Numbered from the stretch's first letter, positions 1 to 64,000 are shown. The stretch is 64,000 nucleotides of DNA from Cyanophora paradoxa CCMP329 (GCA_004431415.1 QPMI01000282.1:1-64000), one strand, 5' to 3'. Notes: generated from the sequence alone by a model not told the origin. Numbers and translations: made by a program.

Positions 1-3000
1 GCCCGTCCGCAGCTGCACAGCGTGCACTGCTGCTGCAGAACTAGATCTCCCCGCCCATGACGTCGACCCCACCAGCGCCGGCCTTTTGATCGGCACAACG
101 TTAACGCTGCCGTAGCCTCCCACTGCAGCAGCGTAGAGGAGTCGCGGTCTCTCGTGGGCGCACGAGCCTCGAGCTGAAACGCCCCGCGCGGGTTGGCCCA
201 GGCAAGTGGCGCCGGCGAGGCCGATCAGGCGGCGGCGCTGCCGCGCTCGCATCCCAGACGGCCGTGCGCTCTGCACGCCCTTCGCGCTACACGCGCAGCG
301 CGCTCACAGGCTGGCCTCCCAGATCCGCGTGCGGTTGCCCCTCCGGGCGTTTCATCGGCTTGAGGCCGAGCGGCCGTTTCTAGTCTTTCAAAGTTTGGCT
401 CCAGTGGCTGCCATGGCGGGTGATCGCTCAGCGCGTGCGGCGCGGACCCGCCGCGCACCTTGGTAGCGGCTTTACTAGCGAGCCGGCGCCGATACCGTGT
501 CGATCGGGCGCCAGCGCGGCCCGCCATGTCGCAGGCCGGGCGCGTCTTCCGGCAGCTCCGACCGGCTCATCCAGCCGCCGGCGACCCGTGGCCGGAGTCG
601 CCGGCCGCTTCCCCGCCGCCTCGCAGCGCGGCGGCCGAGCCAGCCCCGACGACCCTCTCGCCGCCCCCCGCGGTCCCCTCCCGCCGCCCTCCTCGCGACC
701 TGCCCCTTCGCCATCGCCCACGCCGGTGCGCCCGCCCGCCTCGCCCAAAGCCTCCCCGCCCCGTCCGACGCGCCGCCTCCAGTTTCCCCGCGAGACCGGC
801 CGGCCCGACTTCGTACCCCGCTCCCGTCCTCCGAATATGATTTCATCCTGTACTCCTACAAGTGCGTCCGGGATCGCGTACCCCCCCCCCCCCCCCCGCG
901 CAAGCTTCCCGAGCCCGCCCCGCCTCTCAGGAGGTACCGCCTCGCCCTAGCCGACGGGGCGCCCCCCGAAGCCGACTCCTGGATCGGCGTACCCCTCCGC
1001 CTCCTCCTCCTCTTCGCAGGTGCCGGGCGCCCCCCTCCCCCCTCCCCCGATCCCTCCGAGCCTCCGAACCTCCGCGTACCCCTAGACACCGGCCAACCCG
1101 TGCCGGACAACATGCTGCTGTACCCCCCGAAGGCCGGCCGCCTGGGGATCAAGGCGGACGCGCGGGTGCCGGTGCCGTCCTCCACGCCGGCCGCTACTCT
1201 GACGACCGCTTCGGATTCGGTACCCGTCGCCTCCGTCCTCCCCGACCCCTCTTCGGCCAGGCGCCTTACCTCCCCGCAGCCAACTCGTCCCACTCGTACA
1301 ACCGGCGCCCCACGCGTGCGCCCGCCCCCCCCACCCGCCCTCCACCCTCCCGCGCGTCGAGTCGCACCGCCGGGCGATCTCCCACCCACCCCCCCCCCCC
1401 CCCCCCCCACACACCCCCCCTTCCAGGCTGCTGATCGCGGACGCGGCGAGCGGTACCCCCCTCTGCTACGTTCGCATCTTCGTGGCGTCGTCGAGGAAGG
1501 GGGTGGCGTCGGCGCTGGAGCCGGCGCCGGGGCCCAAGCGGGCGCGCCGGGGCTCGCGGGCCAGCCCCTCTGCGTCGCCCTCGTCCGCGTCGCCGTCCAA
1601 CAGCGACGGCGAGGCCGACTCCGACTCCGAGGGGCCCGCCCCCGCCCGCGCCCCGGCGAAGCAGTGCGCGGCTTCGCGCCGCTCCCCTGTCTCCTCGCCT
1701 GACGCCCTACGCCCTCTCCCTTTCCATCCGAAGCGGCACGGCGGCGTGGGGGGAGGGCCCGGCGGGGGACGCGCTGGTAGACGCCTTCTCGCGCCTGAAC
1801 CCGTTCGTGGCCGGCGACCCCGCCGAGGAGCGCCCCGGCCCCGACCCGTTCGCCCCCCGCGCCCCGCCCGCCCCGCCCGCCCGCCCTCTCGCCTGGGCCC
1901 CCTCGCTGACGCCGGGGCAGCGAGCACAACGCCCTCTCGCCGGGCGGCGGCCTCGTGCCGGCTGCGCCTCCGGGCTCGGCCCCGCTGAGCCCCCCCGCGC
2001 CCGGCGACGTCAAGGCTGAGGCCGACTCCTGGATCGAGTGCGCGGCCCGCCCGCTGGCCCCAGCGAGTCGCCGTGCGGCGGCCGACGCCTCCGCCTTTGT
2101 CTCGCCGCAGGAGCATCGCGTCGGCCGTGGCCAAGCTAGCGGCGGTGCCCGCATGCGCCTGCCCGCCCCCGTCGCGCCCGCCGGCGAGCTGAACTCCTCT
2201 TTCGCCCCGCAGCCTCAGCTGGCTCCGGAGATCCCGCACCCGCGGGCGGCCGCCGCGGAGGGGGCCAAGCCGCCGGCCCGGCACGCGTCGCGCCAGCTGC
2301 AGGCCGTGCGCGCGCGCCCCGCGCCCCGCGCCGCCGCCCGCGCGCCTCCGTTCTGACGCGGGGGCCGCGGCAGCCCTATCGGCACGCGTCGGACGCCGCG
2401 AGGGAAGCGGCGCTCTCCCTCGTCGCCGCCGCGGGTTCGAATCCGATCCGATCCGCTTTCGGGTCCGATCCCGTTCGATCTGATCGATCCGCCCGCCCGC
2501 CAGACGCGGCGGTGCGGTCGACGGCGGCGGCGGCCGGCGTGCGGCACCCCGTCTCCTTCGAGCAGACCATCCCCCGCCGCGTCGCCGCCGCCTGCGAGGA
2601 CCTCGCCACCGTGCGTACCCCCCTCTCTCCCCCGCCCCCGTCGCCTTCCCGACCGGTACCCCCCTACCCCCCGGCAGGCGCTCACCACCCCTGACCTCTT
2701 CGACACTTCCCTCTTCCTCAGCCGCGAGGGTACCCCCCTTCCGTCCCGTCCCCCGTCCCCCTCCAAAGCCGCGCCCCCGCAGGGCGCTTCCGGGCGCGCA
2801 GACTGCTCGAGGACCTGCGGCTCTGCGGCTCGTCCCGCCTCGTGCGTGCCCCGCCCCGACGCTCGGGCCGGTTGGCCGGCGCTCGGCCCCTCCTTGGCTG
2901 AGCCCGGGCCCGGCCCGGCCCGGCGCGCGCACAGCTGGATGGGGTGACGGCGGCGTGGATGAAATGGCTCACCGCCCCGCCCCCCGACGCCATCCAGTGG

Positions 3001-5866
3001 GGAATGTAAGCCCTGCAAACAAGAGCATTTAAGCCTTTTTAGGAGCTTTTCCTCTCCCCTCCTCTTTTAGGAGCCTTTTTGGGGAATGTGCGCCCGGCGA
3101 CCATCTGCGCCTCTCGCACCTCTCTCCTCACGCCCCCCCCCCCCCCCCCTCCCCCCGCCCCCGCCCCCGCCGCAGGGACGACGCGCAGCTGATGGCCGAG
3201 GCGCGCCCCGCCGCCCTACCCCTCCACCCCGCCTGCCGCTGAGCTGATCGCGTACCCCCCGCGCGCCCCGCAGCACTGCTGGAACGCGCTGAACGTCCTC
3301 TGCGGCCACGTTCGCCCCTCCCCCTCCTCCCTCCCCCCCCCCCCTTCTCCCGTCCCATCCTCCCAGGCACTGAGCACCCCCCTCCCCCCCCCCTCCCCCT
3401 CCCCATCCCAGGTGTTCCACGTGACGCTGGACCTGCTCCCTGTGGACCAGTCGTTCATCCTGGCCCTCCTCCACCACGCCGACACCATCACAGCCCCCTT
3501 CTGGGTGCGGAGCGGAGCGGAGCGGAGTAGAATGAGGAGGGAGGGATGTAGTCCAAAGAAGGCCGAGCTTTCCCCTCCGGTCTGACCCGGGGCCGGCAGG
3601 CGGCATCGCCGCTGCTGCACGCGCGGGCGAAGCAAAAGCTGGGGTACGCCCTCGCCGCCGTCGGGGACAACGAGGGCGCCCTGGACGCCTACTTCGAGGC
3701 CCGTACCCCCCCCCCTCCACCCGCCGGCCCCCTCTCTGTCCGAGCGTGAGGCTGGGGTGCGGGGCAGGCGTGGAGCCTGCTGATCCGGTCGGGGAACACG
3801 CCGTCGCGGACGGAAGCGGAGCTGCTGGTCGAGCTGGCGCACCACGCGCTCACGATGCCCGCCAAGTGGGACCTCGCCTCCCACCTCGCCTCCAAGGCCC
3901 GCCCCGCCCCTCCCCGCCTCTCCCCCCCCTCCCTCCCAGTCTCAGCCGGGGGCGCAGCTGTACTGGTTCCGGACGGCGGGGACGGGGGCCGGGGCGGAGC
4001 AGGAGCAGCACGACCTCCACGTCGAAGCCGTCGTCATGCGCACCCTCGGCGAGCCCGTACCCCCTCCCCATTTCTCCCCCCAGCTCTTCTTAGTCGCGCG
4101 CTCGCTGACGGCCTGTGCAGGGCAGGAGGCGTTCATGCGGAAGCGGATGAAGGACGCGAAGCGGTTCTACCTCCGCTCCGCGGAGATCCTCGAGGGCCTC
4201 GCCCCCTGCTACCGGTCCGCCCCGGCGCCCCACTCTCCGGCCGCCGCCACAGCACAGGCCCGACTCGACGCCGACCGCCGCTTCTCCCCCCCCTCTCTCC
4301 GGCAGGGTTCTCGCGGAGCGGGTCTACCAGCTGCTGCACCACATCGCATTCCGCTCTGCGGACTTCCGCTCCGTCCTCCGCGTGCGCCCCGCCCCGCCAC
4401 AGCCCTCTGCCGCGGTCCGACCCTGCGCGGACGCGCGCCCCCGACAGTACTCGCGGGGCTTTAGCGAAATCCAGCTGGAGCTGCACTGCCTATCCTACCA
4501 CGAGCTCGACGTCGGCGTAAACTTCGTCAAATACGTCGTGCGCATCTCTAGACCAGCTAGACTCTGGCCGTAGATTCGGCGCGGCCCGTCTTTCCCCCCT
4601 CCCCTACCCCCCTCCCCCACCCCCCTCCCTTCCCCCCTCCTCCCCTCCCTTCCCCCCTCCTCCCCTCCCCTCCTGCAGAAGGCAGCCTTTCCTCCGCTGC
4701 GTTCCCCCCCACACCCCACATCCCCCATTCTTGCCGCCCGCCCACCCTCCTGGGCGCGCGCAGAAACCGGTCGAAGTGGTAAAAAGCAAGCCGGCGGCGG
4801 CGCTGGAGGGCGGCGGCGGCCACGGCGGCGGCCAGGGGCCCCTCCTGCCGGCCAACCACGACGCCATGTGAGCCGCCCCGGCCGTCTCCTCAGCACAGTC
4901 CGCCGCTCGCCGGGATCGGACTCCGTTCAAGCATGGGCCATGAGCCTAAGCCTCCCCCCCACTTCGTTCGCAGAGAGAAGGCGACGAAGACGATGCGCTG
5001 GTACCTCCGCTTCACGGTACCCCCGACCGCTTCCCGTACCCCCCTCTTTCCTTTCCCGTCGTGAGCGGGAGGGGTACGCAGGACTTCGTGTACCGAAACA
5101 GCCCCTTCCGACCCTGCCTCGCCGGCCACATCTGCTACCACGTACCCCCATCCTTCCCCCCCCTCGTTACACTCTCTGATCGCGTACCCCTCCAGCTCGG
5201 GAGCACGTACATGATGTGCGGGGAGTGGGCCAAGGCGCTCCGCTTCTTCGAGCGCGCCCAGGCCGGCGCCTACCTCCGCTTCCCCGTGCGACCCCGCTTC
5301 GCCACCCCTTGGGATCTGTTCTCTTACGCTTGGGGGTGGGGGTACAGGCGTACTTCCCGCCGCACAACGCGCGGGCGCGGGCGACGGTCGAGGCGATTGC
5401 GGTCTGCCGGGGGCACCTGAGCCCGCTCTCGCTAAGCCCCCCGGACGCCGCGTCGCCGGGGTCCCAGCTGGAGGACATCGACGGGGAGGAGGGCTCCGGC
5501 TTCCCCCGCGCCGGCGCCAAGCGCCCCAGCTCCGCCCTCTCGCCCCCCCTCCTCTACGGCCTCCCGACGGCCCCATCCTCTCTGTCCCCCACGGGGCTCT
5601 CCCCCCCCGGGCCCTCCGGATCTACCCCCTGCGGCCCCGGGGCCGGCGCCCACCGGCCTCCGGCGGCGTCCATGCCGGCGCCCCCGCCGCGGCCCCCGTC
5701 GGCCCCGCGGCAAGTACACGTCGTGCCGCTGCACGGGTCAGGCGCGCCCTACGTGCGGGCGTCCTCCCGCGCGTCCGCGGTGGCAGAGGCACCCCCGCAG
5801 ATCCTTCAGCCGCCCGCAGCTGCTGACGTCGACATCGACGCCGAATTTTGGGAAGAGGCCCCGTAG
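1..5866. repeat. Left arm of a ~6-kb inverted duplication (may extend beyond the window start)
   Basis: Position 1 gcccgtccgcagctgcacag matches the reverse complement of ~18687-18706. Colinear similarity continues to the stop codons at 5866 and 12469. Confidence 0.95.
526..5866 (+). CDS. Multi-exon (>20 introns) hypothetical protein with low-complexity N-terminus and TPR-like helical C-terminal region, copy 1
   Basis: Exons join across short introns, e.g. AASPLLHARAKQKLGYALAAVGDNEGALDAYFE|AWSLL and LGSTYMMCGEWAKALRFFERAQ (TPR-like helix pairs). Exons are conserved in the inverted copy while several introns diverge. ATG 526, TAG 5864-5866. Two homopolymer indels relative to copy 2. Confidence 0.7.
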
Positions 5867-6527
5867 GCCTATGTAAAATTCAGTCCCTTCGGCTTTCTTT
5901 TTTCCTTGTAGTTTCGATGTAGGCATTTCAACCTTTTATAGAAGCCCGTCGGACTCAGAGACGTCGACATGTTTCCATACTTCCCGTTACTTTTTTGCTG
6001 TAACTATGTGCGAACAGTGATTTCGAATTCTTAGTTATGCAGATAGGAACCGTTCAGAACTCTTGAACCTCTGCCGCAGTCTGTTCGCAGTTATTTGGCC
6101 TCCCACGAACCGTCTAGACGTCGATACTGTCGACGTTCGACATCGACGATTGCCCCAGTTATATGGTGTATACGTGTACGTGTGCGCAGTTGCTGTACAT
6201 GTATCCGCGAAGATCGGCAGTTAAAACGCATCGCGTGCCTTTGCATACCGTAGTACATAACGGTTACAAGTGCTTTAAATCTAGTAGTATAAATAATGCG
6301 GGCTATATATATTTGAAGACCTTCAGACAGTATAGGCGGCAAGGAGTCTTGCCGGTTGCACATTGGCACAAACGATATTGAGCTATATATATAAATCTTG
6401 AATTCGAATTCGAATTCGATCTGCAAAACTAAGCTGATCATGAAGAGTCCGACGGTCAGACGCGCAACTAGAAATGCACATAGCCGGACTCCGGGAGCTG
6501 GCATTGGCGTTGCGACGCTGCTCTTAT

Positions 6528-9500
6528 CTAGACACGCAACTGCGCATGCGCATGCGCGGGAGTACTGTAGCTAGTTGCGGCCGCCGCCGGCGTCGATGGG
6601 TTTCCAGTCATGTCGATGTAGACTTGCTGCGCGTTCACGGGCTTGTATGTCGGCTCGAGATTGCTCGCGTTCGAGTTTGCAGCTGTCCACGGGGAGCGAA
6701 GATCCGTGAACGTCGCCTTGCCATCGGTGTCGAACTCGCCCTTGGCGACCGGGTAGGCACCTGCAGCTGCTGCCTGGTCCGGACTGCGCTTGCGCAGATA
6801 CCAGTAGGCCGCAGACCCCAGCAAAGCAAGGAGCACGACTCCGCCAATGGCGCCGCCGACCGCCGCCGCGATAGGGAACGGTTTGGAGTCTGAGCTAGAA
6901 GTATACGTTGTTACAGGCCCGGATGATCCAGCTGCAGAAAGCGGTGTAGGGGCGGGGCCTGCGGCATCGGATTCGCACGTTAACGCTTTGCAAATTGATT
7001 ATCGAAGTGGATGGACCGATCGCGATCGCGATTGATATCAATTTTACATATAAAACAAATACCTGCGTAGATGAGCTCATCTTGAGTGATGCTGAGAACT
7101 CGCCACGGGAGTCCCGCGACACGCTCGAGCAGCCCCTTTGCATACAGATCGAGAAGGAGTTGCGCGGCGGAGATGGAGGTCGTCCCTGAGAAGGCAGCGC
7201 GGCGAATTCGAAGTCAGGTCGAATTATTGCAGCCACGTGCCGTAGGCCATGGCCAGGAGCGGGTACGCACTGGAGCCTCCAGGGGGGTCTCTTATCGAGA
7301 ATTGAGCCTTGACGCTTCCAGAAGCCGTTTTCAATATAGCGACAGAAAGCTTGCCGGAATAGCTCCCGTCGTATATGTCTGGTCTGTTGACGGCGAAGTC
7401 CAGTCCAGCGCGGAGCACTTCGGACTCTTTCGAAGTCCAATCCGCGAAGTTCGTGTCAAGCACGATAGTCATGATGACACCGTTTACGGCGCGCCCGTCT
7501 GCTGTCGGTAGGTCGTGCGGCGGACTGCGATCGATCGTAGCTCTAAAAAACCAATCTTCGCCCTTGCTCCAGCCGGAGTCCGTCGACCCATCTCGCACTT
7601 TGATCGTTACATCTATTTCCACAGAGGTCCTTTTTCCGCAGGTAGTCCCTGAGTTGTAGGCGGAAGGGATCGTCCACTCGAAGACGGAGAGCTTCTCGTT
7701 GTATTTGAAGTCCGAGCCGCTGTTGCAACCGTAGTACCGGCTGTCTGAAGAGTCCGGAACCCAGGCTGTCGACCACTCGTACTTCGAAATGGCTGACTGA
7801 TCGCGACCGCTGTAGCCTGCATCTGCCACGAAGTAGACAGTCTGGCCGACCTTGACTGAGCTTGGACCGACTCTCTGAAAAGCTTTGATCGCAAGGTCTC
7901 CGATTGCCGAACAGGTTGATGGCTTTCCTGAACTGGAGCTGTCGGTGCAGATCTCTTCGCACGTCATCTGAGGGCACTCCAGTGGCAAGCATGGCTTCCA
8001 GATTCGGCGCAAGTTGCAAACACAGTACCCTGGAAGATTCGCGTTAGCGGGGCTGGCCATGGCATATATATATCCGTATGCGTATATGCGCGCGGGCTAC
8101 TGGCACGCTTAAGATCGAGAGCAAATTGAGTTCACCTGAAACGCCCTGCCGAATCAACGCGTTCTTGTCCTTGATCTTGAGATAGTCGTTGTAACCAGAC
8201 CCAGAATTTGCGATACTGTTCAGTTCATTTGACGTGTATGCATTCTCGGGCCGGCAGTCGTCGGCCTGGTGCCAGCAGCCGTACACGCCTTTGCCTTCTT
8301 TGCATCCCCCGTACCCGCCTTTGGGCGTCGGGGGAAGCGGGGAAGGGGTCGGCGTAGGCAGCGGCGTGGGGCTCGGGCTGGGGCTCGGGGATGGAGTCGC
8401 GCTTGGCGAAGGGGTCGGAGAGGGCGTCATCGACGGCGTCGGCGTGGGAGGGGCGATCGCGACAGCTGCGATCGCGATCGCGAGACCCAGTCGTATGCAT
8501 TAGATAACTATATAATCATAATATATATAGATAGACAATGTTCAGTTTAACGCACAAATCTTTGACAGCGCTTTGGTGACTCCCGATGCGGACCTGCCCC
8601 CGTACAGAACCGCACTGCACTCGGTCGATGGACCCCTGCTGAAAACGGCCGAGTGGCGCGCTGGAAGCTGCTGTGGGGCTTTCCAGAGTGTTCCGTCATC
8701 TAATGAAATTGGATATTGCGTCAATGGAAAAATGACGTCGACAGAGATTTAGAGAGATCGAGACTGGCAGCAGATGTTGACGGTAAATTAAATATTCGAC
8801 GCACTGGTATCGATCGCGTAGAGATATGTAGAGGATGTGAAAGTGTCCGAGGCTAACGTAGCCGCCAGACCACCGGCCGCGAAGACGAAGCCATCGCATG
8901 CCCAGAAGGCAGCGGCGGAACGAATGAAAGGGTAGCTATAGGATGACCCCGCCGGTGGCAGATGCTGTGCAATTGTCAAGGGTGAGAAAATGCATATGAA
9001 GGTTTATCGATATCGACCTTAGGGTTTCGTGCGCACACACCATTATATTTAGACGTCGACAGAGTCATTGATTAGCTTAAGTTCTCAATAGTAATTAATT
9101 ATAGGGCAGCTGGATTTGCGTGGCTCCGAGTTTCGTGAATATAAAGAATGGATTTATATCTACCTGAAGCCAGGTGGCATCGCTGCCAGCGAGGTCGTAA
9201 GAGAAGAGTCCATTCAGGAAATTGCCATTCGAATCTCTACCCTGCGATATGGAAGTTATATTGATGAGGGTTTTGAATTTTATTCTATGCATATATGTAT
9301 GGCAGTTATTTGAATTGTGTGCATTACAGATTGAATGGGACTCACTCCAAAGACAAAGAGGCGGGATTGCAGGAGAGCCACGTAGGGGCTGTACAGCTTC
9401 GACATCGGATTTCCCGCCAAAGAATCCGCAATCTTGTCACTCCAACTTTTCGATGACACATCAAAATAGCTGCGCGTGCCAGATGGCCGTGAGCCGAATA

Positions 9501-10929
9501 CAGAAACAAGCGTTAACGTTATTATAAGGCAAGGCTCGGCTCATTGAAATTCTAGGTTACAAATGATTATATATCTTCGTAAACGAACGATAAGGAGTTC
9601 CCAGTCGTTGAAGTGCGGATTCCCGGGACGACCCAGATCTGAGAACGCACGTGAACGTCAGAGCCCGATCATGATCATGATCGTTATATTTCAATTGACA
9701 TGATATAAAGCACGGGAGAAATAAATTCCTGCAAACCCGGTTGTTGTAGAATACTGTGGATGACGCATGCAGAGGTAGCTGTTTTCCTGATGGGAATTTA
9801 AATGGCCACGGCTCCACCCTCTCCATGTTGAGATCAGTACCCGCTATCCCAGAATCCGCTGGACTCACAATTAGAAGAGTATCGCGCCAGGATCAATATG
9901 TGGACATGCTTACAGATTAAGTATATTGCATTGTTTTCGCCTCCGATATAGTACGCAACCGTCCCAGAGGCCGCTCCGGTGCTGACGACCGTCGATCCGT
10001 CCTTGTAAAAATCGAGAAGGTCGATGAATCCAGACTGAAACGTGAACTCAGCGTCGGCGCCGCTCGATTGATTTTCGAGGTGGAAGTTGCCGTTGCCGAG
10101 AATGGAATACGGCATAAACCATACCGATGTGCCAGCTGCGCCATCGAATCCCGATCCGTATGGACGCGGCACCTTACGTCAGTGCACAATCATGCGGAGC
10201 CATGGCCAGCAGCGGCTTTGATATCGATATCGATTAATTCTTGAGCAAATATTATAATTATGCATTCGAATCAATTAAATGTGTTGCATTACGTGTTGTA
10301 AAATCCGAAGCTTAAGCATGTTATATTGAAGGTAAACTTTCGGGCGCCGAGCCGGCGTAAACATGAACGTACCGATGTGAAAGCGCTTCGTTGCGTCGTT
10401 GTATGCGCCAGCTAGCCTCATGTTGAGCAGTCCAGTTTCCGGGATGCTCCCTTGGAGAACGCCCACTAAATACGCGCCATCTTCCGTAACACCATCATAC
10501 ACGATATCATAAGCGGTTGCATTGAGCCGGGCGAGCGCAGTCGCGTTCACTCCAGCTGCGCACGCGGGTACGCTGTCGTCAGCTGCATGCATACATATCA
10601 TAGTATATATATATGCGCGCGCATGCATATGCGCATACCCCGACCGTCGGACGAACGTTAACGCTCGCCCGATCGCGATCGCGCGATCGTAGGCCCGCGG
10701 CCGCATGCGCAGCCGCCCGCATCCACGCGTATGTACACGAGAGCTTGCAATTGTGGCTTATAGCCCGCGCCCGGAACGCGATCGCAAGCGCTATAGGTCT
10801 CTAGCAGCTGCAGGCGCTAGCTCACGCGTACGTACCGGACGAGCAAGGTGCGAGTAAGGCCGAAAGGATCGCAAGCACGGCGACCGTCGCTGCGGATGAG
10901 CAGCTACAGAAAGCAGGGGCTCTCGCCAT
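6528..10929 (-). CDS. Type I membrane/cell-surface protein: signal peptide, Kelch-like segments, Thr/Pro/Ser stalk, Cys-rich and Ig/PKD-like region, TM helix, cytoplasmic tail
   Basis: First exon [31 protein letters not shown]|gtacgt; Kelch-like ARHSAVF..AVLYGG and IAGGKSDV; [21 protein letters not shown] repeat near 8340-8450; [29 protein letters not shown] followed by RKR; stop at 6528. Domain names are inferred by eye. Confidence 0.7.
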
Positions 10930-12468
10930 TCGCTTCAGCTAGTCTACAAGACAGGGCCTCAGCTGTGCGCAAGTTGGAAGCAGCACCGCGGCCGCCTTGC
11001 ACGTGTACAGCCGCAGCTGGCGCCGTGCGGTGATGTGAGATGCGCGCAAGCTTAAGAGTGCTGTATACGTAGCTAGTGGCGCCGGCCTTCGAATTCAAAG
11101 TGCTGAAGGGCTATAGCGCTACTACTAGGCTAGCGATAGCTAGCTATAGCTATAGCTAGCCGGCTGCGAACGGTTCTGCTGCCAGACTCGCGATGCATAT
11201 GGGGGCTCGGAAGCTGAGTTGCGCGCGTACGGACTCGCGATCGCCAGCCGCAGGACTAGCGCCCCGTCCGACAGTCCAGGCTAAGCCCGGCCCGCTGCCG
11301 TGCCAGCTGCAGGCCCGGCCCGGCATGCGCATGAACGACACGAACGAGGCTTCGTGTTGAGGCCCGAGCTAGAGGTTTCGGCCAGGATGAATCGAAATTA
11401 AAGCGAATCGTTTTTTCCCTTTTTCAAGTTCGCGCTCTTTTTTTTCGACTCGCGATCGAAGAATTCGAAGCCTAGAGGCTAGAACTAGAAGCCTAGAACT
11501 AGGCGGCTACGCCGGCCGGGCACTATATAGCTGCAGCTAGGATGCCGCAGGCCCGCAGCGCACTCGGCCCGAACCGCCCGGCTAGCGCTAGCCTGGCTAG
11601 GCTAGGCTAGGCTAGCAAAAAAGAATGAATGCGGATATCGACTACCCTCCGATTCATTCCGCCCGAAATGAGCTTCGGCATTGAATCGGCAATTGCAAAC
11701 GCATGGCACATATGCATGAGGCCCGGGCTTGAGGCTTCGACATGCACATGAAGTTGTCGCTATGAACTCGAAAAGGCGCATGCTAGCCATAAATATATAT
11801 AGCGGACGACGTCTATAGCTACGGGTACCGGTATTACGGCGGTATATAGATAGCCAGCGTATATATATATCATAGTATGCGTATATACGTAGTGCAACGT
11901 TAACCCCGGGCACTGTACATATATATACGGGTACTGCGGGCCAATCTGCGGCTTATAATTAGGTTCTACGGTATATATATATCATAGTATAGCTACCTGG
12001 CCATGGCTGAGCCTTGTAGCCCCAGGCCGCTAGCGCTCCTAGGCCTCCAAGCTACAGCGCTAGGCTCCGCTAGCTAGCCCCGGGGCACGTTTCCACGCGT
12101 GCACGTGACAAGTTCCCCCCGGCGTTAAGGTTGCTCACAGCGTCAAGAATCATTTAATTATAATTAGCAATACAACTACGTCGACGTCTAGACGTATACG
12201 CATACAATTAACTGCATCGACGTCTGAACGGGCCCTACAGCTATCTGCTTACATAGCCATCCTTAATTATTACCTGCATACTTCGCAATCGATAAAGGAT
12301 AATGATGTAACTATGCATAACTGCATAACTCACTGTCCTATCCTAAACAATCCCTGTCTGCATCACTCAGTAACCTCGAGCTCTCAAGGAGAATAAAGTG
12401 TCCACATCGAAGCCCTTGAACTGCAAGACCAACAGAGCAAACGAAAGGACACGAACTGTGCCGGATGC

Positions 12469-15400
12469 CTACGAGGCGTCTCCCCAGAAAGCGGTGTCGA
12501 AGTCCGGGAACTGCTGCGGGGGCACCGGCACCGGCGCGCTGGCGGGCGCGCAGGACGCGGGCAGGGCGTGCGCGTCGGAGGGGCCAACCCCGCGCAGCGG
12601 ATTGTCGTGGACTTGACGAAGAGCCGAGGGGGACCGCGGCGGGGGCGCCGGCATGGACGCCGAGGGGGCGGGGGACGGTTCCACGGGGGTGCATGCTGCA
12701 GGCTTATGCACCCCAGATCCGGAGGGGGGGGATCCGGAGGGCCCGGGGGGGGAGAGCCCGGGGGGGGAGAGCCCCGTGGGGGACAGAGAGGATGGGGCCG
12801 TCGGGAGGCCGTAGAGGAGGGGGGGCGAGAGGGCGGAGCTGGGGCGCTTTGCCCCCACCCGGGGGAAGCCGGAGCCCTCCTCCCCGTCGATGTCCTCCAG
12901 CTGGGACCCCGGAGAGGCGGCGTCCGGAGGGGAAAGGCAGAGCGAGCTCAGGTGCCCCCGGCAGACCGCGATCGCCTCGACCGTCGCCCGCGCCCGCGCG
13001 TTGTGCGGCGGGAAGTACGCCTGTACCCCCACCCCCAAGCGTAAGAGAGGGGATCCCAAGGGGTGGCGAAGCGGGGTCGCACGGGGAAGCGGAGGTAGGC
13101 GCCGGCCTGGGCGCGCTCGAAGAAGCGGAGCGCCTTGGCCCACTCCCCGCACATCATGTACGTGCTCCCGAGCTGGAGGGGTACGCGATCAGAGAGTGTA
13201 ACGAGGGGGTGGGGCGAGGGGAGGGAGGGGGGTACGTGGTAGCAAACGTGTCCGATGAGGCAGGGCCGGAAGGGGCTGTTCTGGTACACGAAGTTCTGCG
13301 TTTCCTTCCCGCTCACGACGGGAAAGGAAAGAGGGGGGGACGGGAAGGGGCCGGGGGTACCGTGAAGCGGAGGTACCAGCGCATCGTCTTCGTCGCCTTC
13401 TCTCTGCGAACGAAGTGGGGGGGAGGAGGAGGAGGGGGGACGAGAGTGAGAGACTCGGGCTCCCGGCACAGGCTTGGAGGGGGCACAGTCTTAGGCGTCG
13501 TCGCGAGCGGCGGATTGCGCCGGGGCGGCCAGGGGCGAGCCGGCGCACATGGCGTCGAGGTTGCCGTGCAGGAGGGGCCCGGGGCCCTGCGCCGGCGCCC
13601 CGGCCCCGGGGGCGCGGCCCGTCCCGGAGCCGGCGCCGCCGGCGCCGGAGCCTTTTGCCGACTCCACCGGTTTCTGCGCGCGCGCACGGGCGGAGGAGTG
13701 TCGGCGGGAGTGCGGGGAATCGCGAGGGAGAGGGGCGGTAGAGGCCGGCTGGTCGACTGGCCCAGGCGATCAATTGCGGGAATTCGGCACAGCGTGCCGG
13801 GGGGAACGAGCGGAGCTGGGGAAGGAGGGGGGGGATTCAAGGGGGCGGGCGGGCGTGTTCTATCCGATGTCGAGCGCGTGGCGGTGGCGCACGATGTACT
13901 TGACGAAGTTGACGCCGATGTCGAGCTCGTGGTAGGAGAAGCAGTGCAGCTCCAGCTGCACCGGCAGCCCCCGCGAGTACTGCCGCGACCCGCGTCCGAG
14001 GCCCCGCGGTCAGGCCAGGCCGGGCTGAGGGCAGGCAGGCCAGTCCTCTAGGCCGCGCCCCAGGATCGCGCCCGCATTAAAAAACACTTAGGCGCGTACT
14101 GCCCGCGGCGATCGATCGATCGATCGATCGATCGATCGATCGCGGCCCTCGCGTCAGATGATCGATCGCTGCTCTCTAGGGGGGGAGACCGGGAGCTCTA
14201 GCCCCGGCCCCTTGGCGGGGCCCGCCCCCGACCGACAAGACGGCCGGCTCCCATCCCACAGCCCCGTCAGCGCCGAACGCACGCGGATGATGGATCGGAA
14301 GTCGGCAGAGCGGAATGCGATGTGGTGCAGCAGCTGGTACACCCGCTCCACCAGCACCCTGCGGGGCCCGGGGCGGCGGCGGCGGTCGGCGCCTGGCCGG
14401 CGGCGGCCGGAGGGGAGTGCAGCGGCGGGGCGGACCGGTAGCAGGGGGCGAGGCCCTCGAGGATCTCCGCGGAGCGGAGGTAGTAGCGCTTCGCCTCCTT
14501 CATCCGCCTCCGCATGAACGCCTCCTGCCCTGCACAGGCCGTCAGCGAGCGCGCGACTAAGAAGAGCTGGGGGAGAACTGGGGAGGGGGTACGGGCTCGC
14601 CGAGGGTGCGCATGACGACGGCTTCGACGTGGAGGTCGTGCTGCTCCTGCTCCGCGCCCGACCCGGTCTCCGCCGGCCGGAACCAGTACAGCTGCGCCCC
14701 CGGCTGAGACTGGGAGGGGGGGGGGGAGAGGCGGGGAGGGGCGGGGCGGGCCTTGGAGGCGAGGTGGGAGGCGAGGTCCCACTTGGCGGGCATCGTGAGC
14801 GCGTGGTGCGCCAGCTCGACCAGCAGCTCCGCCTCCGTGCGCGACGGCGTGTTCCCCGACCGGATCAGCAGGCTCCACGCCTGCCCCGCACCCCAGCCTC
14901 ACGCCCGGACAGAGAGGGGGCCGGCGGGTGGAGGGGGGTACGGGCCTCGAAGTAGGCGTCGAGGGCGCCCTCGTTGTCCCCGACGGCGGCGAGGGCGTAC
15001 CCCGCCTTTTGCTTCGCCCGCGCGTGCAGCAGCGGCGAGGCCGCCTGCCGGCCCCGGGTCAGATCGTAGGGCCCAGGGGAAAGCTTGGCCGCGCAGGCGT
15101 CCTCCGGCACGGTCTACCGTCCCGCTTCTACTTCGATTCGCCGCCCCCGCCCAGTGCACACCCAATATACCGCCCCGCCCCCCCCCCCATACTTCGATTC
15201 GCCGCCCGCCGCCGCCGCCCAGCGCGCACCCAGAAGGGGGCAGTGAGGGCGTTGGCGTGGTGAAGGAGGTTCAGGATGAAGGGCCGGTCCACCGGCAGCA
15301 GGTCTAGGGTCACGTGGAAGGCCTGCGAGGGGGTGGGTGGGTGGGCGGAGACAGCGGAAGCCAGGGGGAGAGGGGACGCACGTGGCCGCAGAGGACGTGC

Positions 15401-18185
15401 AGCGCGTTCCAGCAGTGCTGCGGGGCGGTCAGCTCAGCGGCAGGCGGGGGTGGAGGGGGAGGGCGGCGGGGCGCGCCTCGGCCATCAGCTGCGCGTCCTC
15501 CCTGCGGCAGGGGCGGGAGTCATGTCGGCGGGGGCCGTGAGGCGCACCCGGGGCGCGGGCGCGGGGCGCGGGGGCGCCGTGAGAGCTCGTGGGGGAGCCC
15601 GATTGGCTCTGAGCCCACCATAACGAACGTATACATAGACTCTAGCACGCTGTGGAGACGACGTAGAAGACGAAAGCTCCTAAAAAGGCTTAAATGCTTT
15701 TGTTTGCGGGGCGCACATTCCCCACTTGATGGCGCGGGGGGGCGAGGCGCCGAGCCAAGTCATCCACGCCGCCGTCACCCCATCCAGCTGCGCGCGCGCC
15801 GGGCCGGGCCGGGCCCGGGCTCAGCCAAGGAGAGGCCGAGCGCCGGCCGGTCGGCCCGGGCGGCGGGGCACGCACGAGGCGGGACGAGCCGCAGAGGCGC
15901 AGGTCCTCCAGCAGTCTGCGCGCCCGGAAGCGCCCTGCGGGGTACCGAGTTCGATGGGCGAGGGGGTTGGGGGGGGGATGGGCCGGGGGGGGGGTACCCT
16001 CGCGGCTGAGGAAGAGGGAGGTGTCGAAGAGGTCGGGGGTGGTGAGCGCCTGCCGGGGTACCGGTCGGGAAGGCAATTGGGGGGGGGGGGGGGGGGGAGG
16101 GGGGGGTACGCACGGTGGCGAGGTCCTCGCAGGCGGCGGCGACGCGGCGGGGGATGGTCTGCTCGAAGGAGACGGGGTGCCGCACGCCGGCCGCCGCCGC
16201 CGTCGACCGCACCGCCGCGTCTGGCGGGCGGGCGGATCGATCAGATCGAACGGGATCGGACCCGAAAGCGGATCGGATCGGATTCGAACCCGCGGCGGCG
16301 ACGAGGGAGAGCGCCGCTTCCCTCGCGGCGTCCGACGCGTGCCGGTAGGGCTGCCGCGGCCCCCGCGTCAGAACGGAGGCGCGCGGGCGGCGGCGCGGGG
16401 CGCGGGGCGCGCGCGCACGGCCTGCAGCTGGCGCGAGGCGTGCCGGGCCGGCGGCTTGGCCCCCTCCGCGGCGGCCGCCCGCGGGTGCGGGATCTCCGGA
16501 GCCAGCTGAGGCTGCCGGGCGGAAGAGGAGTTAAGCTCGCCGGCGGGCGCGACGGGGGCGGGCAGGCGCATGCGGGCACCGCCGCTAGCTTGGCCACGGC
16601 CGACGCGATGCTCCTGCGGCGAGACAAAGGCGGAGGCGTCGGCCGCCGCACGGCGACTCGCTGGGGCCAGCGGGCGGGCCGCGCACTCGATCCACGAGTC
16701 GGCCTCGGCCTTGACGTCGCCGGGCCCGGGGGGCTCAGCGGGGCCGAGCCCGGGGGCGCCCCCGCGTCCGGGTCCGCAGCCGGCACGAGGCTGCCGCCCG
16801 GCGACAGGGCGCTGTGCTCGCTGCCCCGGCGTCAGCGAGGGGGCCCGGGCGAAAGGGCGGGCGGGGTGGGGCAGGGCGGGGCGGGCGGACGGGTCGGGGC
16901 CGGGGCGCTCCTCGGCGGGGTCGCCGGCCACGAACGGGTTCAGGCGCGAGAAGGCGTCCACCAGCGCGTCCCCCGCCGGGCCCTCCCCCCACGCCCCCGC
17001 GGCGCTTGGGATGGAAAGGGAGAGGGCGTAGGGCGTCAGGCGAGGAGAGGGGAGCGGGGCAGGGCCGCGCACTGCTTCGCCGGGGCGCGGGCGGCGCGGG
17101 CGGGCGCGGGCGCATCGGAGTCCGAGTCGGCCTCGCCGTCCGATTCCGACGGGGAGGCGGAGGAGGGGCTGGCCCACGAGCCCCGGCGCGCCCGCTTGGG
17201 CCCCGGCGCCGGCTCCAACGCCGACGCTACCCCCTTCCGCGATGACGCCACGAAGATGCGAACGTAGCAGAGGGGGGTACCGCTCGCCGCGTCCGCGATC
17301 AGCAGCCTGGAAGAGGGGGGTGGGGGGGGTAAGAGATCGCCCGGCGGTGCGACTTGACGCGCGAGAAGGGTGGAGGGCGGGTGGGGGGGAGCGGGCGCAC
17401 GCCGTGGGGCGCCGGTTGTACGAGTGGGACGAGTTGGCTGCGGGGAGGTAAGGCGCCTGGCCGGGGAGGGGTGGGGAGGACGGAGGCGACGGGTACCGAA
17501 TCCGAAGCGGTCGTCAGAGTAGCGGCCGGCGTGGAGGACGGCACCGGCACCCCGCGCGTCCGCCTTGATCCCCAGGCGGCCGGCCTTCGGGGGGTACAGC
17601 AGCATGTTGTCCGGCACGGGTTGGCCGGTGTCTAGGGGTACGCGGAGGTTCGGAGGCTCGGAGGGATCGGGGGAGGGGGGAGGGGGGCGCCTGGCACCTG
17701 CGAAGAGGAGGAGGAGGCGGAGGGGTACGCCGATCCAGGAGTCGGCTTCGGGGGGCGCCCCGTCGGCTAGGGCGAGGCGGTACCTCCTGAGAGGCGGGGT
17801 CGGGAAGCTTGCGCGCAGGGGGGGTACGCGATCCCGGACGCACTTGTAGGAGTACAGGATGAAATCATATTCGGAGGACGGGGAGCGGGGTACGAAGTCG
17901 GGCCGGCCGGTCTCGCGGGGAAACTGGAGGCGGCGCGTCGGACGGGGCGGGGAGGCTTTGGGCGAGGCGGGGCGGGCGCACCCGGCCGTGGGCGATGGCG
18001 AAGGGGCAGGTCGCGAGGAGGGGCGGCGGGAGGGGAACCGCGGGGGGCGGCGAAAGGGTCGTCGGGGCCGGCTCGGCCGCCGCGCTGCGAGGCGGCGGGG
18101 AAGCGGCCGGCGACTCCGGCCACGGGTCGCCGGCGGCTGGATGAGCCGGTCGGAGCTGCCGGAAGACGCGCCCGGCCTGCGACAT
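12469..18185 (-). CDS. TPR-like hypothetical protein, copy 2
   Basis: Reverse-strand paralog of 526-5866 with the same exons (SEYDFILYSYK, RHPVSFEQTIPRR, GSTYMMCGEWAKALRFFE). ATG at 18185, stop at 12469. Confidence 0.7.
14109..14142. repeat. (GATC)n microsatellite in an expanded intron
   Basis: gatcgatcgatcgatcgatcgatcgatcgatcg seen directly. Confidence 0.9.
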
Positions 18186-19040
18186 GGCGGGCCGCGCGCG
18201 GCTGGCGCCCGATCGACACGGTATCGGCGCCGGCTCGCTAGTAAAGCTTAAGCCGCTACCAAGGTGCGCGGCGGGTCCGCGCCGCACGCGCTGAGCGATC
18301 ACCCGCCATGGCAGCCACTGGAGCCAAACTTTGAAAGACTAGACGGCCGCTCGGCCTCAAGCCAATGAAATGCCCGGAGGGGCAACCGCACGCGGATCTG
18401 GGAGGCCAGCCTCTGTGAGCGTGCTGCGCGTGTAGCGCGAAGGACATGCAGAGCGCACGGCCGTCTGGGATGCGAGTGCGGCAGCGCCGCCGCTTGATCG
18501 GCCTCGCCACTGGCCTGGGCCAAACCGCGCGGGGCGTTTCAGCTCGAGGCTCGTGCGCCCACGAGAGACCGAGACTCCTCTACGCTGCTGTAGTGGGAGA
18601 CTACGACAGCGTGGCGCCAATCCAACAGGCCGGCGCTTGTGGGGTCGACGTCATGGGCGGATCTAGATCTGCAGCAGCAGTGCAGGCTGTGCAGCTGCAG
18701 ACGGGCTGCTAGATCCACATTATGCAATCATGGCTTGCGCAAGCGGATGCGCGAGGCAAGAAGCTTCTGGGCGGCGCCGCCGCCGGCCGCAGGGGCTGGC
18801 AAGACTCCGCGCAAGAGTCGAACCGAGGTCGTGCGCTTCTCGAGCTCGAGCCTACTCGCCGGAGGTCGATCTAGCCATCATCTAGGTGGTCGGCGAGTCG
18901 ACGACGACGAGTCGTCGGCGACTTCAAGATAGCGCTTAGCTTGCGAATTGATGAATTTTCTGACCCCGACAATAGGGCAAACTAACGTTTTCGCCTACCC
19001 AGCCTGCTGTTTCCCCGTACCCCAGAAAGCCGTCCCGTAC

Positions 19041-19099
19041 GTAGGCGTCGTTGTAGGCGACGTTGCATGTAGGCGATTTTGTAGGCGACGACTAGGCGT
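19041..19099. repeat. Array of five (G)TAGGCG motifs, plus one inverted copy at ~18992
   Basis: gtaggcg at 19041, 19053, 19069, 19081; taggcg at 19093; tcgcctac at 18991. Confidence 0.75.
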
Positions 19100-19153
19100 C
19101 GATCAGCGGGGCCGTTACTCCTGCCGCGAGTCCTGCGGCCCCACACCCGCGTG

Positions 19154-20115
19154 ATGGAAGACCAGCGGCCCCAGCTGCAGGCTGCAGCTCACGCGGAGCT
19201 GCCCGGCGTCGGCAAGAACGCGGCGCCGGCGTCAACGGCGTGGCAGCGAGCGCGCGCCGCAAGGTTTCTTCGGGGGTTTCTTCGGCCAGTCGTACCGGCT
19301 CTCCCTCAACCCAGTGCTGCCGGGGGCGCCCGCCCAGCGCGACCAGTTCAGCGCCGTCTGCCAGTACGCGCGCGGGGCACAGCACGCGGCGATCCGGAAG
19401 GAGGTCGAGGAGTGGACGCCCCCGCCCATGTTCGTCAAGGACGGGTGTACATGTGGCGAAGCGATGGCCGACGCGAACCGCCTCGGGCTGGGGCCCACGC
19501 GACTCGAGTCCGACGCCCTCGCCGCCTTCGACGACGCCGAGGCCGGTGCACGTGCGCCCCGCTCTCCGCCCCGCGCCGCCGCCGCCGGCCCTCCGCCGCG
19601 CGCCGCCGACGGCCGGAGCGCGCGCAGGCGGCCGCGGGGCGGCGTCGTGCCGTACACATTCGACCTCGGGGGGACGAGGCCGGGGCGGGCGCCGGGCTCG
19701 GCGGGGCGGGGACGGGCTCGCGGAGGCGGCGGAGGAGGCCGCCGATCTCCCCGGCGCCGCCCCCGTGCGCCTGGGCCCGGCGCTGCGCCCCGCCCCTAGG
19801 GCTAGCTAGCTAGAGACCTCACCCGTGCCCGCAGGCGTCGGAGCTCGACCGCGCCCACGCCCTCTTCCTCTGAGCCTCGAGCGCCGCCGGGGCCGCGGGG
19901 CGCGGGACGGGTCTTCGCTACGCGTACGAGAGCTGCCGGCGCCTGTCCGACGGCCGACTGGCGGGCTCCCGCCCTCCGCCGGCCGACTTCCAGGGCCCCG
20001 ACCGGGCCCGGCCCATATCAAGAGCCCGCCACCTGCCCGCTCGGCCGTGCCCGGTGCGGGCGGCGAGGTCAATTACTGGGCCGGGGGATTCCCGGAGTCC
20101 CTCGGCCTCCAGTAG
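19154..20115 (+). CDS. Hypothetical spliced protein
   Basis: Protein-like exon QRDQFSAVCQYARGAQHAAIRKEVEEWTPPPMFVKDGC bounded by ag/gt; last exon ends EVNYWAGGFPESLGLQ*. Start uncertain. Confidence 0.4.
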
Positions 20116-21198
20116 ATCCACGGGCGCCGGCGCCCATCTGTGCTGTGGTGTGCCCGGGGTGGTCCCGCAGCCCCTTCAGAGGCGCCTTCGAGTTCCAAGC
20201 CTGCGGAACGCGCCTCTGCCGCCCGTCCCCGCCCTCCGAGGGCCCGGCAGATCCCCCACGCTGCCGCCCGCCACCGGGCCCGTCTAGATCTAGATCTAGA
20301 TCCGATCAGAGAGCTCTGCACGCCGCGCTGCACTTCCGCTGCGGCCGCAGCAGTCCCTCAGCGCCGGCGCCAGAGCCCGCGCACCCTAGTTTCTGTGCCG
20401 CAGTGCCACGTCCTCCGGCTACGGGAAAGCGGCCTCCGCTTTCCAGACTGCAATTCGGCTACGCCTAACCCATCGTCCTCCGGCACGCGTACGTGCCCTT
20501 CGGACCCCGCCGGCGCCGGGCCGACAGCTGATCAGACAGATCTAGATCTAGACCGATTAGACTGTGGCCGACATCGAAATCGAAATCGAACGTGCATGTA
20601 TACCGATCTCAGCATGCACGTCGACGTCAGTTCTCGATCTAGACCGCCATCGACATAGACCGCCGCGGCGCCGGCGCCGGCGCGGCCGTCGGATAGGCCG
20701 TCGGAGATCTAGAGCCTAGGCCGCCGGGCCTAGGCCCCCGAGGCCCTGAGGTGCAAGTCCGAACTTAATTAAATATTCTTGACTCTGAAGAATACGTACG
20801 TATACAAATTTTAGAGATCGCGTAGAATTAGCCTATAGCTAGTATATACGTACTGGTCCGCTCGGAAGGCACTGATATTAATATTTGAGCCAAGACTACC
20901 TATACTTGCGAACTGAACGGGCACAACTATGAAATGTGAAGTAGCAAAAGAATCTGCGAAGAATCCTAATTGAAAGGCATGAAGGATTCGTTTTGAAAGC
21001 TATGCATTCGAGCTCGAAGCTGCACTGAGAAAGGCTGCAGCTGTACACGTACAATCACCAGGCAAAGACAAATCTAAATACCAATGAAAGAGAAAGAAAG
21101 TTGAAAGAGAAAGTTGGGGGCGCGCAGGCCTCGACCTTCCACGGGCCGGGCCGGGCCTGGGCAGAGGCCCGAGGCCCAAGGCCTGGGGTGCTCTAGCT

Positions 21199-22072
21199 CT
21201 AGTGCCCGGGCCTCGAGTCCGACCGAAAAGCGCACACTATCCCAAAGCCGGCGAGCAGGCGGGACAGGGCGGGGTCCGCGGGAGAAGGCGAAACCGGCGC
21301 CGGCGCGGCCGCGGCCGGCGGCGGCGCGCCCTCCGGCCCCGCCCCTCCGGCTTTGGCTCTGGGGGCCTCCGCCTCCGCCTCCGCCTCCGCCTCCGCTTGC
21401 GCTTGCGCCTGCGCCCGGAGCCTGCCGAGGCGCGAACGAAGGAACGCCAGCTCCCGCTTGAGCTCGTAGTTCTCCGCCTGGGGCACGGCCAGGTCAGGAG
21501 TCGGATTCGGGGTTTTCAAAATGTATGGCCGACTGAGAGGAAGGGCGCACCAGGAGCCAGGCCTTGAGGATGCTGCAGGCCGCGAGCGCGCGGCCCGCGC
21601 GCAGCGCGCGCGCGCGCCGCCTCCGCTTCGGTCTGCAGAGCCCGGCCGCGGTGGCCCTGGGTCCCACGCAACGGTGAGCCTTGAAGGCAGGGGAGGGGCG
21701 AGGCGCGAGCGCGCACCGTCGGCGGGCCGCTAGCGCATCGCCTCCGGGCCACGCGACCAGGCCTGAGCCCGGGGCGGGGCGGGGCGCCGGCGCGACCGGG
21801 GGCCGGCACGCGGGGCTCGCCGCGGGGGAGGAGGACGAGGAGGAGGGCGAGGAAGAATACCAGGCGCAGGCCGAGGGGCTCTGCTGCGCGGCTGACATGT
21901 GCGAGGCGCGCGCGAAGGATTCGCGGCCGGCGCCCGGTGGCGGCAGCTCCAGCGGAGGCGCGCCGCCCACGGTGTCGCCGCAGCCGCAATCCTCCGACTC
22001 CTCGGGACTAATCGAGGCCGCGCGCTGGCGAGAGGAGCTGCGCGCGCATCGCTCGGAGGCCGGCGGCTGCAT
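21199..22072 (-). CDS. Degenerate bZIP-like (basic region plus leucine zipper) protein
   Basis: RPKRRRRARALRAGRALAACSILK|AENYELKRELAFLRSRLGRL: a basic stretch followed by Leu heptads, joined across a short intron. Confidence 0.5.
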
Positions 22073-23316
22073 GCGTGCGCGGTGGCGTCGAGCGCTGCCG
22101 ACGGCGACTGTGGGGCGCGCCGCGCGAATGCTGCTCCGAATTGTGTGCGCACCAAGCTCGGCGGCCTTGAACTCCCTACCGCCGAGGAATGCTGCTATGC
22201 AAGACGAGCTGCAGCTGCGGGGCGCGCGCGCGTCCATGCACATGTACAGCTGCGGCCGATCATAAGGCGCTGTCGCCGGATGAAGCAGGTGCGGCTAGCG
22301 CGCGCGCGCTCCCAGGCTGAGTCCCAGCTCACTTTGCTGCTGCTGCTGCTGCTGCTGCTGACTTTGCGTATGGCACGTGTGACGGTGTGATCATGAAGGG
22401 TGACCGCCTCCGACGTCGACGTCAAGGCGAGCTAGCGCTGCGCTACAGCTGCCGCGGTCGCGGTTGTCGACAATGAATGACACGATGGGCACGCTGGCCC
22501 CGCCCGCGCGCTAGACGCGTCACCAGGCTCCGTGGTCGCCCCAAGTTGCCCGACCGTCGGACTTGCCGGCGCGACAACACGCCCGCTCGCCTATTGAGTG
22601 GCTCGTCCTCAGGCCCGACCCGCGCTAGCGTTTCGGGTGCGCGTGCCACGGTGGCATTGCGCATGCGCTGTGCGCTCGTGGATCATCGGATAAGCTTTGT
22701 GCTGCTGCTGCTGCTGCGACGTCGACGCGCGCTCATGATCAGCCGCTCTCCTTTTTTTGCGGTAGGTTTGTCTAGTACCCCCGCATAATCTCAGCTTCCT
22801 CTACCCCTTCCAGCTTCCTCTACTAGGGTTATCGGATCTGGGACCAACAAGCTGCAAGGTCCGTCAGCCGCCAGCCCGTCCCGTCTTCTTCCTCGCATCA
22901 TCAAGCTTGTAGACGATTGTACATCTAGAGATCATACAGCAGCTGGCTAGCGCTGTTGAGCTGGCCGGCGGCACGGCACGGAGAACGTGCTCAGTATGCC
23001 AGCAGCAGCGGGAATGAGCGTACAATCATCCCGTCTGCCTTTCCAGGTGAGCTGGTCGGTTCGCCGGGCTGAGCTGCTCTCGCGTACGCGGGCTTTCCGT
23101 CCAGGCGCGGCCACGATCACTGGGTCTTCCATACAAGCTGTCTTTAAGAATGTCTATATGTGATCTACAGCCCCCCCGCGCTGCCGGGCTTGCCGACTGG
23201 CCCTTTTGATCGGGTCGTCGCTGTTGTCTCTCGGCCGGCCGCCGTCCCCTGTACTCCCGTAGCTTCGCGCATAGCGAATCTTGAGACTTTGAGAAGAGCT
23301 ATGAGCAGCATAGGAC

Positions 23317-24568
23317 ATGAAGGCGGGTTTAGAGGTCAACCAGTTGTGCCAGAGCCTTGCGCTGACGCCCTTCGCCGCGTTTCAGCCGCAGGCTGGAGAG
23401 ACGGTTTTCCACCAAGGCAAGGGCGTGGAAGTCTCGTTCAAGCCGGAGGCGGAGGGCGCGGGCGAGGCGGTGTCGTTCCAGGCGAGCGTCTTCATTTCGA
23501 CGCAGCGGGCGATCTTCGTGGAGCGGCACGCGCCCGACGGGCGCCACCGCGCCGTCCTCCCCGTACCCCTCGATGCCATCCAGGACGAGACGCTCGTCTC
23601 CCGCCTCTTCCACAGGTGCGGCGCACCGCCGCTTCCGCCGCCGCCAAGGGCGAGCGAGCGACGCTGACGCGCTGAACGTCTTCTCGGCGCGGCGCGCGCA
23701 GCGACTACGTGAAATTCAAGACGGCGACGGGCGAGCTCGTTGGCAAGTTCCGCATCACATGCGGGCACCTGCCCCGCAGCCAGGCCAGCCACGCCGTCCA
23801 GAAGGGTGCGCGCCCGGCCGGCCGCCCAGCGCCGCCCCATCCGGGAGCGTGGCTGCCTCTGACGGCCGCGCCGCGTGCGCAGTCTACTTCGTTCTGCTCT
23901 TCCGGCTCTGCGAGGTCCGGTTCCGGCCCGTGTTTCTCCAGGAGGAGCCGGAACCCTGCGACTACGGCTGCGGCGCCCCCTGCCGCGCCTCCCCCTCCGC
24001 CTCGCCGCTGCCGCCGAGCCCGGCGCGAAGCCCCGGCTCGGTGCACCCGTGCTGCCTCCCCGGCGAGGGGGGCGCCTGCGGCATGCCGGAGCTGCACCTG
24101 CCGCCCCCGGCCCTCCCGCCGGGCCCCGCCTCGCGCTCCCGCCGCGGCTCAAACGCCTCCACGGCCTCCTCCTCGTCCGCCGCCTCGGCCGCCTCGGGCG
24201 CCGCCGAGCGGCACGCGCTGTGCACGTGCCCCGCCGGCGCGGGGGCGTGCGAGGGGACGTGCCAGCCGCGGGCGACGCGGCGGCGCGGCTCGAACGGGAA
24301 GATCAAGCAGCCGTTCGTGGACCTCGCCTCGGGCGAGGTGCAGTACCTCGAGTGCGAGTTCGAGCCCCGGCGGGTCGCCTTCGCCGCCGACGGCGTCCTC
24401 TACCTCGCCGAGGAGCCGGCCCCCGCCACGATCGCGATCGCTGCGGGCCCGCCCCTCGCCGGCCTCCACCCGACGCCCCCGCCGGGGCCGCCCCCGCGCC
24501 AGTTCTCCACGAAGGACCTGCAGCGCACCCTGCAGCAAGTCCGCGCCCTCTGCAAGCGCTACCAGTGA
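23317..24568 (+). CDS. GRAM/PH-like domain protein (WBP2-like N-terminus) with Cys/Pro-rich tail
   Basis: PQAGETVFHQGKGVEVSF...ASVFISTQRAIFV...VPLDAIQDETLVSRLF resembles the WBP2-type GRAM pattern; three short introns; TGA at 24568. Confidence 0.6.
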
Positions 24569-25073
24569 CCCCTCCGGATCCGCATATGCATTTGAATTTC
24601 AACTTTCTCTCGCCACTCGCTCGCCCGCACAGTACGCGTAGCTCAGCTCTAGTTTCACATTTTTCGTTTATAAGTAGTTCTTCGTCCCTTTCGGGAAGTC
24701 GACGTGCACAGCTCCGGATCCCTGCGTTTATTTGAGATCGGGTTTGGGTTTCAATTGAACGTGTTGTACAGATATTTAGACTCAGTGACTGGCCATGGCC
24801 ATGAGCGCACAATCCATTTTCTGCGTTCTTCGAATTCCGGGTTCGCAATCGGGACAGGCCAATGTATGTAGTTAGCCGCAGGCCGCGCGCGCAGCTGTTA
24901 GTTTTATATTAGGCGCCTCGCTCAGGCAGATCGTTTAGGGGCAGCTGCAGGCCACCCCGGGCCCTGGGCTTTGGCTCAGGCGACCTGCCGTGCCTGCGAT
25001 TTTGTAGTCGTATGTATATATGCTAAAGCTTCGATTCTGCTATTAAAACAACAAGTTGCGGCCTCGCGACCGG

Positions 25074-27047
25074 CTAGCCGGGCGGGTGTTCGATAGTGAC
25101 GCCGGGGAGGGAGCTCCGAATGGCCTTCAATACCCCTGGCGCCAGCGGCTTCATGCACGGAGTCTCCAGCACCAGCCTGCAGGGCGGCGCTTTAGCTTCT
25201 GAGGGGCGGGGGCGGGGCCGGGGCCGGGGCGGCACCTGGCGAGGCGGGAGGCGAGGGCGGCTGCGGCGGGCCGCGGGGGCGGCGCGAGTTCGGCGCCGCG
25301 CAGCCTCAGCTTCCGGAGGGCCGTCAGATCCGTCGCCACGCGCTGCCGGCGGCTCAACTCGACCGCGCGCGCAGGGCGGCGCGTTCGCCGGCGAGCCGCG
25401 GGCGCGAAGCGCACCGAGAGGAGGGCGGGCGGGGGGTCCCAGCTGAGCGAGAGAGTGTGGAGGCGCGTCAGGGAGGCCAGCGAGGCGTCCTGCATCTTTT
25501 TAAAGTACAGCTGGGGCGCGTGCAGGTTCAGGGCCTGCGCGGGCGCCGGCTCGTGAGGGGTACGCGGTCCAAGCGGGGCCGAGAGAGGCGCAGGAGGGGA
25601 CCTCCAGGCGGGTGAGGCGGGGCAGAACCTCGTCCAGCTCGCCGCGCCTCCCGAAGGGCGTGTTGTGCTCGAACTCGAAGTTGAGGTCGAGGGTCCGCAG
25701 GCCGCCCGCGAGCGCCGGCGCCAGCAGCGCCCTGATGCGCACGTCCTGAAGAGGAACGGATCCGTCAGAGACGCGCGCGCGGGCGCGCGGGCGGGCGGGT
25801 GGCGCCGCGGGCTTGCACCGAGATGAAGTTGAGGCTGAGGTGCCGGAGGTCGGGCAGCTTGGACACGAACTCCGTGCTCGAGACGGGGAGCTCGAGGTGC
25901 AGCGCTGCGCCCGGCGCGCCCGGCCGTCAGCTCGGAGGGCGGGGCGTCGCGCGCGTCAGCTGCGGCGCGCACACTGGAGCTCGGTGAGGGCTGCGATGGG
26001 CCGGAGCATGGAAGCGTTGGCCACCTGGCCGTCCGTCCTCTCCTCCTCCTCGTCCTCCTCATCGAACTCGTCGTCGTCGTCGTCGTCGTTCAGCTCGTCG
26101 TTCTCCCAGAAGAACGCACGGAGGCGCTGGAGGCGCCGGAGGCCGCCGAGGGCCGCGAGGATCGCGCAGACGTCGCCCGGGGCGGACGAGCTGAACTCCG
26201 CCCGCAGGGCCGCGAGCGCGGGGCAGGAGGCGGCGAGGGCGCGGAGGGTGGCGGCGGAGAGGGAGAAGCCGCCGATCTCGAGCTCCGTGAGACGCGGGAG
26301 GCTGGCGATGGCTGCGATCGAACCGTTGGCGGCAGCGAGGGCTGCTTTCCCTTCCCGAGACTCCTCTTCCTCCGAGGACAGCGGGACGCCGATCTTCACG
26401 CGAAGGGAGCGCAGGGCCCGCATGCGCGCGAGCAGGCCGAGAGATCGCACTGGCGCGAACAGGAGGGTGCCCGGGACGACGAGATCGAGCTCCTCGAGGC
26501 CCGCGGTGAGCGCCGCGTCGGCCGTGAGCGCCCGCAGCGCGCTGCCGCTCTCCGATGGAAACAGGGGAAGGACGAGCCGCAGCGCCCGCACGCCACGCCG
26601 GGCCTCCTCCCGCAGGCCCGCCAGCCACGCGAGCTGCGGACTGGAGTCCTTGCACATGTCCAGCGATGCTCCCTCCTCCCGCATTAGCTGCGCTACAACC
26701 TGCTCTTGAGACATCCCAGCCACCTTCTCGCGATCGCTGTCGCTGACTTCCGCCGGTCGCTTGTCCTTGCTCGCATCTAGAAAGAGCCGCTGCCAGGCGA
26801 CGCCCTCGTCGAGGGCTCGCTTGAACGCGCGGCACACGCTGCTAAGCTGTAGCCTCAGCGCTCGCTCTGGGTTGATGTAAGGCGGCCCGGCGAGCTCCTT
26901 TGCGCACGCATCCGCTTCCAGATCGCCCCGGCACAGCGGCGGCGCGGTGACCGCAGCCTGCGAGGCGGCGGCCTCGCACACAATGCGCGCCAGCACATCG
27001 CCCGGCAGCCGGAGCAGCGGGCAGTCGTCCTGCTGCGATTCGGACAT
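25074..27047 (-). CDS. F-box/LRR-repeat protein, tandem copy A
   Basis: N-terminal PLLRLPGDVLARIV F-box motif; LRR-like LPRLTELEI, CPALAALRA, LTRLHTLSL; last exon LVLETP...HPPG*. Confidence 0.8.
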
Positions 27048-27395
27048 TCTATCTATTTAGAACTAGCTATAGTAACTGATTCACACGCGCATAACTAGAA
27101 CAAGCACTTCCCGCGGTGCGCGCTCTTTGCATTCGCGTACCCCCAGCCGGAGGCTAGCCTGGCTAGAGGCGGCCGCGCGCGGCGGCGCCGGCGGGTGCCG
27201 GCGCTAGCGCTGTTCAGCTATAGCTAGCGCTTGCTATTGCAGCTAGTTCAGTGCACGTGCGCGTGCCGCAGTGCGGGGCCGCCCGCGACGATCTGCACTG
27301 GCATCGATATCTTGATAAATTAAAGCCTACTATAGCTAGCCCTAGCTCTGTACACTGCATCGTAATCTAGCATAATCGAAATTGACATCTCCGCG

Positions 27396-29446
27396 CTAAA
27401 CGGCCGTGTACTCGACGGGGACGCCCGGGAGGGCGGCCTTGAACGCCTCGAGCGCCGCGGGCGCCAGCCGCTTCCTGCGCGGAGTCTCCAGCACCAGCCT
27501 GCGGGGCGACGCTTAAGCTTCTGAGGGGCGCGGGCGGGGCCGGGGCCGGGAGCGGCACCTGGCGAGGCGGGAGGCGAGCGCGGCGGCGGCGGGCGGCGAG
27601 GGCGGCGCGAGGGCGGCGCCGCGCAGCTTCAGCTCCCGAAGCGTCGTCAGCTCCGTCGCCACACGCTGCCAGCGGCTGAGCGAGGCGGGCCGGCGCGCGG
27701 GCTGCAAGCCCTGCGAGCGGTCGCGAGCGCACCAAGAAGAGGGCGGCTGGGGGCTCCCAGCCGAGCGAGAGGACCCGCAGGCGGCTCAGCGGGGCCAGCG
27801 GGGCGCCGGCGAGCACCTCGAGGTACGGCTCGGGCGCCTGCAGACCGAGGGCCTGCGCGCCTGCGCGTGAGGGGTACGCGCACAGCGCCCGGGGAGGAGG
27901 CGGGGAACCTCGAGGCGGGTGAGGAGGGGTACGACCTCGTCCAGCCGCCCGGGCCGCCCGTCCCCCTCGTGCTCGAAGCCGAAGTTGAGCTGGAGCGTCC
28001 GCAGGCCGCCGGCGAGCGCCGGCGCGGCCAGCGGGCGCACGTCGACGTCCTGCGAGCGACGGCGCGTCACGCTCGGAGGCGCTCGGCGGTCCAGTGCCGA
28101 CGAGCGCGGCGCACGGAGCCGAAGCTGAGGCTGAGGTGCTCGAGGCCGGGCAGCTTGGACACGAACTCCGTGCTCGAGACGGGGAGCTCCAGGTGCAGCG
28201 CTGCGCCCGGCGCGCAGTCAGAGGAGGATGGGGAGCTCCAGGTGCAGCCCGGAGCAGGCGAAGGGGGAGCAGGGAAGAGGGGCGCGGCGCGGCGCGGAGC
28301 GCACACTGGAGCTCGGTGAGGGAGGCGAGGGGCCGGAGGGCGGCAGAGTCCGCTCGAAGCGGGTCGAACGCGTCGTCGTCGCTGAAGTTCGCAGAGAGGC
28401 GGCGGAGGCGCCGGAGGCCTCCCATCGCCTCGAGGAGCGCGCGGACGTCGCCGGGCGCGGACGGGCTGAACTCCGCCCGCAGGGCCGTGAGCGCGGGGCA
28501 GGAGGCGGCGACGGCGCGGACGGTGGCGGCGGAGAGGGAGAAGCCGCCGATCTCGAGCTCCGCGAGACGCGGAAGGCTGGCGATGGCCACGATCGAATCG
28601 TTGGCGGCTGCGACGGCCGTTTTCGCTTTGCCGCTGTCTTCCTCGCTCGGCTCCATTGGCGAGCCCACGGAGAAGCGGAGGGAGCGCAGGGCCCGCATGC
28701 TCGCGAGGAGGCGGAGCGATTTCAGCGGCGCGAAGAAAAGGTTCCCCGGAGCGACGAGGTCGAGCTCCTCGAGGCCCGCGGCGAGCGCCGCGTCGGCCGT
28801 GAGCGCCCGCAGCGCGCTGGCGCTTTGCGACGGCCATTTGGGGAGGACGAATCGAATCGCCCGCACGCGCCGCCGCGTCTCCTCCCGAAGGCCCGCCAGC
28901 CACGCGAGCTGCAGGCCGGAGTCCTTGAGCATGCCGGGGTCGATGCGCATGTCGGCGGCGGCGGCCGCGGCCGGCGCCGCTCCCTCAACCTGGGCCTCGG
29001 CGGGCTCCTCCTGCATAAACTGCAATTGCAGTAGCTCCTGCTACCGGGTCATCGCGGCCGCCTTGAGAAAGCGCGGCAGGAACGAGGCTCACGCGTGCGC
29101 TGTCGTTGAACATCGAAGAGAGGAGAAGGACGAAGAAAGTCGCATCCGCAGATTCGGCCGTCGTCTCCTTGTGGTCGAGAAAGAGCCGCTGCCAGGCCAC
29201 GCCCTCGTCGAGGACCCGCTTGAACGCACGGCATACACTGCTAAGCTGCAGCCTCAGCGCTCGCTCTGGGTTGATGTAAGGCGGCCCGGCGAGCTCCTTT
29301 GCGCACGCATCCGCTTCCAGATCGCCCCGGCACAGAGGCGGCGCGGTGACCGCAGCCTGCGAGGCGGCGGCCTCGCACACGATGCGCGCCAGCACATCGC
29401 CCGGCAGCCGGAGCAGCGGGCAGTCGTCCTGCTGCGGCTGGAGCAT
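27396..29446 (-). CDS. F-box/LRR-repeat protein, tandem copy B
   Basis: Near-identical first ~85 codons to copy A, same LRR exons and intron positions; last exon LVLETP...YTAV*. Confidence 0.8.
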
Positions 29447-29809
29447 CCCAGCTAGCTATAGCTGACTGAGCGCATGACCGACGTCGACCAGTTCACTTAA
29501 GCTTGCCCCTACCCCGGCCCCCGGCGCCGCCGCGCCGGCCTCGGGGCCGGCCTTTCCTCAGGGCGTCAGCGCACTGGCCCCGCATGCGCAGACGGCTCGT
29601 CCGCATGCAAAAGAGGCGTCTGGCTGCTGCACTGTGATCGTTGAATTATTCATCAAGAGATTGAAAGACCTAGCTCTAGCTCTACACTTGTACACTGCGT
29701 GAAATGCGCAGGAAAACCATCGTGAAACGCGCAAGGAAACAAGCAACGCATGAAAGTTACTCTACAAGGGGAGCCGCTGGCAAGCAGGCGGCCGGGCGGC
29801 GGCCGCGCC

Positions 29810-30986
29810 TCATCCCGCGCCCAGCGCGATCTGCTCTCGGGACTCTCTCCTCCTGACTCCGCAGGCGGGAAACGCGTCCGCTCCCGTCCGCACCCCAGCG
29901 CTCGCCTCGCCCGACTCGCCGTCCGTGTCCGTCTCTGTGTCGCTCTCGCTGCCGCCGCCGCCGCCGCCGGGCGCCGCCACCGCCGCCGCCGCCGCCATCG
30001 CCGCTGCTGCCGCCGCCACCGCTGTTGCTGCTGCCGCCGCCCGCCCGTTGCCCTCGCGCTTGATGACGATGCCGTTGGGCATGGGTACGATGCTGGGGCC
30101 GGCGGCCGCGCGCTGCTGTTCCCTCTGCTGCTCCCGCTGCCTCGCCCGCGCCAGCTCCGACCGCAGCACCCTGACTTCCTCCTCCAGCCTCGACCGCTCC
30201 TGCCTCTCTACGCCCAGCAGCTCCTGGACCTGCGCCGGCGCGTTCGTTCGAGCCCGGGAGCGCCCACCGGCCGCAGGTGCGGGGGACGAGACCGGACCTT
30301 GTATCTGCGGCGAGCGGGGGTGAGGCGCGCGGGCGCGGCGGGGCGGGGCGTGGCGGGCGCCGCGGCGCGCACCGGCTCTCTTCTTCCGTCCGCAGTCGCG
30401 ACGCAAGGGCGCGGACTTCAGAGTCGGCCCGCGGCCTCTGCGCGGGGCGGTTCGGCGGCGCGCGCGGCGAGGGGCGGAGTGGGGCGCACGGGGTCGGATT
30501 CGTGGTTGTGAGAGGAGGCGGCGAGCTGGGCGGCGGCGGAGGCTCGGAAGGCATCGAGGCCCTGAGCCGGCGGGGAGGTCAGCTGCGGGGCGGCCCGGGG
30601 AGGGCGGCGGTGGGAGGTGGCGCGCGCACGGAGGCGAGGGCGCGGGCGAGGCGGGCGAGGCGGCGGGCGAGGGCGAGGGCGCTAGGGGGGTTCCGGGCCT
30701 GCATGTGGAGCAGCGCCTCAAACTCGCTGTCCGGCAGGGCCAGCAGCCCGAGGCCGCAGCGGCCCCCCGCACCCGCCTCGCCCCGGGCGCTCGGGCCGCC
30801 CTCGCTCTGACCCGACGCGTCATCCCCCTCTTCGTCGTCCCCCGCGGAGCGCCCACCCCGGCCCCGCCCGCCCTCGCTCCGAGACCGCTTCCTCCCGGCC
30901 TCGCGCCGAGAGACACTGCTGCTGCGCCCTCGGGGGGATGTTGGCGCGGCCTCTGCTGCTGCAGCGGCCGACGTCAAGGCATCCAT
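29810..30986 (-). CDS. Hypothetical coiled-coil protein
   Basis: MDALTSAAA start; VQELLGVERQERSRLEEEVRVLRSELARAR heptads; short introns. Confidence 0.5.
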
Positions 30987-31117
30987 TCCGCCCCTTCCGG
31001 ACGAGCCAAAGTGCTGCGCCGGCGCCGCGAGGTCAGGCGCATGCACGCGAGACAACGCGTGCGCGCGGCCTGCGGACCCTGGCGTCGGGCTCTTCCGTCT
31101 CATCTCGGGGTCGATCC

Positions 31118-32206
31118 TCAACCGAGTCTGGAAAGGAATAACGCGGTACTGTGAGCAGGCGCACGGTTAGAGAGGCGGACCGACGGCGTCATAGTGAAAT
31201 CGCTAAATGTCTCGGGAAAACGGCATGAGCGCGGCCTTCTGGGCTGACAGAAAGCTCTATTTGGATGTGCAGCAGGTTGCAAACCGTAGTCCGTGTCGAT
31301 CGTGGTGTCTGGATCGTGAGCGCAGGCCTGTGCAATCGCGTTGTCATACTGGCTCTGCGCGCCAGCTCGGTGAGCGCTGAATGAGCGTGTGAATAAGCAC
31401 AAGCATGCTTGCCTGCATCTTTTTCAACACTCGCTGCGGGAGGCAGGCGCGATGCGCAGGCTGGTGAGCGCGGCGAAGGTGGGAGCCAGAGAAGATGAGA
31501 GCAGGTACCTTTGCAAACTCGTCAGTCCTGCCGTTAAAGATCCAGCAATTGCCTGTGCGCGCGTTGATCCACGATCTGCGCAGGCGTAGCGGTCAGCGGC
31601 AAGAAGTGCGGTCAACATGATAAGACCAAGGGTTGGAGATCGGGGCTTAAGCGCCGCTACGAGCAAGATCAAACAAAGACACTTACACCTGGCCAGTGCC
31701 GTACCTGCGCAGATGCGGGCGGAAGGGAGATCCGGCGGTCAGGGATGTTTGCAGAACGGAGAATCCGAACCGCGAGAGAACGCGGCACGGGGGAAGGAGG
31801 AAAAGAGACAGAAGTGTAAATAACGATGAATCTTAAACGCGCGAACGAACCATTGCACGAGGAAGTGAGAGTCGCTTCCTCTCGATCTGGGCCGGTTGGG
31901 GACGTCGGTCCCGATGACGTCTCTGTGGGCATCGGGGTCCCGAACGATGCAAGGCCACGCCGGGTAGCCGCTGAGCTGCACCCACAACTTCGTATTCGGC
32001 GCTGGGCATATTTCGGACGGCAGCTTGTGAGGCACTTCGGCCTCCTGTGCCATCGCCCTCGACTGCGCGGCGCGCATCGTGAGCAGCGCGTATCGGGCGG
32101 GGGCGGCGCGGTCAAACAAGCGCGGGCGAACCTTTTTTCGACGGTCTGGGTACAGGAGAAAATCGACCAATTCGTAGATCGCCAGCCGACCAGCGGGGTT
32201 GGCCAT
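31118..32206 (-). CDS. PWWP-domain protein
   Basis: KLWVQLSGYPAWPCIV...HFLVQWF, then SWIN..., and helix YDNAIAQA, matching PWWP-domain order. Start may instead be the ATG at ~32053. Confidence 0.75.
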
Positions 32207-32221
32207 AAAAGGTTGGCGGCG

Positions 32222-34957
32222 ATGCACGCGTTCTGCGCCGTCCCCGCCGGGGCACTCGTGCGGCGCCGGCTGGCCTTCTTCTCCGGTGAGCTGCAGCCAG
32301 CAAGCGCAATCAGACGGGAGCGGTGGCCGCGGCAAGAGAGGTCGATGATCATGGTCAGCAGCGCGCCCGCCACAGACGAGCGCGCCGGCTCCGGAGCGGC
32401 GGAAAGACCCGACACCAACGATAGGCGCGACGGCTCTCGGTATCTCGTCGACGGTTTCGCGCCGGTTCGTGCATCCGCGCCGCGAGCCGGCGCGCCCTCT
32501 CCCGGACGCGCGCCACTAAGACGTACGCAGGTCATGAGAGAGGTGCAGGGGGAGAACCTGAAGGTCATTGGCGAGCTGCCCCGCGATCTGAACGGTGAGC
32601 TTTTTGCTGACTCAGCTGGCTCGGCCTCTCGCCCGCTCCGATGAGAGAGCTCGAGCGCCCGGCGGTGTCGAACGTGTAGCACGTGCACTTGCGCCCGCTG
32701 ACGAGTACGCGTGCGGTCCGCGCGCGCGCAGGGGTATACCTGCGAAACGGGCCGAACCCAGCGTTCCCCACGAAGCCCTACCACTGGTTCGACGGAGACG
32801 GGCACCTTCACGCGGTCCGCTTCGCCGCAGGCGAGGCTTCCTACTCGAACCGGTACCCCGCCCCCGCCCCCGCCCCCACCCCCGCCTGGGCCCCTGGCCC
32901 GCCCTCGACCGACGCCCCGCCCGAAGCTTCGTGAGGACGAGGGGGTACGAGATGGAGCGGGCGGCGGGGCGGGCCCTGTGGGAGTCTTTCATCGGGCAGG
33001 AGTCGCTGGGCCCCGGGGGCATGTTGCGGGCCCTTGGGGGCGCCCTCCGCACGGGCGAAATCGCCAAGAACGCCGCCAACACGTCCGTCGTGCACCACCA
33101 CGGGAGAACGTTCGCCCTCTGGGAGGCAGGCGCGCGTCTCTGTCTTCGGGGCGCGCGCGATCTTCTCACACTCGCAGCTTCGCAGGCCCGCCTACGGAGA
33201 TGCGGCTCCGCCGCGGGGCGCGCTCGGCAGTGGATTTTGAGACTGTCGGACCCTACAGCTTCGCGGGGCAAGGCTGGAACGGTCCGCCCCTGTACCCCCC
33301 GACGCACCTTGCCCCCGCGCGCGCCTGAGGCGGGGCGGGGGGGTAGGCCCCTTCACCGCGCACCCGAAGGTGGATCCCGTCACAGGGGAGATGATCGCGA
33401 TCGTGCGCGCCCCGCTCGGATTCGATCGAGGGGTCGGGGGGGGGTACCGACCGACCGGGCGCAGGGGTACGGCAACTTCCCGGGGCCCTTCGTCTCGCAC
33501 GGCGTCGTCGGGCCGGACGGACGGTGCGGCGTGGGCGGTCCCAAAGGGTCGCCGCGACGCGCAGCGTCGCGCAGCGCCGCCGCTGAAACCGGCCACGCCC
33601 GGCGGCAGCGTCACGCACCAGACGCGCGTGGAGGTGGCTGGCCAGCCCATGATCGTGCGTACCCCGTGCTTAACGGTGTACCCACCCTTCCAACGTCCTG
33701 CTCCCAGCACGACTTCGCGATCACGGAGCGCTACAGCATCATCCCCGACCTGGTACCCCGGTACCCCTATCGCAATCACGTACCCCTCCGATGTGGTCTG
33801 CCGGCGGCAGCCGTTCCTTATCGACCTTGGCGCCGGCTTCGCGGGCCGGCCGCACCTCTACTTTGACGCGGGGCGGCCCGCCCGCTTCGGCGTCTTGCCC
33901 CGGCGCGCCCCCGGCTCGGAGATCCGGTGCGCTGCCGCCATGCTTCTTTCCGCGTACCCCCCTCCCCTCCGTCTGAGCCATCTGATCCGAAGGTGGTTCG
34001 AGGCGCCTTCCTGCTTCGTCTTCCACTTCCTGAACGGTGCGCCGGGCCGGGTGGGCGGGCGGCAGGACCCGGGATCGAATCCCGAAGCCCGCATTGAGGG
34101 AACTCGCCGCCCCCGCAGCCTACGAGGAGGGCGACGAGGTCGTCGTCGTCGGGTGCAGGTCCGGTACCCCCTCCACTGCGCCCCTTTCTCCCTCCTGAAC
34201 GCCGTACCCCCAGGTACCGGAGCATGGACCTGCAGATGATCGCGGACGCGGGGGACCGGGACCGGGGCGCCCAGCTCCACGAGTGGCGCCTCGACCTCGC
34301 CTCGGGCGCGGTGCGCGCTCGCTGGCTTTGCGGCCAGGTCGCTTTTAAGCTTGGCGTTGTCTTTCGGTTGAGGGGCGTACCCCCGCGCAGGTCCGGGAGC
34401 GGCAGCTCGACCCCTCGACGACCGAGTACCCCATCGTGTCTCCCGCCGTCGCCGGCCGGCCCTTCCGGTGGCGTACCCCCCTCCCCTTTTGCACCTGTTT
34501 CTGAAGTTCTCTTACCCGCTCTCTCTGAAGGTACGGGTACCTTGCGAGGACGAACCCGCGGCTCACGAAGATCGTGGGGGTACGGAAAGTGGACCTGCAG
34601 GCGGGTACCGCCGACGAGCATATGTTCGAGCCCGGCCTCTACGCCGGAGAGCCCCTCTTCGTACCCCGACCGGACGGTCCGCCCCTGTACCCCCCTGCCC
34701 CGCCTTCCCCCGCCTGAAGGGGCCGCAGGGACGGCGGAGGACGATGGGTACGTCATTACGCTCGCCCACGACGACTCCCGGGAGACCTCTGAGGTCCGCG
34801 CCGCCGAGAAAGCCGTACCCCCGCCCCCGAATCTCACTACCCCCCTCCCCAGGCGCTGGTGTACGACGCGGGGCGTGTGGCGGCGGGCCCCGTGGCGCGC
34901 GTGCAGCTGCCGAACCGCGTCCCGTACGGCTTCCACGGCACTTTTGTCCCCGAGTAG
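32222..34957 (+). CDS. Carotenoid cleavage oxygenase (RPE65/CCD family), probably plastid-targeted
   Basis: GELPRDLNG-VYLRNGPNP, YHWFDGDG, NAANTSVVHH and the four iron-ligand His motifs FTAHPK, MIHDF, FVFHFLN, PYGFHG; EDDGYVI; N-terminal MHAFCAVP transit-like peptide. Confidence 0.93.
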
Positions 34958-35196
34958 CTTAGCTTTACCGCCTGCGCTCCACGTCCATCGAATCAATTCT
35001 CCACTCTCAATTCCCGCGCACCCCAGGCCTTTCCCCGGCCTGGCCCCGGCCCCAGCCCCTCTCTCTTGTTCGCTATCCGGGATCCCAAGCTTTCTAGCTC
35101 CGGTCCTCTTGCTGTCGAAACGTCCTGCTTGCAATGCACTGTACAGTTGTGTGGCTACACGTCTACGCCTGCCCAGAGCTCGGCGCCGGCCCAGGC

Positions 35197-36042
35197 CTAG
35201 GCGCGGCTGGCCCAGACGTCGCGCACGGCATCCTTCCGCTGCTGCTTCTCCGCCTCCTCCCGCTCCCGCTTCAGCTGCACCTGCGCGCCGCGCCGCGTCA
35301 CGCGCGCAGGCGAAGCGCCGGCGTGCGGCGTGCGCGCGCGCGCACGTCGCGCTCCCGCTTTGCGAGCGCCTCGGCCTCGCGCTGCGCCTCCTCGTCCCGC
35401 GCCCGTTGCTCCGCCGCCATCCTCTCCTGCCGCTTGCGCTGCCGGCGCGAGGCGCCGCTCGGTCACGCGAGGAAGGGGCGCGGAGGGCCCCGCGGATCAA
35501 ATCGGACCTCGAGCTCCCGCATGTTCTCCTCCCGCCTGTGCTCGGCCGCCTCGGCGATTGCGTCCCTGTTCGGCCGGCGCGTCGCCCCCGGCCTCGCCTC
35601 TCCGCCTGCGCGCGCGTCCCAATGAGAGAAGCCGGAAAGCGGAGCGGAGCGGAGGTCCAGGACGCTGTCAACCGAGCGCACGTACCGAGCCTGTGGCCTG
35701 CGTCGATTCCTGGCGCCCGTGCGTCCATGCTCCGGCTTCTGTCTGATGTCTTAGAATGCAGCCAAGCGCTCGCCGCTGCGGTTTCCGACCTGCTCGGCCC
35801 CGCTGCTGCGCCGCCTCGCGCCCCTCTTCCCGCGCCGGCCGCCGCCGCTGCTCCTCGGCTCGTAGATCTTCCTCTCCCCGCTCCCGCTCCTCCTCGTGCT
35901 GCGCCGCCCCTCGCTGCTGGCGCAACTGCTGGTTCTGGTTCGGGCACCTCGTCAGCGGCGCGTAAGGGTCCCTGCATGGTCGCGGGAAGCGCGTACGTTG
36001 CACGAGCGATCGCGTGGGCCTCGCCGGAGCCGCCCTGCTCAT
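35197..36042 (-). CDS. Hypothetical charged coiled-coil protein
   Basis: Exons RDAIAEAAEHRREENMRELE, RQRKRQERMAAEQRARDEEAQRE and QVQLKREREEAEKQQRK. 5' structure uncertain. Confidence 0.45.
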
Positions 36043-36079
36043 TCAAGCGAAGCTGAGGCGGGTACAAGCAAAAGCCAGC

Positions 36080-37798
36080 ATGTTCGTGCCGCCGGCCCCA
36101 GCAGCGGCGTCAGTGCGCTCGCGCTCTTTCTACGGCTTCGGGCGTCATGTGCTCCGGATACGCAGCGCCCCCGCGGTCGGCCGGACGAGCAGCGCCGGGC
36201 ACCCAGCGCCGGGCGGGAAGAGCTCTCCTGGCAGCGCGCCGTCGTCGAGGATCCGGATAGCTTTCACAGCTGAGCTGTCGTCAGGCGGGTCGAGCCCGTC
36301 CGACGACGGCCGGCGGCGGCCCACAGCGCAGCGCGACGCGGCGGCCGCGGCGGCCGAGCCTGCAGCAGCGCGCGCGCGCGCAGTCGTCACGAGGAGGGCG
36401 ATGGTGGGCTTGATCGCTGCATCCGGAGCGGCCCTGCCCCGCGCCGCCTCCGCCGCCGGCGTGCGTCCCCGCATCTTTCACGTGCCGGCTTCGCCGCAGC
36501 TGAGCGGGCGGGGGAGGCAGGGTGAGGACGTCCTCGCGGGCGCGACGTACCCAAAGGAATGGCCCTACGACGAGCGCGACTTCGAGCGGTGCTCCGCGCC
36601 GCCCCCGCGCTCGGGCGCGCGCTCCTTCTCAGCGGCGCTCGGCGGCCTCCGGCAGGTACGACGAGACCGAGGACGCGGCGTTCTACTCGCTGCCGCGCTT
36701 CGTGGAGCACATCGACGACGGCGCCATCGCCGCCCTCGTCGCGTTCTACTCCGCCTGGCTCCCCAAGGGCGCGCCCCGCCGGCCCCGTACCCGTACCCCC
36801 CTTGCCCCTGGCCCGAACGCGCCGGCCGCAGGCGGCGACGTGCTCGACATCTGCAGCTCCTGGACCTCCCACTTCCCCCCAGGGTAGCCCGTTGCTTAGC
36901 CCCCCCACCCCCCACCCCCCCACCCTCTTCTCAAGTACCCCCTCAGCTACGCCGCGGCGGGCGACCGCGCCACGCGACGGGTGCGATCCCCCAAAAGCCC
37001 TCCGATGCCTTCGCCTTCCCCTCACGCGCCGCACGCCGCAGATCTCGGGCATGGGTCCGCGTGTACCCCCCTAACCCCACGGCCCAGGGGCCGAAGGGCC
37101 GGGGGGTACGTGCGCAGGGATGAACGAGGCGGAGCTGAAGGCGAACGGCGACCTGACGGACTTCGTCGTGCGCGACCTGAACGTGGACCCCTCCCTCCCC
37201 TACCCCGACGCCTCCTTCGACGCCGTGGTACCCCCCTTGAGCTCCCGAACGATTTCGAAGAGCTCCCGCACACGTACCCCTCCCGCAGACGTGCGTGGTA
37301 TCCGTGGACTACCTCACGCGGCCGCTGGAGGTGTTCCGAGAGGTCGCCCGCGTCCTCCGCCCCGGCGGGCGCGCCGCCATGGTGTAAGCGCGCGTACCCC
37401 CTGTCGCAGATCTTTCGCTTACCCCCTCCCCTGCAGGTACAGCAACCGGGTCTTCCAGACAAAGGCGGTATCCCTCTGGCTCCAGACGGGCGACCTCGAG
37501 CACGCGCGGTTCGCGTACCCCCCCACCCCGCCCCCCACCCTCCACCCCACCCCACCCCATTCCGTGCCAAACCCCCTGGCCCTTTTTTCGCCAACTAGGA
37601 TCATCGGCTCGTTCTTCCATTACGCCGGGGGGTACGACCTCCTCCCCCTCGTCCACCCGCGCCCTGTTGATCCATCTGCAAATGCCCCCGGGCAGGTTCG
37701 AGCCCGCGTCCTTCCGGGACTTCTCGCCGCGGAACCTGCTGGGGCGCCGGTCTGGGGACCCCCTCTACGTCGTTACGGCCCGGCGAGCCCTCGCCTGA
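36080..37798 (+). CDS. SAM-dependent methyltransferase (type 11, plastid/cyanobacterial family) with bipartite transit peptide
   Basis: FYSLPRFVEHIDD, VLDICSSWTSHFP, GMNEAELKAN, LPYPDASFDAV, VSVDYLTRPLEVFREVARVLRPGG, SNRVFQTKA, GDPLYVV. Confidence 0.9.
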
Positions 37799-38729
37799 TC
37801 ACGATCATGAGCCCCCGCGATCGGCCCCATGGCGTGGCCTGAGGCCAGGCCGGACGGGGTAGCGCTGTCGGGCAGGACCGATCTGAAAGGAAGGTATTCT
37901 AAAATCTACAGGAATCTGAATATCGATCGCATGCAATTGTTTGATGTATGTGCGCTGCGTCATGCTGCTGCGCATATGCATGCTGCTCCCCGCATGGACG
38001 TGCGGCTTGCAATTGCGATTGCAATATTAATTGCAATTGGTGCCGTGTCGGTCTAGATCTGACTCCAGGAGAATTATAATTAGAGGAAATACTACTAGTA
38101 CTACTACTAGGCTAGAGCGCATGCAGCCTGCAGCTAGCGCTGGCAGCTCGTCGACCAACCCGCCGGTTTAGCCAGATCGATATGTAGCAGGCCGGCCGCG
38201 GGCCAAGCAGTGCTGGTGTCTAGAGACTGTGGCCGGTTATTTACCAAAAAAGGCCTATCCATAGGCTGCCTTCAAATAAATGACATACACTGTTATTCGA
38301 ATTCTTGGCTTCATGCGCCGCGGCGCAGTTTTCGGCATTGGGGAAAGGAGAGACCCTTAAGCTTCTAATGAGGTTAAAGCTTAAGACCCCATGGGCCAAG
38401 GCCACTCCTGCTCCGCAGGCCTAGGGACTCGCTTGTTTGAATGAGCAAACTCAAGAAGCTTGAGTGTGGCCTGTCTATAGCTAGAAGGCAGGCTCGCTTT
38501 GCTATATATATATTTAATTTAGGAGCCGCTGAGCACATGTACATGCAGACTGAGGGGCCGGGTACAGCCTCCGGGTACAATTTTGCAAGAATTTGCGATT
38601 GAGTAATATTTATAGGTAGATATAGATGCCTGCTGCCCGAATTCGGCGAACCGGCGAATTCGAACTGTATATATTTTGTGCTAGTTTACTGTATCTTTGA
38701 TTTGTGATTGCTTTGTTGTCTTTAATATC

Positions 38730-38757
38730 ACTACCTACGGGGGGTTCGCCCCACCGT
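38730..38757 (-). repeat. Hairpin plus GTAG terminus (left member of a 22-bp inverted pair)
   Basis: actacctacggggggttcgccc (38730-38751) is the exact reverse complement of 44010-44031. Confidence 0.85.
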
Positions 38758-38924
38758 TAGCCCTGCCAAAAAAAAAAAGAATTCGAATAATTCGAACAAA
38801 TCCCCCTCTGTTCGATGTTTGTTCGTTCACTAGTCCCGGAGTCCCCGTGTTCATTCATGATTGTTCAGTGAACATGTTCGAACACCAAGGCTCCGGGATC
38901 CTTCTCCCCCCCCCCCTCCCCTCC

Positions 38925-41900
38925 GCCTACAACTATATCTCCGAGCACCTCCGCGCGGGCACTGCCCACATCCACCGTCGGAACGCCCGCCGAGCCGTCC
39001 ACCAAATGCAGCAAGCGTCTCGTGCCTCCAGGCGAGCAGAACGACAGAGGCGGCGCGAAGCCCGGGCTGCGCTAGGTCAGCATACACCAGGACTACCAAG
39101 CCTGCCCCTGCTGGTGGAAGAAGAACGGGTTCCAAACCGTGCATTCGATCGGGACAACGCACGAGCCGACCGCCTCGCCGCTGCGGCACTGGCTCTGCAC
39201 CCCAGCGCAGACCTCTCCCGGCAGGCACTCGACGGCCGGGAACTTTCTTCCTGGGCTGACCCTGAGGAAGCAGCCTGGCAATCTGACCCCGAAGACCCGT
39301 CCCCGGCCGCAACAGTTGCATCAAAACGCGCGTGGCACGCCCGCCGGGAGCCGGTCTTTCCCCCTGGCGGATTTGACATGGTCCTACTCTTTTCGCCCCC
39401 GCGCTGCTGGAACGAGAACTACGACACTCGTAGAGCTTACAGAGTTGAGTCTGACCCGCGAGCACACGTAAAAAATACGTGCGAATTTCGGAACTTCTCC
39501 CGTCTCCTTGCAACCGAAAAATGCCATTTGGGCAGTCCGGTAGACCGTGCGCGCCTCGCCCGCGAATACCGCAAGAAAGGGCTCTCCCGCGATGCATCGC
39601 ACCCCCTGAATGCGAGGCTTGCTCAAATCACGAAATTCAGCTCCGGACTCGCACCCCTCATGGGTGAACGTGCCCGGGACGCTCCCCATCTCTACAGTGC
39701 AATAAATCCAAATGGACTCTGTGTTCGCGCAGGCTGCGCGTCCGTGCTAGGCCCAGACGGCCGGCCCACCCCAGCCCCGCCATGGCAGCCGCCTGCGTCT
39801 GACCCCGAGGAAGACGGTGGGATCCGGAACGGCCCCAACGGCGACGGCACCCCGGCCGCACGAGACGCACGCCAGGCACCGCGGCCCCCCCCTATCGTTA
39901 GCGGGACGCCTGAAACCCACGACCATGCCTTTGGTCTCTGCCCAGCAACACGCACCCTCCGTATCGAAACCCAAACTAAGATATTCAACCTATTGTACGA
40001 AACCATATCGTCTCAACGCCTAAAAACTGCAGTCGATGCGGCTGCAGCTGGCGACCCAGCCTACAAGCTGCCCCCGGCCCTGCGCCAGGACGGACTGTTG
40101 CTGCGCCAACTGTTCCCGGCCTTTGTACTGGCTGACGATGCAAACTGGGGATGGTCAGAGCGTCAGCGCCAACGGCCGGGCCCCCTTCCTTCGCACCTCA
40201 CGCAGCCACTCTATGGCCTGCCCGATCAGTGGCAAAGCCTCGGCAGCAAACTCTTCGCCGACCTTGCCTGCGATTCTCCCCGCCACACCGTCAGGCTCCT
40301 CCTTCCTCGTAGCCTCATCCCTGCCCTGATTTACTTAGATGTACGTAGACCGGCGGCGCTTAAATGCGCCAACGCAATTATGGCCACCATCATAGACTAC
40401 ACCCAAGCAATCTGGAAGGCTCGCAATAGCGAAGTCCAGTCCTGGCAACGCCGACACGGGATTACTCGCCGCCAAACTCATGCACCTCGACCCTCGCGCC
40501 CTGCCGAGCCCTCACCGGCGAGGTCGATGACAGCCAGGATTAGGGATGAGCCCACGAGCCCCTCGACCGTGGTGGCCCCGGCCCCGCGTCGACGGATACC
40601 CAACGGCCAGCTCACCCTCTCATCAGACCTACAATTAGTCAGCCAGTCGCGCCGCTCTCGAACCCGCGCTGCTCCCCCAGCACCAGGGCCGGCCACGGCC
40701 CCCCCTACAACAGCGATACCCGCAACGCCGGTGCCCCCTACCGCCGCCCCGAGCTCGAGCCCGAGACCTAGACCTGTAGCTAGGCCGGCAGCTGCTAACA
40801 GCATCACCAATATTAATGCCAATAATGCAGGGTGGCCGGCTCCGCCGTCCCCACCTGCATTACGTGCCGCCTGGGCCCAAGTACGCCGCTCCCCTACCCG
40901 CGCTCTACCCAACAGCGCAGTCCGAGAGCTCCCGGCAGCCCGCAGCGGCCCCGCTGCACTGTTTGGCAGTGCCTCCGTATCGCTCCATGACCTAGCCACG
41001 CTGAACGGCTCGTCCTGGGTGAACGCCGACGTCATCAACTACTACCTTGCCCGACTAAACCTTCTTGCGAGCGGAGAAATTAACCCTCGCCGACGCGTCT
41101 TACTTTTCCCGCATACTTTCTACGCCGCTATTCCCCAGACAATAACGCCGGCGGGCAGCGCCCGCCTGCGCCGTCGCACCGCTGGGCGCGGAATTAATGT
41201 CTTTGACTATGACCTATTACTCTTCCCTATCCACACCCCGGGCCACTGGATCCTTGCAGCCCTCCATCTCCGTGCTCGCCGTGCTGAACTATACGATGGA
41301 TACAATCTCCCGGGCCCCGAAGAGGCCCGCCGTCAACTCCTGCCCCTCCTAAAATGGCTCAACATGGAGCGCGAATGCGCAGCCCTAGGCTCCTCGACCG
41401 GCGCCGACGACGCTCTCACCTGGCCCCTCCCCTCAGCCACCCGATTCCCCATCCCGGCCCAAAACGATCGCTTCAACTGCGGGATTTTCGTCTGTGCCTT
41501 CGCCGAAATACTTGTCCGTGCTCTGGAACATGACCCCACGGCCTACACACCCTCCTTCACGGGCACTGTGTCTAACTGCGCCACCTGGCGCGGCCTCATT
41601 CTTTCTCGGATTCTAGGCTCGCAGGCCTTGGATACGGAGGCGCCCACGAGCACCGCCTCCCAGCCCGAGCAGCCCCGGGCAATACCGGTGGCTGCGCCGG
41701 CCCCGGGAGAACTGCCACGGGATGCCCCCCTCAGCTGCCGGTGCGGTTACGCTGCCGCCTCCCCCGAAGCCCTGGCGCAGCACAAACGCAAAGGAAAATG
41801 TACCGCTCCAGTGTCGCCCCCCAAAACCAGCGAGACAGACCGCGCCCCCCAAGATGAAGCCATTGCAGGCCCATCCAGGCCCAAAATAGTCACGCCCGCA

Positions 41901-42725
41901 CCGGAACCCCAATACCGGCCCCCGCTGAGCGCGCAGCCTACCCCAAGGCCTGCGGCCCGGAACTCGCGAGCAGACATCCGCACCTTCTTCCAACCCCGCC
42001 CGCGCCCGTCGGCCGTCAGCGACACCTCTATAGCTAGGCCTGCAGCTAACCCGACCTCCACGACGCCCCCCAGGCTGAGCTCGAGCTCACCTACAGACAG
42101 GCCCCAGAGTGCAAAGGACAGTCCGCCAACGCAAGTGCCCCCGCCTGACACACCAGTGGCACAAGCCGACGGCACGGCAACAGTGCGGACGCGACGCCCG
42201 CGCCTCCTTCGAGAAATTCAAGAGTCGGCGGGATTCCGTGCAGCCCGAGGCAATAATTCCGGACCCGGACCTCGCCCCCGCAGATCTAGAACAGCTGCAG
42301 CAGCTTCCGTCACCCCTGCTGCTGCTCATGGTCACGCCCAGCGGCGGGATGGAGCGTCGTCCGCAGCCGCATCAGCTGTGCCCGAGCCTCTTCCCGAACC
42401 TCAAGACCGGCCTCCCCCACAAGACCGGCCGCCGCCCCGCCCTCCCCACCGAAGAGGCCCGGCCCTCACCCCAGCCTCCTCCCCCGCACCCTCCCCTCCT
42501 CCACCCTTCCTCTTCTCGAAACGGGCTCTCCAGCTCCACCCTCCCCATCTCGCCCCTCCAGCAACCTGTCCCATCTGTTCCATGTCGCTCCACCGACACC
42601 GCCACCTCCACCGCCTTCCACGCCCGCTCCTCTGTCCTGCACGGGAACACGTGAGGTACCACCGCGGAGATCTCCTCCTCTCTCTTCTCATCTTTGGGAT
42701 CTCGCCGCTTGGCTTTAAACCCTGA
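38925..42725 (+). CDS. Truncated LINE ORF2 C-terminus: RNase H-like tail, CCHC zinc knuckle, Ulp1/C48 SUMO-type protease, low-complexity tail
   Basis: NARADRLA; LCVRAGC...ETHDHAFGLCP; AIWKARN; Ulp1 motifs WVNADVINYY, LLFPIHTPGHW, YDG, QNDRFNCGIFVC. No RT or endonuclease is present because of the truncation. Confidence 0.88.
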   Translation, partial: AYNYISEHLRAGTAHIHRRNARRAVHQMQQASRASRRAERQRRREARAALGQHTPGLPSLPLLVEEERVPNRAFDRDNARADRLAAAALALHPSADLSRQALDGRELSSWADPEEAAWQSDPEDPSPAATVASKRAWHARREPVFPPGGFDMVLLFSPPRCWNENYDTRRAYRVESDPRAHVKNTCEFRNFSRLLATEKCHLGSPVDRARLAREYRKKGLSRDASHPLNARLAQITKFSSGLAPLMGERARDAPHLYSAINPNGLCVRAGCASVLGPDGRPTPAPPWQPPASDPEEDGGIRNGPNGDGTPAARDARQAPRPPPIVSGTPETHDHAFGLCPATRTLRIETQTKIFNLLYETISSQRLKTAVDAAAAGDPAYKLPPALRQDGLLLRQLFPAFVLADDANWGWSERQRQRPGPLPSHLTQPLYGLPDQWQSLGSKLFADLACDSPRHTVRLLLPRSLIPALIYLDVRRPAALKCANAIMATIIDYTQAIWKARNSEVQSWQRRHGITRRQTHAPRPSRPAEPSPARSMTARIRDEPTSPSTVVAPAPRRRIPNGQLTLSSDLQLVSQSRRSRTRAAPPAPGPATAPPTTAIPATPVPPTAAPSSSPRPRPVARPAAANSITNINANNAGWPAPPSPPALRAAWAQVRRSPTRALPNSAVRELPAARSGPAALFGSASVSLHDLATLNGSSWVNADVINYYLARLNLLASGEINPRRRVLLFPHTFYAAIPQTITPAGSARLRRRTAGRGINVFDYDLLLFPIHTPGHWILAALHLRARRAELYDGYNLPGPEEARRQLLPLLKWLNMERECAALGSSTGADDALTWPLPSATRFPIPAQNDRFNCGIFVCAFAEILVRALEHDPTAYTPSFTGTVSNCATWRGLILSRILGSQALDTEAPTSTASQPEQPRAIPVAAPAPGELPRDAPLSCRCGYAAASPEALAQHKRKGKCTAPVSPPKTSETDRAPQDEAIAGPSRPKIVTPAPEPQYRPPLSAQPTPRPAARNSRADIRTFFQPRPRPSAVSDTSIARPAANPTSTTPPRLSSSSPTDRPQSAKDSPPTQVPPPDTPVAQADGTATVRTRRPRLLREIQESAGFRAARGNNSGPGPRPRRSRTAAAASVTPAAAHGHAQRRDGASSAAASAVPEPLPEPQDRPPPQDRPPPRPPHRRGPALTPASSPAPSPPPPFLFSKRALQLHPPHLAPPATCPICSMSLHRHRHLHRLPRPLLCPAREHVRYHRGDLLLSLLIFGISPLGFKP

Positions 42726-43038
42726 GCCTGCCAGCCCAACAATCTCCCCGGCCCCAGCCCCCTGCCACCTCTCTACCCCACCCCATCGTGACCGGCCCTG
42801 GCCCGTCGCGGGGGGGGAGGCTCCGAGAGAGCCGCCTCAAGGGTAGAGGGGGCGGGGCTCGCAATAGGGTATAGCCCTTGGGGCGCCTAGTCGGAGACCC
42901 AATAGTGGGGAGTAGACTAGGCTAAAGTATATTAGTTGGCCTAGGGTAGACCTAGGCCTAGGGTAGACAGAAAACGATGTTTTTTGTGTACCAGGGGCTC
43001 TGTCCCCTAATAAACTACGGAAAACTCAAAAAAAAAAA
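38925..43038 (+). mobile_element. 5'-truncated non-LTR retrotransposon (L1/Tx1-like LINE)
   Basis: 13-bp TSD ccccctcccctcc at 38912-38924 and 43039-43051; AATAAA at 43009; A11 tail at 43028-43038; intronless ORF with LINE ORF2 C-terminal motifs. Confidence 0.9.
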
Positions 43039-43207
43039 CCCCCTCCCCTCCCCCAGAGAGCTTCTCGCGCTTCGCGCGATATAAAGAAAGAAAGTGTGCA
43101 ACCGTTCGGCCAATCGCACACTGCACGGAAACGCTTTAGGCATTTTAATTGATGCATCAACTGGGGGTGCATCCGTGACAGAACGCTAAGAAACTACCCT
43201 CGGACAG

Positions 43208-43302
43208 GTTTCCGACGGTTTCCGTGCCGAAAATCACCTGTTTCCGACGGTTTCCGTGCCGAAAACCGTATAATCATCTGTTTCCGCCGGTTTCCGTGCC
43301 GA
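43208..43302. repeat. Three direct copies of gtttccg(a/c)cggtttccgtgccga
   Basis: Copies start at 43208, 43240 and 43280. Confidence 0.9.
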
Positions 43303-43344
43303 TCGCGAAAATCGCCCGAAACCGGGGCCCCGGGGGCCCCTTGC

Positions 43345-43440
43345 TGTTCAGTGAATTTCGAACAGCGGCCGCTTTGTTCATGTTCGTTCAGTTCAGCAAA
43401 ATGGCTGTTCGTTCATGTTCGTTCGAACTATGTTCGTTCA
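43345..43440. repeat. TGTTC/GTTCGTTCA motif cluster, also present at ~38790-38884
   Basis: tgttcagtgaa and gttcgttca occur on both sides of the LINE. Confidence 0.75.
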
Positions 43441-44003
43441 GGACCCCCCCCTATAGCTAGCTGTAGAGGGGCGCGTCGAGCTAGGGGGGGTCCTAGGCCT
43501 GGAACGACGGCTGCGCGTGTGTGCGCGAGAAAGACGCATCATTAAGAATTATGAAGTGCCGCGTTGCATCGATATATCCGCCGGCCGCGCACCAGCGCTA
43601 GCGCGCAGGATGGTGAGGACGATCGGGATGAAAGTGGCTACGAACACTGTGACAGGAAGCGGCACACCATGGCCATGACCACCTGGGGGGGAATCGCAAG
43701 CAGGCCGTGGTAATTATAATATATAGATATTAGCTGGTGGCCATGGCGATGAGAGGGACGAATAAGGTGGCGGACGCGTACGAGATCGAGCTTAAAGCTT
43801 TCTCCTCATTTTGTCAGGATCGTAGTCCTGGATGGTCAGAAGGCCCAGGAAAAACTTGAAATCTCTGCGGCTCGTAGCCCGTGAGGCCCTCCTCCTGCGC
43901 GCGCTCCGCGGCCGAATTGTGGCCGTACGCGTGGCCGCGACCACGCAGCTTCTTGACCTGCAGACTGCAGTGCGTTCTAATTACTAATTTTTTTTGAGAG
44001 ACT

Positions 44004-44031
44004 ACGGAAGGGCGAACCCCCCGTAGGTAGT
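44004..44031 (+). repeat. Hairpin plus GTAG terminus (right member of the inverted pair)
   Basis: acggaagggcgaaccccccgtaggtagt, preceded by a T run. Confidence 0.85.
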
Positions 44032-44311
44032 AAAATTAGCTACTGCAGCTAGCGCTGCAGCTGCAGCCTGCAGCCTGCAGGCCCTGCATCTGAGGCTGCA
44101 GCGGCTGCAGGTTGCCACGGTTGCACCGTTCTTGCACTGCCGCAGTGCGTCCGGCACGGTGAGCTTGCACCCGTGGGCCGTGCGGCCCGTCAGTGGCCCA
44201 CGGGTGCTTGTACGCCCTAGCCGGGCTAGCCCCGGGCCCCCGTCAGTGGGCCGTCACCCGCCGCCGGGCCGCCGGGCCGTGTGCGCGGTTAATTGCTAAG
44301 TAAACTTGAAA

Positions 44312-44378
44312 TTTGCAACTTGCAAGTTAACAACTTGCAAGCCTTGCAATTGAAGTTGCAACTTGCAACTTGCAAGTT
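44312..44378. repeat. TTGCAA(C) palindromic microarray
   Basis: ttgcaacttgcaagtt...ttgcaacttgcaacttgcaagtt. Confidence 0.85.
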
Positions 44379-44486
44379 CGCGGCCGGCGCCGGCGCGCGG
44401 CCGCGTGTGCCGGCCGCGGGCCGCGCGCGGAGTCCGGCCGGAGTCCGCGCGCGGAGGAGGCCGCGCGACTCCAGTATACCGCGTCA

Positions 44487-44768
44487 GGCACTAAATTACT
44501 GCGGCGTTAATTAACGCGGTTTCAAAAATGGCCCTCCTCTGCATGAGCGAAATACCGCGGTACCAAATAAACGCGGGTTTAAAAATTTGAGGCTTGTATG
44601 GGGCAGTAATTTTAGGGGGTACTGTATAAAGCGATTTCTCAGCAGCAAATTATACGTACTACCGTATACCGGTACCGCGGCAGCTAGTGCGGCGGCACCA
44701 ATTAAATTATCGCGTTTTAACAAACTTTTGGCGCGCTAATTAATTTGGTACCGCATTAGTTAAGTGCC
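44487..44768. mobile_element. Possible MITE remnant
   Basis: Imperfect terminal inverted repeat ggcactaaattactgcgg / ccgcattagttaagtgcc (15 of 18 match); AT-rich non-coding interior; no TSD found. Confidence 0.35.
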
Positions 44769-44977
44769 CGCGCGCGCGGTACTTAAGTGCCCTACGGTAT
44801 ATACGTACCCGGCCCCTGGTAGCCTGCTGGCCGGGCCCGGGCAGCCTGCACTGCGGCAGGCGATCATCGGATCACGCTCCAGCTGAGCTGCAGCCGCGAG
44901 CCTCGAGCTCCTGGAGTCCAGCTGAAGGGTTCATTGTCCCTCACCGGTGCCGGCTTTTAGATTCCGAAGTTCTCGTC

Positions 44978-45739
44978 ATGGGTTGGGCTGCGCTCGGCCG
45001 CCTCTTCACAACCATAGGCCAAATTGGGGGTTCGCCGATGGTCAACCCGCACCTCCACAACGCCGCCAACTCCGTCTTGGCCATGGCCCGCGGTCGAGGC
45101 GCTGACGGCGGAGGCGCTGGCGGCGGGGGCGACGACCCTGTCAGATTTCAGCCCTCTTCCCGCACAACACTCGGTGCGCATGCGCGCCGCGGCCGTTTGA
45201 CCCGGCGAATTCCGTGCTGCTTCGAATTCCGGTCGCCGAGTCGGCGTCTGTGATTCTATGCATTAATATTGCAATTGACCATGGGCCATGATCAGACCGG
45301 ACTAAGGCTTACATGTGCGTGGGCGGCTGCGGCAGCAGTTCCCTTCGAAATGCGCGTGCACGTGCCTCCTTGCGATTGCTTCCTTCTGATCTTCGTCCTC
45401 GCGATCGACCGCCTTGACGCCGCACCGCAGCCCTATCAGATGCCGGAAGACGAGGTCTTCCAGGTGGACCAGGTGCGCCAGTACGTGGCGGAGGCGGAGG
45501 CGGACCCCCTCGCGGACGTCGAAGCCGACGGGGCCGCCGGCGCTGCCCCTCTCGACCTCGAGGTGCCGGCGCCCCCGGGCCCGCCGGCCCCGCTGGCCCC
45601 GCGCCCTCCGACGCGCGCGGCTGCGCAGGCTGGCTACGAGGGCGAGGAGCAGGGAGCGCACGCCGGCGCCGACGGCGCGCTCGCCGCCGCCTTCGGCCTC
45701 GAGTTCGCCGACGGCCACCAGCTGCCGCACCTCCTCTGA
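44978..45739 (+). CDS. Small hypothetical spliced protein
   Basis: MGWAALGRLF... exon ending at a gtgcgc donor; acidic last exon PYQMPEDEVFQVDQVRQY after gcag. Confidence 0.45.
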
Positions 45740-46844
45740 TCATGAGGGGCCCCGCGTTACCAGACTTTGGCTCCCAGTTGAGCTCATGATCAGGGGCTGA
45801 TTGCATTAATTGGTTTTTTGATGAATATATAATTCGAATGAAGACGCGACGGCATTTTGCTCCGTTTGCCGTGCCACGGGTAGCGACACTGTGGCATTCG
45901 CGTGTTTAATTTGGAAAACTGTCCGAATACATGAATAGGGCCTGCCAGGCGGCGCCTGCGGAGGGTGCCTCCAACTTGGCAAGAGCCGAGAATTGATCAT
46001 GATCATGACGTTTTGATTTAGAGCGCCAGGCTCGGGCTCGCACGGAGCTCCGTCGGCTGCGCCACGCCAATTCGCAAGCGACGCAGTGCACGTGGCTGAG
46101 TGGCGGGGGTACGGTTGTCGGGGTACGGAAAGAGGGAGCCGGGGGCCTAGCGCCGCGGAGGAACTTTAGGATCAATCACTGAGTTGGCGCTAGCTATTTA
46201 GCTGGTCACGTGGGGGCCCCCGGATATGCGCCCAATGCATGATCATGAGGACTCCGGTCCCAGGACAGATCAAGAGGCTCTGAGGCCTTCAAGGCTTGCC
46301 AAGTTGTGACAAACTGTGACGCCGTGACGTGTGCACGTGTGATAGCACGTGTACTAGTTTTTACGGCGACGCACCATATGCAAATGCGCATGCATATGCA
46401 TGCGTCGCCGAGTCGTTCGAATTTCGAATTCGAAATCACGATCAATCGATATTCGATGATCCGCGAGATCAATCGTGGCCTCGCGATCCATCGTGCACGT
46501 GCACGTGCGCATGCACTTGAACTGATTGCTGAGCTTGATTGCTGAACTGATTGCATTTCTCGAGCTCTCCCTTGCCCCCTAGGCCTCCCTCCCGGGCGCC
46601 TAGGCCTGCCCCACATGCACATGTACAGTTCTTTGCACTAGATCTAGCTCAGAATTCGCCGGCGCTTCGGTATTCGGGGATCCCTTCTCGAGCTCCCTCA
46701 ATTTAATTTCACCCTCAATTTGCAGAACGCGGTCGCAGTCCTCTCTCATTGTCGATACTTTCAATGCCTAAAATAAACATGCGGTGCGCTGCGCCGTGGG
46801 CACACATGGAGCGGGGCGGGGCGGGGGGGCCCGGGGTCCGACGG

Positions 46845-48629
46845 TCAGTGGGAGGGCGGGGCGGAGCCGGAGCCGGAGCCGGGGCCGGCGGGGCGCCCAA
46901 GGAATGCGAGGGCGCGCTCGAGGGCGGCGCGGGCGAGGCGGGCGCGCTCGGCGACGAGCGAGGAGGGGACCTCGCTCGCCGCCGCCGCCTCCGCCTCCTG
47001 CTCCGCCATTGCCCCCGCCGCCTCCGCCAGCTCCCGCGCCAGCGCCGCCTCCTCCTCCTCGGGGCGCCCCCGCCCCAGCCCCCGCTCCCGCTCCCGCTCC
47101 CGCTCGGCGGCCTCGCGGAGGGCGCGGGCGCGGCCGGCGGCGGCCTCGCGCGCCGCCGCCAGCGCCTCCGCCTGCGCGTCCAGCAGCGCCACAAGCCTGG
47201 GTGGGGGAGAATCAAGGGGGGGGAAGCGGGAAGGGGGTACAGCGGCGCACTGGGTCTCCCCATCGAGGAGGGCGTCGAAGGGGGGCGGGGGCGCCTCAGC
47301 TGAGCTGGGGGCGGGGGCGGCGCGGGAAACGGGACCCGCCGGGAGCCGGGCCGGGGCGACGGCGGAGGCGCCGGCGGAGGCGCCGGCGGAGGCGGCGGAG
47401 GCGAGGGGCGAGAAGGCGGTACCCGGGGACCCGGACATGGGGAGGGGGGAGGGGCAGGAGGCGGGGGAGGGCGGGTGGCTGCCGGCCCGCAGGTGCTCGG
47501 GGGCCGGGTGGAGCAGGGGCGAGTGGCCGCCCCGCAGGGAGGCGCCGTCGGGTATGTGGAGCCACTGCATGCTGGCGCCGGCGCCGCCGAGGCTGGCGTG
47601 CCGCAGGGCCCTCACGGAGGACGTGCCGGGGGCCCCCGGCGTGAGGGACCGCGCGAGCGGCGAGTCCTGCCCGCCCGCCCGCCCGCCCCGTCGGTCGGGG
47701 GCAGAAATGGGGCGGCGGGCGGGGCGGCGGAGGCGCACCAAGTGCTGCCCTAGGACCTGGAGGCCTTCGTCCAGGGGTACGCTCGCGCTGCGGGCGGCGG
47801 CCGTCAGCGAGCGGCGGGTGAGGGGGGGGGGTACGCGCACCTCCCGGAGCGGTGGAGGACGCGGTCGGCGGGCCGCTCGGCGCTGCGCTCGCGCTCGCCG
47901 CCGCGGCTCATGCTCGTGCGCTCGAAGGCCGGCGAGAGCGAGGGGCGGCGCCCCGCCGCCGAGTTGAGGTCTCGCCGCCGGACCGAGCCGGCGTCGCTGT
48001 GGTCCAGGGCCGCCATCGCGGCGGCGAGGACGCCGCCCCCCGGGGTGACGGCGCCCGCATCCAGCCCCGGCAGCGTCACTTTCTCGGCGGTCCGGTCCCT
48101 GAGCGCGTCCAGCTCGTCGACTGCGGGCGGGCGCCGGGCGCCGGGCGGGCCGCGGTCAGCGCCGCGCGCGGGCGCGCGCGGGCGGCCGGCCCACCGATCT
48201 TCCCCGCGCTCGGCCTCCGGGGCGCGCTCTGGTTCAGCGACCCGATCTTGAGGGACCCCGATACCGCCTCGGGGATCGCGGCGAAGGGGATGTGCGCGAC
48301 GTGGCTGTGCGATCGGCTCCGCTCCAGCGTTTCTTCGCTCTCCGCGACCAGCGGCATGCTGTACGAAGCTTAGCTGGCACTCGAGGAGCGCGCGGGGGCC
48401 GGGCCGACGCACCCGGGGGCATCGTGGCAGAACGAGACGCGCCGGGCCGAGCGCGCCGTCTGCGCCTGCCCCTCATCGGCCATCTCGACTCGTGCAGCTT
48501 GTGCCGGAGCACTCCCGTGTCCTTCTCAGAGTCTAGATATGCCGCCCTGCCACTGCGCGGGGAATCTGCGCGGGCGACTCGGGCGGCTTCCAGCTTCGCA
48601 GCTAGCGCATCCGCGATCAACGCACCCAC
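46845..48629 (-). CDS. Hypothetical protein with C-terminal coiled coil
   Basis: Exons SMPLVAESEETLERS, VDELDALRDRTAEK and LVALLDAQAEALAAARE...ERALAFLG. Start uncertain. Confidence 0.5.
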
Positions 48630-48999
48630 TGAGTCAAGCTACAGGCTTCACAGGGGATTGAGCTGGGTTCGGGGCAGAGCTGGATGTGCGCAATACGCGA
48701 ACGGGTGTTGGTGCTTTAGTCTCTGCTGCAGATTCGTCTCCTGCTCAGCAACGAGAAACGCGACCCGGGCTAGCGCTGCAGCTGGGCTGGCTTGAAGTCG
48801 TTCCGCGAAAGCTTGCAAGCGAGGCTGTACCCGGGCGAAGACGAGCTCACGAACGAGGGACCGGAGCAGCGCGGCCGGGGCAGCGAGCGAGTAACAGGTG
48901 AGGGCGCCGCGCCAATGCAAGAGCGGCGCCGCCTCGCCGTGCGCCGCGCCAATGCAATCGGCGCAGCGGGCTTTTGGTGCGGGAGAAAGAGCATTGAGC

Positions 49000-49239
49000 A
49001 TGGCGAAGGGCAAAGCAAAGTCCATCTTGATCAAGCTCCTCAGCACGGCGCAGACCGGTTACTTCTACGTGCGCTGCCGCGCCGAGGCCCGCGGGCGCCT
49101 CCGCGCCAAGCTGACGTGCCGCTCGATCGCCTAGGTAACGAAGAAGAACCCCAGGAACATCCCGCACAAGCTCGCGTTCGTCAAATACGACCCCATAGTC
49201 AAGAGGCACGTCCTCTTCCAGGAGACGAAGATCAAGTAA
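49000..49239 (+). CDS. rpl33: Ribosomal protein L33 (bL33, probably mitochondrial)
   Basis: [23 protein letters not shown]|[34 protein letters not shown]; one 66-nt GT-AG intron at 49069-49134. Confidence 0.96.
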
Positions 49240-49607
49240 ATGTAGCGTGTGTTTCAACGTGAAAGGTTCATATCCAGTGCCCGACGGACCGCTGCGAGTG
49301 CCCCGCCGCCCCAGCAGCACTGCGCCACGCTCCACCGCCGCCGCCCGCCCCGCCGGCGCCGCATGCGCAGCTGGAAGCTCACGCATGCAGATTCTCTCGC
49401 TGCGCATGCGGGAGTGCCACGCGCTGGCGCATGCATCCACCTGAGGCCCAGTCCCGAGGCCACATCACATTGGCACCAGCTGGCTCGGGGGGCGCTCGCA
49501 TTAAAGGCTGTGCCGCGGCACAGGATGCACTTACAGGTACTACTGCACTAACCTACTAAACTACTGCACGTCGGCGCCGCACGGCGGACGGGGCGCGCCC
49601 GTCCCCG

Positions 49608-51510
49608 CTAGTGGCCGACCCGGCCGGAGAGGGGTCCGGTGGAGCGCTGGGAGCGGGGGGTGGTGCCGACGGTGACGGGGGGCGCCCCGGCGGCCTCGGC
49701 GCCCTGCCGGCGGGCCACGAGGCGCGTCAGGCGGCGCTCGAAGAGGTCGAGGTCCACCATCTCCGCCGGCGCCCGCTGGGGCGGCTCGCCCCCCGGCCCC
49801 GTGCTCGAGCGCGGCGACGGGTTCGAGCCGCCGCCGCCGCCGCCCGTTGCTGAGAGGGCCTGGCTCTGGTTCGCCGCGGAGGAGGACAGGGCCGCGGTCA
49901 CGAGGGAGCCCTGCGGGACCAAGGGGCCGTGGGCGGGGATGGGCCCGGGCGGCAGCGCGCCGGCCGCGACGGCGCGCTTGCGGCCGGCGGGGGAGAGGGT
50001 CTGGAAGTGGGAGGGGAATATGATGGCGTCGCCGGCGGCTGCGGCCTCGAGGGTCCGCCGGTCCTCCTGCTCGCGCTCGCGCTGCTGCGCCCGCTGCACA
50101 AACGCCGGCTCACCGAGCGCCAGCTGCTGCTGCCGCCGCGCCGCCGCCCGCTCCCGGTGCTTCGCCCGCGTCTCCTCCGCCTTGCTCGCCAGGCTCTGCC
50201 GCCGCTTCGCTCGCGCCTCCGTCAGCGCTGCGCCCGCCCCGCCGCGTCGGGGGCGGATCGATCGATCGAGCGAGCCCCGGCCCCGGCTCGGGCCCCGGAG
50301 CCGCCCGCGCACCCTCGACCTCGCACTTGTTGAGCTCCTCGCGCCGCAGCCGCTCGCGCTCCCGCTGCCCGCCGCGCGCGCGGCCTCAGCAAAGGCGGGC
50401 GGGGGCGATGGCTTCGACGAGGCCAGAGAGGGCGCACCCCCTCCTCGGTGCTCCCGAAGTCGCGGTCCCTCGTGAGGGCCGTCGAGAAGTCCCGCGGGTG
50501 CTGGGCTAGCCGCAGTTGCTGCGGGGCCGCGGTGAGTGAGACCGGGCCGGGTACGGGGCGGGGCAGTACGGGTGCACAAGGGGCGCACCACGGCGTTGTA
50601 GTCGTTGCAGAAAGCGCGGTCGAGCGTCGTGGCGCCCGTGCGGAGCGAGGAGGAGCCCGAGGCGGGACGGCGCTCGGTCATGGAGCCCTCGGAGGGCGGC
50701 CGCCGGTGCGCGTGGTGCACGCTCGGCCGCGGCGGCTCCCGCGCCGTCATCGCGCGCCCCTCGCCCCGCGCCCACCGCTCGCTCGGCGGCTGCGGCTCCC
50801 GCGCCGAGGCCCACGCGGCGCTCGAGCGGGCGCTCGGCTCGCCGGCCGCCTCCGCCGAAGGCCGCTGGGAGGCGGCCGAGCCGGGCCTGCTCGAGGTCCG
50901 CGCCGTGGGCGCGTGCTGGTAATTCTTCAGCACGTTCTCCACGCGCTTGTGCGGCAGCGGGTAGTCGTCGCTGAGGAGGTTCGTGTACGTCTGCTGCGCC
51001 CAGTTCCGCAGCCAGCCGCTCCGGATCCCCATCGATTCCAGCTCCGCTACCTCCCTCTTCGTCCTGTCCATGAAACTGTGGCCCTCCTGCGGGCGCGCGG
51101 CGCTTAGCTAGGAGTCCGAGACCTCAGGGGCGGTTAGCCCTTCCGCCATCCGCTAGCTAGGATGCCCAGGACAGCGCAAAAACGACGGCCTACCGTTGTG
51201 CTGAGCTTGCTGCCCATCTAATGGCCCGGAGGTCAGCAGGGCGCGGGCGGGCCAAGATAAGCCGGGCCCGGACCTTGCCCTCGAAGGTGTCAATCTCCTC
51301 CCAGACGCTCTCCTTTGCGTGTTCCGCCTTCAGCTGGCGGATGAGACTCGCTTTCCTCCCCGGCGTCAAGGTTTCAGAAGGCTCGAGGTTCGCCACAGGC
51401 GTGTGCTTAACGGGGCGCAGCGAAGCCATGAGGGCCTCGTATTCGTGACCTGGGCGCTTTTCTTCCTCATCCTGTGCCGCTCGGCTACGCTCCGTCCGGT
51501 GCGTGTCCAT
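49608..51510 (-). CDS. Hypothetical multi-exon protein
   Basis: MDTHRTE...WEEIDTFEGK; FMDRTKREVAELESMGIRSGWLRNWAQQTYTNLL; coiled-coil middle region; stop at 49608. Confidence 0.6.
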
Positions 51511-51598
51511 TGCTGGCCGCTTGGTGCTGGGAAGGCTGTACCCCCAGCCACTCGATTCCCCGGTCGCGGCTGAAATCGCAAAAAGAGCAGCTTCCACG

Positions 51599-54500
51599 AT
51601 GGGGTTCAAGACGCCGGGAGAGGTCTATGCCTACCTCGAGGTGCGCTCTTCCACCGCCGTCTCGCTCCGAGCGCGGCGGAGCGAGTGCCAAGGCTGACGC
51701 CCGTGCGCTGCCGCAATTCGCACCTGCGCCAAGTAGAAAGCGGGTACGCACGATTTCTTGTATCTTTCGCGCACGCGCGCCTCACTCCGCCCCGCAGGAG
51801 CGAAGAAATGCCGTGCGCCACCCGCCCGCCCGCGGCCCGCGCTGCGCCTTTGCACTCGCTTGTTCCGGCGCACAGTCGCCGAGCGCGGCAGTGCCTCGCT
51901 GACTCTCGCTCGCCCTTTCCGATCTTGCGCGTTCGCAGTTGATCTCCCTTGGCACCGCACCTTCACGCAGGCGTTCGCGGCAGGCATGTACGTCGCGCTT
52001 GGAGCGACGAACGCGTGAGCGGCCCGACTCCCGCCTCCCCGCATTTGCTCGAGCGCCTCGCAGATTTACCATCGCGGGCGGCATCATCACGCGTCACTCC
52101 GCTGACGAGCCTGGCACCGATCCCGGCTGGCAGAAGCTGGCCTACGGGGCCGTCTTCCCAATCGGCATCATGCTCGTGCGCGCTCCTCGCTTCGCGATTG
52201 TTCCGTTCTTCGAATTCCGAGCATTCCTCGTCCACAGGTCGTCTGGGCGGTGCGCTGAGCGATTCGATGCCATCTGAGCGCGCTGCATCTACCGCGCGAG
52301 CGTCGCTGCTGAGCGCCTCGCGCTTCCCGGACTCGCGGCCGCTCACCCGTGCCGTATACGTACGCGTCTTGCATTCGCTGGCGCAGGGGGCGGAGCTTTT
52401 GACTTCGAACATGTTTGTTCATCCCCTCCGAACGCCAGCGCTAGTGGCCATTTCTAGCTTGACTCGCTTCGTACGCTCCGCAGGATGGTTGACGTGATCG
52501 ATTTCGTGCACCGCACCAGCTGGAAGACCTTCGGCGGCGTCATGAAGAACTGTGCGACCCGTTTCCGCCTTCCGAACTGCGCCGAGTCTTGACAGCTTGT
52601 CGCTCGCGCAGGGACCATCGTGCGCAGCCCCGAAGCACTGCGGCTCACGCGTCGCGCAGCGGCTCACGCGCCGCGCCGGCAGACGTGGATCGGGAACCTG
52701 TGCGGGTGCTTCTTCACGAGCTACTTCCTCTCGTACCACACGGGTCTCTTCGCGAACGACCCCTGGCACCACTGGGTCATCTCCTTCGTCGAGCACAAGG
52801 CATGCGCATGCGCTTTCGATGTCGGAATCGAATTTGATCCAGGCGCGCGCGCGCGCGCTCACTGCGGACTCGCGGTCGCAGGCCGAGCTGGAGTGGTACC
52901 AGGTCTTCCTTCGAGGCATCGGCTGCAATATCCTCGTGGTGCGAGCCGCACGCGATCCCCTTTCCCGGCCGGCCCGGGCCCACCTTTAGATCTTCTCGCG
53001 CTGAATCCGATGCCGGCGCAGTGCATGGGCTACTTCATGGCCGGCGCGGCGGTCCGTGTCGAAGGCTCTTGGCTTCTGTGCTCGCCGCTCACTTGGCCCC
53101 CGGTGCCGGCCCGCAGGACGACGCGACGGGCAAGTTCGTCTGCCTCTGGTTCTCCATCTTCGTGCGCGGTACCCCCCGGAGAAAGGGTCCGCTCGAGCTC
53201 ACCTTAAACCCGCCCGCCCGCCCGTCCGGCCGGTCGCAGACATTCGCCAGCATCGGCTACGAGCACTGCATCGCGCGCCCGCCCCCTTCCGCCCCGCCGC
53301 CCGCTCCCCTTGGCTTCTTTGAGGCTGTGCCGCGCCAGGCGAACATGTACTACTTCCCGACGGCCATCATGTACGGGGCCCACGTCACCTGGTCCGCATC
53401 GGGTCGTACCCCTGGCCCAGCCTGGTGTGCCCTCCTCGCTCCGCTGAGCTTGGGCCGAGCAGGGGCCGCGCGTTCACGAACTTCATGGTCTCCACCTTCG
53501 GCAACATCGTCGGAGGTGCGCTTCACCTGTTTTGCGCCGTGGGCGAGCGCGCGGGAGCTCGCCAACTCTGTTGTGGTTTCGGTCCTTTAGCCGTCGTCTT
53601 TTGCGATCTCATCTTTTGGTGCGGGCGCCCCCGCCCGCCCGCCCCACCGCCCCGGCTAGTTCGGCACCCGACGCGGGGCGGGCGGGCCGGGGCGGGCGCA
53701 GGTTCGGGTTCGGGCGGCTCTACTTCCGCGAGAACCCGCTCATGCCGGCGCACAACTGCCACCGCCACGATTCCCGGTGAGCCTGCCCGGCCCGCACCGC
53801 GCCTGGCTTCCTTCCTTTCTCCGCCGACTCGTGTCCTCCCTCTCTCTCCGTGCAGGCCGACGGACCACCTGCCGGCGGACAAGATCAAGATGAACGACAT
53901 CGTCTCGCTCATGAACCCGCGCAACTCCAGCATCGACCCGCCCTCCGCCGCCTCCGGCAGCGGCGAGTCCGGATCCGTGCGCCCTGGGGCCCACTTCATT
54001 GTTTTTCAAGCTGAAGCTCACGGCCCGGGCGCAGCACTGCGGCGTGAGCGTGCCGATGAACCCCTACGCCACGTGCGCCGCAGCACCCCCCCTCACGCCT
54101 TGCCCCTCCCGCCCTCCAACCCTCTGGCCTCTCGCAGCTACAGCGGGCTGGCGCCGGCGGGGACGTGCAGCTACTTCAAGCGCTACGTGCACAAGGACGG
54201 CCGCGTCGTCACCGCCCGCGTGCGCCTTGGAGAGGAAGGAGGCCTCTAACTGGATGACATACATGCTTCTAGAGCGCTGCGCCGGCCCTCCTTCCCTTCC
54301 CAGCCGACCGGGCGCGCGGTCGCGCGCAGGTGGAGTCGAACGTGCTGCGGGGCACCGACGGCACGCCGCAGAGCCTCGAGGCGCACGTCTTCCTCCCCGA
54401 GACCCCCGAGGAGGTGTGTGTCTCCGGGCCCGCCGGCCCTGGCCGCCCCCGCCCCCGCCCCAGCCCCAGCGCCAGCTTAGCCGCCCGCAGCGCGGAGTGA

Positions 54501-55005
54501 TCGTCATCGAGCTGACGCCCGACGGCCGCGCCGACCACATCATCTTCGCGAGCAAGGCCCGCGCCCTCCACTCGACCCCTCACCCCCGCCCCTCTGCGCG
54601 GCCTCTGACTCCGAGCCGCGCGCACAGTCCTTCTGCGACCTCCTCGGCTTCTCCGAGGAGGAGCTCAGGTGAACATGAGCTTCAGCTCCCTTTCCCCTTC
54701 CCCGCTCGTTTCTCAGGTGGCCGGCTTAACTCTCGCATTCGAATTCGCAGGAGCCGCCCGCTCAACTCCGTGACACACCCGGACGACTTCGCCATCTCCG
54801 ACAACGCCGTCAGCAGGCGCGCGAGCCGCGCCCCGCCCCGCCCCGCCGCGCCCTAAATATCAACGGCGGCTCGGGCAGGGTGCTGAAGGGCAAGGCAAAC
54901 GGCGACGCCGGCGCGGCGCTCCCGGCCGTGCTCGAGGGCGCCAACCGGCGCCGCTCGTCGGTTCCCATGCCCAGTCCCAGCGGCTCCATCACCGTCGACG
55001 TGTGA
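51599..55005 (+). CDS. Formate/nitrite transporter (FNT; NAR1/FocA/NirC family) with C-terminal PAS-derived module
   Basis: FNT motifs AFAAGMYVALG, GAVFPIGIMLVVWAGAELLTSN, NWTITWIGNLCG, FLRGIGCNILVC, FASIGYEHCIANMYY, TFGNIVGG. Tail has KRYVHKDGR and FCDLLGFSEEEL..VTHPDD. Confidence 0.93.
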
Positions 55006-55539
55006 GCGCCTCTATGTTCTGTCGCGCCGGAATTCGGCTGTCCCAAGCTGACGTGGGAGTCTCGGCCGCAGGACAAGCCCCGGCTACAGCCTCCACAAGT
55101 CCGTGGACTGATGAGGCGGCTTCAACCTTCCGTGGGGCCCGCACCGGATCCGTCGGGCCCGGCGCTGGCGGCGGCGCTGCGATCAGAGGGGATATATATC
55201 GGCGGGCGCCAGCTGCGGGTGGTCGCGCGGCCACAGCTTCATTCGATCTCTTAGCTTGACCACTGAAGGGCCACGAGTGCCGGAAAGCGAGCGCCAGCGA
55301 ACAGCACGAAGGAGGCGGCTCGAGGTTCTCCGAGCCCACATGTACAGCTGCGCAGTGCGCGCGCGCGGACTCGAGGCACTGTGCACCAAACATTAATCGC
55401 AGATAATTCGTTAGGTAGCCTAGTCGCCATCTGTATATAAACAAGAGCAGCAAGGACGTCGACGTCGACTTTCGAATTCATCGACGTCATGATCAGTATA
55501 TATACGTACTATATCAGCTAGAGCTCAGCGTGGCGACGA

Positions 55540-57450
55540 TCATGCGAAGTAAAAAGAGCCGCCCGCGGCCGGCGGCAGCGAAGAGGGGAAGGGCGACCGC
55601 CCGGTGCGGTCGGAGAGAGCGGGCTGGGCGCGGGGGAAGGCGGGGGGGAGGGGCGGGAGCGGGGGGAGGGCGGGCTTCGAATTCGCCAGCGAGGGCAGCC
55701 CCGGCGCCGGCACCGGCAGGCCGTGTGGGCTCCAGGGGCCAAGAAGCTCGCCCTCTGCATGCGCAGCGGCGGCTGCAGGGACGGGGGCGAGGCTGAGGCG
55801 CCTCAGCGCGCCCCCGGGCCGGGGCGGGGGGGCCGAGGCCCCTGGCGGCGCCCGCGCCGGGGCGGCGCGGGGGAGGCTCGCCACGTCTGACGAGTGGCGC
55901 CGCGGGTGCCCCGCGGGCGCTGCAAGCGCGGCAGCAGCGGCCTCGGAGGGGTTGGGCCCTGACCAGCTCCGGGACTGCCGGACGGGGCAGTGGCGGGCCG
56001 TGACAGGCGGGCCGGCGCCGGCGGGCGTGGGCGGCGGCGGCGCGGTCGCGCCGGGGGGAGCGACGACCGGGAGGGGCAGGGGGCGGAGCGGGCGGGGGCG
56101 GGGCGGAAGGAGGGCGCTGCCCTCGAGACCGCGGAGCAAGCCCGACGAGGGCCGGGGTGGGGAGGAGAAGAAGGCGGCGAGGCCGGCACCGGTACCCTCC
56201 CCTAGGCCTGGAGGCGTCCAGGGTCCTGGGGGGGTAGGCGGGTACGTAAACGGCGGCGAGTCCGCGCCGGTCGTCGCCGACGATGTGCCGGAGGGGTACG
56301 GTGGAGAATCGGCGCTCGATCGAACGGCGGGGAAGAACGGGGGCGAGTCGACGCGGCGGGGGCCCGCGGCCGGACCGCGGGGTGGAAGAAGAAGGGAGGC
56401 TGAGGCGGGGCGGGACGGGAGTGGAGAGCTCCCCGCGGACGACGGGGCGGATCCAGAAGCTGCCGGGGCGGCGGCCGCGGCCGCGCGGGCGGGGCCCGGG
56501 GCGCCCATGTCGCCGCGGCTGCCGCAGAGCGCGCGGTACGCGGCGTCTGTGATGGGGCGGATCGAAGCGAGGCCGCCCCCGAACGGGGGCGGCGTACGGG
56601 TCGGACGACGCGGCAGGGGCAAGGAGACGCGGCGCGCCGATGACGATCGCGAGCTCGAGCTCGAGCCGCCGAGGGGCTGCGGCGTTAACGTTTTCCGCCG
56701 CCTCATCCTGTCGAGAGCTGATCATGAGCGAAGCAGCCTGAAATTAAAGGAGGGAAATGAACAGAGGCGTACCCCGAGGGGGCCGGGGGGCTCGGGTTCG
56801 CGCAGCAGCCGACGACGACCTCTGCGCATGCGGAGGGGCCGAGGCGACTCAGAGACGCGTACCCCCGCGCAGATGCAAGAAATGAAAGTTGTACCCCCGA
56901 CCTCCCTCAGGACGTCGAATCCCCGCCCCTCGTCCCACTTTGCGACGGCGGCGTAGAGCCTAAGCAGGAATGCGGCGTAAACGGCCTGAAGGGTACAGGT
57001 AATTATAAATACAATTAATCAGACAGAGAAGAGGGGATGAGAAAGGGTAAAAGGAGCACCGCGGAGACGCCGTCAGTCCAGGTGTCGGCTATTTGGAAGA
57101 CAGAACGTCGGAAGAGGGGCCTGGGCATGGCGTCTCGCCCTCGGCTGCATATGCATGCGCAGTTAAATGTTTAAATTGTTGACGCAGAAAAACAATTAAG
57201 ACCAATTGAGATTCCAATGCGGAATGAATTCAGGAGACTAAGATCAAGAGAAGCCTCACCTGTCCATCTCCCAGTCCTGGACAGCGGTCTGGAGGGCGGC
57301 GGAGGGGTCCCACTCGGCGTGCAGAGCCCGATACATGCACGCGTGGAACCGCTGCGGGGGTACGCGACGATTAGGGAGGGGTTACAAAGGGGGGTACAGA
57401 GGGGGTGCGGACCTGGAAGGAGCGGAAGGGGAGGTCGCCCGTGTCCGGCT
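55540..57450 (-). CDS. Hypothetical protein with EF-hand-like N-terminal region and Pro-rich tail; possibly decaying
   Basis: Exons PDTGDLPFRSFQ|RFHACMYRALHAEWDPSAALQTAVQDWEMD, FRRSVFQIADTWTDGVSA and AVYAAFLLRLYAAV. Upstream exons unresolved. Confidence 0.5.
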
Positions 57451-59141
57451 CGGAGAGGGGGCGCGCTAGCTGACAGAACTGGGGGGGGCGGTATTAATTA
57501 AATATATAGTGATCAAGCCTTGAAGGTGGGCTGATCACAATTATACAATCATGATCATGACTCTAGATCTTTAATAAAGGGCCACTGACTTGCCGCGCGC
57601 GTCAGTTGGGTCCGGGGAAGGGCATTTAACCTCGGCGAATCCAAGATCTAGATGCAGAGGGCAGCTGCAGGGACTTATATAATTAAGCTTAAGCTTAAGA
57701 AGGCGCGCGCGCGGTGGCCAGCTGCAGGCGAGCCGCCGGGCCGGCTCCGGCCGAGGCTGGCCATGCCAGGCGAGCTCAGCGGCTGTCCTCGCGATCGAGG
57801 CGAGCTGTCCTCTTAGAGGTAGACCTCATGATCAGGGCCTAGCGAGCTAGCTATAGCTATGTAAGGCGCGGGCCTTGGGAAGGGGGAGGGAACCTTAAGC
57901 TTGTCTGGCCATATGCATGGACGTGCTCGAGCTCCTGCCAGGCTGCGCATGCCCCGCGGCCGTCGCGCGCGTGAGGCGTGGCGGGTGCACGAGTGCGCAT
58001 GTGCTGCGGGTGCACGTGCGTCCCGGCGTGGCTATATATATAGCTAGGGGCTGGCCTAGGCCTCCGCGCGATCTGGGCGCGGGCGCGGGGACGCTGCTCA
58101 AGCTCACGTTCCGCTCAGAAAGCTGCGCAGCGGGCCAGCTCATGATCATGATCAGCGGCGCCGGCTGCAGCAGGCATGCGCATCGCGCGCGCGCGGGGCT
58201 CTGCGTCGCGCGGCGCGCGCGCCGCGCGGCCGCGGGCGTCGGCTTGTTGCAAGTGGCATAGCCGGCCAAGTGCGGTCGGCTTGCGGCCGGCTTGTGCAAT
58301 TGCGTCGGGGCGCGGTTGGCGCGGGTGAAGCGTGCGCGGCTGGCGCGGCTAGCCGCTGAGCCACAGCAAACTGCCGCGCGCGCGAGAGGCGTAACCATTG
58401 TTGAGCCGATCGAGCCGAGCTGCGGCGCCCGGGGAGAAAGCGTGGGGGAGAAAGTGGCCGGGGGAGACCGTAAAAAGACTTTTGCAGGGTAAGTTAACGC
58501 ACTCTCCAATGTGATTGGCTAGCGCGCGCGGCGTCCTCCCACGCGACCGCGTTCGCGCCCGGCCTCGCTCTTGCAGTACGGAATGTCAAACATGATGCGC
58601 GCAACGACCTCGAACTGGTCTGGCCCGTATATCTGCTCTCTGTGCGTCGCTGGACCCATTTTTGTCCCGGGTGTTGGTGCCTGTTCCTGGATCACCCTTT
58701 GGTCGGACGGGACCGGGAGACATGGTTTCGGGGTCCCCTGGGGATGCGCTTTCAGGATGTACCGCGCGGCCCCGGTTTTGCGGAGGTCGGGGAAATGGGA
58801 TTTGGGTTAGGGTTGGCCAGTGGGCCCAAGGGACAGGGACAGGGGAAGTGTTTTACCCTTCCCCAATCAATGCGCCGACCTTCTCGATTCCCGCGAGGAC
58901 CTCGGGATCGAAACGAAGGCTTTCCCGCGTCAGCAGCGCCCGGTCGCTGAAGGATCGGAGGGCGCGCTCAAATTTGATTCAAATTCAAAAGACGGCGCTG
59001 TGAGGCCGCCGGATCGGACCTGTGGAGGGCGGGGTCGAAATGGGGATCTCCGGGGGCCGGCGACGCGAATGAGGACCGCAGCTCCTCGATCAGAGGCGGC
59101 TGCGGGGGGGCCGGGGCCAGCTGAGTCGAGCTGGGTCATGA

Positions 59142-59635
59142 TCAGCTGCAGGTGAAAGAATTCAAGCGTACCGTGTACGATCGCGAGGGGGCTGACTGCT
59201 TTGGGGGCGCGGAGCGGGGTCGCGCGCGCGAGGCCGAAGGGCGCAGGGTAGCTGGGGCGCCGGCGCCGGCGCTGCGGGGCCGCCCGAGAAGCACGCGCGG
59301 GAATCGATATTCGGCCAGAGCGTCGACGTCGGACAGGATGGAGGCGGCCGCCTGGAGGTCCGCCAGGACGCGCTGCTCGTGCGACGCAGCGGCGGCAGCT
59401 GCGGCGTTAACGTCGGTCGCACCCGCGGCCGCGGCGGCCGGCGCGTATGCATCCAGCTCCCCGCCGGCGCCGCCGGCCGCGGGCGCGGGCTCGGGGCTCT
59501 CGCTGCACTGAGATGCCGAGCGATGGGAAGCGCTGCAGCTGGCCAGGGCGAGGGCCATGAATCCAGATCCTTCTTCGGCCGAGGCTGGGGGCGCTCCCAC
59601 GTCCGTTATATCTATGGCCGCGGCGCCGGCTGACT

Positions 59636-59684
<49 letters not shown>

Positions 59685-59765
59685 TGCGCCGACGTCGGCG
59701 GGCGCACCATATGCATGACCAGCGCCGCCGGCCGCGGCGCCGGCGCCGCTGTCAGTCTGATCCAT
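59142..59765 (-). CDS. Ala-rich hypothetical ORF
   Basis: In-frame (GCC)n poly-Ala at ~59636-59682; helix HEQRVLADLQAAASILSDVDALAEY. Confidence 0.3.
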
Positions 59766-60911
59766 GCGCATGTTGCTCGCTTCAAGGCTTCACTGCACCG
59801 CGCACTGATATCGATATATACTGATCGCTTCAGTGCAGCTCAGCGGCTGCGACCGGTCGCCGGCGCGCGCAGCGCACGCGTTCGCGCGCACCAGCTGCTG
59901 AGCGCCACGAATCCCGCGATGCACCAGGCGCGCATGCGCAGCTGCGATTCGAATTCCTGATACTAGTATCGCCTGCAGCATGCGCACGTGCGGGCGTACG
60001 TATACGCGGCGCCGTCGGGAGCTCGAGATCTAGAGCGCCAAAATTAGCGCTCAAGCTGCGGCGCGGCTCAACTGCCACATCATGGGCCTTCATCATCAGC
60101 TTCATGGCGCTGCATGCGCAGCTAGCGATCGCGATGGCGGACGTCGACTCCGATCAAATTCGAACTCGGAGGTGCGAAAAAAAGGACTCCGGGAATCCGA
60201 ACCGGGATCTCCGAGGCGAAAATAATCGCTCGGAGTCGGAGCCATTTCCCTCACCTGATCATGAGCCGCCGGGCCGCGAGGCTGAGCCGCTGAGCCGCCT
60301 GAGCGCTCATCGAGCATGGGCGCTCACTGGCTCATCCCTGAGCGACACCGGCCCGCGGCGCCGGCGGCTACCGGCATGCCGGCTGCGGTCGCTAGCGCTC
60401 ACTGAGTCAAGCGCTAGCGCTTATGATCATGATCATGATCAGCCTGGGCTCGGCCGCGGGAAGTCGGGCCCCGGGGGGCCCGGGGACCGGCCGTACCGTG
60501 GGTCATGCATATATATGATCGCCGGCTCGCGGCCACGGGACGCAGCCTGCAGCTGGCGGCGCCGCGGTGCAGCCGGTGGAGACCGGATCCGGAGCCGCGG
60601 GGCCCGGGGGCCGCGGCGCCGGCCGGGCCCGGCCGGCCGCGCGCGGGGCCGGGGCGCCGGGGGGCCCGCGGCGGCAAGCCTGGCAAGCTGGCAACGTTAG
60701 CGCGGTACTGAGTTATACGTTTATGGTATATGCGCGCGCATGCACATGTATTACTCGCTTAATCCTAAATTAATTTCCATTTCGAATTCGGCCGTCCCCG
60801 GTCCCGGCCCGGAGTCCCCCTAGGCCATATAGGCCTAGGCCTGCTCGAGCTCCCCCCTTCTCGAGCTCCCCAGGTCAATGGTTCCAATCGCGATTTGTCA
60901 TCGCACTCGCA

Positions 60912-63900
60912 CTAAGACTTTCCAAAGGCCTGGATGAGGTGGAGGAGAGTGAGCAGATCGCCCCCGGGAGAGGGCCCGGCCGGAGGCGCGGGGGCGGCCG
61001 CGGCCGCAGGGTGCGCGTAGCTATAGACGCTCGCAGCCGGGATCGGAGCTCGATCACGAGGCGGCGGGGCCGCGCCCAGCTGCAGGGGACAGCCGGCAGG
61101 GAAGGAAGGCGGGGCTGGGCAGAAGGCCGGCTCTGGGGCCGCTGCCGGGAAAGCCAGATACGCTGAAGAAGTTGCGGCTGCAGAGGGAGGCTGAGCTGAG
61201 AAGTGGGCTGGCTGCGGCCGCGGGGTGGGGAAGGACGGATCCGGAGATCTAGAGGATGCCCAGGCGGCGGATTCAGCGGGGATCCGGAGGGCGACGTTGG
61301 AGAGGGGCGGGTGGTGGCTCGCGACCGGGGCGGCGGGCCCGGGAAAGGCGCCGCCGAAGATGGGGGCCGGCCATGGACACGCCGACTCGGGCTCGGCGTC
61401 GTCGGTCGGTGCGTATGCGCCGCCGGCGCCGCCATGGCCATACACTGTATCCAGCTTCTGCTTCTTCTCGCCGCCGGTGCGGCCGACGGCCGCGGGCCCG
61501 GGCCCCGGCGGGTCCTGCAGCTGGCCTGCTCGCGATCGGTCATCGGAAAAATTTGCAGTCTGCGTATAGATGTGAAAAAGGCACCTTGCTTGCGCTTTTG
61601 CTGTGCCTGATTCGCCTGTTGCTGCTCCGAGTCGCCCAGCTCGTTGTATCCATGGCCAGTTGCAAGGGTAGCGAGCGCGCTTTGGAGCATCGCGCCAACC
61701 CCCAGTGCTTTCGACAGCGCATGTAAGCTCATCTGCATCGAGAATAGCAAGGATCGGCGTGCAGACTTCGCCAGCGCGCCAGCGAGAGCACTCGACATCG
61801 ATCGCGACGCACCTCAGGAGCTGCTGGCGCCACGCGCCGAAAAACTGCCGTGAGGGTGCTCTGATCGGCAGGCACGCCCGCCACGGCCTGCCGCGCCCGG
61901 AACAGCGTAAATTGCGAGGTTGCAATTGGCAGTCGCACAGCAATTTCGCACCGAATGCCACCAAGAGAAGCATTTGAGAATACGCGAGTGAACGGCGTAA
62001 ACACGGTTCTTGTCAGGAACCGCAGCGAGAAATCCACTGCGCTGCGAAGCTTCGACGACTATTCGCGTGGCGGCTTGCAGGGTGCTCTGCAGCCGCAAAC
62101 AGCGTCAGCTTTGCGCCGACTATGCACATCTAGATCTAGCATCGATGTGTCGCACCTGGAGCTCCTGCGCTGAGGTAGGCGCGCGGGGCATCTCCTGCGC
62201 CAGTGTCTGGCCCCATTCCGATATTTCCTCCTCGGAAGGACTGAAGTACTTCCGAACGAAATCCGAGTCGGGAGGCTGCGACTGCCGCCCACGGCGCCCT
62301 CGTAAACATCTTACAAGGAGAGCATCGAAAGAAAGAATGAAAGAATGTCGTTTATGACGCACGCGTTTGGTCAGAGGCGGGGCGCCGGTTGGAGGCGGGG
62401 CGCCGGATGGGAGGCACGAATTCGAATTCGGCAGCGGAGCGCCGGTTGCGATTTTCGTTCCAGCGTCATGATCAAGGTAGGGAACGCAGTGTACGCCGAA
62501 TTCGGCCATGATTTCCGCATTCACGCACTGCGCAAGCAGGACGATTCAAGCCACAAAAGCTAAGAAATTAAAGTCGCATCATGCACGGATCTAGAAAGCT
62601 CTTCGATCGCGATTCCATTGCAGCCAGTTGCGGACCTGTTTGCCAGTAAGCCGCTTATAGACATCGGCGAGCGTGCTGCTCGGCCCATCCATCCCGCTGA
62701 CGCGCTGTCCATGGCAGCCAAACAGCATGCACAGTTAGAGGCCGTGTCTGGTATTCGAAAAATAGGACGGTTTCACCTCGTGCCAGCGCATGAAACAACC
62801 GGCAATCCAACCGCGAATCTGCGCCTTGCGTGGCCACGGAACCCCGGAGACTGCGTTGTCCCTCTGCACGCGCCGCGACACCGCCCGCGACGCAGCTCGC
62901 ACGGCCGCCTGCGCGCGCGTGCGCATGCGGATCACGGGCTAGACAAAGGAAGCCCCGGCCCGAGGACGGGTCTACAGTTCGAGCCAGGCGGACCGCGAGG
63001 TCGCCCACGTTCTGAGGGGGCCCTAGGCCCCCGAGCTCCCGCAAGACATCTTCCACCTCGTCGCGATCGTCGCCGCCTGCACCGGGCTCGGGACCGGTAC
63101 GCGCCCGCCCGCGCCGCGCCTGGCCAGAGGGTGCCGATCCGGAGGGTTCAGGTGCGGGCGGCGCGGCCGCGGGAAGCGTCGACGCCGCGAGGCCCTCGAC
63201 TGCCTTCGCGAAAATATCGTCGGCGCCGAAGTCGCGCAGGAGATCCGTGTATGGGACCTGCGAATATAATCAGAGAGCCGAGCTCGATGGAACACAGAGC
63301 GGGCACGCGAACCCCCCGCCCCGTCAGCTGGCGGTACACGGCACCCAGCCGGCTGCCATCCCCGACCACGCCAGACGTGTTCTGAAAATACAGTGAACGT
63401 GAGAAAAACTAACGGAAGTGGCGAGCTCTGCGCGCCCGCGTCGGACCTGGTGCCAGCGATGGAAGCACGCGAGGGCCGAGTTGCGCAGGTTCGAGATGCG
63501 ATGCTTGGCCGTAATCTTCGCGAGAAGTCCCTCCCGCACTGCTCGTTCCGACACCAGCCGCGCCGCCGCCCGCATGGCCTCCTGCTAAAGGTGTCAGACA
63601 AGGATACTCAAAGAAAAGGAGATTCTTATGAAAGGCAGACCCCGAGTTCCAGGACAGTCTGCGGGGCGCGCGGCATTTCATTCAGAAGCTGGATCCAGTC
63701 TCGCCCGCGCATGTCACTGTTCTGCTGCTTCTGGTTCGAGCTTGATGGCGCTGCAGCGGCGGCAGAAGCGGCGTAAGTGGCGGAGGGGGCGGCGTCTCTG
63801 CGTTCGAGCTCGCCCACTGTTACGCCGGAGAGCGCGTCGCCCTGCAATCCGCGGCTGGCCGTTTTGCTGCCCAGCAGTCCGGCGGCGGCACGATGGCCAC

Positions 63901-64000
63901 CGGTACCGGCCTCCGAGCCGAAAATCTGCTGCCCGAGCTGGCTATCAGAATCGTTCGTCTGGATGATGGTGCACGTGGCTCCTTCCGTGTTCGCTGCGAT
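60912..64000 (-). CDS. Protein with at least three tandem copies of an unrecognised ~110-aa helical domain and Pro-rich tail (5' end probably outside the window)
   Basis: Three homologous exon sets ending CFHRWHQ, CFMRWHE and CFSWWHS with matching intron positions; last exon ends LLHLIQAFGKS*. Confidence 0.75.

What the first reader, a model, noticed from the sequence alone, without database searches (positions are those of the whole stretch)
53860..55005. FNT channel fused to a PAS module in permuted order (PAC before PAS core)
Seen after splicing: FNT, linker, CSYFKRYVHKDGRVVTAR|VESNVLRGTDGTPQSLEAHVFL (PAC, strands G-H-I), then GVIVIELTPDGRADHIIFASK|SFCDLLGFSEEEL|RSRPLNSVTHPDDFAISDNAV..VLKG (PAS strands A-B and helices C-F), then a short tail and stop. 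Known: canonical order is core then PAC; FNTs are pentamers that usually lack sensor domains. Inference: exactly one domain's worth of elements in swapped order, like a slice across a tandem PAS-PAS junction. It could fold as a circularly permuted PAS or as a domain-swapped ring around the pentamer, giving a ligand-regulated anion channel.
Basis: partly seen in the sequence, partly recalled or inferred. Interest (0 to 1): 0.82.

Follow-up and report, generated by a model that had tools for sequence, protein, structure and literature searches.

The report
Anion channel with circularly permuted PAS domain
A glaucophyte alga (Cyanophora paradoxa) expresses a formate/nitrite-type anion channel whose tail is a PAS sensor domain with its two halves in swapped order; all relatives found in glaucophytes keep this arrangement, so it is probably a working, naturally rearranged regulatory module and not an accident.

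Summary
The ORF runs 12 residues further, to TGA 55109-55111.

The gene is Cyanophora paradoxa tig00001208_g7534 (P0001). Pfam finds Form_Nir_trans plus the first half of PAS_3. A canonical PAS profile built here hits the tail twice. The upstream piece matches profile positions 74-107 (strands G-I). The downstream piece matches 23-72 (A-F). Together they make exactly one domain, cut at the F-G loop.

Three Cyanophora paralogs and a Cyanoptyche transcript share the architecture. Both halves are conserved like the channel (51-56% against 57%), while the flanks are not (22-24%). The I-to-A connection is 9-10 residues, against at least 17 in 651 tandem-PAS junctions. AlphaFold2 folds it confidently as five strands followed by helices (pTM 0.59 and 0.71). 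Structure searches that require the same element order find no whole-domain match.

Most likely it is a natural circularly permuted PAS on an LCIA-like channel. Its regulatory role is inferred, not shown. The scan noted the same reading on another piece of this genome (s1-517644).

The parts
51599..51640 (+). Probable first coding exon (ATG) of the FNT gene. It is missing from the public model P0001.
   Evidence: tblastn with the N-terminus of paralog P0004: 12 of 14 residues identical. X2 RNA contig depth over 51500-51633.
51941..52177 (+). Upstream FNT exons (about 51941-52015 and 52071-52166/52177) encoding TM1-TM2. Also missing from P0001.
   Evidence: tblastn with P0004 residues 23-85. 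RNA contig X1 covers 52088-52177.
52485..53776 (+). Eleven FNT exons of model P0001, including the 8-nt micro-exon 52612-52619 and the 28-nt exon 53591-53618. They encode Form_Nir_trans profile positions 92-240 and the start of the tail.
   Evidence: Exact threading of P0001. Pfam PF01226, 152.6 bits. RNA joints.
53856..54072 (+). Two linker exons (53856-53976, 54035-54072). The region is poorly conserved and predicted disordered.
   Evidence: RNA joints. 22% mean identity among paralogs. No Pfam hit.
54138..54219 (+). Exon encoding the G strand and the first part of the H strand of the PAS-like module (the start of the 'PAC' part).
   Evidence: Canonical PAS profile positions 74-107 match P0001 residues 252-285. 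AF2 strands.
54330..54413 (+). Exon encoding the rest of H, strand I and the short I-to-A loop.
54491..54556 (+). Exon encoding strands A and B of the PAS core. It is followed by a GC-AG intron.
   Evidence: RNA contigs X2 and X5. AF2 strands 63-70 and 76-82 of the segment.
54628..54668 (+). Exon encoding helices C and D of the PAS core.
   Evidence: Pfam PAS_3 positions 1-50 match P0001 residues 314-361. RNA joints.
54751..54816 (+). Exon encoding helices E and F (with the THPDD motif). It is followed by a GC-AG intron.
54879..55001 (+). Exon encoding the end of helix F and an unconserved, low-confidence C-terminal tail.
   Evidence: pLDDT 40-61. 24% identity among paralogs.
55002..55071 (+). 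Last intron (GT..AG, 70 nt).
   Evidence: The joint 55001->55072 is present in X1, X2 and X5 and absent from the DNA run.
55072..55111 (+). Last coding segment (12 further residues plus the true stop TGA at 55109-55111). The 3'UTR runs on to at least 55500.
   Evidence: RNA contigs are continuous from 55072 to 55500. P0001 C-terminus.

Best explanation
This is a real, expressed, multi-exon nuclear gene of the glaucophyte Cyanophora paradoxa. It encodes an LCIA/NAR1-like formate/nitrite-transporter (FNT) anion channel. The channel's C-terminus carries a disordered linker of about 85 residues and then a naturally circularly permuted PAS (S-box/PAS_3-type) domain. The permuted domain starts with strands G-H-I and joins I to A through a hairpin-length loop of 9-10 residues. 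It then runs through A, B and helices C-F, with its new ends at the former F-G loop. This turns the PAS sheet (spatial order B-A-I-H-G) into a simple five-stranded meander capped by the helices. The module most likely arose from the junction of a tandem PAS array by loss of the inter-domain linker. That happened before the glaucophyte FNT genes duplicated, and the module has been kept under selection since. Inferred, not shown: five such domains sit beneath the pentameric channel and couple a signal (small ligand, redox state or a partner protein) to channel gating, stability or localisation. The N-terminal PAS domain of KCNH (hERG/EAG) potassium channels works in a comparable way.
For: Transcript: spliced contigs from three runs in two studies join exon 53591-53618 (last FNT helix) through all tail exons to beyond 55500. 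The DNA run shows none of these joints. Identity: P0001 is EukProt Cyanophora paradoxa tig00001208_g7534 and threads exactly onto the window. Families: Form_Nir_trans at 1.5e-44, and PAS_3 at 35.2 bits against a cut-off of 25.6, matching profile positions 1-50 of 89 only. Closest solved FNT: Chlamydomonas LCIA, 9v2a, E 3e-36. Permutation: a canonical PAS profile built from 150 full domains hits each tail twice. The first piece matches positions 68/74-107/113 and the second 11/23-68/73. For P0001 the scores are 24.7 and 40.0 bits, and shuffles of the first piece reach at most 6.1 bits. Re-ordering the two pieces inside a script gives one hit over positions 23-107 at 70.4 bits. Collinearity with tandem PAS. 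Loop: 9-10 residues between I and A, against a minimum of 17 and a median of 24 in 651 tandem junctions. Conservation: the same architecture occurs in paralogs P0004, P0045 and P0152 and in Cyanoptyche P0153. Mean identity is FNT 57%, G-I piece 56% and core 51%, against linker 22% and C-tail 24%. Fold: AF2 gives pLDDT 85-94 over the module and pTM 0.59 (P0001) and 0.71 (P0045). The secondary structure is five strands followed by four helices in both. Language-model features place it among single-domain PAS clusters at 0.97.
Confidence: 0.7

Rival explanations
1. Domain-swapped assembly. The G-H-I strands of one subunit complete the A-F core of a neighbouring subunit, so that five split PAS domains form a ring or chain under the FNT pentamer.
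For: Both halves are conserved. FNTs are pentamers (established knowledge; 9v2a has five chains), so five tails are held close together. PAS domains often oligomerise.
Against: The 9-10-residue I-A loop is conserved in length in all four Cyanophora paralogs and has hairpin length. AF2 monomer models are confident and compact on their own, with pTM 0.71. The homodimer run gave no answer, which is evidence neither way.
Confidence: 0.13
2. Decaying remnant. A fragment cut across a tandem PAS junction was captured by exon shuffling and is translated but does not fold or function.
For: The sequence is collinear with tandem PAS junctions. Pfam recognises only half a domain. The C-terminal residues after helix F are unconserved.
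Against: Both halves are conserved as strongly as the channel itself across four paralogs at 40-50% identity, and they are recognisable in a second genus. The flanks have diverged to 22-24% identity with many gaps. The G-I piece has no gaps among the four Cyanophora paralogs, and the core has very few (mean 1.2 gapped columns per pair). AF2 is confident. The linker has been trimmed to a constant length.
Confidence: 0.07
3. Gene-model or assembly artefact. FNT and the PAS pieces belong to separate genes, or the exon order is an assembly error.
For: No single contig covers the whole gene. One RNA contig (X1) carries unrelated sequence upstream of 53855.
Against: X2 and X5 contigs join the FNT exon 53702-53776 to the tail, and X5 also carries the preceding exon ending at 53618. 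DNA contig X12 is collinear with the window over 53673-55500. The same order occurs in three paralogs on other contigs and in a de novo transcript of Cyanoptyche.
Confidence: 0.03

Closest known systems
LCIA / NAR1 family FNT channels of green algae (Chlamydomonas LCIA, PDB 9v2a) and bacterial FocA, NirC and HSC
   Same: Full Form_Nir_trans domain (paralog P0004 matches profile positions 1-240). The central His (EH motif) and the AELxT loop are conserved. LCIA is the best solved match, E 3e-36.
   Different: These proteins have no PAS or other soluble sensor domain. The glaucophyte proteins carry a 240-260-residue C-terminal extension. Orthology to LCIA or NAR1 was not tested by phylogeny.
Tandem PAS (S-box, PAS_3/PAS-PAC) arrays of bacterial histidine kinases and diguanylate cyclases
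   Same: These are the best sequence relatives of the tail (E down to 1e-35). The alignment runs collinearly from the PAC of one repeat into the core of the next.
   Different: The tail has one domain's worth of elements only. The 17-to-24-residue or longer inter-repeat linker and N-cap helix are absent. There is no kinase or cyclase output. The host is eukaryotic and the module is fused to a channel.
Engineered circularly permuted LOV2 (cpLOV2), bioRxiv 10.1101/2021.05.19.444876
   Same: It shows that a PAS-fold domain tolerates circular permutation and still signals.
   Different: It is man-made, flavin-binding and cut at a different site. No natural permuted PAS turned up in the literature searches.
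KCNH (hERG/EAG) potassium channels with an N-terminal PAS 'eag' domain
   Same: A cytosolic PAS domain is covalently attached to a multimeric ion channel and modulates gating. hERG PAS is among the PDB sequence hits of the tail profile.
   Different: The channel family is unrelated, the PAS order is canonical, the position is N-terminal and the stoichiometry is tetrameric. This is an analogy of mechanism only.
Prokaryotic FNT fusions (FNT + response-regulator receiver; CoA_binding + FNT)
   Same: They show that FNT channels can be fused to soluble regulatory domains (P0154, P0155, P0156, P0159).
   Different: The partner domains differ. None has PAS and none is eukaryotic.

Membership tests
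FNT (Pfam PF01226, TC 1.A.16) | Profile match above the curated cut-off over the whole domain | tested here: met
   P0001 scores 152.6 bits (cut-off 34.6) over profile positions 92-240. The missing N-terminal part is encoded upstream in the window. Paralog P0004 covers positions 1-240 at 212 bits.
FNT (Pfam PF01226, TC 1.A.16) | Conserved pore residues: the central His of the S-loop (EH motif) and the Thr of the AELxT omega loop | tested here: met
   E223/H224 (P0004 numbering) are invariant in alignment A1, and the motif aligns with that of LCIA. The AELLT motif is encoded at 52387-52412.
FNT (Pfam PF01226, TC 1.A.16) | Homopentameric channel that conducts monovalent anions | not testable with these tools
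   Needs a structure and a transport assay.
PAS domain (Pfam clan CL0183; PAS_3 PF08447) | Profile match above the curated cut-off | tested here: met
   PAS_3 scores 35.2 bits against a cut-off of 25.6, but over profile positions 1-50 of 89 only. A second weak stretch appears when the G-I piece is included.
PAS domain (Pfam clan CL0183; PAS_3 PF08447) | All nine elements (A, B, C, D, E, F, G, H, I) are present | tested here: met
   The two pieces cover custom-profile positions 23-72 and 74-107 (11-73 and 68-113 in P0045). AF2 shows five strands and four helices.
PAS domain (Pfam clan CL0183; PAS_3 PF08447) | Canonical sequential order: core (A-F) followed by PAC (G-I) | tested here: not met
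   The order is G-H-I and then A-F in all five glaucophyte proteins. It is therefore filed as a permuted variant, not as a canonical member.
PAS domain (Pfam clan CL0183; PAS_3 PF08447) | Three-dimensional PAS fold: antiparallel sheet in order B-A-I-H-G with helices on one face | tested here: inconclusive
LOV / heme / other cofactor-binding PAS subfamilies | Signature cofactor residues (for example the LOV adduct Cys motif, or the FixL proximal His) | not tested
   No LOV-specific or heme-PAS-specific family was among the Pfam hits. Residue-level pockets were not analysed.
Tandem PAS-PAC array | Two or more complete repeats separated by a linker of at least about 17 residues | tested here: not met
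   Each protein holds only two complementary half-domain hits. The I-A spacing is 9-10 residues against at least 17 in 651 junctions.

The most novel reading that the evidence does not exclude
Glaucophyte FNT channels are gated by the first known natural circularly permuted PAS domain. Five such sensors hang beneath the pentamer and open or close the anion pore (formate, nitrite or bicarbonate) in response to a metabolite or redox signal. This would be a regulatory principle not known for any FNT, and possibly part of the glaucophyte carbon or nitrogen acquisition machinery.
Probability: 0.3. Interest if true: 0.8.

Novelty: new variant of a known kind. Interest (0 to 1): 0.66.

Why it matters
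FNT channels (FocA, NirC, LCIA, and the Plasmodium lactate transporter) are described as bare pentameric pores, and little is known about how they are regulated. A lineage in which every FNT copy found here carries a conserved soluble sensor-type domain offers a direct handle on FNT regulation. It may also bear on how the earliest-branching algae control bicarbonate or nitrite entry. Separately, PAS is one of the most widespread signalling folds. Its circular permutation has been engineered (cpLOV2), but I found no description of a natural case. A natural permutant with new termini at the F-G loop would show how tandem arrays can give rise to new topologies. It would also give protein engineers an evolved template.

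Tried and rejected
1. Exon-by-exon Pfam scan by reference. Only the 39-residue FNT exon scored; the PAS exons of 21-40 residues are too short.
2. I never handed a self-joined spliced translation to any search tool. The joined protein used throughout is the stored public model P0001. It was returned by a search with a stop-free frame reference and then shown to thread exactly through the RNA-supported exons.
I dropped that step and worked from coordinates.
4. The word-index search on the tail found only one bacterial kinase and missed the paralogs. The exhaustive search was needed.
5. phmmer and a profile of the tail against PDB sequences hit only the PAS core half (PERIOD, hERG, ARNT), not the G-I piece.
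6. Foldseek against PDB: nothing at E<=1e-3. Tandem PAS chains align with rmsd of about 22 A.
8. Atlas structure search: no cluster above TM 0.45.
9. Complex prediction with two copies of the P0045 module: no answer, which is neither support nor evidence against.
10. Six-frame scan of the whole window with the PAS profile: no further PAS-like piece, so no hidden core or PAC. Sensitivity on short exons is limited.
11. Literature searches for FNT+PAS, for natural permuted PAS and for Cyanophora FNTs: nothing relevant beyond the engineered cpLOV2.
12. The bacterial promoter/terminator scan is irrelevant for a eukaryotic gene.

Full report
**What is there**

The window is GC-rich eukaryotic DNA with many very short exons and introns. 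I laid contigs from three RNA-type runs (two studies) and one DNA run on 51500-55500. The RNA contigs carry these joints:
- 53618|53702
- 53776|53856
- 53976|54035
- 54072|54138
- 54219|54330
- 54413|54491
- 54556|54628
- 54668|54751
- 54816|54879
- 55001|55072

After the last joint the contigs run unbroken to beyond 55500. The DNA run is collinear with the genome. The runs are only guessed to be RNA, but their GT/GC..AG joints show that they are spliced transcripts. Contigs X2 and X5 link these exons to the FNT exon 53702-53776, and X5 also to the 28-nt exon ending at 53618, which encodes the last FNT helix.

Two tail introns use GC donors (54557 and 54817). The TGA at 55003-55005 lies inside a 70-nt intron (55002-55071). 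The ORF continues for 12 residues to TGA 55109-55111. The extra residues are unconserved and add no PAS element.

**How the spliced protein was handled**

Exons were scanned one by one by reference, and only the FNT exon scored. A stop-free frame reference (53323-54246) used as query returned a stored public protein, P0001 (408 aa). This is EukProt Cyanophora paradoxa tig00001208_g7534.t1. A script threaded P0001 exactly through the window as 20 exons from 52485 to 55111. All introns are GT/GC..AG, and the chain matches the RNA joints.

P0001 is truncated at its 5' end. The N-terminus of paralog P0004 matches further exons at 51599-51640 (with ATG), 51941-52015 and 52071-52166. The window therefore encodes a complete FNT.

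**Family assignment**

Pfam results for P0001:

| Family | Residues | Profile positions | Score |
|---|---|---|---|
| Form_Nir_trans | 14-165 | 92-240 of 240 | E 1.5e-44 |
| PAS_3 | 314-361 | 1-50 of 89 | 35.2 bits (cut-off 25.6) |

Only the first half of a PAS domain is recognised. The closest solved FNT is Chlamydomonas LCIA (9v2a, E 3e-36), ahead of the bacterial HSC, FocA and NirC. The pore His (EH motif) and the AELxT loop are conserved.

**Is the upstream piece really the other half of a PAS?**

I built a canonical PAS profile of 118 positions. It used 150 full-length domains taken from the multi-PAS proteins found by the exhaustive search. Each of the five glaucophyte tails hits it exactly twice. 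The first piece matches positions 68/74-107/113 (strands G, H, I). The second matches 11/23-68/73 (strands A, B and helices C-F).

For P0001 the numbers are:

| Test | Profile positions | Score |
|---|---|---|
| First piece | 74-107 | 24.7 bits, E 7e-10 |
| Second piece | 23-72 | 40.0 bits, E 1e-14 |
| 2000 shuffles of the first piece | - | at most 6.1 bits |
| Two pieces re-ordered inside a script | 23-107, one hit | 70.4 bits |

The two pieces are complementary and meet at the F-G loop. No other PAS-like piece exists in the five proteins or in the six-frame translation of the window.

**Slice of a tandem array, or a permuted domain?**

The tail is collinear with tandem PAS junctions. BLASTP against a triple-PAS kinase aligns the first piece with the end of repeat 1 and the second with the start of repeat 2. 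There is a 22-residue gap where the inter-repeat linker should be. Many of the 3872 hits of the exhaustive search span both pieces in one alignment. The best of these hits are bacterial S-box proteins.

The linker is what sets the glaucophyte module apart. I measured 651 tandem junctions in the 147 closest multi-PAS proteins. The distance from the end of strand I to the start of strand A is never below 17 residues, and the median is 24. The four Cyanophora proteins have 9-10.

In a PAS sheet the spatial order is B-A-I-H-G, and A and I are antiparallel neighbours. A hairpin-length I-A loop therefore turns the sheet into a plain meander G-H-I-A-B followed by the helices.

**Conservation**

The exhaustive search and a full-length FNT search found proteins with the same architecture:
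- Three Cyanophora paralogs on other contigs: P0004 (531 aa), P0045 (493 aa) and P0152 (545 aa).
- One de novo assembled transcript of another glaucophyte genus, Cyanoptyche gloeocystis: P0153 (427 aa). Its match is weaker.

Every Cyanophora FNT found has the module. No FNT outside the glaucophytes did, among 120 relatives with precomputed Pfam annotation. Prokaryotic fusions of FNT to a receiver domain or a CoA-binding domain do exist.

Mean pairwise identity among the four Cyanophora paralogs:

| Region | Identity | Note |
|---|---|---|
| FNT | 57% | |
| G-I piece | 56% | no gaps |
| I-A loop | 31% | |
| A-F core | 51% | |
| Linker | 22% | heavily gapped |
| C-terminal tail | 24% | heavily gapped |

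Both halves are thus under constraint comparable to the channel. This argues against a decaying remnant.

**Predicted structure**

AlphaFold2 results with five-sequence alignments:

| Segment | pLDDT | pTM |
|---|---|---|
| P0001 236-408 | 85-94 over the module | 0.59 |
| P0045 350-482 | mean 81.5 | 0.71 |

Both models show the same element order: five strands with short connections, then helices C, D, E and a long F. The residues after F are of low confidence.

Structure searches that require sequential order find nothing convincing:
- Foldseek against PDB gives no hit at E<=1e-3. Tandem PAS chains align at about 22 A rmsd, so the model is not arranged like two half-domains of an array.

This is what a permuted topology should give. 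It is not a positive test, because I had no coordinates for a permutation-aware alignment. Language-model features place the module among single-domain PAS clusters (0.97). A two-copy complex prediction gave no answer.

**Mechanism**

Shown:
- One spliced transcript region links the FNT to the tail.
- The PAS elements are complete but permuted.
- The module is conserved, and its compact fold is predicted with confidence.

Inferred:
- The domain folds within one chain.
- Five copies sit on the cytosolic face of the pentamer. In FocA-type channels both termini are cytoplasmic (established knowledge).
- The copies regulate gating, stability or partner binding in response to a ligand or redox signal, by analogy with KCNH channels.

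The transported anion (formate, nitrite or bicarbonate) and the membrane are unknown. The FNT domain begins at residue 8, which leaves no room for a long cleavable transit peptide.

**Novelty**

I found no paper on an FNT-PAS fusion or on a natural circularly permuted PAS. An engineered cpLOV2 exists. Automatic annotation already lists both Pfam families on these proteins, but not the permutation. The scan itself carries a first-reader note with the same reading on another piece of this genome (s1-517644), presumably one of the paralogs. I class the finding as a new variant of known kinds, meaning FNT channel plus PAS domain.

Noticed in passing
window 52485-55111: Four of the 19 introns of the P0001 model use GC donors (after 52799, 53272, 54556 and 54816). 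The RNA contigs are consistent with at least three of them. This is an unusually high share for one gene.
   Followed up: partly
window 52612-52619: An 8-nt micro-exon lies inside the FNT coding region. RNA contigs X1 and X2 show its letters between the joints 52552 and 52683.
   Followed up: yes
window 52167-52249: RNA contig X1 reads through 52167-52177 and then carries nine letters of the micro-exon region (about 52240-52248) with non-canonical boundaries. This would add four residues inside TM2 compared with the paralogs (IML-VVWA-GAEL expected). It may be an alternative or aberrant splice, or a low-depth contig error.
   Followed up: no
window 53761-53855 (X1 contig): The X1 RNA contig shares only the last 16 nt of exon 53702-53776 and then carries about 370 nt of unrelated sequence upstream. 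It could be an alternative 5' exon, a chimeric contig or a paralog. X2 and X5 show the normal FNT exon there.
   Followed up: no
window 51599-52485: The public gene model (tig00001208_g7534.t1) starts at an internal Met at 52485 and lacks about 90 N-terminal FNT residues that the window encodes. The short exon for residues of about 15-22 (near 51788-51802) could not be phased cleanly.
   Followed up: partly
P0001 residues ~187-205 (window 53856-53920): A short motif in the otherwise variable linker (DHLP..D.I.M.D..SL) is shared by P0001, P0004 and the Cyanoptyche protein, but not by P0045 or P0152. It may be a docking or amphipathic segment.
   Followed up: no
P0154, P0155, P0156, P0159: Prokaryotic FNT channels fused to a response-regulator receiver domain, or to a CoA_binding domain. 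These are other cases of FNTs with soluble partner domains.
   Followed up: no
window 38925-43051 and 61660-63700: Other first-reader notes on this window: a LINE with a Ulp1 protease domain, and a roughly 110-aa domain repeated three times. Neither was examined here. The GC dips at 6-12 kb and 38-46 kb fit inserted elements.
   Followed up: no
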